A stretch of DNA of 5,538 nucleotides from the sequence record LT960607; one strand, given 5' to 3'. The notes beneath the pieces were generated by a model. That model was not told the origin of the DNA and ran no database searches. It saw nothing but the letters and a program-made list of their open reading frames with translations. This document shows, piece by piece, positions 1-5,538 of the stretch. The translations under genes and the position numbers were made by a program. Each line of letters begins with the position of its first letter. Positions within the stretch are counted from its first letter, which is position 1. This DNA is from Escherichia phage SECphi17.

Positions 1-1377
1 GATACATTCACCCTGGACGATATCATTTCCGGTAAACCAATCCCTGAAACTGCCCCTGATGAATTTCGCCTCTCCGATGAAATCGGTGAGGACTATCGTC
101 TTACCGTCCTTAAAATTGTCGATGAATTGCAAGAATGTTACGACGTGCTCGGACAACTTGATATTAATAACACTATAGACCACACCACTAAAGGTAACGT
201 CCACTGGAGTATGCTTTATGATAAACCTGTTAACACACATTGGTCACAGCTCGTATCTAAACGACCCCTTAAAGATATCCGCGCCGATTACAACTATGCA
301 AAGGCGAAGGGTATCAAGGATGAATGCTCAAAAATGCTTGAGGAGTCCACTATGAAATCACGACGTGGCTTTACCGTTCAAAGATTGATGAATGCCATGC
401 GCCAGGCCCACACTGATGGCTGGTATGTTGTATTCGACACTCTTACTCTGGCTGATGACCGCATACAGGCTTTCTATGATAATCCCAATGCTCTTCGTGA
501 CTACTTCCGTGATATTGGTCGTATGGTGCTTGCTGCCGAGGGTCGCTCTGCTAATGACTCACACGCCGACTGCTATCAGTATTTTTGTGTTCCAGAGTAT
601 GGCACACAGCACGGTCGTCTACATTTCCATGCAGTGCATCTTATGCGCACACTTCCTTTGGGTTCTTGTGACCCTAACTTCGGTAAGCTGGTACGCACTA
701 ATCGCCAAATAAACTCCTTGCAAAATACATGGCCCTATGGCTATTCTATGCCCATTGCAGTCCGGTACTCCCAAGACGCATTCTCGCGCGCTGGCTGGCT
801 CTGGCCTGTCGACTCAAAGGGTGAACCCCTTAAAGCTACCTCGTATCAGGCTGTCGGTTTCTACGTCGCTAAATACGTTAATAAAAAATCTGATATTGAT
901 CTGGCTGCAAAAGGCCTAGGGAATAAAGAATGGAACGCATCACTCAAGACCAAAATATCTCTACTACCAACCAAACTTTTCAGAATCCGGATGTCCCGCA
1001 ACTTCGGGATGAAGATGTTATCAATGGCGCACCTGACCGCCGAAACATTAATCCAACTGACCCAGCTGGGTTACGACTCGACCCCGTTCAACAACGTCTT
1101 GAGACAGAACGCCAAGAAAGAGCTGAAATCGAGGCTGGCAAAAACATCTGTCGCGACCGTTTTGGCGGCGCAACCTGTAACGACCAATCTGCTAAAATTT
1201 ATGCGCGATTTGACCCGAACAATCGGAGCGTCCAACCTGCAGAATTTTATCGCTTCAATGACGCAGAAATTAACACTCATGGATATTTCTGATGAAACCA
1301 AAAACTACCTTGCTGCTGCAGGAATTACTACATCTTGCTTACGAATTAAATCGAAGTGGACTGCTGGCGGAAAATGA
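1..1377 (+). CDS. A: Replication initiator protein A (rolling-circle HUH endonuclease), 3' portion; 5' end is at 5226 across the circular junction. Full gene is 1635 nt (544 aa).
   Basis: Frame 1 is open from base 1 to TGA at 1375-1377. Translation matches recalled phiX174 protein A over most of its length (e.g. [54 protein letters not shown]). HUH-type motif HFHAVH at 622-639; paired catalytic tyrosines in [10 protein letters not shown] (Tyr codons 862-864 and 874-876). The TTG at 127 in the ORF track is only the first start-like codon, not the real start. Confidence 0.95.
154..183 (+). other. Viral (+)-strand origin of rolling-circle replication: the 30-nt protein A recognition and nicking sequence, inside gene A.
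   Basis: CAACTTGATATTAATAACACTATAGACCAC at 154-183 is identical to the conserved 30-nt origin of phiX174-type phages as I recall it. The expected nick is between G160 and A161. Confidence 0.85.
352..1377 (+). CDS. A*: A* protein, from an internal in-frame start of gene A (341 aa).
   Basis: In-frame ATG at 352-354 (MKSRRGF...) preceded by GAGGAG at 340-345. Position and sequence match the recalled phiX174 A* start. Cannot be proven from sequence alone. Confidence 0.6.
718..747 (+). promoter_or_regulatory. Candidate sigma70 promoter pB inside gene A: -35 TTGCAA (718-723), -10 TATTCT (742-747), 18-nt spacer.
   Basis: Sequence match to -35/-10 consensus. It is positionally homologous to the recalled phiX174 pB region (TTGCAAAATACGTGGCC...), about 190 nt upstream of B. 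Not experimentally supported here. Confidence 0.35.
930..1292 (+). CDS. B: Internal scaffolding protein B (120 aa), encoded in an alternate frame entirely within gene A.
   Basis: ATG at 930-932, TGA at 1290-1292. C-terminal half closely matches recalled phiX174 B (EIEAGK..., [32 protein letters not shown]); N-terminal half is divergent. Confidence 0.9.
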
Positions 1378-1456
1378 AGAAATTCAATCTTGCATTAAAG
1401 AACTCGAGAGGGTCTTACTTCACAACCTTTCGCCATCAGCTCGCAATAGTCGCTAA
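1292..1456 (+). CDS. K: Protein K (54 aa), overlapping the end of A and the start of C in a third frame.
   Basis: ATG at 1292-1294 overlaps the B stop (TGATG). Hand translation gives [54 protein letters not shown], stop TAA at 1454-1456. Similar to recalled phiX174 K (..[13 protein letters not shown]...). Too short for the supplied ORF track. Confidence 0.8.
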
Positions 1457-1634
1457 GACTGATGCTCTTGATGAAGAAAAATGGCTCAATATGCTGGGCA
1501 CTCTTCTTAAGGACTGGTTCCGTTACGAAGAACATTTCGTACATGGCAAACAATCTTTAGTTAACATATTAATCGAGCGGGGGTTAATATCCCCCACACA
1601 AACAACCCGTAACAATAAAGGAAATACCAAATGA
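1374..1634 (+). CDS. C: Protein C (86 aa), DNA maturation / ssDNA synthesis switch.
   Basis: ATG at 1374-1376 overlaps the A stop TGA at 1375-1377 (ATGA). Protein [23 protein letters not shown]...[27 protein letters not shown] matches recalled phiX174 C. The track's GTG at 1356 is an upstream in-frame extension I reject. Confidence 0.9.
1561..1590 (+). promoter_or_regulatory. Candidate sigma70 promoter pD inside gene C: -35 TTAACA (1561-1566), -10 TAATAT (1585-1590), 18-nt spacer.
   Basis: Consensus-like hexamers at the position homologous to recalled phiX174 pD (GTTGACATTTTAAAAGAGCGTGGATTACTAT), upstream of D. Confidence 0.4.
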
Positions 1635-2086
1635 ACTCCAACGAATCTGCTGTAGCCTTTCAAACTGCAATTGCTTCTATCAAAATGATTCAAGCCTCAT
1701 CCGTCCTCGACCTCACCGAGGATGACTTCGAATTCTTAACTGGTGACCGTGTCTGGATTGCTACCGACCGTTCTCGCGCTCGCCGTGCTGTGGAGGCCTG
1801 CGTTTATGGCACACTGGACTTTGTCGGGTATCCTCGCTTTCCTGCTCCTGTTGAGTTTATTTCTGCTGTTATCGCTTACTACGTTCATCCGGTCAACATC
1901 CAGACCGCTTGCCTCATCATGGAAGGAGCCGAGTTTACTGAAAACATCGTCAATGGCGTTGAATCCCCAGTTAAGGCTTCCGAACTCTTCGCTTTCGTTC
2001 TCCGTGTCCGCGCTGGCTGTAAAGACGTCCTCGAAGGTGCCGAAGACAACATCCGCGCTAAACTCCGTGCACAAGGAATCATGTAA
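1631..2086 (+). CDS. D: External scaffolding protein D (151 aa).
   Basis: ATG at 1631-1633 overlaps the C stop (ATGA at 1631-1634). Very high similarity to recalled phiX174 D (VWIATDRSRARR.VEACVYGTLDFVGYPRFPAPVEF, VIAYYVHPVNIQTACLIMEGAEFTENI.NGVE). Confidence 0.95.
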   Translation: MNSNESAVAFQTAIASIKMIQASSVLDLTEDDFEFLTGDRVWIATDRSRARRAVEACVYGTLDFVGYPRFPAPVEFISAVIAYYVHPVNIQTACLIMEGAEFTENIVNGVESPVKASELFAFVLRVRAGCKDVLEGAEDNIRAKLRAQGIM

Positions 2087-2093
2087 TGGCTAA
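1806..2093 (+). CDS. E: Lysis protein E homolog (95 aa), encoded in an alternate frame inside D and running 7 nt past the D stop into J. Atypical transmembrane segment (see findings).
   Basis: ATG at 1806-1808 with GGAGG at 1792-1796. Product MAHWTLSGILAFLLLLSLFLLLSLTTFIRSTSRPLASSWK aligns without gaps to recalled phiX174 E (MVRWTLWDTLAFLLLLSLLLPSLLIMFIPSTFKRPVSSWK). Stop TAA at 2091-2093. Confidence 0.75.
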   Translation: MAHWTLSGILAFLLLLSLFLLLSLTTFIRSTSRPLASSWKEPSLLKTSSMALNPQLRLPNSSLSFSVSALAVKTSSKVPKTTSALNSVHKESCNG

Positions 2094-2172
2094 AGGCAAA
2101 TCATATCGTCGCGGCTCCGCTGGCAACAAAAAAGGCTCTCGCCTCTGGTACGTTGGCGGCTCACAATTCTAA
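2086..2172 (+). CDS. J: Small basic DNA-binding (packaging) protein J, 28 aa.
   Basis: ATG at 2086-2088 overlaps the D stop (TAATG). Hand translation MAKGKSYRRGSAGNKKGSRLWYVGGSQF, stop TAA at 2170-2172. Lys/Arg-rich with the conserved RLWYVGG motif of microvirus J proteins. Confidence 0.8.
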   Translation: MAKGKSYRRGSAGNKKGSRLWYVGGSQF

Positions 2173-2179
2173 TCTCTCT

Positions 2180-2193
2180 GGGGCTTCGGCCCC
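2180..2193 (+). terminator. J-F intergenic stem-loop GGGGC-TTCG-GCCCC (weak terminator / mRNA-stabilising hairpin).
   Basis: Perfect 5-bp GC stem with a UUCG tetraloop. The same GGGGCTTCGGCCCC element sits in the J-F spacer of phiX174 as I recall it. No strong U-tract follows, so termination is probably partial. Confidence 0.5.
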
Positions 2194-2209
2194 AATTTAA
2201 GGATATAAA

Positions 2210-3496
2210 ATGTCTAATGTTCAAACTTCCGCTTCTCGCGATGCAATTGATTTATCACATCTGGTCTTCAACACTGGCGCTATTGGTCGTCTTAAAGTCG
2301 CGTCATGGACTCCTGTTATTGCTGGTGATTCTTTCCAGCTTGATGCTGTTGGTGCTTTACGCTTATCCCCTCTGCGTCGTGGCCTGGCTATTGACTCAAC
2401 TGTTGACTACTTCACTTTTTACATTCCACACCGTCATATCTATGGCAATGCATGGATTGAATTTATGAAAACTGGTGTCGCCGCCGCTTCTCTTAACCCT
2501 GTAACCACTGCGGCTTATGTTGACGGTGCTTCTTATCTCGGTGTTATTCCTTCTGCTGACAACAAGGTTCCTAAATTCCTGCACCAAGGCTATCTCAATA
2601 TTTATAATAACTACTTCAAAGCCCCTTGGATGGCTGACCGTACTGAGGCAAACCCATCCAACTTAAATGATGACGACCGTCGTCACGGCTTCCGTTGCTG
2701 TCATTTAAAAAACATCTGGTCTGCGCCTCTTCCTCCTCAAACGGAAATTACCCGCGCTATGACTACTGGCGCTACCTCCATTGATATTATGGGTCTTCAA
2801 GCTGCTTACGCCCAACTTCACACTGACCAAGAACGTGACTACTTCATGCAGCGTTACCGTGACGTTATCTCTTCTTTTGGTGGCAAAACTCACTATGACG
2901 CTGATAACCGTCCTCTTCTGCTTATGCGCTCTAACTTCTGGGCATCTGGCTATGACATTGACGGTACTGACCAAACTTCTTTGGGTCAATTCTCTGGTCG
3001 CGTCCAGCAAACTTTCCGTCACTCTGTTCCTCGCTTCTTCGTGCCTGAACATGGCGTTGTTATGACTCTTCAACTTGTACGCTTCCCGCCTACCTGTACC
3101 GAGGAAACTCACTACCTCGTTGGCAAAGGCGCACTAAGCTATACTGACCTCGCGGGTGACCCTACTCTTTACGGTAACTTACCGCCTCGAGAAATCGAAA
3201 TGAAAAATCTCTTCCGTGGCGCTGCTGGCTCTACTGAAAAAATCAAAATTGCCGAAGGGCAATGGTATCGCTATCATCCTTCTTACGTTGATGGCCAATA
3301 TCACAACCTTAAAGGCTTCCCGTTCATCCTAAACGGCCCAACCGGCAACATGGAAAATCGTGTACTGATTGACCATAAAAAATATGACGAATGCTTCCAG
3401 TCACTTCAATTAACCCATTGGAATGCTCAGGCTAAATACAATGTCACTGTATATCGACACATCCCAACCACTCGTGATAGCATCATGACTTCTTAA
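2210..3496 (+). CDS. F: Major capsid protein F (428 aa).
   Basis: ATG at 2210 with AAGGA at 2199-2203. Long stretches match recalled phiX174 F (LRLSPLRRGLAIDSTVD, HQGYLNIYNNYFKAPWM, GFRCCHLKNIW.APLPP, IDIMGLQAAYA.LHTDQERDYFMQRY, QTSLGQFSGRVQQT, PTTRDSIMTS). Confidence 0.97.
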   Translation: MSNVQTSASRDAIDLSHLVFNTGAIGRLKVASWTPVIAGDSFQLDAVGALRLSPLRRGLAIDSTVDYFTFYIPHRHIYGNAWIEFMKTGVAAASLNPVTTAAYVDGASYLGVIPSADNKVPKFLHQGYLNIYNNYFKAPWMADRTEANPSNLNDDDRRHGFRCCHLKNIWSAPLPPQTEITRAMTTGATSIDIMGLQAAYAQLHTDQERDYFMQRYRDVISSFGGKTHYDADNRPLLLMRSNFWASGYDIDGTDQTSLGQFSGRVQQTFRHSVPRFFVPEHGVVMTLQLVRFPPTCTEETHYLVGKGALSYTDLAGDPTLYGNLPPREIEMKNLFRGAAGSTEKIKIAEGQWYRYHPSYVDGQYHNLKGFPFILNGPTGNMENRVLIDHKKYDECFQSLQLTHWNAQAKYNVTVYRHIPTTRDSIMTS

Positions 3497-3507
3497 AGCC
3501 TATAACG

Positions 3508-3545
3508 TGACAGGGGGAAAAATTTTAATTTTTCGCCCCCTGTCA
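3508..3545 (+). other. F-G intergenic hairpin: 10-bp perfect stem (TGACAGGGGG / CCCCCTGTCA) enclosing an AT-rich loop AAAAATTTTAATTTTTCG. Candidate complementary-strand priming site and/or terminator TF.
   Basis: Inverted repeat 3508-3517 / 3536-3545 read directly from the sequence. The loop is nearly identical to the recalled phiX174 F-G loop (TAAAAATTTTAATTTTTG). Confidence 0.5.
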
Positions 3546-3595
3546 GGTTGAACAAGCGCAAGCGCGTTAGCTGCCTAACTATAAGGACTACTCAA

Positions 3596-4120
3596 ATGTT
3601 CCAGAACTTTGTTACTAAACACAATTCTCCTCAATTTACTACTACTATCACAAAGGCCGTCACTCCTGCCGCGTTGGCTCCTATTATTAATACGCCAACC
3701 GTTGCGCGTGACAATTTCTTTGTGAGCTTAACTACTACCGCCCTAACTTCTCCGGGCGGTATCTCTGCTGTTGTCGCTATCGACAACTCTTCTCATACCG
3801 ACAATCAGGTTATTTCTATTGCTGCCTCTCTTTCTACTACTGGCAGCCTAGTACCTGTTCTTTGTCGGTTTGAATCTGCTACTGTACCAACGGCTATTCC
3901 CGCATCTGCGGTTACTTACTACCCGTTGGGCTTTACATCATCTGCTACCGCTTTGTCTGTCAAGGACTGCGCTACTGTCTCTACTCTTTCCCGCTCTGGC
4001 AATCCTGTTTATGTAGGTATTGTCCTTATTGCGAAATCATTTGTCGCTGATACTGTATACGGCTCTATCTCAATTAATCAGGTTGACCAAGAAATCACAA
4101 CTCTGCAACCTCTCAAATAA
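3596..4120 (+). CDS. G: Major spike protein G (174 aa).
   Basis: ATG at 3596-3598 with AAGGA at 3583-3587. Conserved N-terminus MFQ.F..HNS and C-terminus ..VKDC.T......R..GN.VYVG.......LQPLK relative to recalled phiX174/G4 G; the middle is divergent. The track's TTG at 3548 would start translation inside the intergenic hairpin region and is rejected. Confidence 0.9.
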   Translation: MFQNFVTKHNSPQFTTTITKAVTPAALAPIINTPTVARDNFFVSLTTTALTSPGGISAVVAIDNSSHTDNQVISIAASLSTTGSLVPVLCRFESATVPTAIPASAVTYYPLGFTSSATALSVKDCATVSTLSRSGNPVYVGIVLIAKSFVADTVYGSISINQVDQEITTLQPLK

Positions 4121-4129
4121 GGAATCTCT

Positions 4130-5167
4130 ATGTTTGGTTTAATCGCTGGCGGCATCGCCTCTGCTCTTGCTGGTGGTTTAATGTCCAAATTGATGGGCGG
4201 CAATAAACAAGCCGCCCCCTCAACTCCCGGACAAGGCCTCTTCGCTACTCCTGAAACTACTATCTCTGCTGATAATGCAGGTATTCAATCTGTTATGCAG
4301 GGGCCTAACCCGCCCGGCCCTGACCAAGCGGCTCCTTCATTTACCGAATCTGCCGTCTCCTCATTTAAGGATGTCGGCAAAGGACTTCTCGATGGTACTC
4401 TACAAGCTGGCGGCTCTGCTGTTCAACAAGCTCTTCTTAACAAAATTGGCCTCGGTGGTAAATCTGCTTCTGATAAAGGCGAGGACACTAAGGATTATCT
4501 TGCTGCTGCGTTCCCAGAACTCAACCCGTGGGAACGCGCTGGCGCTGGTGCTTCCTCTGCTGGCATGGTTGACGCAGGTTTTGAGAATCAAAAAGAACTA
4601 ACCAAAATGCAACTTGATAACCAAGTCAAAATCGCTAAGATGCAAAACGACACGCAAAAGGATATTGCTGGTATCCAGTCTGTCACTTCTCGGTTAAATA
4701 CCAAGGATTCTGTGTATGCTCAAAACGAAATGCTCTCATACAATCAAAGAGAATCTATGTCACGCGTTGGCGCTATTCTCGAAAACACAAGCCTCACCAA
4801 ACAACAACAAGTCTCTGAAATTATGCGGCAAATGCTTACTCAGGCTCAGACCGCAGGTCAATATTTTACAAATGACCAAATTCAAGAGCTTACTCGAAAG
4901 GTTGGTGCTGATATTGATGCTGTTCGCGCTAACACTGAGCGCACCAATGTAGAAACAGGCCGCTCCAAACAAGAGCTACAAAACTCACGTTATGCATCTT
5001 CACAGGTCGGTAAAACAGCCAAGGATATCTCAAATGTCATTATTGATGCATCTTCTGGTATTGTTGATTATTTCCGTGGCATTGATAAAGCTGTTGGCGA
5101 CACTTGGAACAATTATTGGAAAGATGGTAAAGCCGACGGAGTAGGCTCCAACATGTCTCGCAAATAG
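4130..5167 (+). CDS. H: DNA pilot / minor spike protein H (345 aa).
   Basis: ATG at 4130 with AAGGA 8 nt upstream. Glycine-rich N-terminus [16 protein letters not shown] and long matches to recalled phiX174 H ([101 protein letters not shown]). Confidence 0.95.
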
Positions 5168-5168
5168 T

Positions 5169-5198
5169 TTGACAATCACATCATAAATCCTATCTAAT
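5169..5198 (+). promoter_or_regulatory. Candidate sigma70 promoter pA in the H-A intergenic region: -35 TTGACA (5169-5174), -10 TCTAAT (5193-5198), 18-nt spacer.
   Basis: Perfect -35 hexamer immediately after the H stop and a 5/6 -10 match. Same placement as recalled phiX174 pA. Confidence 0.45.
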
Positions 5199-5220
5199 AG
5201 CCTCCATTAACACGGAGGCT
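5199..5220 (+). other. H-A intergenic hairpin AGCCTCC-ATTAACAC-GGAGGCT, whose 3' arm contains the gene A Shine-Dalgarno sequence.
   Basis: Perfect 7-bp inverted repeat 5199-5205 / 5214-5220. GGAGG at 5214-5218 lies 7 nt before the A ATG at 5226. Homologous in position to recalled phiX174 GCCTCCAAATCTTGGAGGC. Confidence 0.5.
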
Positions 5221-5225
5221 TTAAC

Positions 5226-5538
5226 ATGTCTGTAGAACTCATCAAACCACTTGTAGAAGCTGCTGGCATGTCCACGCTTACACAATCTCCAAACCTCCGC
5301 ATCTGGAAACAAGTAAACACTCGCGTAAAATTACTTGAAGAAATCCTTACTTATTACACAAACGGAATCCGTCGCTGCCCTGACACTCAGGACTTCTACA
5401 TGAATCCAAATTCACAACTTGCAACCACTATTGCCTATCGTGCTCATCAAAAGGGACACAATCCAAAATTCAAACAATACCCTGATACATTCACCCTGGA
5501 CGATATCATTTCCGGTAAACCAATCCCTGAAACTGCCC
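5226..5538 (+). CDS. A: Replication initiator protein A, 5' portion (runs to window end; continues in frame at 1..1377 of the circular genome).
   Basis: ATG at 5226 is the first start after an in-frame TAA at 5208-5210. GGAGG at 5214-5218 sits 7 nt upstream. The frame stays open to the window end, and 5484-5538 is identical to 1-55, joining frame 1 of the A body. Confidence 0.85.
   Translation, partial: MSVELIKPLVEAAGMSTLTQSPNLRIWKQVNTRVKLLEEILTYYTNGIRRCPDTQDFYMNPNSQLATTIAYRAHQKGHNPKFKQYPDTFTLDDIISGKPIPETA
5484..5538. repeat. 55-nt terminal direct repeat identical to bases 1-55: overlap from linearising a circular genome, not a biological repeat.
   Basis: Exact identity of 5484-5538 with 1-55, read directly. 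Gene A reads through the junction in frame. Confidence 0.9.

Follow-up and report, generated by a model that had tools for sequence, protein, structure and literature searches.

What kind of phage does this genome represent, and do its parts share one origin? The stretch analyzed here, 5,538 nt in all and called the window below, had been read as a complete microvirus genome of mixed phiX174-like and G4-like character, produced either by natural recombination or by design. Our comparisons instead point to a natural coliphage of the Bullavirinae (the phiX174 family) with a complete circular genome of 5483 nt, which belongs to the SECphi17/Lille lineage and is most probably SECphi17. It contains no phiX174/G4 mosaic and a single recombinant segment that arose within the lineage. 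We put the probability of this reading at about 0.93. SECphi17 is a Sorek-lab isolate that serves as an ssDNA test phage in studies of anti-phage defence, and NCBI taxonomy lists it as unclassified Bullavirinae. It has been described as a Microviridae ssDNA coliphage (10.1101/2021.12.14.472599).

Genome unit and circular closure

Comparing the window with itself revealed that its two ends are 100% identical over 55 nt, which leaves a unit of 5483 nt:

1-55, + strand: terminal overlap, first copy; identical to 5484-5538, inside gene A, the assembly signature of a circular molecule
5484-5538, + strand: terminal overlap, second copy; redundant with 1-55

The same circle is found in a second assembly. 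Logan contig ERR2231584_64 (5513 nt, from ENA run ERR2231584) matches the 5483-nt unit over its full length with 0 mismatches; it is cut 3807 nt from the cut point of the window and is closed by a 30-nt overlap of its own. Overlaps of 55 and 30 nt are presumably what de Bruijn-graph programs leave on circles (k = 55, and k-1 for k = 31). With two assemblies that differ in cut point and in overlap, a circular genome is well supported, as the first-pass annotation had proposed from the matching ends. The lengths it gave for phiX174 (5386) and G4 (5577) are also correct.

Gene content of a Bullavirinae phage

All 11 canonical genes are present, as had been noted, and every reading frame is intact with the classical overlaps. 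The ten distinct products all match the expected Pfam families, with E alone slightly under the curated cut-off. The functions given here are predictions by homology:

5226-5483, + strand: gene A, 5' part, continuing at position 1; replication initiator (PF05840 Phage_GPA, 2e-59)
1-1377, + strand: gene A, 3' part, with the HUH motif GRLHFHAVH and a two-tyrosine motif
352-1377, + strand: A*, from an in-frame internal start, 341 aa; 1026 nt, as annotated in G4 and ID2; 97-98% aa identity to the Lille phages
930-1292, + strand: gene B, 120-aa internal scaffolding protein, overlapping A (PF02304 Phage_B, 8e-43)
1292-1456, + strand: gene K, 54 aa; start codon overlaps the B stop in TGATG (PF12283 Protein_K, 6e-17)
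1374-1634, + strand: gene C, 86 aa; start codon overlaps the A stop in ATGA (PF12025 Phage_C, 7e-39)
1631-2086, + strand: gene D, external scaffolding protein, 151 aa (PF02925 gpD, 2e-81)
1806-2093, + strand: gene E, lysis protein, 95 aa, Leu21 variant; in the +1 frame within D (Microvir_lysis)
2086-2172, + strand: gene J, 28-aa DNA-binding protein; start codon overlaps the D stop in TAATG (PF04726 Microvir_J, 9e-9)
2179-2194, + strand: GC-rich hairpin between J and F, GGGGCTTCGGCCCC; -6.9 kcal/mol, z -2.7
2210-3496, + strand: gene F, major capsid protein, 428 aa (PF02305 Phage_F, 4e-150)
3596-4120, + strand: gene G, 174-aa major spike protein of a type specific to the lineage (PF02306 Phage_G, 1e-28)
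4130-5167, + strand: gene H, pilot or minor spike protein, 345 aa (PF04687 Microvir_H, 3e-143)
5199-5220, + strand: hairpin between H and A, AGCCTCC...GGAGGCT; -6.6 kcal/mol, z -4.1

Gene A crosses the 5483/1 junction as an intact 544-codon frame and has the same length (1635 nt) as gene A of the Lille phages. Scanning the window against Rfam gave 0 family matches, and matches to promoter and terminator consensus sequences were no more frequent than in shuffled sequence.

This content is that of the Bullavirinae. The 5483-nt unit lies within the size range of the group, which has small circular genomes of ~5.4-6.1 kb, and the set A/A*/B/K/C/D/E/J/F/G/H, encoded on one strand, includes the external scaffolding protein D and the major spike protein G, both of which gokushoviruses lack. 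Additionally, the A protein carries the HUH (HFHAVH) and two-tyrosine motifs of the Bullavirinae initiator, and the conserved 30-nt origin lies inside its gene:

154-183, + strand: viral-strand origin core, 30 nt, CAACTTGATATTAATAACACTATAGACCAC; identical to the phiX174 rep_origin region 4299-4328

A would be an HUH rolling-circle initiator acting at this conserved site, and by inference the genome would be single-stranded DNA. Two gene lengths that had seemed unusual are traits of the lineage. J has 28 aa, compared to 38 in phiX174 and 25 in G4, and is 100% identical across the Lille phages; H has 345 aa, compared to 328 in phiX174 and 337 in G4, and has this length in nearly all Lille phages.

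Nearest relatives of the genome

Members of the lineage were recognized by whole-genome nucleotide identity of at least ~90% and by monophyly in every gene tree, and the window shows both. Five of the six isolates (Lilleput, MG1, lillemer, Lilledu and Lilleto) are 92.8-93.8% identical to it at 100% genome coverage, and Lilleen, in which the F-G region is gapped, is 90.4% identical genome-wide. Identity falls to 78.5% for Salmonella phage PJNS002, 70.7-72.8% for G4, ID2 and ID18, 64.2% for phiX174 and 47.8% for alpha3; the G4-group values come from MAFFT alignments and become 72-74% with gap columns excluded. When the proteins of 18 genomes were compared gene by gene, every gene of the window had the same nearest neighbors, the Lille phages and MG1, at 82-100% amino acid identity (mostly 87-100%), and the D protein is 100% identical in Lilleput, Lilleen and MG1. 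Neighbor-joining trees, built on simple distances with bootstrap rather than by maximum likelihood, group the window with the Lille phages and MG1 at 100% for A*, D, F, G and H and at 90% for C.

The Lille phages come from Danish wastewater and MG1 (OR702609) from China; these isolate relatives were grown on E. coli K-12 and derive from wastewater and sludge. They share with the window its gene order, its gene lengths (A 544, J 28, G 174 and H 345 aa), a divergent G, an E with Leu21 and the F-G spacer. They differ from it by 333-386 substitutions, in 7 extra nucleotides in the J-F spacer of Lilleput and MG1, and in an identity of ~89% over a segment running from 4463 through the junction to 131. 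A scan of metagenomes yielded a single relative, contig OBLN01002562 (ENA metagenome), which has a 55-nt circular overlap of its own. G is specific to the lineage: its amino acid identity is 93-95% with the Lille phages and MG1 and does not exceed 49% with any other genome compared.

These relatives bear on the suggestion that the genome is an engineered or computationally designed chimera, a product of synthetic biology or of a genome language model. Nothing specific points to design; the most that can be said for it is that the nearest catalogued phage is only ~94% identical. Against it, the identical 5483-nt unit was assembled independently from ERR2231584, and six isolates from two countries plus a metagenome contig belong to this lineage and share its gene lengths. 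The ~330-390 substitutions that separate the window from each isolate are scattered genome-wide, with no seams of 100% identity to model phages, and a cut inside gene A with an overlap of k-mer length is typical of an assembler rather than of a designer. We consider an engineered origin extremely improbable and conclude that the genome is a natural member of its lineage.

Both the lineage and its odd G gene were already known, and the sequence itself has been publicly deposited. In describing the lineage, Olsen et al. 2020 (PMC7552041) reported the Lille phages to be 92.6-94.5% similar to SECphi17 (LT960607); our identities to the Lille phages lie within this range, and the rank order of the individual phages differs. 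They also reported that the G region has almost no nucleotide similarity to recognized gequatroviruses (PMC7552041). In agreement with Olsen et al. 2020, searching IMG/VR with the G protein of the window returned 0 relatives. The best match in the phage collection, at 93.8%, is under the 95% species line used in that study (PMC7552041). On this basis the window could be a separate, so far uncatalogued species of the lineage, under 95% identical to every named phage, and not SECphi17; we consider this unlikely, as SECphi17 lies at just the distance from the Lille phages at which the window lies. On grounds of synteny, Olsen et al. placed the lineage among the gequatroviruses (PMC7552041); in NCBI taxonomy, SECphi17 and the Lille phages have no genus and are unclassified within the Bullavirinae.

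No support for mosaicism between the phiX174 and G4 clades

Per-gene comparison corrects the mosaic interpretation. A phiX174/G4 mosaic was rejected on the basis of a sliding-window identity profile, per-gene identities across the 18 genomes and per-gene bootstrap trees. Indeed, all genes share their nearest neighbors, an outcome that the first-pass annotation had itself named as contradicting a mosaic. Gene A, described as phiX174-like, is G4-like (85% vs 66% amino acid identity for the whole protein, 82% vs 37% for its N-terminal part), and D, described in the same way, is marginally nearer G4 (89% vs 83%). G had been called G4-type and is 40% identical to G4, 39% to phiX174 and 93-95% to the Lille phages. 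F, also described as phiX174-like, is nearer phiX174 than G4 (74% vs 67%) but is a member of neither clade. The origin, too, had been called phiX174-like. Its 30-nt core occurs unchanged in 18 of the 20 loci compared, among them G4, ID2, ID18, ID52 and the Lille phages; since phiX174-like, G4-like and Lille-like genomes alike carry it, it discriminates nothing, and we rejected it as a phiX174 marker.

A recent natural cross between a phiX174-like and a G4-like phage, with whole genes or modules taken from both clades, would draw on the fact that F is nearer phiX174 and A, B, K, C and D are nearer G4. The F-G spacer also has the hairpin architecture of phiX174 rather than the three-hairpin region of G4, and the ATGA overlap of C and D is as in phiX174 and ID2, unlike G4. 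However, such a cross should give different nearest clades per gene, high identity and discrete breakpoints, and this pattern was not found. No gene comes close to the phiX174 or the G4 clade: identity peaks at the 89% of D to G4, A* is 84% identical to NC1 (phiX174-like) and 83% to phiX174, and F (67-74%) and G (39-40%) are lower still. The longest exact runs are 39 nt with phiX174 and 61 nt with G4, the window joins neither phage in any gene tree, and the phiX174-type spacer occurs in ID2 and ID18 of the G4 group as well. Because the whole pattern is common to at least eight related genomes, any phiX174 x G4 event would be ancient, a property of the lineage and not of this genome. A recent cross is therefore very unlikely.

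In trees of the A N-terminus, C and D, the window falls on the G4 side of a split from phiX174 and alpha3 (83-96% support); in those of F and G it falls outside the G4-like clade. A member of Gequatrovirus would be expected to cluster consistently with G4, ID52 and ID2. The placement of F with phiX174 and alpha3 has 34% support. We also considered a deep modular incongruence between F and the replication genes and dropped it, since the F tree excludes only the G4-like clade and the four-clade topology is weak. By sequence comparison, the lineage has replication and scaffolding genes most similar to those of the G4 group, an F outside the G4 clade and a G of its own type.

A recombinant segment within the lineage

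Natural recombination, one of the two origins offered for the supposed mosaic, applies in a limited sense: it involves one segment within the lineage and no mixing of phiX174 with G4. The segment is discordant with the rest of the genome:

4463-5483 continuing to 1-131, + strand: discordant (recombinant) segment, ~1.15 kb; runs from mid-H through the H-A spacer into the 5' part of A

MaxChi gave a chi2 of 277 for this segment (0 of 200 permutations), with breakpoints at ~4462 and ~131 that were the only significant ones; the latter lies ~20 nt before the origin. In partition trees, the segment groups the window with PJNS002 and OBLN01002562 instead of the Lille phages and MG1. This discordance indicates homologous recombination between sub-lineages of one group. 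Within the segment, identities among the window, the Lille group and PJNS002 are almost equal (88.9-91.7%) and fit more than one donor and direction of transfer; the recombinant could be the ancestor of the six Lille and MG1 phages instead of the window. The segment shows that sub-lineages of these K-12-infecting microviruses undergo homologous recombination, with one breakpoint adjoining the replication origin.

Lysis protein E without Pro21

Residue 21 of E is leucine in the window, the five Lille phages, MG1, OBLN01002562 and PJNS002. The surrounding helix segment reads LFLLLSLTTF in the lineage, compared to L[LF]LPSLLIMF in classical phages. We surveyed this residue with a DNA pattern of D codons in preference to a protein database because genes embedded in D are rarely called; all 19 IMG/VR contigs encode Pro21, and all eight classical Bullavirinae compared have it. 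P21A is reported to abolish lysis by the E proteins of both phiX174 and ID52, and Pro21 is reportedly essential. The E protein of the window matches Microvir_lysis at 21.1 bits, under the 25-bit cut-off of a model that spans only the C-terminus of E. No record of the lineage annotates E, which is why the Leu21 form was overlooked. Given that the phages of this lineage form plaques and keep the new segment across genomes only 76% identical, E may work without Pro21. We tentatively suggest, at somewhat less than even odds, that the E of this lineage may inhibit MraY, or another target, without the reportedly required proline. If true, it would be a second way, found in nature, for a single-gene lysis protein to work.

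The F-G spacer

The 99-nt spacer between F and G contains a single long hairpin of the phiX174 type and is 45% identical to G4 in this region:

3504-3549, + strand: long F-G intergenic hairpin of phiX174 architecture, AAAAATTTTAATTTTT core then GGTTGAACAAGCGCAAGCGCGTTAG; -20.7 kcal/mol, z -4.8
3494-3580, + strand: F-G block of 87 nt, 100% identical to phage ID2, with flanks of 61% and 50% identity

By homology to the phiX174 spacer, the hairpin is presumably a complementary-strand origin or primosome assembly site. The window does not have the complementary-strand origin of the G4 type, a multi-hairpin F-G region of ~136 nt. ID2 and ID18, both of the G4 group, likewise have a phiX174-type spacer in its place, so the multi-hairpin feature defines only G4 sensu stricto. 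The 87-nt block is an exact match between the window and ID2, an otherwise distant phage.

Significance

The genome itself adds little, being public and from a lineage that, with its odd G, has been described (Olsen et al. 2020, PMC7552041). Two features that are unannotated and testable, in a phage used routinely by defence-system laboratories, are an E without the reportedly essential Pro21 and an 87-nt F-G block exactly as in ID2.

Comparison with known systems

PJNS002 (PQ479935) is the closest relative of the window from mid-H across the H-A spacer and into the 5' part of A (91-95% nucleotide identity, with 95% amino acid identity in the A N-terminus); in both, E has Leu21 and J is short (26 aa in PJNS002). 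Outside those regions identity drops to 76%, with B and E at 61% and F at 78%, and the G of PJNS002 is of another type, which is 46% identical to that of the window and groups with the G of ID2 and phiX174.

The G4 group (Gequatrovirus: G4, ID52, ID12, WA3, ID2 and ID18) is the nearest classical clade for A (83-85% amino acid identity), A*, B, K, C and D, and it shares the short J and an identical origin core. It differs in overall nucleotide identity (70.7-72.8%, where the ICTV convention for a genus is ~70% similarity), in F (66-68%), G (40-49%) and H (69-74% amino acid identity), in the three-hairpin F-G region of G4 and in an E with Pro21.

With phiX174 (Sinsheimervirus) the window shares the 11-gene architecture, the overlap junctions, the 30-nt origin core, the F-G hairpin architecture with its downstream motif, and an F slightly nearer to phiX174 than to G4. 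Sinsheimervirus is marked by close similarity across genes and a 38-aa J, and the window has neither: its nucleotide identity to phiX174 is 64%, its amino acid identity is 37% in the A N-terminus, 39% in G, 68% in H and 45% in E, and its J has 28 aa.

Genome unit and gene content

The first 55 nt of the window are identical to its last 55 (1-55 = 5484-5538 of 5538 nt), leaving a unit of 5483 nt. This overlap had been noticed in the first-pass annotation, and the reference lengths given there for phiX174 (5386 nt) and G4 (5577 nt) are right. A second assembly supports a complete, circular genome: Logan contig ERR2231584_64 (5513 nt), found by exact-protein look-up, is cut 3807 nt from the window's cut point, closes the circle with its own 30-nt overlap and shows 0 mismatches to the 5483-nt unit. 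Different cut points and k-mer-length overlaps in two assemblies are the expected result of a circular or concatemeric template. The overlap lengths probably reflect assembler k-mer settings, with 55 equal to k=55 and 30 to k-1 at k=31.

All 11 canonical genes are indeed present, as intact frames on the closed circle with the classical overlap junctions (A/C ATGA, B/K TGATG, C/D ATGA and D/J TAATG, read off the sequence). Each of the 10 distinct products matches its expected Pfam family; E alone falls slightly below the curated cut-off, and the Microvir_lysis model spans only its C-terminus. The translation of A has an HUH motif (HFHAVH) as well as the two-tyrosine motif. By homology to phiX174 and G4, protein A would nick the origin at 154-183 and drive replication by the rolling-circle mode. 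Shut-off of the host, scaffolding, packaging and formation of the virion would fall to A*, B, C, D, J, F, G and H, and lysis to E. The short J (28 aa) and long H (345 aa), correctly noted at first pass, are traits of the lineage, which includes the window, five Lille phages, MG1, Salmonella phage PJNS002 and a metagenome contig.

Table. Genes of the window (coordinates, strand, description), followed by amino acid identity of the window as query (%) to Lille/MG1; G4; phiX174.
A: 5226..5483 joined to 1..1377, +, intact 544-codon frame on the closed circle, Pfam Phage_GPA: 95-96; 85; 66
A, N-terminal part: 91-93; 82; 37
A*: 352-1377, +, canonical frame: 97-98; 88; 83
B: 930-1292, +, canonical frame, Pfam Phage_B: 92-95; 68; 57
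K: 1292-1456, +, canonical frame, Pfam Protein_K: 82-89; 77; 58
C: 1374-1634, +, canonical frame, Pfam Phage_C: 87-92; 75; 70
D: 1631-2086, +, canonical frame, Pfam gpD: 99-100; 89; 83
E: 1806-2093, +, canonical frame, Pfam Microvir_lysis: 94-97; 55; 45
J: 2086-2172, +, canonical frame, 28 aa, Pfam Microvir_J: 100; 67; 70
F: 2210-3496, +, canonical frame, Pfam Phage_F: 97-98; 67; 74
G: 3596-4120, +, canonical frame, Pfam Phage_G: 93-95; 40; 39
H: 4130-5167, +, canonical frame, 345 aa, Pfam Microvir_H: 92-94; 70; 68

A described lineage of relatives

A BLAST search of 50,697 phage records matched six Escherichia phages over the full length at 92.9-94.1%: Lilleput, MG1, lillemer, Lilledu, Lilleto and Lilleen. 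All six are wastewater or sludge isolates on E. coli K-12, assigned to the Bullavirinae without a genus. Whole-genome MAFFT identity to the window is 93.8% for Lilleput, 93.5% for MG1, 93.4% for lillemer and Lilledu, 92.8% for Lilleto and 90.4% for Lilleen, in which the F-G region is gapped. More distant are PJNS002 (78.5%), ID2 (72.8%), ID18 (72.1%), G4 (70.7%), phiX174 (64.2%) and alpha3 (47.8%). A relative in the ENA metagenomes, OBLN01002562.1 (hereafter OBLN), consists of a 5484-nt unit followed by an overlap of 55 nt and matches the window at 90.9%; protein clusters add roughly eight lineage contigs from Logan, ENA and JGI.

The five Lille phages were described by Olsen et al. 2020 (PMC7552041), who found the unclassified Escherichia phage SECphi17 (LT960607) to be 92.6-94.5% similar to them, and the Lille phages only 59-68% similar to recognised gequatroviruses, with hardly any similarity across G. 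The window is probably SECphi17 itself, a phage isolated by the Sorek lab that studies of defence systems widely use for tests against ssDNA phages. NCBI already has F, G and H proteins identical to those of the window, on a record without protein accessions. The genome as such is of low interest, since its sequence is publicly available and the lineage has been described before.

The seven lineage GenBank records carry 5-7 CDS each, and A*, B, K, E and J are intact yet unannotated in all of them. The point at which the lillemer record is linearised cuts F short, the Lilledu annotation begins H at a start further downstream (328 aa), and the Lilleen record has aberrant F and G coordinates. Compared with Lilleput and MG1, the only indels lie in the J-F spacer (2173-2209), where 3 + 4 extra nt in those phages flank the GGGGCTTCGGCCCC hairpin; in Lilledu and OBLN the H-A spacer is longer by a single nt at its end (5225).

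The genome is not a phiX174/G4 mosaic

The first-pass annotation had read the window as a mosaic of phiX174-like and G4-like genes, either a natural recombinant or an engineered or designed chimera. Per-gene comparison revealed essentially one nearest-neighbour set for all genes (Table), and in neighbour-joining trees bootstrap support for joining the window to Lilleput, Lilleto and MG1 is 100% for A*, D, F, G and H, falling to 90% for C. Grouping with phiX174 or G4 was never seen in these gene trees. Among the genes called phiX174-like, A is in fact G4-like (85 vs 66%) and D marginally so (89 vs 83%), while F is slightly closer to phiX174 (74 vs 67%) but lies outside both clades, its tree excluding the window only from the G4-like clade. 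The supposedly G4-type G is a type of its own (40% to G4, 39% to phiX174). The 30-nt origin core (154-183), also assigned to phiX174, is identical in 18 of 20 loci compared, phiX174-like and G4-like genomes among them, and is therefore uninformative on clade. The longest exact runs shared with the window are 39 nt for phiX174 and 61 nt for G4, so that recent inter-clade seams are absent. We conclude that the mosaic reading is wrong at the level claimed. What survives of the recombinant genome, weakly, is one segment exchanged within the lineage.

An engineered or designed chimera is contradicted by the read-derived, independent assembly of an identical unit, by natural relatives from scattered geography, and by the ~330-390 substitutions, scattered genome-wide, that separate the window from each of the six isolates.

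In the per-gene trees, the F gene of WA13, which belongs to the alpha3 group, clusters with the G4-like F clade (100% bootstrap), and the ID2 G gene clusters with phiX174-type G (87%). Both cases are gene transfers between clades of the classical Bullavirinae, and the window takes no part in them.

Recombination within the lineage

A sliding-window profile identified one stretch in which identity to the Lille phages drops to 84-91% and that to PJNS002 rises to 91-95%. A scan of the MaxChi type around the circle, in which the window was the query and the parents were Lilleput and PJNS002, placed breakpoints at ~4462 and ~131. Within 132-4462, 887 informative sites are Lilleput-type and 71 PJNS002-type, compared to 36 and 68 in the complement (chi-squared 277, matched by 0 of 200 permutations). 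Trees of the 4.3-kb partition make the six Lille/MG1 phages the sister group of the window (97-100% bootstrap), which over this part is 95.3% identical to Lilleput and 76.3% identical to PJNS002. The 1.15-kb partition, running from the 3' half of H across the H-A spacer into the 5' part of A, instead separates window, OBLN and PJNS002 from the Lille/MG1 clade with 90% support, and identities there are 91.7% to PJNS002 and 88.9% to Lilleput. The three groups are nearly equidistant in this segment, a pattern that points to no single donor lineage.

OBLN and PJNS002 are mosaic as well, relative to the Lille backbone. OBLN is only 76-86% identical to the window in the core of gene A (about window 340-1000), where it tracks the PJNS002 profile, and PJNS002 is 90-95% identical in H-3'/A-5' and about 76% elsewhere, with a G of another type that clusters with those of ID2 and phiX174 (89% and 87% bootstrap). 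In protein H, the C-terminal half contains a haplotype with two states, one being TSGQHFTNAQI, that is reassorted across lineage members. Together with the mosaic OBLN, this reassortment implies that homologous recombination is common among the sub-lineages.

One breakpoint, at about 127-132, lies ~20 nt upstream of the viral-strand origin core, with a precision set by the spacing of informative sites. Its position beside the origin of a rolling-circle replicon may be coincidence or may mark an origin-associated recombination hot spot.

A lysis protein without Pro21

In 10 classical Bullavirinae (phiX174, NC1, G4, ID52, ID12, WA3, ID2, ID18, alpha3 and WA13), E residues 10-28 are almost invariant, LAFLLLLSL[LF]LPSLLIMFIP, with Pro21 and Pro29. 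The window, OBLN, the five Lille phages and MG1 have LAFLLLLSLFLLLSLTTFIR as this segment, with Leu21 and a first proline at 32-34; PJNS002 shares the segment and retains Pro29. Codons 19-29 (about 1860-1892) give a helix segment LFLLLSLTTF(I), instead of the elsewhere invariant L[LF]LPSLLIMF(I), in 9 of 9 lineage genomes, all of which keep the E frame open over 91-97 codons. None of the changes alters the amino acids read in the overlapping D frame, whose peptide EFISAVIAYYVHP is conserved, and a D alanine codon decides E residue 21 (GCC gives Pro21, GCT gives Leu21). A degenerate-pattern scan of IMG/VR found the GCC state in 19 of 19 matched contigs and the GCT state in none.

Two proteins are reported to lose lytic activity through P21A: the E of phiX174 (Witte et al. 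1997, as cited) and that of ID52 (PMC11126076). Both solved E structures, 8G01 and 8G02, are of Pro21-type proteins, and E is annotated in none of the related GenBank records. Because the new segment is kept between genomes only 76% identical, we infer a functional alternative rather than decay. The Leu21 variant is the one point here that might repay experiment.

The F-G spacer

In single-stranded form, the spacer between F and G (3497-3595) makes a single long hairpin at 3504-3549 (-20.7 kcal/mol, z -4.8). An 87-nt block at window 3494-3580, comprising the F stop codon and most of the spacer, is 100% identical to ID2 (NC_007817), with flanks at 60.9% (adjacent 300 nt of F) and 49.5% (300 nt of G). 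Over this block the window is nearer to ID2 than to either Lilleput (98.9%) or OBLN (97.7%). This suggests that the spacer cassette, a presumed complementary-strand origin, moved relatively recently between lineages resembling ID2 and SECphi17, but the identity may also be due to extreme constraint. ID18, PJNS002 and phiX174 keep the hairpin with stems that differ by compensating changes, and identity is 73-78% for ID18 and PJNS002.

The window shares with the phiX174 spacer, the site of PriA (n') primosome assembly, both the AAAAATTTTAATTTTT hairpin core and the downstream GGTTGA.CAAGCG..AAGCGCG motif. It lacks the 136-nt three-hairpin F-G region of G4, which is a primase-dependent origin. 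Because ID2, ID18 and PJNS002 also have the phiX174-type architecture, its presence in the window is no sign of mosaicism; rather, it sets G4 sensu stricto apart.

Follow-up and report, generated by a model that had tools for sequence, protein, structure and literature searches.

Stop/start gene junctions of the phiX174 type in the genome of Escherichia phage SECphi17 and their conservation among the Bullavirinae

Results

Genome and gene layout

The window, i.e. the whole stretch of 5,538 nt that was analysed, consists of a complete circular genome of 5483 nt followed by a 55-nt wrap, so that the terminal repeat 1-55 is found again at 5484-5538. An independent Logan assembly of run ERR2231584 was 100% identical to the window over 5464 nt, and an assembly artefact was ruled out on this basis. 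The nucleotide identity of the window was 93.3-94.1% to phage MG1 and to the Lille phages (Lilleput, Lilledu, Lilleto, Lilleen and lillemer), 79-81% across 60-80% of the genome to G4, ID2 and ID52, and about 73-75%, over part of the genome only, to phiX174. Gene G was very divergent from the G of the G4 group. On these sequence comparisons, the genome is that of a G4-like microvirus of the Bullavirinae, belonging to the SECphi17/'Lille' clade, and not that of phiX174. The close relatives are recorded at NCBI as unclassified within the Bullavirinae or the Microviridae. Olsen et al. described the Lille phages as 92.6-94.5% similar to SECphi17 and placed the clade in the gequatroviruses on synteny, despite an overall similarity of 59-68%.

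All genes lie on the same strand in the canonical order A(A*)-B-K-C-D(E)-J-F-G-H, B being contained in A and E in D (Table 1), and the window is collinear with the annotated genomes of ID2, G4 and phiX174. Pfam matches were obtained for six genes in the window itself (A, B, K, C, D, J), and identical relatives provided those of F, G and H. Both markers of the Bullavirinae were found: D matched the gpD profile with the score given in Table 1, and the G proteins of the clade matched PF02306 (Phage_G). The external scaffolding protein D and the major spike protein G are not found in gokushoviruses. The D protein is identical to that of Lilleput, Lilleen and MG1. Inside gene A, the 30-nt sequence CAACTTGATATTAATAACACTATAGACCAC at positions 154-183 was invariant in 15/15 aligned G4-like genomes; from established knowledge of phiX174 and G4, we take it to be the viral-strand origin. 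The ATG of A* and its Shine-Dalgarno sequence were likewise kept in 15/15 G4-like genomes, A* being homologous to the one annotated in ID2 and G4, and the start of B was conserved together with its Shine-Dalgarno site.

Table 1. Genes, stop/start junctions and promoter-like site in the window
Feature	Position	Strand	Details
Gene A, 544 aa	5226..5483 + 1..1377	+	stop TGA 1375-1377
A*, 341 aa, in-frame internal start within A	352..1377	+	ATG with GAGGA Shine-Dalgarno, -8.8 kcal/mol
Gene B, internal scaffolding protein, 120 aa, within A in a different frame	930..1292	+	PF02304, 146 bits; stop TGA 1290-1292
B stop/K start, TGATG, 1-nt overlap	1290..1294	+	K ATG 1292-1294
Gene K, 54 aa, spans A end and C start in third frame	1292..1456	+	PF12283, 62 bits (cutoff 25)
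A stop/C start, ATGA, 4-nt overlap	1374..1377	+	C ATG 1374-1376; A TGA 1375-1377
Gene C, 86 aa	1374..1634	+	PF12025, 132 bits; exact protein present in NCBI
Promoter-like site inside C, TTAACA-18-TAATAT	1561..1590	+	consensus scan; homologous to phiX174 pD position
C stop/D start, ATGA	1631..1634	+	C TGA 1632-1634; D ATG 1631-1633
Gene D, external scaffolding protein, 151 aa	1631..2086	+	PF02925, 272 bits
Gene E, lysis protein, 95 aa, nested in D, 8 nt into J	1806..2093	+	ORF, ATG, GGAGG Shine-Dalgarno, -9.3 kcal/mol
D stop/J start, TAATG	2084..2088	+	D TAA 2084-2086; J ATG 2086-2088
Gene J, DNA-binding protein, 28 aa	2086..2172	+	PF04726, 36 bits (cutoff 30)

Four stop/start junctions and the bases read in three frames

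A preliminary description of this DNA, made from the letters alone, had listed four junctions at which a stop codon and a start codon share bases, and had proposed to check them by inspection of the frame translations. The sequence, the list of open reading frames and a per-base codon table were all in agreement, and the four junctions were found base by base where they had been placed. The same description held that bases 1374-1377 are coding in three frames. These bases are indeed read in three frames because K is overprinted across the A/C boundary, which its codons 28-29 (AAT GAA) cross in the third frame. However, only base 1374 is a sense or start position in all of them, 1375-1377 being the stop codon of A. 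Two further three-frame bases had not been mentioned. Base 1292 belongs to A codon 517 (GAT, second base), to the B stop and to the K start, and base 2086 belongs to the D stop, to E codon 94 (AAT, second base) and to the J start. The 8-nt overlap by which E ends inside J had been overlooked as well.

This layout had been presented as well known, and rightly so: the same four overlaps are present in the phiX174 annotation, and the start/stop overlaps B-K, A-C, C-D and D-J of phiX174 were described by Wright et al. 2020 (bioRxiv 10.1101/2020.06.10.143693). Annotated homologues of these junctions exist in phiX174, ID2 and G4. The junction architecture is thus textbook knowledge, correct but ordinary.

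As the junction motifs are short words, their occurrence was counted on the + strand of the window, which has 30 copies of ATGA, 13 of TGATG and 5 of TAATG. The frequency of the first two, together with a 55-nt terminal duplication such as assembled circles typically carry, would suit the view that the junctions are coincidental words or arose by misassembly where the circle was closed. Against this, each of the four motifs coincides exactly with a boundary between Pfam-supported genes and is conserved among relatives, and the junctions are far from the wrap point in a sequence that was recovered identically by the independent assembly. We give this view practically no credence, and consider it refuted by the gene-boundary positions and the conservation in relatives. 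In the sequence comparison, it is not the words themselves that go beyond chance, but their placement where conserved genes meet and their retention in relatives.

Gene K across the A/C boundary

The three-frame reading of the A/C junction depends on K. The protein matched positions 1-53 of the 56 positions of the PF12283 profile, which places it in the Protein K family, and was 55% identical to phiX174 K and 71% to G4 K. The reading frame was open from the same start in 38/38 genomes, including those of the alpha3 group, with lengths of 53-62 codons. Furthermore, substitutions at the third positions of A codons, which are second positions of K codons, were suppressed where the two genes overlap: 6/26 of these positions were variable in the A/K overlap vs 255/395 in the part coding for A only (Fisher p=4e-5), and their diversity was about 5 times lower (pi 0.046 in the overlap, 0.243 elsewhere in A). 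On the protein side, all 11 phiX174 proteins, K included, were detected by mass spectrometry (PMC8125068).

One could nevertheless suppose that K is not functional here, its 54-codon frame being a frozen accident kept open by the constraint on A and C, so that the stretch would really be read in two frames. Such a reading would account for the variation in the K/C overlap, which tracks the codon periodicity of C and not that of K, and for the fact that no public collection has a gene call for this exact K sequence; it would also agree with the 2026 phiX174 mutational-scan preprint, where K was non-essential and nonsense and missense K variants were tolerated without fitness cost. The frame and start kept in every genome, a Pfam score well above the cutoff, the suppression in A and the detection of the phiX174 protein make it highly improbable. 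On the pattern of substitution and conservation, K is judged to be a true gene that is under selection and overprinted where A and C meet.

Conservation of the junctions among relatives

The four junctions are not equally conserved. At B/K, TGATG was invariant in 38/38 Bullavirinae sequences compared. The A/C overlap was kept in all sequences outside the alpha3 group, which has a 26-nt gap, and ATGA was found there in all G4-like and phiX-like genomes but MG1, in which it reads GTGA with a GTG start for C. At C/D, ATGA was kept in the clade of the window, PJNS002, ID2 and phiX174; elsewhere a 1-nt spacer (G4 clade), a 14-nt overlap (ID18) or a gap of at least 26 nt (alpha3 group) was observed. 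At D/J, most relatives have a distance of -1; the other values were +5 (Lilleen, WA3), -8 (ID18), +42 (G4 reference) and +1 (alpha3). Thus, among the sequences aligned, B/K and A/C are far more conserved than C/D and D/J, which viable relatives freely replace by spacers.

Compared with phiX174 (Sinsheimervirus), the window has the same motifs and overlaps (TGATG -1, ATGA -4, ATGA -4 and TAATG -1), the same passage of K through the A/C junction (three-frame site nt 133-136 in phiX174), B in A, E in D and an A* with an internal start. The two differ in the length of K (56 aa in phiX174, 54 aa in the window) and at the end of E, which in phiX174 lies 5 nt before the D stop, whereas the 95-aa E of the window ends 8 nt inside J; base 2086 is therefore an extra three-frame base relative to phiX174. 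The G4 group (Gequatrovirus: G4, ID2/talmos, ID18, ID52) shares with the window the size class (5.48-5.58 kb), the gene order and the B/K and A/C junctions. All four junctions are identical in ID2. In the G4 clade, by contrast, C/D has the 1-nt spacer and E overlaps J by 32 nt, the D/J spacer of the G4 reference carries a duplicated junction, and ID18 departs by -14 at C/D and -8 at D/J. Within the SECphi17/Lille coliphages the junction set of the window is common to the clade, including the 8-nt E/J overlap and a leucine at residue 21 of E; the exceptions are the GTGA of MG1 and, in Lilleen, a 6-nt insertion parting D and J.

Initiation signals at the junctions

The preliminary description had termed this arrangement a translational-coupling architecture. 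The geometry of coupled pairs was found: the genes are co-directional with stop/start overlaps of 1 or 4 nt, and, going by the transcription map of phiX174, they would share a single transcript. The calculated pairing with the anti-Shine-Dalgarno sequence was -3.1 kcal/mol for K and -4.8 kcal/mol for C, whereas all other starts lay between -5.4 and -9.5 kcal/mol. D and J have AAGGA Shine-Dalgarno sites, each located inside the upstream gene. The term fits D and J poorly, given the spacer variants and the AAGGA sites of their own. From these sequence features, coupling would be plausible for K and C only and unlikely to dominate for D and J.

A scan of the window for promoters and terminators gave totals that were not above chance (12 promoters vs 7.8 +/- 2.6 expected). 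Only the site inside C was retained, because it aligned with phiX174 pD; in this alignment the TTGACA and TAnTAT hexamers were conserved from phiX174 to G4. In the phiX174 mutational-scan preprint, synonymous changes were detrimental at C V63, D64 and L71-S75, which fall in pD, and at C I82 and G83, which belong to the ribosome-binding site of D. By analogy, we infer that the site inside C serves as the D promoter in this phage, which would yield D-J mRNAs without the C start.

RNA structure that could mask a start was also considered. The B/K region folded better than shuffled sequences (hairpin 1264-1291, z=-2.0; 8/200 shuffles equal or better). A role of this hairpin in masking the K start was rejected, as it was weak or absent in G4-clade genomes and showed no covariation. 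The A/C, C/D and D/J regions had no more structure than shuffles when tested for start-masking.

Lysis gene E

E has the features of a microvirus lysis protein of the E family (MraY inhibitors): it is small, has an N-terminal transmembrane domain, lies in the +1 frame of D and is homologous to the E of phiX174 and ID21. An ungapped phmmer match was obtained to PDB 8G01_B (E=1.8e-10) and 8G02_B (E=1.4e-8), while the Pfam model of the E C-terminus scored 21.1 bits, below the cutoff of 25. In place of the ancestral E stop, the window has TCA at 2079-2081, owing to an ATC at codon 150 of D.

It had been suggested that the junctions constrain how changes in E are to be interpreted. This did not hold: the changes lie in the D/E overlap, off the junctions, and 6/7 are synonymous in D. 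As the junctions fix only six bases and the E changes are elsewhere, the architecture neither explains nor forbids them.

Residue 21 of E is leucine (CTG, 1866-1868), where phiX174 E has Pro21, and no proline is present in residues 1-33, as in 12 clade genomes and PJNS002. Pro29 has likewise been lost in the SECphi17/Lille/PJNS002 lineage. According to PMC11126076, citing Witte 1997, P21A abolishes lysis. Pro21 is reported as required for lysis in the E of phiX174 and ID52. Nothing relevant was found in the literature on natural E proteins lacking Pro21, which is not mentioned in the phiX174 mutational-scan preprint.

The third positions of D codons were variable at 4/34 sites over E codons 2-35 and at 28/57 sites in D outside E. 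From this pattern, the proline-free transmembrane domain of E is concluded to be under purifying selection in the clade. The possibility that E is a pseudogene in the clade was rejected, the frame being intact in 13 genomes and D-synonymous variation being suppressed in the D/E overlap. We see about an even chance that E of this lineage was remodelled by almost exclusively D-silent changes and that it blocks MraY, or lyses otherwise, without the Pro21 kink, possibly independently of SlyD. If true, E with Leu21 bears on how this 'protein antibiotic' engages MraY.

Discussion

The data are probably best described by a canonical G4-like genome with junctions homologous to those of phiX174 and a real K, in which K and C could be translated by reinitiation and D and J mainly by independent initiation. 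In the proposed mechanism, a ribosome translating a polycistronic mRNA would, on reaching the stop codon of B or that of A/A*, already sit on the start of K or C and could reinitiate there. This termination-reinitiation would be expected to matter most for K and C, with the weakest Shine-Dalgarno pairing of their own in the genome. D and J would mostly be initiated independently, the upstream coding sequence doubling as a ribosome-binding site. Their Shine-Dalgarno sites in the upstream genes, together with the putative D promoter in C, suggest that the overlaps at C/D and D/J are mainly a compact arrangement.

The transcription map of phiX174 sets a limit on reinitiation at C, since the A frame is untranslated on transcripts from the B promoter. 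Reinitiation from A to C would thus be possible only on pA transcripts.

The closest experimental parallel comes from E. coli, in which gene pairs of the ATGA and TGATG types are linked through termination-reinitiation (Huber et al. 2019, PMC6728339). The E. coli pairs resemble the phage junctions in overlap geometry (-4, -1), co-directional genes, one mRNA and the E. coli host. Unlike them, the phage D would have its own promoter as well as its own Shine-Dalgarno site, and the levels required of the phage partners differ greatly, D being needed far above C.

An alternative is that the overlaps are historical by-products of overprinting and genome economy, that all genes, K and C included, are initiated independently by 30S subunits, and that the shared bases are not regulatory. 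A fully decompressed phiX174, with all overlaps removed, is viable, and viable relatives carry C/D or D/J spacers of +1, +5, +26 and +42 nt; clear Shine-Dalgarno sites precede D, J and E, and one of the five ATGA pairs tested in E. coli was initiated de novo despite a weak Shine-Dalgarno site (PMC6728339). Yet K and C have the poorest pairing and their homologues are made in phiX174 infection (PMC8125068), four of the five native E. coli pairs with 4-nt overlaps were coupled (PMC6728339), and conservation is concentrated at B/K and, outside alpha3, at A/C. Decompression also lowered fitness, and protein C fell about 6-fold when the A/C junction was removed and the sequence upstream of C changed. 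This drop is not specific evidence for coupling, because decompression altered many things at once. In addition, the invariance of B/K is also explained by triple coding constraint alone, and no microvirus experiment showing that translation of K or C depends on upstream translation was found in the literature. On balance, compaction as the whole explanation appears rather unlikely, and we favour reinitiation at K and C beside mainly independent initiation at D and J.

In the GenBank records of the Lille phages and MG1, none of B, K, E, J and A* is annotated, and the MG1 record also lacks C. For E, B and J of this phage, as for K, public collections have no gene call of the exact sequence. The practical value of the present analysis is thus the annotation of genes omitted from the public records of the closest relatives. 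The junctions themselves add no new biology; they confirm that the overlap set of the phiX174/ID2 type is kept in this genome. The comparison among relatives does sharpen the label of translational coupling, as strong conservation was seen at B/K and A/C only.

Genome form and relatives

Bases 1-55 of the window are repeated exactly at 5484-5538 (terminal redundancy, 55 nt); the window is therefore a 5483-nt circular genome with a 55-nt wrap, the wrap point being spanned by gene A. When compared by megablast with 50,697 phage records, it gave full-length matches of 93.3-94.1% identity with Escherichia phages MG1, lillemer, Lilleput, Lilledu, Lilleto and Lilleen. Salmonella phage PJNS002 (83%), ID2, ID18, G4 and relatives (about 79-81% across 60-80% of the genome) and phiX174-like genomes (about 73-75%, partial matches only) were more distant. 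On these identities, the genome belongs to the G4-like Bullavirinae and is not phiX174, so that the preliminary description had used the wrong reference phage.

The five "Lille" phages have been reported to be 92.6-94.5% similar to Escherichia phage SECphi17, LT960607 (Olsen et al., PMC7552041). An independent Logan assembly of run ERR2231584 (comparison loci L039/L044) matched the window at 100% identity along 5464 nt. The exact C, F, G and H proteins were found together on an NCBI contig, and the exact K, E, B and J sequences were absent from a 15-billion-protein collection. For the six nearest relatives, GenBank annotation is limited to 5-7 genes per record; none of the six lists B, K, E, J or A*, and the MG1 record also lacks C. 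In the Lilleen record (L011), the F and G calls overlap by >100 nt.

A 30-nt segment inside gene A (CAACTTGATATTAATAACACTATAGACCAC, 154-183), invariant in 15/15 aligned G4-like genomes, is presumably the viral-strand origin, from what is established for phiX174 and G4. In the F-G intergenic region, an imperfect inverted repeat (3504-3549; 19 bp, 84% complementary, 8-nt loop) lies where relatives have the F terminator and the complementary-strand origin.

Gene junctions and three-frame bases

The B/K, A/C, C/D and D/J junctions listed in the preliminary description were all confirmed, coordinates included, by the sequence, the ORF list and a per-base codon table.

Coordinates and Pfam assignments of the overlapping genes and their junctions
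Feature	Position	Strand	Details
A	5226 through wrap to 1377	+	stop TGA 1375-1377
A / A*			Pfam PF05840, 154 bits
B	930-1292	+	stop TGA 1290-1292; Pfam PF02304, 146 bits
B/K junction (TGATG)	1290-1294	+	K ATG 1292-1294
K			Pfam PF12283, 62 bits (cutoff 25)
A/C junction (ATGA)	1374-1377	+	C ATG 1374-1376
K codons across A/C junction	1373-1375; 1376-1378	+	N28 (AAT); E29 (GAA)
C			Pfam PF12025, 132 bits
C/D junction		+	C stop 1632-1634; D ATG 1631-1633
D			Pfam PF02925, 272 bits
E	1806-2093	+	95 aa; ends 8 nt inside J
D/J junction		+	D stop TAA 2084-2086; J ATG 2086-2088
J			Pfam PF04726, 36 bits

Bases 1374-1377 had been described as coding in all three + frames. They are indeed read in A, K and C, but in the codon table 1374 alone belongs to a sense or start codon in every frame, 1375-1377 being the stop codon in the A frame. 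The genome total of three-frame bases is six, not four (1292, 1374-1377 and 2086). Base 1292, previously overlooked, is the A shared by stop and start in TGATG; it belongs to the B stop, to the K start and, in second position, to A codon D517. At 2086, the J start shares a base with the D stop and with E codon N94. A further 813 bases are read in two frames; non-coding sequence amounts to 203 bases (3.7%).

All four junctions are explicitly listed for phiX174 (Wright et al., bioRxiv 10.1101/2020.06.10.143693) and are evident in its RefSeq annotation, nt 133-136 being the homologue of the three-frame site 1374-1377. The junction finding is already known, and there is nothing new in it. The differences from phiX174, all specific to the window lineage, are the length of K (54 aa versus 56), the 8-nt E/J overlap and the extra three-frame base 2086.

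Conservation of the junctions

The junctions had been called preserved, which holds relative to phiX174 and ID2. When 38 sequences were compared (the window, 16 GenBank genomes, 17 IMG/VR genomes, some duplicating reference genomes, and 4 metagenomic contigs), only B/K and A/C were strongly conserved. As the motif words are common on the + strand (ATGA 30, TGATG 13, TAATG 5), the signal lies in position and conservation, not in the words themselves. With shared bases counted as negative and spacers as positive, B/K was -1 (TGATG) in 38/38 sequences, alpha3 group included, and A/C was -4 in all G4-like and phiX-like genomes, with a 26-nt gap in the alpha3 group. The window clade shares its C/D value of -4 with PJNS002, ID2 and phiX174; the G4 clade has +1, ID18 has -14 and the alpha3 group at least +26. 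D/J was -1 in most sequences; Lilleen and WA3 had +5, ID18 had -8, the G4 reference +42 and most of the alpha3 group +1.

At A/C, MG1 carries GTGA, hence its unannotated C starts with GTG. This A-to-G change at 1374 is silent in A, gives N28S in K and turns the C start from ATG into GTG; it is an example of a tolerated substitution at a triple-read base.

Lilleen (L011) and WA3 (L013), phages of different clades, share at D/J an identical 6-nt insertion (TAAATATTATG), aligned to window 2086, by which the 1-nt overlap becomes a 5-nt spacer; it may reflect a parallel event or recombination. In the G4 reference (L017, IMG/VR 638275985; approximately locus 1924-2015), the 42-nt D/J spacer lies between two junction-motif copies (AAGGTGTCATGTAA ... 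AAGGAGTTATGTAATG). It is a natural "decompression" by duplication and is absent from other G4-clade isolates.

Constraint on K and conservation of the A* start

Gene K was shown to be under constraint. Its ORF was open, with an unchanged start, in 38/38 genomes (53-62 codons), and the amino-acid sequence of its first half was well conserved. Among 15 aligned G4-like genomes, 255/395 third positions of A were variable where A is read alone versus 6/26 in the A/K overlap (Fisher p=4e-5), and diversity in this overlap was minimal at K second positions and maximal at K third positions. In the K/C overlap, the periodicity was dominated by C. The A* start (ATG 352, with GAGGAG upstream) was kept in 15/15 G4-like genomes. 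In cells infected by phiX174, 11/11 proteins, K and A* included, were detected by mass spectrometry (PMC8125068); phiX174 K is dispensable, nonsense variants being tolerated (bioRxiv 10.64898/2026.07.25.740675).

Translation at the junctions

The geometry and homology of the junctions were shown, and they are those of the classic microvirus architecture, rightly recognized from the start and well known. The translational coupling attributed to it is an unproven mechanism, which probably concerns some junctions only.

Pairing with the 16S rRNA 3' end was predicted for the 18 nt upstream of each start. The two weakest values were those of K (-3.1 kcal/mol) and C (-4.8 kcal/mol), all other starts ranging from -5.4 to -9.5 kcal/mol, with a median of -1.6 for all + strand ATGs. 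Among native E. coli ATGA pairs, 4/5 were strictly coupled through termination-reinitiation (Huber et al., PMC6728339). In decompressed phiX174, which lacks the A/C junction and has a rewritten sequence upstream of C, protein C was reduced about 6-fold, B was down and A* up; this phage was viable with reduced fitness. Reinitiation at B-to-K and A/A*-to-C is plausible in view of the weak K and C pairing, the E. coli pairs and the decompressed phage: we infer that ribosomes ending at the B stop may reinitiate at the K start, and those ending at the A/A* stop at the C start.

For D and J, the evidence points in the opposite direction, against coupling. Each has an AAGGA Shine-Dalgarno site inside the upstream gene, and the C/D and D/J overlaps are swapped for spacers in viable relatives. 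In phiX174, D is required in far larger amounts than C, which argues against stoichiometric coupling at C/D. A promoter-like site inside C (TTAACA-18-TAATAT, 1561-1590) is aligned with pD, the phiX174 promoter of gene D, and phiX174 is harmed by synonymous changes in the pD hexamers and in the ribosome-binding site that D has within C (bioRxiv 10.64898/2026.07.25.740675). No conserved RNA structure masking the start was found at any of the four junctions.

In the pD-like promoter, the -10 hexamer (TAATAT, 1585-1590) lies within a GGGGG/CCCCC hairpin (1579-1595); this hairpin is clade-specific, present in the window clade and PJNS002 and absent in G4, ID2 and phiX174.

Gene E

The 8-nt E/J overlap had been overlooked. 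E ends within D, a few bases short of the D end, in phiX174, ID2, ID18 and PJNS002. This ancestral stop (TGA or TAA) is aligned to 2079-2081, where the window has TCA; it was lost because D codon 150 is ATC (Ile) instead of GTG or GTA (Val). E therefore runs on to TAA 2091-2093, and its end inside J makes 2086 a three-frame base. In the G4 clade, E extends 32 nt into J, independently, via a D-synonymous GTT codon.

A 49-nt block (1845-1893), nearly invariant from phiX174 to alpha3, carries seven substitutions in the window clade and PJNS002. The D overlap did not prevent these changes, and any constraint on them does not come from the junction architecture; 6/7 are synonymous in D, and all seven alter E (L19F, P21L, S22L, L24S, I25T, M26T, P29R). 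E codon 21 is CTG (1866-1868), residues 1-33 are proline-free, and this variant transmembrane domain is common to 12 clade genomes and PJNS002. In an ungapped alignment with the E chains of the MraY-E-SlyD structures 8G01 and 8G02, Leu stands opposite Pro21. Both phiX174 E (Witte 1997, as cited in PMC11126076) and ID52 E (PMC11126076) lose their lytic function with the P21A change.

Among the 12 clade genomes, 28/57 third positions of D were variable where E does not overlap it, versus 19/92 in the D/E overlap (Fisher p=5e-4) and 4/34 at E codons 2-35 (p=3e-4, likewise against D-only). By these counts, E in the window clade is still constrained, and its variant transmembrane domain is under purifying selection. 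The clade phages are plaque-forming isolates (Olsen et al., PMC7552041), and an E without Pro21 merits separate experimental follow-up.

Follow-up and report, generated by a model that had tools for sequence, protein, structure and literature searches.

In textbook accounts of the lysis protein E, Pro21 is the essential and conserved residue on which the picture of a kinked helix blocking MraY is based, and it guides the design of E-derived peptides and peptidomimetics. The E protein of phiX174 (91 aa; PDB 8G02, chain B) is an inhibitor of MraY that requires SlyD, and it occupies the same place within gene D as the E described here. PDB entries 8G01 and 8G02 are the complexes of ID21 E and phiX174 E, respectively, with MraY and SlyD; published descriptions have E bending at its conserved proline and lying in a hydrophobic groove beside MraY helix 9. 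Substitutions of Pro21 abolish lysis by phiX174 E, as Witte 1997 is cited in the study of ID52 E, and ID52 E itself, a G4-like protein, no longer lyses cells when it carries P21A. A second strand of work concerns the Epos alleles of phiX174 E, in which pos6 is R3H, pos5 is L19F, and pos4B carries both; the nucleotide change behind L19F also gives A79S in D. The Epos effect in phiX174 has been attributed to faster synthesis of E, not to altered binding of SlyD.

Here we analyze the E gene of Escherichia phage SECphi17 (LT960607), in a window of 5,538 nt that comprises the whole stretch of DNA studied. Many studies of anti-phage defence have made use of SECphi17. An earlier note, made from the letters of the window, had pointed to an E with Leu and Arg in place of Pro21 and Pro29 and with His3 and Phe19, and had proposed that this protein is either non-functional or a variant that inhibits MraY without the proline kink and may be SlyD independent. 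We argue below that positions 1806-2093 are probably the lysis gene E of a distinct Lilleput/MG1/PJNS002-type lineage in which the cytoplasmic half of the E helix has been remodelled.

Results

The window corresponds to a complete circular Bullavirinae (phiX174-like) genome of 5,483 nt with the gene order A/A*/B/K/C/D(E)/J/F/G/H; an exact 55-nt repeat at its two ends (1-55 and 5484-5538) stems from assembler overlap. The nearest relatives in GenBank are the Escherichia phages MG1, lillemer, Lilleput, Lilledu, Lilleto, and Lilleen, with 93-94% nucleotide identity to the window, and Salmonella phage PJNS002 comes next after those six at 83%. Across 5,207 nt, the window shows 100% identity to a 5,513-nt contig that Logan assembled from run ERR2231584. 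For the Lilleput group against SECphi17, identities of 92.6-94.5% have been published (Olsen et al. 2020). E. coli K-12 MG1655 was the isolation host of the five Danish phages Lilleput, Lilledu, Lilleto, Lilleen, and lillemer, and members of the lineage have been obtained as plaques on E. coli MG1655 and on Salmonella delta-rfaJ.

A tree of the capsid protein F unites the Lilleput group with PJNS002 in a single deep branch. The F protein of the window (2210-3496) is only 66-74% identical to any F of the phiX, G4, or alpha3 type, phiX being the closest, whereas its D protein (1631-2086) is 84-89% identical to G4-type D, and the D/E module is closest to G4. This contrast between F and D suggests that the lineage is deep and of mosaic origin or that its modules have evolved at very unequal rates. 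GC-rich inverted repeats, found by eye, lie in the J-F intergenic region (2174-2196, ctctggggcttcggccccaa) and in the F-G intergenic region (3508-3546, gtgacaggggg...ccccctgtcag); by their appearance, both look like hairpins or terminators.

Lysis gene E is overprinted in the +1 frame of D, continues for 7 nt after the D stop codon and so overlaps the beginning of J (Table 1), and encodes a 95-aa protein beginning MAHWTLSGILAFLLLLSLFLLLSLTTFIRSTSRPLASSWKEP. It starts 175 nt into D versus 178 nt in phiX174, whose D has one extra N-terminal codon, so that the two E start codons align exactly; the alignment of the product with phiX174 E (reference NC_001422) is gapless. Searches with phmmer matched the protein to PDB 8g01_B (ID21 E) at 1.8e-10 and to 8g02_B (phiX174 E) at 1.4e-8, the profile PHROG 1472 ("lysis") matched at 1.5e-20 over positions 1-91 of 91, and gpE of ID8 matched at 7.8e-15 with 58% identity. 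The homology of the window E to known E proteins is thus far beyond chance. The Pfam family PF04517, which represents the C-terminal domain of E, reached 21.1 bits (E = 2.9e-4) and stayed under its 25-bit gathering cutoff; the C-terminal part has diverged too far to be annotated automatically by Pfam. At the N terminus, a single Leu-rich transmembrane helix is present; save at the variable positions 7-9, residues 4-18 agree with WTL...LAFLLLLSL, the consensus drawn from every E protein examined. Upstream of the ATG the frame stays open for 21 codons to a GTG at 1743, which yields an ORF of 116 aa (1743-2093); N-terminally extended E predictions similar to this one exist in databases, the extension being hypothetical.

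Table 1. Positions of the D/E/J genes, the E ribosome-binding signal, and the E codons compared with phiX174
Feature	Position	Strand	Basis or remark
Gene D, external scaffolding protein, 151 aa, host frame of E	1631..2086	+	Pfam PF02925, 1.6e-81
Shine-Dalgarno GGAGG	1792..1796	+	Read directly; ends 9 nt before the ATG of E
Lysis gene E, 95 codons + stop	1806..2093	+	Translation, phmmer, PHROG 1472, start relative to D
E codon 3, CAC = His (phiX Arg; CGC>CAC)	1812..1814	+	D Thr62, synonymous
E transmembrane core, codons 10-28, LAFLLLLSLFLLLSLTTFI, proline-free	1833..1889	+	D wobble sites near-invariant in the lineage
E codon 19, TTT = Phe (phiX Leu; TTG>TTT)	1860..1862	+	Same nucleotide gives D A79S, non-synonymous
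E codon 21, CTG = Leu (phiX CCG, Pro)	1866..1868	+	D Ala80 GCC>GCT, synonymous
E codons 22-26, TTA TCG CTT ACT ACG = LSLTT (phiX SLLIM)	1869..1883	+	S22L, L23S, I25T, M26T
E codon 29, CGG = Arg (phiX CCG, Pro)	1890..1892	+	D Pro88 CCC>CCG, synonymous
Gene J, 28-aa DNA-binding protein	2086..2172	+	Translation MAKGKSYRRGSAGNKKGSRLWYVGGSQF; start overlaps the D stop and the E end

Codon-by-codon comparison with NC_001422 bears out the reading of the earlier note at all four sites, with Leu at 1866-1868, Arg at 1890-1892, His3, and Phe19; the phiX174 E sequence that it used is correct, and P21L and P29R are, as it stated, synonymous in D (Ala80 and Pro88). Its list of changes was nevertheless too short, since P21L does not stand in isolation: S22L, L23S, I25T, and M26T adjoin it, each a T/C change at a wobble position of D that leaves the D protein unaltered. 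No proline occurs in residues 1-33 of the window E, the first being P34. Relative to E of phiX174, ID2, or the alpha3 type, the core differs at five D wobble sites (codons 21, 22, 23, 25, and 26), and relative to G4 E, which already has Thr26 and Phe19, it differs at four. That five changed sites fall inside six codons of a 19-codon core is significant for clustering (p = 0.006). Residues 4-20, 24, 27, and 28, by comparison, show zero lineage-specific change, residues 7-9 and Phe19 being of the G4 type and unlike phiX174. Positions 1812-1826 read His-Trp-Thr-Leu-Ser, the same as in G4 and ID21 E; as judged from these alignments, the motif at residues 3-7 varies among natural E proteins.

The overlap with D leaves E few choices in this segment. 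With the D protein held fixed, residue 21 is limited to Leu, Pro, Gln, or Arg, which makes Leu the only hydrophobic alternative to Pro. Residues 22 and 23 can be Leu or Ser only, the remaining D-synonymous options at codon 22, and at codon 23 with the Ile codon ATA, being stop codons; residue 25 can be Ile or Thr only, and residue 26 Met or Thr only. In the lineage, every one of these near-binary switches is in its other position. Proline could have been reached D-synonymously at positions 10, 13, 14, 15, 20, and 24, and none of these became Pro, so the proline has not simply shifted to a neighbouring position. Furthermore, P29R puts a charge right after I28, so that the hydrophobic run measures ~20 residues (before Arg29) versus ~24 (before Lys33) in phiX174. 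Arg29 is found in the Lilleput-type genomes, which form the E. coli branch, while PJNS002 retains Pro29.

Alignment with other Bullavirinae E proteins, which the earlier note had proposed as a check, identified a natural Leu21 in 13 distinct genomes and Pro21 in all others examined. The 13 comprise the window, MG1, lillemer, Lilleput, Lilledu, Lilleto, Lilleen, PJNS002, and five metagenome or run contigs (ERZ1749850 = OBLN01002562.1, SRR27294582, ERZ27250420, SRR22260385, and SRR21601252); they share the Leu21 helix LAFLLLLSLFLLLSLTTFI and are 81-100% identical over the D/E region. Within this set, residues W4-I28 are invariant save for S17N in lillemer and G8A in PJNS002, and all 13 keep the ATG, a GAGG or GGAGG Shine-Dalgarno sequence (the GAGG core being common to all), and an open frame of 91-97 codons. 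The E of Lilleen has 97 aa and a C-terminal end reading ...SCKYYG; that of PJNS002 has 91 aa, a phiX-like ...NYVPKE ending, a strongly divergent C-terminal half, and an identical helix.

Every other E examined reads LPSLLI[MT]FIP, with Pro21 encoded by CCG. This comparison set consisted of 18 IMG/VR genomes (G4, ID2/ID18, ID52, ID21, and alpha3/St-1 types), ID2, phiX174, Shigella phage vB_1081, and protein-database hits. Two scans of IMG/VR, one with D peptides and one with a degenerate DNA pattern for the E helix, retrieved 17-18 Bullavirinae genomes, all with Pro21 and none with Leu21, and a scan of the genome collection for non-Pro21 variants found none. Over E codons 1-40, seven of 562 Bullavirinae records in a phage collection are at least 95% identical to the window, and the rest are at most 91.7% identical. 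Protein sets of 5.8 billion and 1.84 billion sequences yielded no Leu21-type E, all matches having the Pro21 motif; many of these matches are phiX spike-in chimeras. Leu21 is a trait of a deep Bullavirinae lineage, not a defect of one genome. Under midpoint rooting, with no outgroup that carries E, Leu21 would be the derived state.

The arrangement of the two frames permits a clean test of selection on E. With E in the +1 frame, the wobble position of D is the second codon position of E, and nearly every D-synonymous change therefore alters E. Across the 13 genomes, only 1 of the 19 D wobble sites under E codons 10-28 is variable, compared with 74/129 (~57%) elsewhere (Fisher p = 1.1e-5). The variable fraction is 34/58 in the part of D upstream of E, 8/12 under E codons 29-40, and 30/50 under E codons 41-90. 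The window and PJNS002 compared alone give 0/19 D wobble differences in the core and 38/96 elsewhere. In the Pro21-bearing groups, the core likewise has 1/19 variable D wobble sites. These data reveal purifying selection on the new Leu21 helix, which is constrained as tightly as the Pro21 helix. We relied on wobble conservation since the open frame by itself is weak evidence: in 6-25% of simulations in which D was reshuffled synonymously, the E frame still ran for 91 codons or more without a stop. A further observation is that 19 of 200 possible D-synonymous changes would create a stop in E and that none of them occurs in the 13 genomes.

Discussion

Based on the wobble conservation, the retention of ATG, Shine-Dalgarno sequence, and open frame in every genome of the lineage, the plaques that its members form, and the lack, to our knowledge, of any other lysis gene in Bullavirinae, we reject the first of the two options in the earlier note, namely that this E is non-functional; the gene is almost certainly functional in the Leu21 lineage. 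The second option, a working E without the proline, stands, and that it works through MraY is our probable reading: we consider it likely that the E of the Leu21 lineage is functional and still an inhibitor of MraY. The loss of lysis on substitution of Pro21 in phiX174 and ID52 E speaks against this and makes a working Leu21 unexpected.

We propose that remodelling was confined to the cytoplasmic half of the helix, through P21L, S22L, L23S, I25T, and M26T, to which the E. coli branch adds P29R. In its periplasmic half (W4-L20), the helix hardly differs from that of all other E proteins, and we therefore argue for docking in the same groove and for inhibition of MraY. Leu21 E would insert with its N terminus outside the cell, and the conserved half of the helix would dock in the MraY groove by TM9 and TM5, as do phiX174 and ID21 E; synthesis of lipid I would then be blocked, and growing cells would lyse. 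Side chains of Ser and Thr can hydrogen-bond to the backbone, bending or loosening membrane helices. The Ser23/Thr25/Thr26 cluster may thus replace the Pro21 bend, giving the helix flexibility or a bend of its own. Alternatively, the bend may no longer be needed, a shorter straight helix (~20 vs ~24 hydrophobic residues) being sufficient.

A more radical interpretation is that the lineage has arrived at a second structural solution on the E scaffold, that is, a proline-free helix with a different geometry on MraY or with another target in envelope synthesis, reached by five epistatic neighbouring substitutions hidden at D-synonymous sites; we regard this as possible but rather unlikely. We also think it unlikely that the binding mode on MraY has changed substantially or the host target has switched, so that E would be a new protein antibiotic on an old scaffold. 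Five clustered substitutions, one of which removes the proline that forms the kink, at sites that do not vary elsewhere in the phiX, G4, and alpha3 types (apart from Thr26 in G4) would be in keeping with such a change, as would the divergence of the post-helix and C-terminal regions, which leaves the Pfam match under cutoff. Against it, residues 4-20 carry no lineage-specific change, and G4 E is identical there, which points to the same docking site; the periplasmic half of the E helix faces the MraY resistance sites; and a switch of target would be expected to alter more than six residues.

That E is instead a decaying relic, killed by the loss of Pro21 in phages that lyse their hosts by other means, is very improbable. 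The lysis-negative Pro21 substitutions in phiX174 E, as far as they are cited in the ID52 study, and P21A in ID52 E would be in line with it, as would the indecisive open frame (6-25% of reshuffles) and the want of an E annotation in the genomes of the lineage. A relic would drift, however, and the D-synonymous sites under the helix are frozen (1/19 vs 74/129); moreover, 19/200 D-synonymous changes give a stop, yet ATG, Shine-Dalgarno sequence, and open frame are all retained in 13/13 genomes, and the phages form plaques in a subfamily for which we know of no alternative lysis gene.

Least probable of all is a nucleic-acid constraint (RNA structure, translational control, or DNA packaging) as the reason for the frozen wobble sites under codons 10-28. 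In its favour, Epos mutations in this region act through the rate of E synthesis and not through protein function, and weak pairing is predicted between the start codon of E and the region of codon 21, P21L turning a G-C into a G-U pair. Against it, the predicted fold is no better than that of shuffled sequence (z = +0.21), the transmembrane region shows no compensatory change in the alignment fold, and the block of frozen sites falls on the E helix, which is reportedly sufficient for lysis. Moreover, the existence of two frozen sequences, one of the Pro21 and one of the Leu21 type, is easier to reconcile with two protein solutions than with a single RNA element. RNA structure was accordingly set aside as a cause of the conservation (z = +0.21, no covariation). 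In the alignment fold, 1806-1809 (AUGG) pairs with 1865-1868; the pairing is not significant, and that between start codon and codon 21 is probably due to chance.

The suggestion in the earlier note that His3 and Phe19 may make this E independent of SlyD finds no support in the residues themselves, even though it gave the Epos alleles correctly. Both residues are ordinary G4-type states: His3 is the wild-type state in G4, ID2, and ID21 E, and ID21 E, with His3, was solved in complex with SlyD. The wild-type E of phage G4 (G4 2154-2444) has His3 and Phe19 together and is thus a natural counterpart of the Epos double genotype. Since wild-type G4 E has both residues, ID21 E is SlyD-bound, and Epos acts by synthesis rate, SlyD independence is not readable from the residues; an Epos phenotype tied to faster synthesis in the context of the phiX174 mRNA is not to be inferred from residue identity. 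On these comparisons, His3 and Phe19 do not predict SlyD independence, and the matter is not decided by residues alone.

E is unannotated in all seven GenBank relatives, as B, K, J, and A* usually are too, and automated gene calling passed over it in the Logan and ENA contigs as well. Leu21 E is absent from the protein databases searched because E is missing from these annotations and gene calls, and full-text literature searches found no mention of a natural E that lacks Pro21. By homology and synteny, Leu21 E nonetheless clearly belongs to the E family, but it lacks Pro21, one of the features reputed to define that family. The statement that Pro21 is necessary, for which the earlier note relied on published reports, has its basis in P21A of ID52 E and in Witte 1997 as cited in the same study. 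If, as we infer, the Leu21 proteins are lytic, the rule that Pro21 is essential has exceptions among natural E proteins.

The occurrence in nature of an E that is under selection and has no proline in its helix would mean that the requirement for Pro21 depends on sequence context, and the Leu21 lineage would offer ready-made compensating substitutions for dissecting the role of the kink. The case is unusually accessible, since some members of the lineage are phage isolates that can be grown on E. coli K-12. Evolution in an overprinted gene is seen here in a clean form, all five clustered changes in E being synonymous in D, and the D protein is nearly invariant within the Leu21 lineage.

The described E proteins place these changes in relief. 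Window E and phiX174 E are identical at L10-L18, L20, L24, F27, and I28; within the first 29 residues, phiX174 has R3, W7, D8, T9, L19, P21, S22, L23, I25, M26, and P29, where the window has H3, S7, G8, I9, F19, L21, L22, S23, T25, T26, and R29. Among proteins of solved structure, the best match is ID21 E (76 aa; PDB 8G01, chain B, the YES complex), whose N terminus, MGHWTLSGILAFLLLLSL, equals that of the window save at residue 2; it continues as LPSLLIMFIP, with both Pro21 and Pro29, and is 19 residues shorter at the C terminus than the window E. G4 E (96 aa) is among the closest annotated relatives, with ~55% identity to the window E and the same +1 overprint in D. Its residues 1-20 equal those of the window save residue 2, including His3, Ser7, Gly8, Ile9, and Phe19, and it shares Thr26, but it has Pro21-Ser22-Leu23, Ile25, and Pro29 where the window has Leu21-Leu22-Ser23, Thr25, and Arg29, and its C-terminal half is ~50% different. 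The window thus has both Epos residues together with A79S in D; the Epos alleles, however, are selected suppressors, whereas His3 and Phe19 of the window are inherited lineage states in common with G4. ID52 E, a G4-like protein studied for bacterial ghost production, has Arg3 and Leu19, and its lysis persists in a slyD knockout, so that SlyD dependence varies among natural E proteins. In that same protein P21A abolishes lysis, whereas the lineage of the window has a natural Leu21.

Follow-up and report, generated by a model that had tools for sequence, protein, structure and literature searches.

A probable phiX174-type complementary-strand origin in the F-G spacer of a G4-like microvirus

The F-G spacer and its hairpin

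The window analysed here (the whole stretch of DNA from Escherichia phage SECphi17, 5538 nt) holds the genome of a G4-like microvirus (Bullavirinae) at its complete length, circularly permuted. Its closest relatives are the Escherichia phages MG1, lillemer and Lilleput (~93.5% identity), followed by PJNS002 (83%), then the ID2/ID18 group and finally the G4-type phages. The stop codon of gene F occupies 3494-3496 and the start codon of gene G 3596-3598, so that 3497-3595 is exactly the F-G spacer, 99 nt in length. The strand shown is the + strand that is packaged in the phage, and it also has the sense of the mRNA. A scan of the whole window against Rfam (E <= 1) matched no family, and a search of IMG/VR with protein F returned a single locus, which was a phiX174 copy. 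The features that we distinguish in and around the spacer are the following, all on the + strand.

2210-3496, +: gene F (capsid), with stop codon TAA at 3494-3496
3494-3580, +: 87-nt block, 100% identical to phage ID2 3827-3913; longest exact match
3501-3571, +: putative phiX174-type ssi/PAS element as a whole (main hairpin, linker, mini-hairpin and GCGTTAG tail)
3504-3549, +: main hairpin, 46 nt, homologue of the 44-nt phiX174 hairpin 2308-2351
3504-3506 / 3547-3549, +: outer AAC/GTT pairing, invariant in 13 of 13 versions
3507·3546, +: G·G mismatch, present in five of the six distinct microvirus versions
3508-3517, +: 5' arm of the G+C-rich 10-bp stem, TGACAGGGGG, perfect complement of 3536-3545
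3518-3523 / 3528-3533, +: A·T helix AAAAAT/ATTTTT, from the ssDNA fold and covariation
3524-3527, +: TTTA tetraloop capping the A·T helix
3534-3535, +: CG bulge, from alignments; in the ID2/window-type version only
3536-3545, +: 3' arm of the 10-bp stem, CCCCCTGTCA, perfect complement of 3508-3517
3546-3555, +: G of the G·G mismatch, closing GTT and linker GAACAA, conserved among relatives
3556-3563, +: mini-hairpin motif GCGCAAGC (form GCGNNAGC), an exact motif inside AAGCGCAAGCGCG
3564-3570, +: conserved tail GCGTTAG (GCGKTAG in the microvirus, L096, L155 and Erwinia versions described below)
3566-3579, +: small hairpin GTTAG-CTGC-CTAAC, a predicted fold, clade-specific
3582-3587, +: ribosome-binding site of gene G, TAAGGA; context, outside the origin
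3596-4120, +: gene G (spike), with start codon ATG at 3596-3598

A first-pass annotation of this DNA had described a 10-bp stem enclosing an A/T-rich loop. The stem is as described, TGACAGGGGG being the exact reverse complement of CCCCCTGTCA, and it does differ in sequence from the stem of phiX174 while the 16-mer AAAAATTTTAATTTTT (3518-3533) is identical in the two. The description of the loop needs more correction: 18 nt lie between the arms, namely AAAAATTTTAATTTTT followed by CG, and the A/T stretch pairs with itself in a 6-bp helix capped by TTTA. The extra CG forms a bulge that lengthens the 3' arm from 20 to 22 nt, which is why the hairpin measures 46 nt rather than 44.

The folding calculation proposed at that stage was run on 3497-3595 and gives a stable hairpin in ssDNA (-20.7 kcal/mol, z = -4.8), with none of 200 shuffled sequences folding equally well. 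Taken alone as + strand DNA, the 46-nt hairpin has an energy of -16.1 kcal/mol (z = -6.4). When all 5538 nt are scanned in sliding segments of 60 nt, the hairpin is the most stable local ssDNA fold of the genome (-16.6, against a mean of -4.2 with sd 2.5).

Directly 3' of the hairpin lies a second GC-rich element, AAGCGCAAGCGCG, which had been placed at 3553-3565; it is present, with coordinates 3554-3566. Hirao and colleagues reportedly described extraordinarily stable DNA mini-hairpins, d(GCGAAGC) and d(GCGAAAGC), and GCGAAGC is said to have been reported earlier in the phiX174 origin. The 8-mer GCGCAAGC at 3556-3563, inside AAGCGCAAGCGCG, is one of the tabulated stable DNA mini-hairpin sequences, and its formation here is predicted; d(GCGCAAGC) has a Tm of 72 C (PMC13037366, Table 1), and GCGNAGC DNA melts at 70-76 C, compared with only 39 C for r(GCGAAAGC) (PMC13037366). 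The small hairpin at 3566-3579 may lie outside the core element: its loop is variable in lillemer and in a metagenome relative (L011), and it is absent from phiX174 and PJNS002.

Related elements in microviruses and plasmids

Among microviruses we find four independent versions of the stem, each consisting of a 20-nt arm, TTTA and a second 20-nt arm (22 nt for the 3' arm of the window type). Their energies as + strand DNA are similar, from -13 to -16 kcal/mol. Written from 5' to 3' with spaces between the parts, they are:

phiX174, NC1, WA4 and WA11: AAC G CC GA AGCGG T AAAAAT TTTA ATTTTT G CCGCT GA GG G GTT
window, ID2, ID204, Lilleput and lillemer: AAC G TGACAGGGGG AAAAAT TTTA ATTTTT CG CCCCCTGTCA G GTT
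ID18, WA14 and two metagenome contigs: AAC G TTGAACGGGTAC AAAT TTTA ATTT GTGCCTGTTCAA G GTT
Salmonella phage PJNS002: AAC G TTGCCGGGGGAT AAAT TTTA ATTT ATCCTTCGGCAA G GTT

The search for further versions used several collections. Pattern scans of viral and metagenome contigs gave 39 metagenome matches, mostly chance matches in unrelated contigs; the only microviruses among them were L011, in which a C-G pair replaces the G·G mismatch, and L019, with a variant in L018. A scan of genome contigs returned 123 identical copies of phiX174 used as spike-in, and also the two versions L096 and L155. No relatives of PJNS002 were found in the phage collection.

The first-pass annotation had seen covariation in the stem and had called for an alignment of relatives to look for compensatory changes. 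In that alignment the structure is indeed kept by double-sided changes, which affect 9 of 20 pairs among six microvirus versions and 15 of 20 among 13 versions, the larger set comprising microviruses, small Rep_1 plasmids and a G2P-type element. The 13 hairpins were aligned with MAFFT after the two bases of the CG bulge had been taken out. Across the six microvirus versions 93.5% of the cells pair, a share that drops to 38-49% once the 3' partner has been slid by 1-3 columns; across the 13 versions the figures are 85.8% and ~40%. The observed covariation score was matched by 0 of 500 shuffles in the six-sequence as well as the 13-sequence alignment, but many of the 13 sequences are related to one another, so that the shuffles make them look more independent than they are; firmer evidence comes from the slid-partner control and from how many different pair types occur. 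This covariation supports the earlier suggestion of a structure-specific function.

The same alignment does not bear out the idea of a fixed loop, since two pairs inside the A/T stretch covary as well. Pair 16 is A-T, C-G or T-A depending on the version, and pair 18, A-T in the majority, has become G-C in ColpVC plasmids and C-G in the plasmid L185. Thus, the A/T stretch behaves as a helix, and near-invariance in the apex is limited to the TTTA cap and a few A·T pairs next to it. A census of the paired positions counts 201 Watson-Crick pairs, 22 G·T and no A·C, the remainder being purine·purine, and the complementary strand folds 2-6 kcal/mol worse. Together, the restriction to G·T and the weaker complementary fold show that the fold has been selected on the + strand.

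Conservation continues beyond the hairpin. The block GTTGAMCAAGCG is kept in the six microvirus versions and in L096 and L155, L185 has GTTGGACAAGCG instead, and GTTGAACAAGC is also found in Erwinia plasmids; all microvirus versions have GTTGAMCAAGCG(N)NAGCGCGKTAG directly 3' of the hairpin, and the tail reads GCGTCAG in L185. At the place of the mini-hairpin there are variants of the form GCGN(N)AGC, namely GCGAAGC in phiX174, ID18 and PJNS002, GCGTAGC in WA4 and GCGCAGC in L155 and L185, with CCGCAGG in the Erwinia plasmids. Variation is thus confined to where the motif tolerates change, and this pattern in the alignment points to a role of the conserved mini-hairpin at the DNA level. As the block lies outside the stretch annotated in phiX174 (2308-2351), the functional site is possibly longer than annotated.

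Copies in non-viral DNA were found by pattern and blastn searches and confirmed with a covariance model. By blastn, ~140 plasmid records match, and most of those listed are 1.7-2.1 kb in size. Four of these plasmids were fetched; all four are typed ColpVC, and the only substantial gene in them encodes a rolling-circle initiator (Pfam Rep_1). The element is also carried by the 2.8-kb plasmid L185, by a contig of Pectobacterium with genes for inovirus-type G2P and G5P (two copies, one on each strand), by a contig from a Clostridia bin (two inverted copies) and by a 37-kb metagenome contig (a further copy). In the Erwinia plasmids pEPIR37 and pET46 it lies between divergent parA (parA/parB) and repE, ~300 nt upstream of repE. 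A tblastn control with F, H, D and A as queries was negative.

These copies sit in replication contexts and not at the 3' ends of genes, which favours priming of DNA synthesis over termination of transcription. The plasmid contexts back a replication role only loosely, however: the ColpVC copies in their phiX-like orientation run antisense to rep, and a nick site of the pC194 type (CTTGATA), which would mark the displaced strand, was not found in these plasmids, the only loose resemblance being TTTATACTTAAGGGATAAC on the rep-sense strand. In pIGRK, a small rolling-circle plasmid, deletion of the ssi palindrome affects copy number, multimerisation and stability (PMC6854812).

Type of origin and competing readings

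The spacer is, in our judgement, likely to be a complementary-strand origin in the form of a phiX174-type single-strand initiation signal or primosome assembly site. A covariance model built from ten phiX-type elements has a single match in the window, at 3501-3571 on the + strand (81.4 bits, E 7e-17; the reverse strand scores 25 bits), with no second copy in the window and no match in G4, ID52 or alpha3. With blastn, 3497-3596 aligns to phiX174 2305-2371 at 77% identity over 70-74 nt (E 1e-5 to 5e-4). The earlier statement that the phiX174 F-G spacer holds the primosome site agrees with the annotation of 2308-2351 as a rep_origin, 'Complementary (-) Strand Origin of Replication' (MN385565.1), and with the literature: the spacer holds the primosome binding site (PMC3606162), its 'bulge' forms the primosome assembly site (bioRxiv 10.1101/2020.03.05.979765, supplement), and at its fork-like hairpin PriA, PriB, PriC and DnaT load DnaB on SSB-coated DNA (PMC5778457).

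The spacer of G4 had been said to hold a different, primase-type origin, and the comparison agrees. G4, ID52, WA3 and ID12 share an unrelated spacer of ~136 nt with three hairpins, and alpha3 has an F-G spacer of 33 nt and its G4-like origin between G and H. Over the whole window, no similarity to the origins of G4, ID52 or alpha3 was found, the longest matches being <=16 nt and at chance level. With no origin of the G4 type and a single match of the model, the only recognisable complementary-strand origin of the window is of the phiX174 type; between a PriA-type and a G4-type site, the sequence comparisons favour the former.

On the model of phiX174, initiation would proceed as follows. Once the circular + strand is in the cell, SSB would coat it, leaving free the folded 46-nt hairpin (3504-3549) and, next to it, the GCGCAAGC mini-hairpin. 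Flanked by single-stranded DNA on either side, the hairpin would resemble an abandoned replication fork and be bound by PriA; PriB and DnaT (and PriC) together with DnaC would then load DnaB, DnaG would lay primers, and Pol III holoenzyme would turn the ssDNA into the replicative form. Recognition by PriA and assembly of the primosome at this site are inferred by homology from the biochemistry of phiX174. Because recognition by PriA is structure-dependent and idiosyncratic, its binding is not something that can be read from sequence, and since the lower stem of phiX174 (GAAGCGG, with a tandem G·A loop) is replaced here by a Watson-Crick stem, binding could differ.

The hairpin might instead act mainly in RNA, as the counterpart of the phiX174 terminator T_F: a weak intrinsic terminator, a 3' stem-loop guarding the F mRNA, or both, so that the transcript would be shielded from exonucleases and the ratio of F to G expression set by the hairpin. 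We think this unlikely as its main role, although several observations agree with it. In phiX174, T_F lies in the F-G spacer and blocks 20-40% of transcription (bioRxiv 10.1101/2020.03.05.979765), and a terminator predictor flags the entire F-G spacer of that phage. The + strand has the sense of the mRNA, the G·T pairs would be G·U in RNA, and 3497-3595 as RNA folds with -34.4 kcal/mol (z = -3.8). However, the stem is followed by GGTTGAACAAGCG, with no U-tract, and a promoter and terminator scan reported no terminator-like site in 3497-3595. The element also occurs where no gene ends (in ColpVC it is antisense to rep, in the Erwinia plasmids it lies between parA and repE), the DNA form of the mini-hairpin motif is far more stable than the RNA form, and the window has no other candidate for the complementary-strand origin. 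Given the shared sense of + strand and mRNA, the hairpin probably forms at the 3' end of F transcripts too, and from its position at that of T_F, part of the conservation could serve RNA. A secondary role as a weak terminator or 3'-end stabiliser, like T_F, is plausible on this analysis, beside the DNA priming role that we prefer.

An origin of the G4 type, in which DnaG alone recognises a structure on SSB-coated DNA and lays a single primer, would suit a G4-like genome, the more so as the primase origin of G4 lies in the same spacer. In such origins hairpin I, at whose tip primase starts, ends in GCGAAAGC or GCGAAGC, and GCGCAAGC resembles the GCGAAAGC at that tip in G4; there is also a CTG triplet at 3571-3573. 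Yet this triplet is not kept in ID18 or ID204, the window shares no similarity with the origins of G4, ID52 and alpha3 beyond the short matches given above, its spacer has 99 nt and one large hairpin where that of G4 has ~136 nt and three, and the homology of the element is clearly with the phiX174 site. We regard a G4-type origin as very improbable here.

An equally small chance is given to a minus origin primed by RNA polymerase, as in filamentous phages or as ssoA/ssoU of rolling-circle plasmids. Rep_1 and inovirus-type replicons often use origins primed in this way (PMC5714925), and relatives of the element do occur in Rep_1 rolling-circle plasmids and, as a close relative, on the contig with inovirus-type G2P and G5P. 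Against it, phiX174 has the classical PriA-dependent primosome site as the homologue, and no promoter-like -35/-10 arrangement turned up in the scan of the spacer. That the hairpin is a neutral palindrome or a recombination relic without a function of its own can practically be set aside, for beyond the fact that palindromes may arise by chance nothing speaks for it, and against it are covariation in 15 of 20 pairs, mismatches that include G·T but no A·C, the top-ranked fold of the genome, and 87 nt at 100% identity between genomes whose flanking genes are 59-69% identical.

Possible exchange of the element and comparison with known systems

The 87-nt block shared with ID2 reaches from the stop codon of F to just before the ribosome-binding site of G. 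It is the longest exact match between the window and ID2, the second longest being 46 nt, and the nucleotide identity of the two genomes is 68.5% in gene F and 59.1% in gene G. Since the element tolerates full replacement of its stem in other lineages, constraint alone explains an identity of 87 nt poorly; the comparison suggests that the origin moves as a cassette, with recent transfer of the spacer as a unit as the simplest reading. The lower stem of the element in pEPIR37 is like that of the window, a hint from sequence that serves as a lead toward exchange with plasmids. More broadly, and with somewhat less than even confidence, we propose that microviruses may exchange their complementary-strand origins as cassettes, taking them from a pool of PriA-type ssi that they have in common with enterobacterial plasmids. 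If so, the ID2/window-type version would have passed horizontally between divergent G4-like phages and would be related to the ssi beside repE in the Erwinia plasmids, and Gequatrovirus would contain phages that rely on the PriA primosome alongside phages for which primase suffices.

An element of this kind is already known; here its carrier belongs to a lineage typified by G4, a phage with a different, primase-only origin. The identical sequence was already public, unannotated, in genomes such as those of ID2 and Lilleput. What is added is the extended conserved 3' block and the split of the G4-like genus into users of phiX-type and of G4-type origins. The window phage and its relatives of the ID2/ID18 type are predicted to need PriA, PriB, DnaT and DnaB/DnaC at the first step of infection, and G4 proper is predicted to be free of that need, which bears on host range and on the engineering of microvirus genomes. 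The natural stem variants also offer a ready series of compensatory mutations for the phiX174 primosome assembly site, in which the sequence of the stem is free and the TTTA cap, the outer AAC/GTT, a purine·purine mismatch near the base and the 3' GTTGAMCAAGCG block with its mini-hairpin are kept.

The closest known system is the phiX174 site. The two agree in their position in the F-G spacer, in strand, in the plan of 20 nt, TTTA and 20 nt, in the outer AAC/GTT and the G·G mismatch, in the identical AAAAATTTTAATTTTT and in the conserved 3' block GTTGAMCAAGCG..GCGCGKTAG. They differ in the middle of the stem (CCGAAGCGGT/GCCGCTGAGG in phiX174, TGACAGGGGG/CCCCCTGTCA in the window), where phiX174 has a tandem G·A internal loop and the window has Watson-Crick pairs, in the extra CG bulge of the window, in the mini-hairpin (GCGCAAGC here, GCGAAGC in phiX174) and in the genome around them, which is G4-like and not phiX-like. 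To T_F of phiX174 the hairpin is related by lying in the same spacer and by the fact that the same hairpin would form in mRNA, whereas the stem in the window lacks both a U-tract and a terminator call.

The G4-type origins (F-G in G4; G-H in alpha3, St-1 and phiK) likewise start the complementary strand on SSB-coated ssDNA, occupy the same spacer in G4-like phages and contain a GCGN(N)AGC motif, but their sequence and architecture are unrelated (three hairpins in ~136 nt) and they need only DnaG and SSB. The mini-hairpin of the Hirao type is part of a larger, putative origin element in the window, whereas in G4 it is the tip of a long hairpin.

Among plasmid ssi, the same hairpin family is present in ColpVC, L185, pEPIR37 and pET46. 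The lower stem of pEPIR37, TGACAGAGGG, is identical to TGACAGGGGG of the window at 9 of 10 positions; the replicons are plasmids and not viruses, the apex sequences are AGATTTTAATCT and CCATAAATTTTTATGG, and the ColpVC copies lack the GTTGAMCAAGCG block. The ssi palindrome of pIGRK/pHW126 is set beside the window element as an experimental precedent, a parallel of function and a possible member of the same family.

The F-G spacer and other regions of the window

The F-G spacer of the window, which holds the probable phiX174-type complementary-strand origin (the phiX-type element), is largely shared with phage ID2. Window positions 3494-3580 match ID2 positions 3827-3913 with 100% identity over 87 nt, and no other exact match shared by the two phages is as long as this block, despite its lying between F and G genes that are 68.5% and 59.1% identical, respectively. 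This disparity in identity suggests that the entire spacer was transferred as a cassette. In a metagenome relative with 89-91% identity to the window (L011, OBLN01002562.1, 5539 nt), C replaces G at the position equivalent to window 3507, giving a C-G pair where a G·G mismatch is conserved; thus, the mismatch is not obligatory.

Elsewhere in the window, positions 5226-5538 (the H-A intergenic region together with the 5' end of gene A) are just 82% identical to Lilleput, with about 55 gap positions, and account for the 48 nt by which the window exceeds its closest relatives. In the J-F intergenic region, one hairpin probably corresponds to the T_J terminator of phiX174:

2179-2194, G+C-rich hairpin TGGGGCTTCGGCCCCA

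Copies on plasmids and non-microvirus contigs

The phiX-type element is also found on replicons of other kinds. A blastn search with the element matched about 140 plasmid records; among the matches listed, most are plasmids of 1.7-2.1 kb. All four plasmids examined among these matches (L181-L184) carry a ColpVC replicon with a Rep_1 rolling-circle initiator gene. Their copies are antisense to rep, and the hairpin has the 20 + TTTA + 20 architecture of the phiX-type element, with the apex AGATTTTAATCT. In two Erwinia plasmids, the copy is flanked by parA/parB on one side and repE on the other and lies about 300 nt upstream of the latter. The lower stem of this copy, TGACAGAGGG, shares 9 of 10 bases with that of the window (3508-3517 / 3536-3545), and the mini-hairpin is CCGCAGG.

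Copies and variants of the element on plasmids and other contigs
NZ_CP024436.1, 1329-1389 (-), example of a ColpVC copy
NC_022963.1 (L186), 3001-3067, Erwinia pEPIR37 copy
NC_010693.1 (L187), 3001-3063, Erwinia pET46 copy
NZ_JACDSF010000077.1 (L155), 5083-5150 (-) and 5678-5745 (+), two copies, Pectobacterium brasiliense CFBP8736 contig_77
SAAW01000050.1 (L096), 1628-1695 (-) and 1712-1775 (+), adjacent pair of variants
OJIY01000164.1 (L018), 37-105, variant, 37-kb metagenome contig

The two Pectobacterium copies are on opposite strands, separated by about 530 nt. Microvirus genes are absent from this 5.9-kb contig, which does encode a G2P replication protein of the inovirus type, an ssDNA-binding protein resembling G5P, TrbL, a TIR protein and a HicB-like antitoxin. 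L096 likewise has two copies on opposite strands, and its variants and that of L018 are both on non-microvirus contigs.

The phiX174 spacer sequence itself was found on a contig of about 5.4 kb in more than 100 genome assemblies from bacteria and archaea (L061-L180), with 123 identical copies among the loci collected from the genome contig scan. These contigs are almost certainly contamination from the Illumina phiX spike-in. Several 5386-nt 'plasmids' in PLSDB (from Vibrio, Cellulomonas and Edwardsiella) have the same spike-in appearance.

Placement of the origin across Bullavirinae

The F-G spacer of phage alpha3 (4363-4395) is just 33 nt long and contains a short GGGCC/GGCCC hairpin with the loop TTCG, followed by TTT. 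The alpha3 G-H spacer (4960-5094) is similar to the primase origin of G4, a three-hairpin origin in the F-G spacer of that phage. Thus, the spacer that holds the complementary-strand origin varies among Bullavirinae genera.

Follow-up and report, generated by a model that had tools for sequence, protein, structure and literature searches.

How far does the major spike protein G of Escherichia phage SECphi17 (sequence record LT960607) depart from the G proteins of other Bullavirinae, and does this departure mark a host-range module different from that of phiX174? Each of the 12 vertex spikes on the F capsid consists of five G subunits, i.e., 60 copies per virion. Together with F and H, these 12 pentameric spikes engage the LPS core and give way for H-mediated DNA delivery, and G pentamers are known from structures for phiX174, G4, alpha3 and PJNS002 (PMC12328618). 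An earlier note on the SECphi17 sequence had proposed such a module from the divergence of G. As detailed below, the divergence of SECphi17 G is real, ordinary for the family and already known.

Genome context and identification of gene G

The window (the whole stretch of 5,538 nucleotides that was analyzed) begins and ends with the same bases, positions 1-55 and 5484-5538 forming an exact 55-nt terminal direct repeat. It is therefore a complete circular Bullavirinae genome of 5483 nt with a 55-nt assembly overlap. The full phiX174-type gene set is present: A (5226, wrapping across the junction to 1377; 544 aa), B (930-1292), K (1292-1456), C (1374-1634), D (1631-2086), E (1806-2093), J (2086-2172), F (2210-3496), G (3596-4120, plus strand) and H (4130-5167), the last encoding the pilot or minor spike protein. 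The DNA-binding protein J has 28 aa (MAKGKSYRRGSAGNKKGSRLWYVGGSQF), a length between the 25-26 aa of its counterparts in G4, ID2 and PJNS002 and the 38 aa of phiX174 J.

In a megablast search against 50,697 phage records, the Escherichia phages MG1, lillemer, Lilleput, Lilledu, Lilleto and Lilleen came first, with 92-100% of the sequence aligned at 93-94% identity; Salmonella phage PJNS002 (83% over 86%) and the ID2-type phages (79% over 78%) followed. This is in line with the published similarity of 92.6-94.5% between the Lille phages and SECphi17 (LT960607) (Olsen et al. 2020, PMC7552041). The six close relatives share the genome layout of SECphi17, and their G proteins (e.g., QBZ71494.1 of Lilleput and WQY91297.1 of MG1) likewise have 174 aa. 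Note that in the Lilleen record (MK629526, 3694-4236) G is annotated as a 180-aa protein that overlaps an extended F and in which the normal MFQNF N-terminus is absent in the alignment; H of Lilledu is annotated 17 aa short.

The G reading frame of SECphi17 is intact and runs from ATG 3596 to TAA 4118-4120, encoding 174 aa. Direct reading of the sequence reveals a Shine-Dalgarno-like AAGGA at 3583-3587 on the plus strand, 8 nt before this ATG. An in-frame TTG at 3548, which would extend the reading frame to 190 aa, was considered as an alternative start and rejected, as all homologues begin with MFQ or MYQ and AAGGA precedes ATG 3596. The protein matches the Pfam family PF02306 (Phage_G) with 100.4 bits (cutoff 25; E-value 1.3e-28) over its full length (protein residues 1-174 on profile positions 1-175 of 175), and phmmer aligns it end to end with the PDB chains 9k3n (PJNS002), 1gff (G4), 1al0/2bpa (phiX174) and 1m06 (alpha3). 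The F-G-H gene order is the same as annotated in Lilleput, ID2 and phiX174. Furthermore, in a set of 17 diverse G proteins that includes SECphi17 G, 21 residues are the same throughout (M1, Q3, H9, P24, D63, R91, F92, E93, P98, P110, D124, V138, G141, G156, Q162, E166 and L170-K174). From the reading frame, the Pfam match and the PDB-chain alignments, together with the AlphaFold2 and Foldseek results described below, we conclude with high confidence that 3596-4120 is the gene of the orthologous major spike protein G in a Bullavirinae phage of the SECphi17/Lilleput/MG1 type.

Degree and distribution of G divergence

SECphi17 G is 93-95% identical to the G proteins of Lilleput, Lilledu, Lilleto, Lilleen, lillemer and MG1, from which it differs at 8-12 residues, all of them at positions that are variable in the clade or in the family. 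The cluster of proteins formed around it at 90% identity has 16 members. Outside this lineage, no named G type is more than 47% identical to it (PJNS002 46-47%, ID2 41-42%, G4 40-41%, phiX174 39-40%, alpha3-like G 36%); metagenomic G proteins reach 75, 70, 66 and 54%. The description of SECphi17 G as strongly divergent from phiX174 G is thus borne out, and the high, uniform identity that would have spoken against it was not found. However, the proposed closer resemblance to G4-type G comes down to 41% versus 40% identity, and a neighbor-joining tree (see below) places SECphi17 G outside both.

How unusual is such a degree of divergence? G proteins from different Bullavirinae clades are in every pairing only 30-58% identical (e.g., 40% for phiX174 and G4, 44% for ID2 and G4), and the divergence of SECphi17 G is therefore typical of the family. 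Neither the clade nor the dissimilarity of its G protein is new: SECphi17 is in routine laboratory use, its G, F and H proteins match a 5538-nt NCBI record exactly, this G type is deposited in GenBank under several phage names, and Olsen et al. (2020, PMC7552041) have described the clade as having no gpG nucleotide similarity to recognised gequatroviruses.

The divergence is unevenly distributed along the protein. Identity was calculated segment by segment against 17 out-of-lineage G proteins. Conserved islands lie at the N-terminus (aa 1-12, MFQNFVTKHNSP; 3596-3631, plus strand; mean identity 0.70) and at the C-terminus (aa 156-174, GSISINQVDQEITTLQPLK; 4061-4117, plus strand; 0.67), the latter ending in the invariant LQPLK. 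The earlier note had seen clear conservation at these ends only, but three internal islands are also present, namely aa 63-75 (0.48), aa 91-99 (RFESATVPT; 3866-3892, plus strand; 0.76), in which R91, F92, E93 and P98 are invariant in the set of 17 diverse G proteins given above, and aa 122-141 (VKDCATVSTLSRSGNPVYVG, VKDC...GNPVYVG; 3959-4018, plus strand; 0.56) with the invariant D124, V138 and G141. Between the islands, identity drops to 0.22-0.35 (aa 13-62, 76-90, 100-121 and 142-155). The longest of these variable segments, aa 13-62 (3632-3781, plus strand; identity 0.26-0.35, pLDDT 76-96), comprises predicted strands at residues 15-22, 38-47 and 54-61 with loops; of the 24 positions at which members of the clade differ, it holds 8.

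The two peptides on which the idea of a compositionally biased middle had been based are indeed present, TTTITKAVTPAALAPIINTPTVA at aa 15-37 and ASLSTTGSL at aa 77-85. Thr, Ser, Ala and Val together make up 48.3% of SECphi17 G, and the protein is in this sense rich in these residues as claimed. As a distinctive trait the richness does not hold up: the sum is 35-48% in 21 other G proteins, with an average of ~42% in the 17 of them from outside the lineage, so that SECphi17 G lies at the top of the range with a z-score of ~1.7, next to an unrelated metagenomic G with 47.7%. Comparison with phiX174 G alone overstates the bias, as this protein, with 36%, is near the bottom of the range. The Thr/Ser/Ala/Val richness is accordingly a family trait of a small beta-rich protein, slightly accentuated in SECphi17 G.

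Compared with the G proteins of G4 (1GFF) and phiX174 (2BPA/1AL0/1CD3), SECphi17 G belongs to the same Pfam family and shares the conserved islands and the LQPLK C-terminus. It is 1-3 residues shorter, contains no Trp and more Thr and Ser, and has fewer charged residues (9% versus 12-14%).

Predicted structure of G

Short stretches like TTTITK and TPAALAPIINTPTVA, in a protein with 48% Thr, Ser, Ala and Val, could mean that the middle of SECphi17 G is a low-complexity, disordered or non-canonical insert in the G fold. An AlphaFold2 monomer model was built on an alignment of 17 diverse G sequences. The model has a mean pLDDT of 86, a pTM of 0.81 and ten beta strands. In blocks of ten residues, pLDDT is 90-96 across aa 21-160 with the exception of one block at 82, and low values are confined to aa 1-12 and 168-174; these low-scoring termini probably make inter-subunit contacts that are missing from a monomer model. 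A Foldseek search against the PDB matched the model to 9k3n, 1gff, 9k3m, 2bpa and 1m06 with TM scores of 0.82-0.88, and beyond these five Bullavirinae G structures it returned no PDB match with an E-value of 0.001 or lower. The nearest solved structure by E-value is PJNS002 G (PDB 9K3N; PQ479935; E-value 2.1e-17, TM 0.84).

SECphi17 G is thus predicted with high confidence to share the beta-barrel of the phiX174, G4, alpha3, PJNS001 and PJNS002 G proteins. The comparison with the phiX174 and G4 spikes that had been asked for points to the standard fold being kept, with TM scores of 0.85 and 0.88, respectively. As the pLDDT exceeds 90 with regular beta strands throughout the biased middle, and the structural alignments to solved G proteins span ~178-188 columns, i.e., the whole protein, this middle is by all indications of the model ordinary beta-barrel. 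There is also hardly any room for an insert, SECphi17 G being with 174 aa the shortest of the family and differing from other G proteins by indels of only 1-3 residues, and unrelated G types have a similar composition. As far as prediction goes, AlphaFold2, Foldseek and the family composition rule out a low-complexity or disordered middle, and we regard an insert as exceedingly improbable.

Evolution of G

G is the most divergent SECphi17 protein in comparison with each out-of-lineage relative. The identities to SECphi17 form a graded series: G 95, F 97, H 93 and A 95% for Lilleput; G 70, F 91, H 92 and A 93% for the metagenomic contig L013; G 46, F 78, H 83 and A 89% for PJNS002; G 41, F 68, H 71 and A 83% for ID2. 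PJNS002 has the closest backbone outside the lineage, yet its G protein is as distant as given above. This series fits a steady evolution of G at about three times the rate of F.

Within the clade, dN/dS is highest for G (0.23, compared to 0.12 for H, 0.08 for A, 0.04 for F and 0.01 for D), and at this value G is under net purifying selection. The 24 variable sites of the clade coincide with the segments that are variable in the family (Mann-Whitney p 9e-6). In deep mutagenesis of phiX174, detrimental substitutions amounted to 60.5% in G compared to 89% in F and D, and the sensitivity of G was focused on its interfaces and not on its core (bioRxiv 10.64898/2026.07.25.740675). The variation of G within the SECphi17 clade agrees with this tolerance. 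Among the virion proteins of the family, G would then be the one that evolves fastest and tolerates mutation best, which may account for the limited identity of SECphi17 G to its phiX174 and G4 counterparts. Putative islands of subunit and F contact (aa 1-12, 63-75, 91-99, 122-141 and 156-174) would be held fixed, and the remaining strands and loops would either drift or be selected by variation of the host surface. The divergence of G would in this way follow that of the genome, ~3 times as fast as F, until a structural floor of ~40% is reached.

An alternative to such steady divergence is a foreign origin: G, perhaps along with the 5' portion of H, would have entered the genome by recombination, with an unsampled Bullavirinae lineage as the donor. 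The genome is in fact a mosaic. In A, B, K and C it resembles G4 and ID2 (A: 85% to G4, 83% to ID2) more than phiX174 (A: 66%). The reverse holds for F, with 74% identity to phiX174 F and 64-68% to the F proteins of G4 and ID2, two proteins with 88% identity between them; the F tree groups the SECphi17 clade with PJNS002 and phiX174. The same backbone mosaic, with a G4/ID2-like A and a phiX174-like F, is present in PJNS002. The trees of the individual genes also disagree. In the neighbor-joining tree of G, the SECphi17 lineage stands outside a group of phiX174, ID2, PJNS002 and G4 (bootstrap of the split 100%), and the partner of PJNS002 G is ID2 G (94%), not SECphi17 G. By identity of A, F and H, the nearest relative of the SECphi17 lineage is PJNS002, a placement for which neighbor-joining bootstraps are weak (15-64); the place of the contig P0009 in the A tree should be disregarded, its A sequence being partial. 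Incongruence of the G tree with those of A, F and H, although not complete, makes it likely, as judged from these comparisons, that G was exchanged among lineages somewhere in the SECphi17/PJNS002/ID2 group. The basal place of SECphi17-lineage G itself could equally result from long-branch attraction to the alpha3-like outgroup.

Engineered hybrids between phiX174 and G4 G are also viable, albeit "extremely sick" in the wording with which PMC4627924 cites Doore & Fane (2015). Furthermore, the block 3497-3581 that directly precedes G matches ID2 throughout and lies between genes that are 42-68% identical to those of ID2 at the protein level (see next section). However, a donor of SECphi17-type G was looked for and none was found. 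The closest out-of-clade G proteins are graded in their identity (75, 70, 66 and 54%), and L013, the only one of these with a full genome, shares the backbone as well (A 93, F 91, H 92%). Across the 3' third of G, nucleotide identity to PJNS002 recovers little by little with no sharp boundary; at ~50% nucleotide identity, the signal is too saturated to place breakpoints. We therefore consider acquisition of G from an unsampled lineage rather unlikely and prefer steady, fast divergence of G in place.

The F-G intergenic region

The region between F and G contains a predicted hairpin at 3504-3549 (plus strand; ssDNA fold of -20.7 kcal/mol, z-score -4.8). The F-G region aligns at 77-79% identity with phiX174 nt 2305-2371, where the T_F terminator, the complementary-strand origin ori(-) and the PriA-binding hairpin are located (bioRxiv 10.64898/2026.07.25.740675). 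The corresponding region of G4 is longer and aligns poorly with that of SECphi17 (~23-33% in 60-column windows). In G4, the F-G intergenic region is the site of a primase-dependent complementary-strand origin.

The ID2 region is different in this respect: in blastn, the SECphi17 block 3497-3581 is identical to ID2 at 84 of 84 aligned nt, although for the flanking proteins F and G the identity to ID2 is no more than 68% and 42%, respectively. A fully identical block between two divergent genes suggests recent recombination between the ID2 lineage and the SECphi17 clade, with a possible breakpoint ~15 nt upstream of the G start.

The clade has been assigned to the genus Gequatrovirus (Olsen et al., PMC7552041). 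In line with this, the replication and morphogenesis genes of SECphi17 are nearest to those of G4-type phages, but neither its capsid protein F nor its F-G intergenic region is of the G4 type. The latter does not define the genus, as ID2, which has the same region as SECphi17, is itself classed as a Gequatrovirus. The comparison shows these "gequatroviruses" to carry a phiX174-type complementary-strand origin element.

Host range and the hypervariable segments of H and F

Five of the six close relatives (Lilleput, Lilledu, Lilleto, Lilleen and lillemer) were isolated on E. coli K-12 MG1655; for MG1, the host is given as "E. coli" only. MG1655 serves as a non-permissive control for phiX174 (PMC10368449), and the K-12 strains in a host-range panel were not inhibited by phiX174 (Evo preprint). 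As the clade was isolated on a host that is non-permissive for phiX174, a host range different from that of phiX174 is supported, if indirectly, and this part of the earlier proposal stands. Its attribution to G alone finds no such support.

In the simplest form of that attribution, SECphi17-type G would on its own suffice for recognizing the LPS core of K-12, where phiX174 uses that of E. coli C. The isolation of five of six phages with this G type from MG1655, on which phiX174 cannot grow, would fit, as would the binding of LPS by G pentamers in vitro (PMC12328618), and spike identity is commonly taken by authors as a proxy of tropism. However, to say that receptor and host range are determined by G claims too much: the phiX174 mutations found to overcome LPS-based resistance, 15 unique ones, are all located in F or H, and none in G (PMC10368449). 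The binding of LPS by the G pentamer of PJNS002, a phage of Salmonella with an rfaJ-truncated LPS core, is weak in vitro (PMC12328618). Moreover, the alpha3-like phage Lilleven was also isolated from MG1655 and has a G protein only 36% identical to that of SECphi17; infection of K-12 therefore does not need SECphi17-type G.

The remaining argument comes from H and F of SECphi17, parts of which are as divergent as G. An N-proximal segment of H (aa 21-80; 4190-4369, plus strand) is only 30-45% identical to PJNS002, ID2 and phiX174, in contrast to the 90-100% identity of H aa 121-345 to PJNS002, and it includes the position homologous to the phiX174 host-range site H A68. In F, the loop at aa 101-120 (2510-2569, plus strand) is 20% identical to PJNS002 (78% for F overall) and homologous to the phiX174 host-range positions F103 and F116; a second hypervariable loop at aa 361-380 (~3290-3350) is 55% identical to PJNS002. 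Taken together, the divergent segments of H and F contain or adjoin the positions homologous to F103, F116, F154, H68 and H91 of phiX174. Judged by sequence identity, H aa 21-80 and F aa 101-120 diverge as strongly as G does. Recognition of the K-12 core by G alone is thus unlikely, and the host-range "module", if there is one, would probably consist of G together with parts of H and F. A literature search for receptor data on SECphi17-type phages found none.

Implications for microvirus tropism

These observations can be combined in a tentative proposal, which we ourselves rate as more doubtful than probable. SECphi17/Lilleput-type G may represent a deep spike lineage outside phiX174, G4, ID2 and PJNS002 and may form, together with H aa 21-80 and F aa 101-120, a transferable set for K-12 LPS core specificity; the ID2-identical ori(-) block would then be a natural recombination junction at the upstream edge of this set.

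As a discovery, SECphi17 G carries little weight, its type being deposited, its dissimilarity published and its fold canonical. G identity alone is an unsafe proxy of tropism and should be used with caution. The value of the clade lies elsewhere: related backbones with different G, H N-terminal and F-loop sequences have been isolated on different hosts (the SECphi17 clade on K-12, PJNS002 on rfaJ-truncated Salmonella, ID2 and phiX174 on E. coli C), and the SECphi17 G clade is useful as a natural comparison set for engineering the tropism of microviruses.

Follow-up and report, generated by a model that had tools for sequence, protein, structure and literature searches.

The Shine-Dalgarno (SD) sequence of gene A in Escherichia phage SECphi17 lies inside a hairpin in the spacer between genes H and A, directly against the candidate gene A promoter, pA. 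This arrangement raises the question of which RNA molecules can form the hairpin and what it does to them. We addressed the question in the window, the whole 5,538-nt stretch of record LT960607. Positions 1-55 of the window are identical to positions 5484-5538 over 55 nt, and these identical ends imply a circular genome of 5,483 nt presented with a terminal overlap. By sequence comparison, SECphi17 is a G4-like member of the Bullavirinae (a microvirus), with 93-94% full-length identity to Escherichia phages MG1, lillemer and Lilleput, and about 79-85% identity to ID2, ID18 and G4 within conserved parts. The architecture of the H-A spacer was already recognised with the sequences of phiX174 and G4, and it has recently been re-examined; SECphi17 adds a member with an eroded T-run.

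Layout of the H-A spacer

The features of the spacer and its flanking genes are collected in Table 1. The ATG at 5226 corresponds to the annotated start of gene A in both MG1 and Lilleput.

Table 1 Features of the H-A spacer and flanking genes in the SECphi17 window
Feature	Position	Strand	Basis or remark
Gene H ORF	4130-5167	+	Annotated in relatives MG1 and Lilleput (94% identical)
Gene H stop codon TAG	5165-5167	+	Upstream edge of the 58-nt H-A spacer
pA -35 hexamer TTGACA (consensus)	5169-5174	+	Sequence; position shared with relatives
pA -10-like hexamer TCTAAT	5193-5198	+	Positional homolog of phiX174 TTTCAT 3950-3955; putative function
Hairpin 5' arm AGCCTCC	5199-5205	+	Occupies slot between pA -10 and +1; covaries with 3' arm across clades
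Predicted pA transcription start window	5204-5207	+	From geometry; likeliest A5206, first loop base
Hairpin loop ATTAACAC, 8 nt	5206-5213	+	Sequence, folding
Hairpin 3' arm GGAGGCT	5214-5220	+	Perfect 7-bp pairing with AGCCTCC
Gene A Shine-Dalgarno GGAGG	5214-5218	+	Inside 3' arm; 7 nt to ATG
Tail TTTAAC, degenerate U-tract	5220-5225	+	T-run of 3 (first T paired), then AAC
Gene A start ATG	5226-5538	+	Runs across circular junction, stop at 1377, 544 aa

The -10-like hexamer matches the consensus at five of six positions, at a spacing of 18 nt from the -35, and lacks the A at position 2. No nucleotide separates its end from the 7-bp stem, and a single one separates it from the conserved GCCTCC core, so that the candidate -10 (5193-5198) does adjoin the hairpin, whose stem begins at 5199, as had been proposed. 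The sequence likewise bears out the original prediction that the gene A GGAGG falls in the 3' arm of a perfect 7-bp hairpin (5199-5220). The stem consists of five G-C and two A-U pairs, and TTAAC (5221-5225) is the only sequence between it and the gene A ATG.

Folding of the 34-nt stretch around the hairpin gave -12.6 kcal/mol (z = -5.1), a value that none of 200 shuffles equalled. The complete 93-nt spacer region showed no unusual structure (z = -0.86), which confines the significance to the local hairpin. Perfect hairpins of at least 7 bp numbered five on the + strand of SECphi17, against 2.2 ± 1.8 in shuffles; taken by itself, before comparison with other genomes, the H-A hairpin is not exceptional. 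We judged it to be more than a chance feature because of its conservation.

Generic annotation tools passed over the element. An Rfam scan of the whole window with E values up to 1 matched no family, a generic promoter scan of SECphi17 did not call pA, and a generic terminator scan did not call the H-A hairpin. The promoter was missed because TCTAAT lacks the A at position 2 and the hairpin because of its short T-run, so the silence of these scans is not evidence of absence. A terminator on the minus strand was considered and rejected: the complement folds well but is followed by ATTAGATAGG, which contains no T-run.

Orthology to the phiX174 pA-T_H composite

In phiX174, the H-A region combines the promoter pA, the terminator T_H and the ribosome-binding site of gene A (Sanger 1977, Godson 1978, Hayashi 1981/1989, cited in Logel & Jaschke 2020). 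Promoter pA of phiX174 is made up of a mutation-sensitive TTGACA at 3927-3932 and a degenerate TTTCAT at 3950-3955, according to a 2026 saturation-mutagenesis preprint (10.64898/2026.07.25.740675). The composite reduces transcription to a net 0.29-fold, with T_H, at about 70%, the strongest terminator of phiX174 (Logel & Jaschke 2020). SECphi17 resembles phiX174 in the position between H and A, the TTGACA, the degenerate -10 adjoining the stem and an identical GCCTCC/GGAGGC core, and further in carrying GGAGG within the 3' arm, in the distance of 7 nt from SD to ATG, and in having the first purine after the 5' arm 7-8 nt past the -10. The two elements differ in stem length (8 bp in phiX174, 7 bp in SECphi17), in loop size (3 nt and 8 nt, respectively) and in the tail (a run of six T and TTTAAC, respectively), and in that the phiX174 -10 carries a TRTG extension (10.64898/2026.07.25.740675) that SECphi17 lacks. 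Activity has been measured for the phiX174 element, whereas the SECphi17 element is known from its sequence.

To place the element more widely, we compared 22 complete genomes, comprising close relatives and the G4-like, phiX-like and alpha3-like clades, together with loci from viral and metagenome contigs. Spacers were extracted by coordinates from whole genomes, as a BLAST search with 5100-5330 reached only the Lilleput group. Searching viral contigs with a single-protein query gave 2 loci and with an alignment query 23 loci, and an exact search for the promoter anchor TTGACAATCACATCATAAATCC in viral and metagenome contigs found nothing. The metagenome scan with a gene A alignment was dominated by phiX174 spike-in. 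One contig of that set (L047-L116), FUFK010037421.1 of 327,964 nt, is a head-to-tail phiX174 concatemer, a sequencing spike-in artefact; several low-coverage marine-sediment contigs (L094, L106, L100) are chimeric or error-laden copies of phiX174, and none of this material was counted as natural variation. The two most distant loci (L044 and L045, about 33% gene A identity), which have no comparable layout, were also left out.

A common order of TTGAC(A/T), a spacing of about 17-18 nt, the -10-like hexamer, a stem that has the SD in its 3' arm, a T-run and the ATG was found in more than 30 distinct versions, in all three clades and at every locus with an intact H-A junction; even L029, an outlier at 52% identity, has the same succession of pA, hairpin and ATG. 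The TTGAC[A/T] -35 stood at the equivalent position in 23 of 25 versions, the exceptions being TTGGCA (L036) and TAGACA (L029). To the same clade as SECphi17 belong G4, ID2 and ID18 (Gequatrovirus) and, as closer relatives, PJNS002 and the metagenome contig L046, which share a spacer of 58-61 nt, the 6-bp GCCTCC/GGAGGC core and the 8-nt loop; PJNS002 and L046 also have the TCTAAT -10 and a loop that begins with ATT. Alpha3, St-1 and WA13 (Alphatrevirus) share with SECphi17 the TTGACA, 18 nt, then a -10 (TATATT), a stem with the SD, a T-run and the ATG. They differ in that the SD in the 3' arm is GAGGG, the T-run is T5-6 and the stem is GCCCTC/GAGGGC, two compensatory swaps away, with a length of about 10 bp. 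SECphi17 itself shows the features of the Bullavirinae pA-T_H, namely the H-A location, a -35 and -10 abutting the stem, and a GC-rich stem that includes the SD. Judged by sequence, the SECphi17 element is an ortholog of the phiX174 pA-T_H composite.

An alpha3-like viral contig of 6,039 nt (IMGVR_UViG_2974698941_000001, L031) is missing about 29 nt that are present in alpha3, at about 690-730. The deletion takes out the -10 and the entire 5' arm, joining TTGACAGA to TAGTTTTACTACGAGGACTTTTTCGTATG, and leaves a natural or assembled variant that keeps the SD and has no hairpin and no obvious -10.

Covariation and constraint

The G4 and phiX clades share GCCTCC/GGAGGC as their core stem, members of the alpha3 clade have GCCCTC/GAGGGC, and G-U wobble intermediates (GCCTTC/GAGGGC and GCTCTC/GAGGGC) also occur. 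In a 16-sequence alignment, pair 4 of the stem was UA in nine sequences, CG in five and UG in two, and pair 5 was CG in nine and UA in seven. Across clades, 92% of cells in the stem alignment were paired in the true register compared with at most 58% in slid registers. The covariation score was reached by none of 500 shuffles, in a data set with few independent events, essentially one split between alpha3 and the rest plus the wobble variants. Sequence comparison thus indicates clearly that the two arms change together and that their pairing is under selection.

Among the seven Lilleput-like genomes, the block that opens with the -35 and closes with the stem was invariant at all 52 sites, compared with variation at 13.7% of columns across the genome (P about 5e-4). 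The tail from the stem to the ATG varied in five of its seven columns, reading TTTAAC, TTTAACA or TCTTTCGA. This sequence comparison showed that promoter and hairpin are under purifying selection in the group of SECphi17.

Two explanations of the stem have to meet these observations. According to one, the 5' arm is kept only as a GC-rich discriminator of pA and the 3' arm only as the SD, their complementarity being incidental. GCCTCC does occupy exactly the -6 to -1 slot, and GC-rich discriminators are generally known to tune promoter behaviour; against this, the arms change together, from UA to CG and from CG to UA through GU intermediates, the pairing collapses in slid registers, and in the phiX174 and alpha3 clades the stems reach 8-10 bp, past the discriminator. 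We regard incidental complementarity as scarcely credible.

The other explanation assigns the stem-loop to the DNA, as a signal in the viral (+) strand for complementary-strand synthesis, for superinfection interference (the 'reduction sequence') or for packaging. The + strand DNA folds as well (-6.6 kcal/mol, z = -4.3). The literature places the H-A region of phiX174 and G4 inside a cloned 495-nt 'reduction sequence' (3705-4200) that inhibits complementary-strand synthesis, and experimental evolution is reported to hit the H-A spacer repeatedly. The same study of the reduction sequence, however, found that differences in inhibitory strength among wild phages followed missense changes in gene H, and the known complementary-strand origins of phiX174 lie elsewhere (F-G spacer; 10.64898/2026.07.25.740675). 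The fixed register of the stem with -10, SD and ATG, moreover, is explained by roles at the RNA level and not by a DNA signal, and a stem of DNA suffers more from G-T wobble variants than one of RNA does. A role of this kind is very unlikely.

Predicted start site of pA and the two classes of RNA

Which RNA can form the hairpin depends on where transcription from pA begins. A start 6-8 nt past the SECphi17 -10 would fall at 5204-5206, at the end of the 5' arm or on the first base of the loop. The same geometry recurs among relatives: in every version scored with a recognisable -10 (24 of 25, ID18 having been mis-scored), this hexamer ends 0-2 nt before the core stem, and 24 of 25 have a purine directly behind the 6-nt arm, namely A in 23 and G in St-1. 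This purine sits 7-8 nt past the -10, except in the G4 type, where the register of the -10 is ambiguous, and in the mis-scored ID18.

The corresponding purine of phiX174 is A3962, and the 9-mer AAATCTTGG occurs once in the phiX174 genome, at 3962. We take AAATCTTGG to be the 5' terminus of the pA transcript made in vitro, which would set the phiX174 start at A3962 (pppAAAUCUUGG); this 5' end reportedly goes back to Smith and Sinsheimer in 1976 and to Sanger in 1977. A text search of the literature for the phiX174 pA 5' oligonucleotide returned nothing relevant. The phiX174 stem-loop has been described as containing both the transcription start site and the gene A ribosome-binding site, with the end of the promoter directly preceding the terminator stem (Logel & Jaschke 2020). 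The 5' arm thus fills the slot between -10 and +1, which would oblige RNA polymerase to begin at about C5205/A5206; we infer this start for SECphi17 by homology, with a -10 that is non-canonical and a promoter that the generic scan left uncalled. If pA starts inside the stem, the mRNA of gene A itself lacks the 5' arm, so it could not form the hairpin.

Computed opening costs of the SD separated the two classes of RNA. In any RNA with the complete stem, opening cost 12.3-13.2 kcal/mol; for starts at 5205-5209 it cost 4.7 kcal/mol, and 4.7-5.3 kcal/mol across starts at 5203-5209. The leader 5206-5260 was no more structured than shuffles (z = +0.9), and the predicted 4.7 kcal/mol that remains in pA-initiated RNA comes from pairing with downstream coding sequence. 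Thermodynamic modelling therefore showed a predicted difference between pA-initiated and read-through RNA. A CCTCC at 5295-5299, in codons 23-25 of gene A (N-L-R), is able to pair with the SD in pA-initiated RNA and accounts for the residual of about 4.7 kcal/mol; it is apparently not conserved in phiX174.

Hairpins that sequester an SD are familiar as translational attenuators from the model of de Smit and van Duin and the MS2 coat gene. As in attenuators of this type, the GGAGG of SECphi17 is fully paired (about -12 kcal/mol), which should depress initiation by orders of magnitude; unlike them, the promoter of the gene is predicted to start inside the hairpin, so that occlusion would be confined to RNA from upstream promoters. 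This bears on the original prediction that the hairpin throttles gene A, in the sense of a cis-acting attenuator on the pA transcript that sequesters GGAGG and keeps A low. The SD does lie wholly within the -12.6 kcal/mol stem, with about 12-13 kcal/mol needed to open it in RNA containing 5199-5220, and A protein is needed in small amounts. Attenuation of the gene's own mRNA, however, needs a start at or upstream of 5199, only 0-1 nt after the -10, which is sterically implausible, whereas geometry puts the +1 at 5204-5206 and the phiX174 start lies inside the stem-loop. Losing the 5' arm lowers the opening cost from about 12.8 to about 4.7 kcal/mol.

Mutational data from phiX174 point the same way. 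Of the detrimental mutations in T_H, 63% lie within the 3' stem, the one overlapping the ribosome-binding site, and 13% in the 5' stem (10.64898/2026.07.25.740675). Sensitivity of the 3' stem together with tolerance of the 5' stem is what one would predict for a stem that plays no part in the mRNA of gene A itself. Mutations of the 5' stem are mostly neutral, though freeing a strong ribosome-binding site of a toxic nickase should matter, and their rarely harmful effect argues against control of gene A dosage by the stem. The same tolerance implies that, under laboratory conditions, whatever function depends on the hairpin contributes little to fitness. Throttling of gene A on its own transcript is thus improbable, and this part of the prediction is not upheld.

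At the junction of -10 and stem, the CATGCC of G4 (L010 32-34), ID2 (L008 32-34) and phiX174 (L014 3954-3956) gives rise to an ATG in the reading frame of gene A, with no stop between, 27 nt upstream in G4 and phiX174 and 30 nt upstream in ID2. The SP14 record (PP501405.1, L019 3623), filed under Caudoviricetes, annotates gene A from this ATG. SECphi17 has TAATAGCC at the junction and lacks this ATG.

Strength and lability of the T-run

As in a canonical terminator, a stable GC-rich stem directly follows gene H in SECphi17. Past GGAGGC, the sequence TTTAACAT contains four T in eight positions, three of them contiguous, fewer than the five or more U in eight that a canonical terminator has by a rough rule. 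The phiX174 equivalent reads GCCTCCAAATCTTGGAGGC followed by TTTTTT and the ATG. The original prediction gave this TTTTTT correctly, and likewise the TTAAC behind the SECphi17 stem; the T-runs number three T in SECphi17 against six in phiX174.

We scored terminators by a formula after d'Aubenton-Carafa et al. 1990 combined with modern energy parameters, so that only the ranking is to be trusted. On this scale the SECphi17 hairpin scored -18.8, the phiX clade +27.6, L046 +11.7, the alpha3 clade +2 to +14, G4 and ID18 about -2, ID2 -7, PJNS002 -10 and Lilleto -24, which ranks the SECphi17 group (-18.8 to -24) below every other clade compared. T-runs ranged from 1 to 6 across Bullavirinae versions, with most clades keeping 4-6 T and the SECphi17 group at the low end: G4 and ID18 have four, ID2 and PJNS002 three plus scattered T, L046 five, SECphi17 TTTAAC and Lilleto TCTTTCGA. 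L046 (OBLN01002562.1, a 5,539-nt metagenome contig, 89% identical) has the same pA and hairpin layout at 843-905, with a 7-bp GCCTCCA/TGGAGGC stem, and its TTTTTC tail (T5) indicates that the T-run is labile between close relatives. Sequence comparison thus showed a weak and evolutionarily labile T-run, and SECphi17 is predicted to insulate gene A at the level of transcription less well than phiX174.

The H-A hairpin is nevertheless the best terminator-like site on the + strand of SECphi17. No other site could replace it, and none of the + strand hairpins in the genome is followed by a canonical U-tract. A poor tail does not exclude partial termination, as T_J of phiX174 works with a TT tail and a score of -10. 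T_J is an established terminator and stabiliser with an efficiency of 20-40% (Logel & Jaschke 2020). The original view of the hairpin as an attenuator more than a terminator was therefore partly right: a function independent of the T-run is plausible, with an invariant stem and a variable tail, but to conclude from the missing U-tract that the hairpin is no terminator was too strong.

These data bring up the reading that the hairpin is primarily an intrinsic terminator, T_H, and a stabiliser of late mRNA 3' ends, usefully partial despite UUUAAC, whose overlap with the ribosome-binding site reflects genome economy. Its orthology to phiX174 T_H (about 70% net block), its rank as the top terminator-like site of the + strand, the performance of T_J, the 4-6 T of most clades and the T5 of L046 all speak for it. 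Terminator hairpins are also known to stabilise upstream RNA, and the low level of the pA transcript results largely from instability (Zhao et al. 2012). In the SECphi17 group, however, the tail is the only unconstrained part next to an invariant stem, and the scores fall under those of all other clades. Every version places the SD in the 3' arm and keeps it there through compensatory change, which is hard to ascribe to economy alone.

The alpha3 clade offers a further comparison. There, the pA hairpin ends a 758-nt spacer, and a second strong hairpin with T6 directly follows gene H. In alpha3 (L016), this 12-bp hairpin lies at 28-59, about 700 nt upstream of the pA-proximal one, with -16.7 kcal/mol and a TTTTTT behind it. 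End-of-H terminator and pA hairpin thus appear to be separate elements in this clade. That alpha3-like phages retain the pA hairpin despite having a separate and better terminator after H suggests a role tied to pA and the ribosome-binding site, not only to ending H transcripts. We consider a primarily terminating role possible but doubtful.

Probable insulation of gene A from late transcription

The reading we favour, with a probability of roughly 0.65, is that the element is a pA-T_H ortholog insulating gene A against late transcription, with the weak pA left to drive its expression. A sigma-70 promoter (TTGACA, 18 nt, TCTAAT) would stand directly against a GC-rich hairpin carrying the gene A SD in its 3' arm. 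Gene A mRNA initiated at pA would have an unstructured leader of about 20 nt, with GGAGG free and the 5' arm absent. Both arms would be found only in RNA coming from upstream, that is, in late transcripts reading through F, G and H. On read-through RNA the hairpin may cause some termination or pausing, probably weak given UUUAAC instead of U6, and could shield the RNAs that end there from 3' exonucleases. Where transcription continues, it would mask the gene A ribosome-binding site, and abundant late RNA would make no replication protein. For SECphi17 itself, we infer both how efficiently the hairpin terminates and that read-through RNA stays untranslated for gene A.

A start site inside the hairpin would make the effect of the hairpin depend on where the RNA began. 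One 22-nt stem-loop would then combine three roles, as terminator and stabiliser, as mask of the ribosome site and as promoter-proximal sequence. A constrained stem next to a labile T-run calls for caution in annotation and in engineering or refactoring phiX-like genomes, and also for expression models of phiX174 that treat T_H solely as a terminator; beyond microvirus biology it matters little.

A more far-reaching version, which we put forward tentatively and consider unlikely, is that in the Lilleput-like lineage the T_H hairpin no longer terminates and has been kept purely as a translational insulator that the promoter bypasses. Occlusion of the ribosome-binding site would then be the conserved core function across the Bullavirinae, and termination an optional one that varies with the T-run (T1 to T6). 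If termination has been lost, late transcripts would run round the circle into gene A and remain silent for A, since only they carry the 5' arm.

Other hairpins in the window

Two perfect 7-bp hairpins in coding sequence equal or exceed the H-A hairpin in stability, GGGCGGC...GCCGCCC near the start of gene H (4195-4217, -14.2 kcal/mol) and ACCGCCC...GGGCGGT in gene G (3737-3760, -12.3 kcal/mol). Stems as GC-rich as these almost never appeared in shuffles (mean 0.07 per genome). The J-F spacer holds GGGGCTTCGGCCCC at 2180-2193, identical to the stem of phiX174 T_J but with AATTTAAGG behind it instead of TTACTTGAGG. The F-G spacer contains a long hairpin (3510-3543; ACAGGGGG AAAAATTTTAATTTTTCG CCCCCTGT), in the place that the complementary-strand origin and T_F region occupy in phiX174.

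Follow-up and report, generated by a model that had tools for sequence, protein, structure and literature searches.

The A protein of this phage, when set beside that of phiX174, appears to carry an N-terminal region that is longer and only patchily similar, and this raises the question of whether the region was swapped in from another source, is evolving unusually fast, or is an ordinary feature of the lineage to which the phage belongs. Taking alignments, substitution rates and recombination analysis together, the answer is very probably that A has a normal G4-type N-terminus, separated from that of phiX174 by an old divergence between genera, that about the first 400 nt of the gene and the 3′ half of gene H were acquired by recombination, and that the region is held under purifying selection.

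The whole stretch of DNA analyzed, referred to here as the window, is 5,538 nucleotides long and consists of a complete circular G4-like microvirus genome of 5483 nt followed by a 55-nt assembly overlap.

5484 to 5538, no strand: exact 55-nt direct repeat of nt 1 to 55, a circular-assembly overlap and not a biological feature

Since these last positions repeat nt 1 to 55, the circle measures 5483 nt and gene A continues from 5483 into position 1; coordinates 5484 to 5538 are an assembly duplicate that adds no coding sequence to the gene. The Logan contig ERR2231584_64, which has a 30-nt overlap, gives an identical 5483-nt circle. Open reading frames and alignment to annotated relatives place the genes in the usual microvirus order H-A(A*,B,K)-C-D(E)-J-F-G, and Pfam recognized Microvir_H, Phage_GPA, Phage_C, gpD and Phage_F on the identical Logan contig. 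With megablast, the whole window aligned at 93.3 to 94.1% identity over 92 to 100% of its length to MG1, lillemer, Lilleput, Lilledu, Lilleto and Lilleen, and over part of its length at ∼79 to 85% to G4, ID2, ID18 and other G4-like phages. Genome-wide identity to the window was ∼79% for the Salmonella phage PJNS002 and ∼91% for L013 (ENA ERZ1749850 NODE_2562, which encodes P0003; also OBLN01002562.1). The Lille phages are gequatroviruses from Danish wastewater (PMC7552041). The highest identity of the window to a cultured phage was 94.1% (Lilleput, over 95% of the genome), and because this falls just below the 95% nucleotide identity used as the species line for phages, the genome may belong to an additional species within the Lille/SECphi17 cluster.

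Gene A crosses the junction of the circle and was read in two pieces, within which the landmarks of the protein could be placed.

5226 to 5483, plus strand: gene A codons 1 to 86, first piece, beginning with ATG 5226, with the open reading frame continuing at window position 1
1 to 1377, plus strand: gene A codons 87 to 544 and stop, second piece, giving a joined translation of 544 aa
154 to 183, plus strand: 30-nt viral-strand synthesis origin inside gene A, encoding residues 138 to 147, placed by its match to phiX174
352 to 354, plus strand: putative A* start, Met204, with AGGAG at 341 to 345 upstream, aligned to annotated A* starts
622 to 639, plus strand: HUH motif HFHAVH, residues 294 to 299, read directly (residue 263 in phiX174, 304 in G4)
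862 to 876, plus strand: catalytic tyrosine pair Y374/Y378 (YVAKY), aligned to phiX174 Y343/Y347

The joined frame bears out the length of 544 aa given in the first-pass annotation, against 513 in phiX174. Pfam Phage_GPA (PF05840) matched residues 163 to 385 with 201.5 bits against a gathering cutoff of 31.4, and PHROG 713, "DNA replication initiation," matched residues 116 to 544 with an E value of 3.5e-215; residues 1 to 115 had no coverage by Pfam or PHROG profiles. Pfam matches of A to "Death" and "BTB_3" had E values above 0.1 and were dismissed as chance. The origin at 154 to 183 shows 0 mismatches to phiX174 nt 4299 to 4328, with no such match expected by chance, and rep_origin is annotated at 4306 in NC_001422. 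Among 13 aligned A proteins, H294, F295 and H296 of the HUH motif and both tyrosines are invariant, and Y343/Y347 are named as the catalytic residues of phiX174 in a preprint that also summarizes the 30-nt origin (bioRxiv 10.64898/2026.07.25.740675). Met204 aligns with the annotated A* starts Met173 of phiX174 and Met214 of G4, and we infer that ATG 352 to 354 is an internal in-frame start yielding A*. Judged by these motifs, the protein is a standard Bullavirinae A, an HUH rolling-circle replication initiator.

Annotated A starts vary between phages, with lengths of 554 aa in G4, 553 in ID2, 556 in ID18 and 494 in phiK, so it could be argued that the start codon was misassigned and accounts for the extra length, the true A being shorter. 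We consider this highly improbable given that ATG 5226 is the first start past an in-frame TAA at 5208 to 5210 and lies 8 nt past a GGAGG at 5213 to 5217, that the same start and a 544-aa A are found in seven relatives (Lilleen, Lilleput, Lilledu, Lilleto, lillemer, MG1 and PJNS002), and that the excess over phiX174 is wholly internal (residues 51 to 108), with none of it at the start. The DNA immediately upstream has features of its own.

5168 to 5225, plus strand: H-A spacer, with TTGACA at 5169 to 5174 and a hairpin GCCTCC (5199 to 5204)-N8-GGAGGC (5213 to 5218)

The 3′ arm of this hairpin is also the Shine-Dalgarno sequence of A, and the spacer RNA folds with −16.5 kcal/mol (z = −3.1). The Lille phages, PJNS002, G4, ID2 and ID18 all keep the TTGAC core and the hairpin arms, with a variable loop. 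A TTGACA-18-TCTAAT candidate in the spacer was left uncalled by the promoter scan under its rule for the second hexamer; we infer from its sequence that it is a promoter. The hairpin may limit translation of A, act as an H-distal terminator or stabilize the A mRNA.

When A was aligned with its counterparts in phiX174, G4 and phiK, the alpha3 group being represented by phiK and NC29, the contrast between the two parts of the protein was seen against phiX174. Over residues 1 to 135, identity to phiX174 A is 27% with 48 gapped residues, and over the A* part (residues 204 to 544) it is 83% (Fisher p = 4e-36). The conserved catalytic and A* portion and the patchy N-terminal similarity described earlier were thus both recovered, the latter being true with respect to phiX174 only. 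Window residues 51 to 52, 61 to 76 and 79 to 108 (48 in all) are missing from phiX174, while a 17-residue leader of phiX174 is missing from the window, for a net difference of +31. All downstream landmarks are shifted by exactly this amount (QLD at 138 versus 107, the A* Met at 204 versus 173, HUH at 294 versus 263 and the tyrosines at 374/378 versus 343/347). The difference between 544 and 513 aa can therefore be explained by the fact that phiX174 lacks ∼46 insert residues and has a longer leader. The two proteins otherwise share an identical 30-nt origin, the HUH motif, the tyrosine pair, the A* start after the +31 shift and an N-terminal motif common to both (LKPAIEACGISTLSQSP...RIKLLEEIL).

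The same contrast with phiX174 is present in G4, ID2, ID18, Lilleput and PJNS002, with 23 to 27% identity before the origin block and 79 to 83% in A*. As every G4-like phage tested shows it, the difference lies at the level of the genus and reflects no event in this genome. All three genera differ from one another in this N-terminus/A* pattern. Alphatrevirus A (alpha3 group, phiK and NC29) shares 51% identity with the window protein in the catalytic core, whereas the N-terminus of phiK A, annotated at 494 aa, is 12% identical with 57 gapped residues. On the alignments, the divergent, longer N-terminus is an old genus-level trait of G4-like phages and is already known; it seemed odd because the comparison had been made with phiX174 (Sinsheimervirus), which is the wrong comparator. 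Godson et al. in 1978 and Rokyta et al. in 2006 reportedly noted that G4 and phiX174 diverge in the 5′ part of A and that microvirid coliphages recombine.

Against the appropriate relatives the N-terminus is unremarkable. Residues 1 to 135 are 94% identical to PJNS002, 89 to 90% to the Lille phages, 82% to G4 and 76% to ID2 and ID18, with at most one gap, and the residues upstream of the origin block are colinear with G4, ID2 and ID18 apart from one gapped residue, C51, which the window has in addition. A block of ∼46 residues (61 to 76 and 79 to 108) is present here and in G4, ID2, ID18, the Lille phages and PJNS002 but absent from phiX174. Full-length A is 85.5% identical to G4 A (N-terminus 82%, A* 88%), and the A* parts of G4, ID2 and ID18 are 85 to 88% identical to that of the window; these three phages also share the upstream spacer hairpin. 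They differ in carrying 10 to 12 leader residues (e.g., MFKVHSDYFNKP) ahead of the IKPLVE motif, so that the window A is shorter than G4 A, not longer. This leader is absent here and from all A proteins of the Lille/PJNS002 type, in which the start codon comes directly after the spacer hairpin. From these alignments, absence of the leader is a trait of the subclade and not peculiar to the window, and the N-terminus is of the G4 type minus a short leader, as in the Lille/PJNS002 subclade, and not of the phiX174 type.

These comparisons also bear on the possibility that A is a chimeric initiator whose N-terminal domain was taken over from a distant or nonhomologous source. Similarity to phiX174 and phiK is near zero at residues ∼45 to 110, and the lack of profile coverage over residues 1 to 115 could be read in the same way. 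The colinear alignment with G4, ID2 and ID18 (76 to 82%, one gap), together with the 94% identity to PJNS002, nevertheless refutes such an origin. A conserved motif at residues 6 to 42 is kept even in relatives of 42 to 45% identity, the first 408 nt of A match the DNA of G4-like phages only, with no phiX174-group match, and the predicted N-terminal fold resembles that of an alpha3-group gpA (see below). A distant swap is thus barely credible. The N-terminal region is not colinear with that of phiX174 A.

The anatomy of the region was derived from an alignment of the 13 A proteins, which reach down to 42% overall identity and are mostly G4-like, and from structural models that rest on this shallow, G4-dominated alignment and are indicative only. 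The alignment shows a variable leader, a motif at residues 6 to 42, an indel-rich stretch at ∼43 to 120 and, beyond it, E128 and the origin-encoded QLDxxxTxDH at 138 to 147.

5241 to 5351, plus strand: conserved N-terminal motif, A residues 6 to 42 (IKPLVEAAGMSTLTQSPNLRIWKQVNTRVKLLEEIL), from the 13-protein alignment
5364 to 5483, plus strand: indel-prone insert, A residues 47 to 86, first piece, with parts missing in phiX174, also from the models
1 to 75, plus strand: indel-prone insert, A residues 87 to 111, second piece, from alignments and models
76 to 159, plus strand: long helix, A residues 112 to 139, running into the origin-encoded segment; predicted at 112 to 136/139 with pLDDT 84 to 92

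Within the motif, P8, G14, P22, R33, L36 and L37 are invariant across the 13 proteins, as is E128 farther on, and distant relatives carry other indels within the insert at 47 to 111. An AlphaFold2 model of residues 1 to 203, built on the shallow 13-sequence alignment, reached a pLDDT of 77 and a pTM of 0.69; the full-length model was weaker (pLDDT 62.8) and agreed for the N-terminal part. Both models predict a long helix at residues 22 to 46/47. For the insert, a β-hairpin at 48 to 59 and a helix at 64 to 75 are predicted, with pLDDT of 76 to 86 in 10-residue blocks over 41 to 110, and the N-terminal model places a small β-hairpin and short helices across 48 to 96. The insert at ∼47 to 111 is thus probably folded, according to the models.

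A PDB sequence search with full A returned nothing relevant, the best hit being an irrelevant Csy1 at E = 0.5, and a PDB fold search with the full and N-terminal models gave no match below E = 0.16. Fold matches to T3SS tip proteins (E of ∼0.5 to 1, TM of ∼0.3, rmsd above 14 Å) were set aside as chance. The sole notable match in a viral-library fold search was NC29 gpA, with an E value of 1.1e-3, just above the cutoff of 0.001, and a TMq of 0.42. As the N-terminal model matches this protein, the prediction suggests a fold common across Bullavirinae despite ∼12% sequence identity.

We compared substitution rates by the Nei-Gojobori method between codons 1 to 135 and codons 204 to 395, the latter overlapping no other gene. 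Relative to the Lille phages, dN/dS is 0.09 to 0.12 over codons 1 to 135 and 0.07 to 0.12 over codons 204 to 395, while dS is 0.56 to 0.72 and 0.10 to 0.20, respectively, with dN raised in proportion. The dS ratio between the two segments is 2.4 to 5.7 for the window against the Lille phages, and the excess is confined to these comparisons; in deep pairs such as Lille versus PJNS002 and Lille versus L013 it is 0.6 to 1.4, so the N-terminal coding region is no general synonymous hot spot. By these estimates strong purifying selection acts equally on the N-terminal region and the A* part, and the suggestion that it is evolving fast did not hold, because dS climbs in step with dN and dN/dS is ∼0.1 in both parts.

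Rapid change of the protein, whether constraint had been relaxed or positive selection was at work (as in adaptation to the host Rep helicase), would fit the lower protein identity to the Lille phages in residues 1 to 135 (89 to 90%, versus 98% in A*), the ∼5-fold-higher dN there and the N-terminal omega values, which in many pairs lie slightly above those of the mid-gene (0.05 to 0.13 versus 0.04 to 0.09). It would also fit a phiX174 chemostat experiment in which two-thirds of the gene A substitutions fell in the N-terminal third (PMC3606162). We nonetheless find it very unlikely. The rise in dS (0.58 to 0.63 versus 0.11) tracks that in dN, leaving dN/dS at ∼0.10 in both parts, the excess is missing from the other deep pairs, and phages outside the Lille group are nearer in this region than the Lille phages are, a pattern that selection alone leaves unexplained. 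High dS in the N-terminal region also argues against an overlapping frame. The short open reading frames found there were 37 to 40 aa on the minus strand (5190 to 5320) and 39 aa on the plus strand (59 to 178), and a hidden overlapping gene was rejected.

Purifying selection on a G4-type N-terminus leaves the raised dS against the Lille phages to be explained, and here the closest relatives are informative. The A proteins of the Lille phages and MG1 match that of the window in length (544 aa), start context and absence of indels, with 95 to 96% identity overall and 98% in A*, and their genomes are 93 to 94% identical with the same gene order. One of them, Lilleen, comes close to uniform identity along A (96% overall, 90% in the N-terminus and 98% in A*), the very observation that would speak against a divergent N-terminus. 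The exception is local, A nt 151 to 400 being 83 to 86% identical to the Lille phages with a dS ∼5 times that of the remainder of the gene. In sliding windows, nucleotide identity to the Lille phages is 81 to 91% from ∼4450, in mid-H, to about position 120 of the window (A codons ∼1 to 125), and there PJNS002 and L013 are equally near to the window or nearer. Over A nt 1 to 400 and the 3′ half of H, dS from the Lille phages is 3 to 5 times that of the remainder of the genome.

4486 to 5167, plus strand: 3′ half of H, a patch of different ancestry, nearer to PJNS002/L013 than to the Lille phages; starts the maximum chi-square arc
5376 to 5483, plus strand: core of the A 5′ patch of different ancestry, first piece, from identities and bootstrap
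1 to 142, plus strand: core of the A 5′ patch, second piece; the maximum chi-square arc ends at 127

The 3′ half of H is 89 to 90% identical to the Lille phages and 93.3% to PJNS002, and the 5′ half is 93 to 95% identical to the Lille phages and 65% to PJNS002. A nt 151 to 400 are likewise closer to L013 (90.8%) and PJNS002 (89.6%) than to the Lille phages. PJNS002 and L013 A, both also 544 aa long and PJNS002 the closest of all over residues 1 to 135, are unlike the window in the A* portion (85%). Of the sites at which the window agrees with PJNS002 against unanimous Lille phages, 44 of 63 lay in the arc from 4486 to 127, among 71 informative sites, and this arc gave a chi-square of 350 versus a permutation maximum of 47 (0/200). 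The bootstrap proportion in which a non-Lille phage was closer was 0.998 for A nt 151 to 400 and 1.000 for the 3′ half of H, and 0.000 for both A nt 401 to 1632 and the 5′ half of H, for which the Lille phages are nearer. The H-A spacer of 58 nt between the two patches is 98% Lille-like, and A nt 1 to 150 are equidistant from the Lille phages and PJNS002 and 75% identical to L013, so that several breakpoints are needed.

These patterns point to homologous recombination among close gequatroviruses, probably in more than one event. By this route, a related, unsampled gequatrovirus lineage would have contributed the 3′ half of H and the opening ∼400 nt of A. A search for the donor of the odd segment among cultured phages, a 5.8-billion protein collection, IMG/VR and JGI metagenomes found none above 90 to 91% at the nucleotide level and nothing above 93 to 94% at the protein level. 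L013 is itself mosaic, with 93 to 99% identity to the window in C, D, J, F and G, 72 to 90% in mid-A and 75 to 87% in the 5′ half of H, and for this reason exchange within the clade seems, from the genomes compared, to be frequent. The earlier idea that the N-terminal region had been swapped thus survives as a small-scale exchange covering A nt 1 to 400 and the 3′ half of H, supported by dS and the switch of nearest relative, but not as the acquisition of a foreign domain.

A mosaic of this kind could also arise if two co-occurring gequatrovirus strains had been merged in one contig. The sequence does correspond to a contig from a sequencing run (Logan ERR2231584_64), related strains are often found together in wastewater (PMC7552041), and the breakpoints fall in regions of high similarity. 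Two assemblies, with overlaps of 55 nt and 30 nt, gave the same circle, although the same reads may underlie both. The odd segments have no close known strain, window-unique sites are spread through them, and other genomes of the clade (L013 and PJNS002), including cultured isolates, are also mosaic. We therefore judge an assembly artifact unlikely and retain recombination as the source of the two patches.

On the circle, the 5′ third of A lies next to the 3′ half of H, and in phiX174 both H and A have been connected with early stages at the site of host replication. One could imagine that these two segments form a module recurrently exchanged among gequatroviruses, with the insert at 47 to 111 as a specificity element; we offer this tentatively and regard it as doubtful. 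If so, lineages could pass host-compatibility determinants, for instance the Rep-helicase interface, to one another by exchanging the module.

The part of A that is absent from A* comprises residues 1 to 203. In phiX174, A* is missing the first 172 residues and is unable to start rolling-circle replication, and the host helicase is an interaction partner of A's N-terminal third; origin-specific nicking, covalent attachment and Rep dependence are known for phiX174 A only (PMC3606162). By analogy, the most likely role of the N-terminal part is in origin initiation and Rep coupling: it would enable the HUH nuclease core to start work at the origin of supercoiled replicative-form DNA and would link this core to the Rep helicase of the host. 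The preprint on complete mutagenesis of phiX174 (bioRxiv 10.64898/2026.07.25.740675) gave nothing specific on the tolerance of the A N-terminus.

The result is of little importance in itself and mainly corrects a comparison made to the wrong reference. It does provide a description of the A-specific N-terminal third across Bullavirinae, in which a conserved helix motif is followed by an indel-prone insert and then by a helix that runs into the origin-encoded block, and adds one further case of short-tract recombination among close G4-like coliphages. In practice, the insert at 47 to 111 and the mosaic boundary could serve as cut points for chimeric A proteins with which to map the Rep-helicase/origin-recognition interface.

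Some further observations concern other parts of A and of the genome. Residue 309 of A (nt 667 to 669) is the lone hypervariable position in an otherwise invariant LPLGS-x-DPNFG, where the window has Cys, the Lille phages Arg, PJNS002 and phiX174 Val, ID2 Ile, and G4 and ID18 Leu. Many of the public protein matches (P0013 to P0033, P0054, P0056 and others) are phiX174 A fused to H or other phiX genes, some of them filed under eukaryotes (Zygosaccharomyces, Saitoella, Colletotrichum and Clonostachys); these entries are phiX174 sequencing spike-in contamination and misassemblies. The G4 F-G spacer holds a primase-dependent complementary-strand origin, and the corresponding spacer of the window contains a prominent hairpin.

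3497 to 3595, strand not given: F-G spacer, with a hairpin at 3508 to 3545

This hairpin is a long near-perfect inverted repeat (TGACAGGGGGAAAAATT...AATTTTTCGCCCCCTGTCA), with a single-stranded DNA folding energy of −20.7 kcal/mol (z = −4.8), and it may correspond to that origin or be a terminator. Compared with window positions 3418 to 3568, Lilleen (L001) lacks ∼150 nt at the end of F and in the F-G spacer that the other relatives have; its identity drops to 5 to 53% in those windows and its annotated F runs into G, which may reflect a deletion or an assembly gap in the record.
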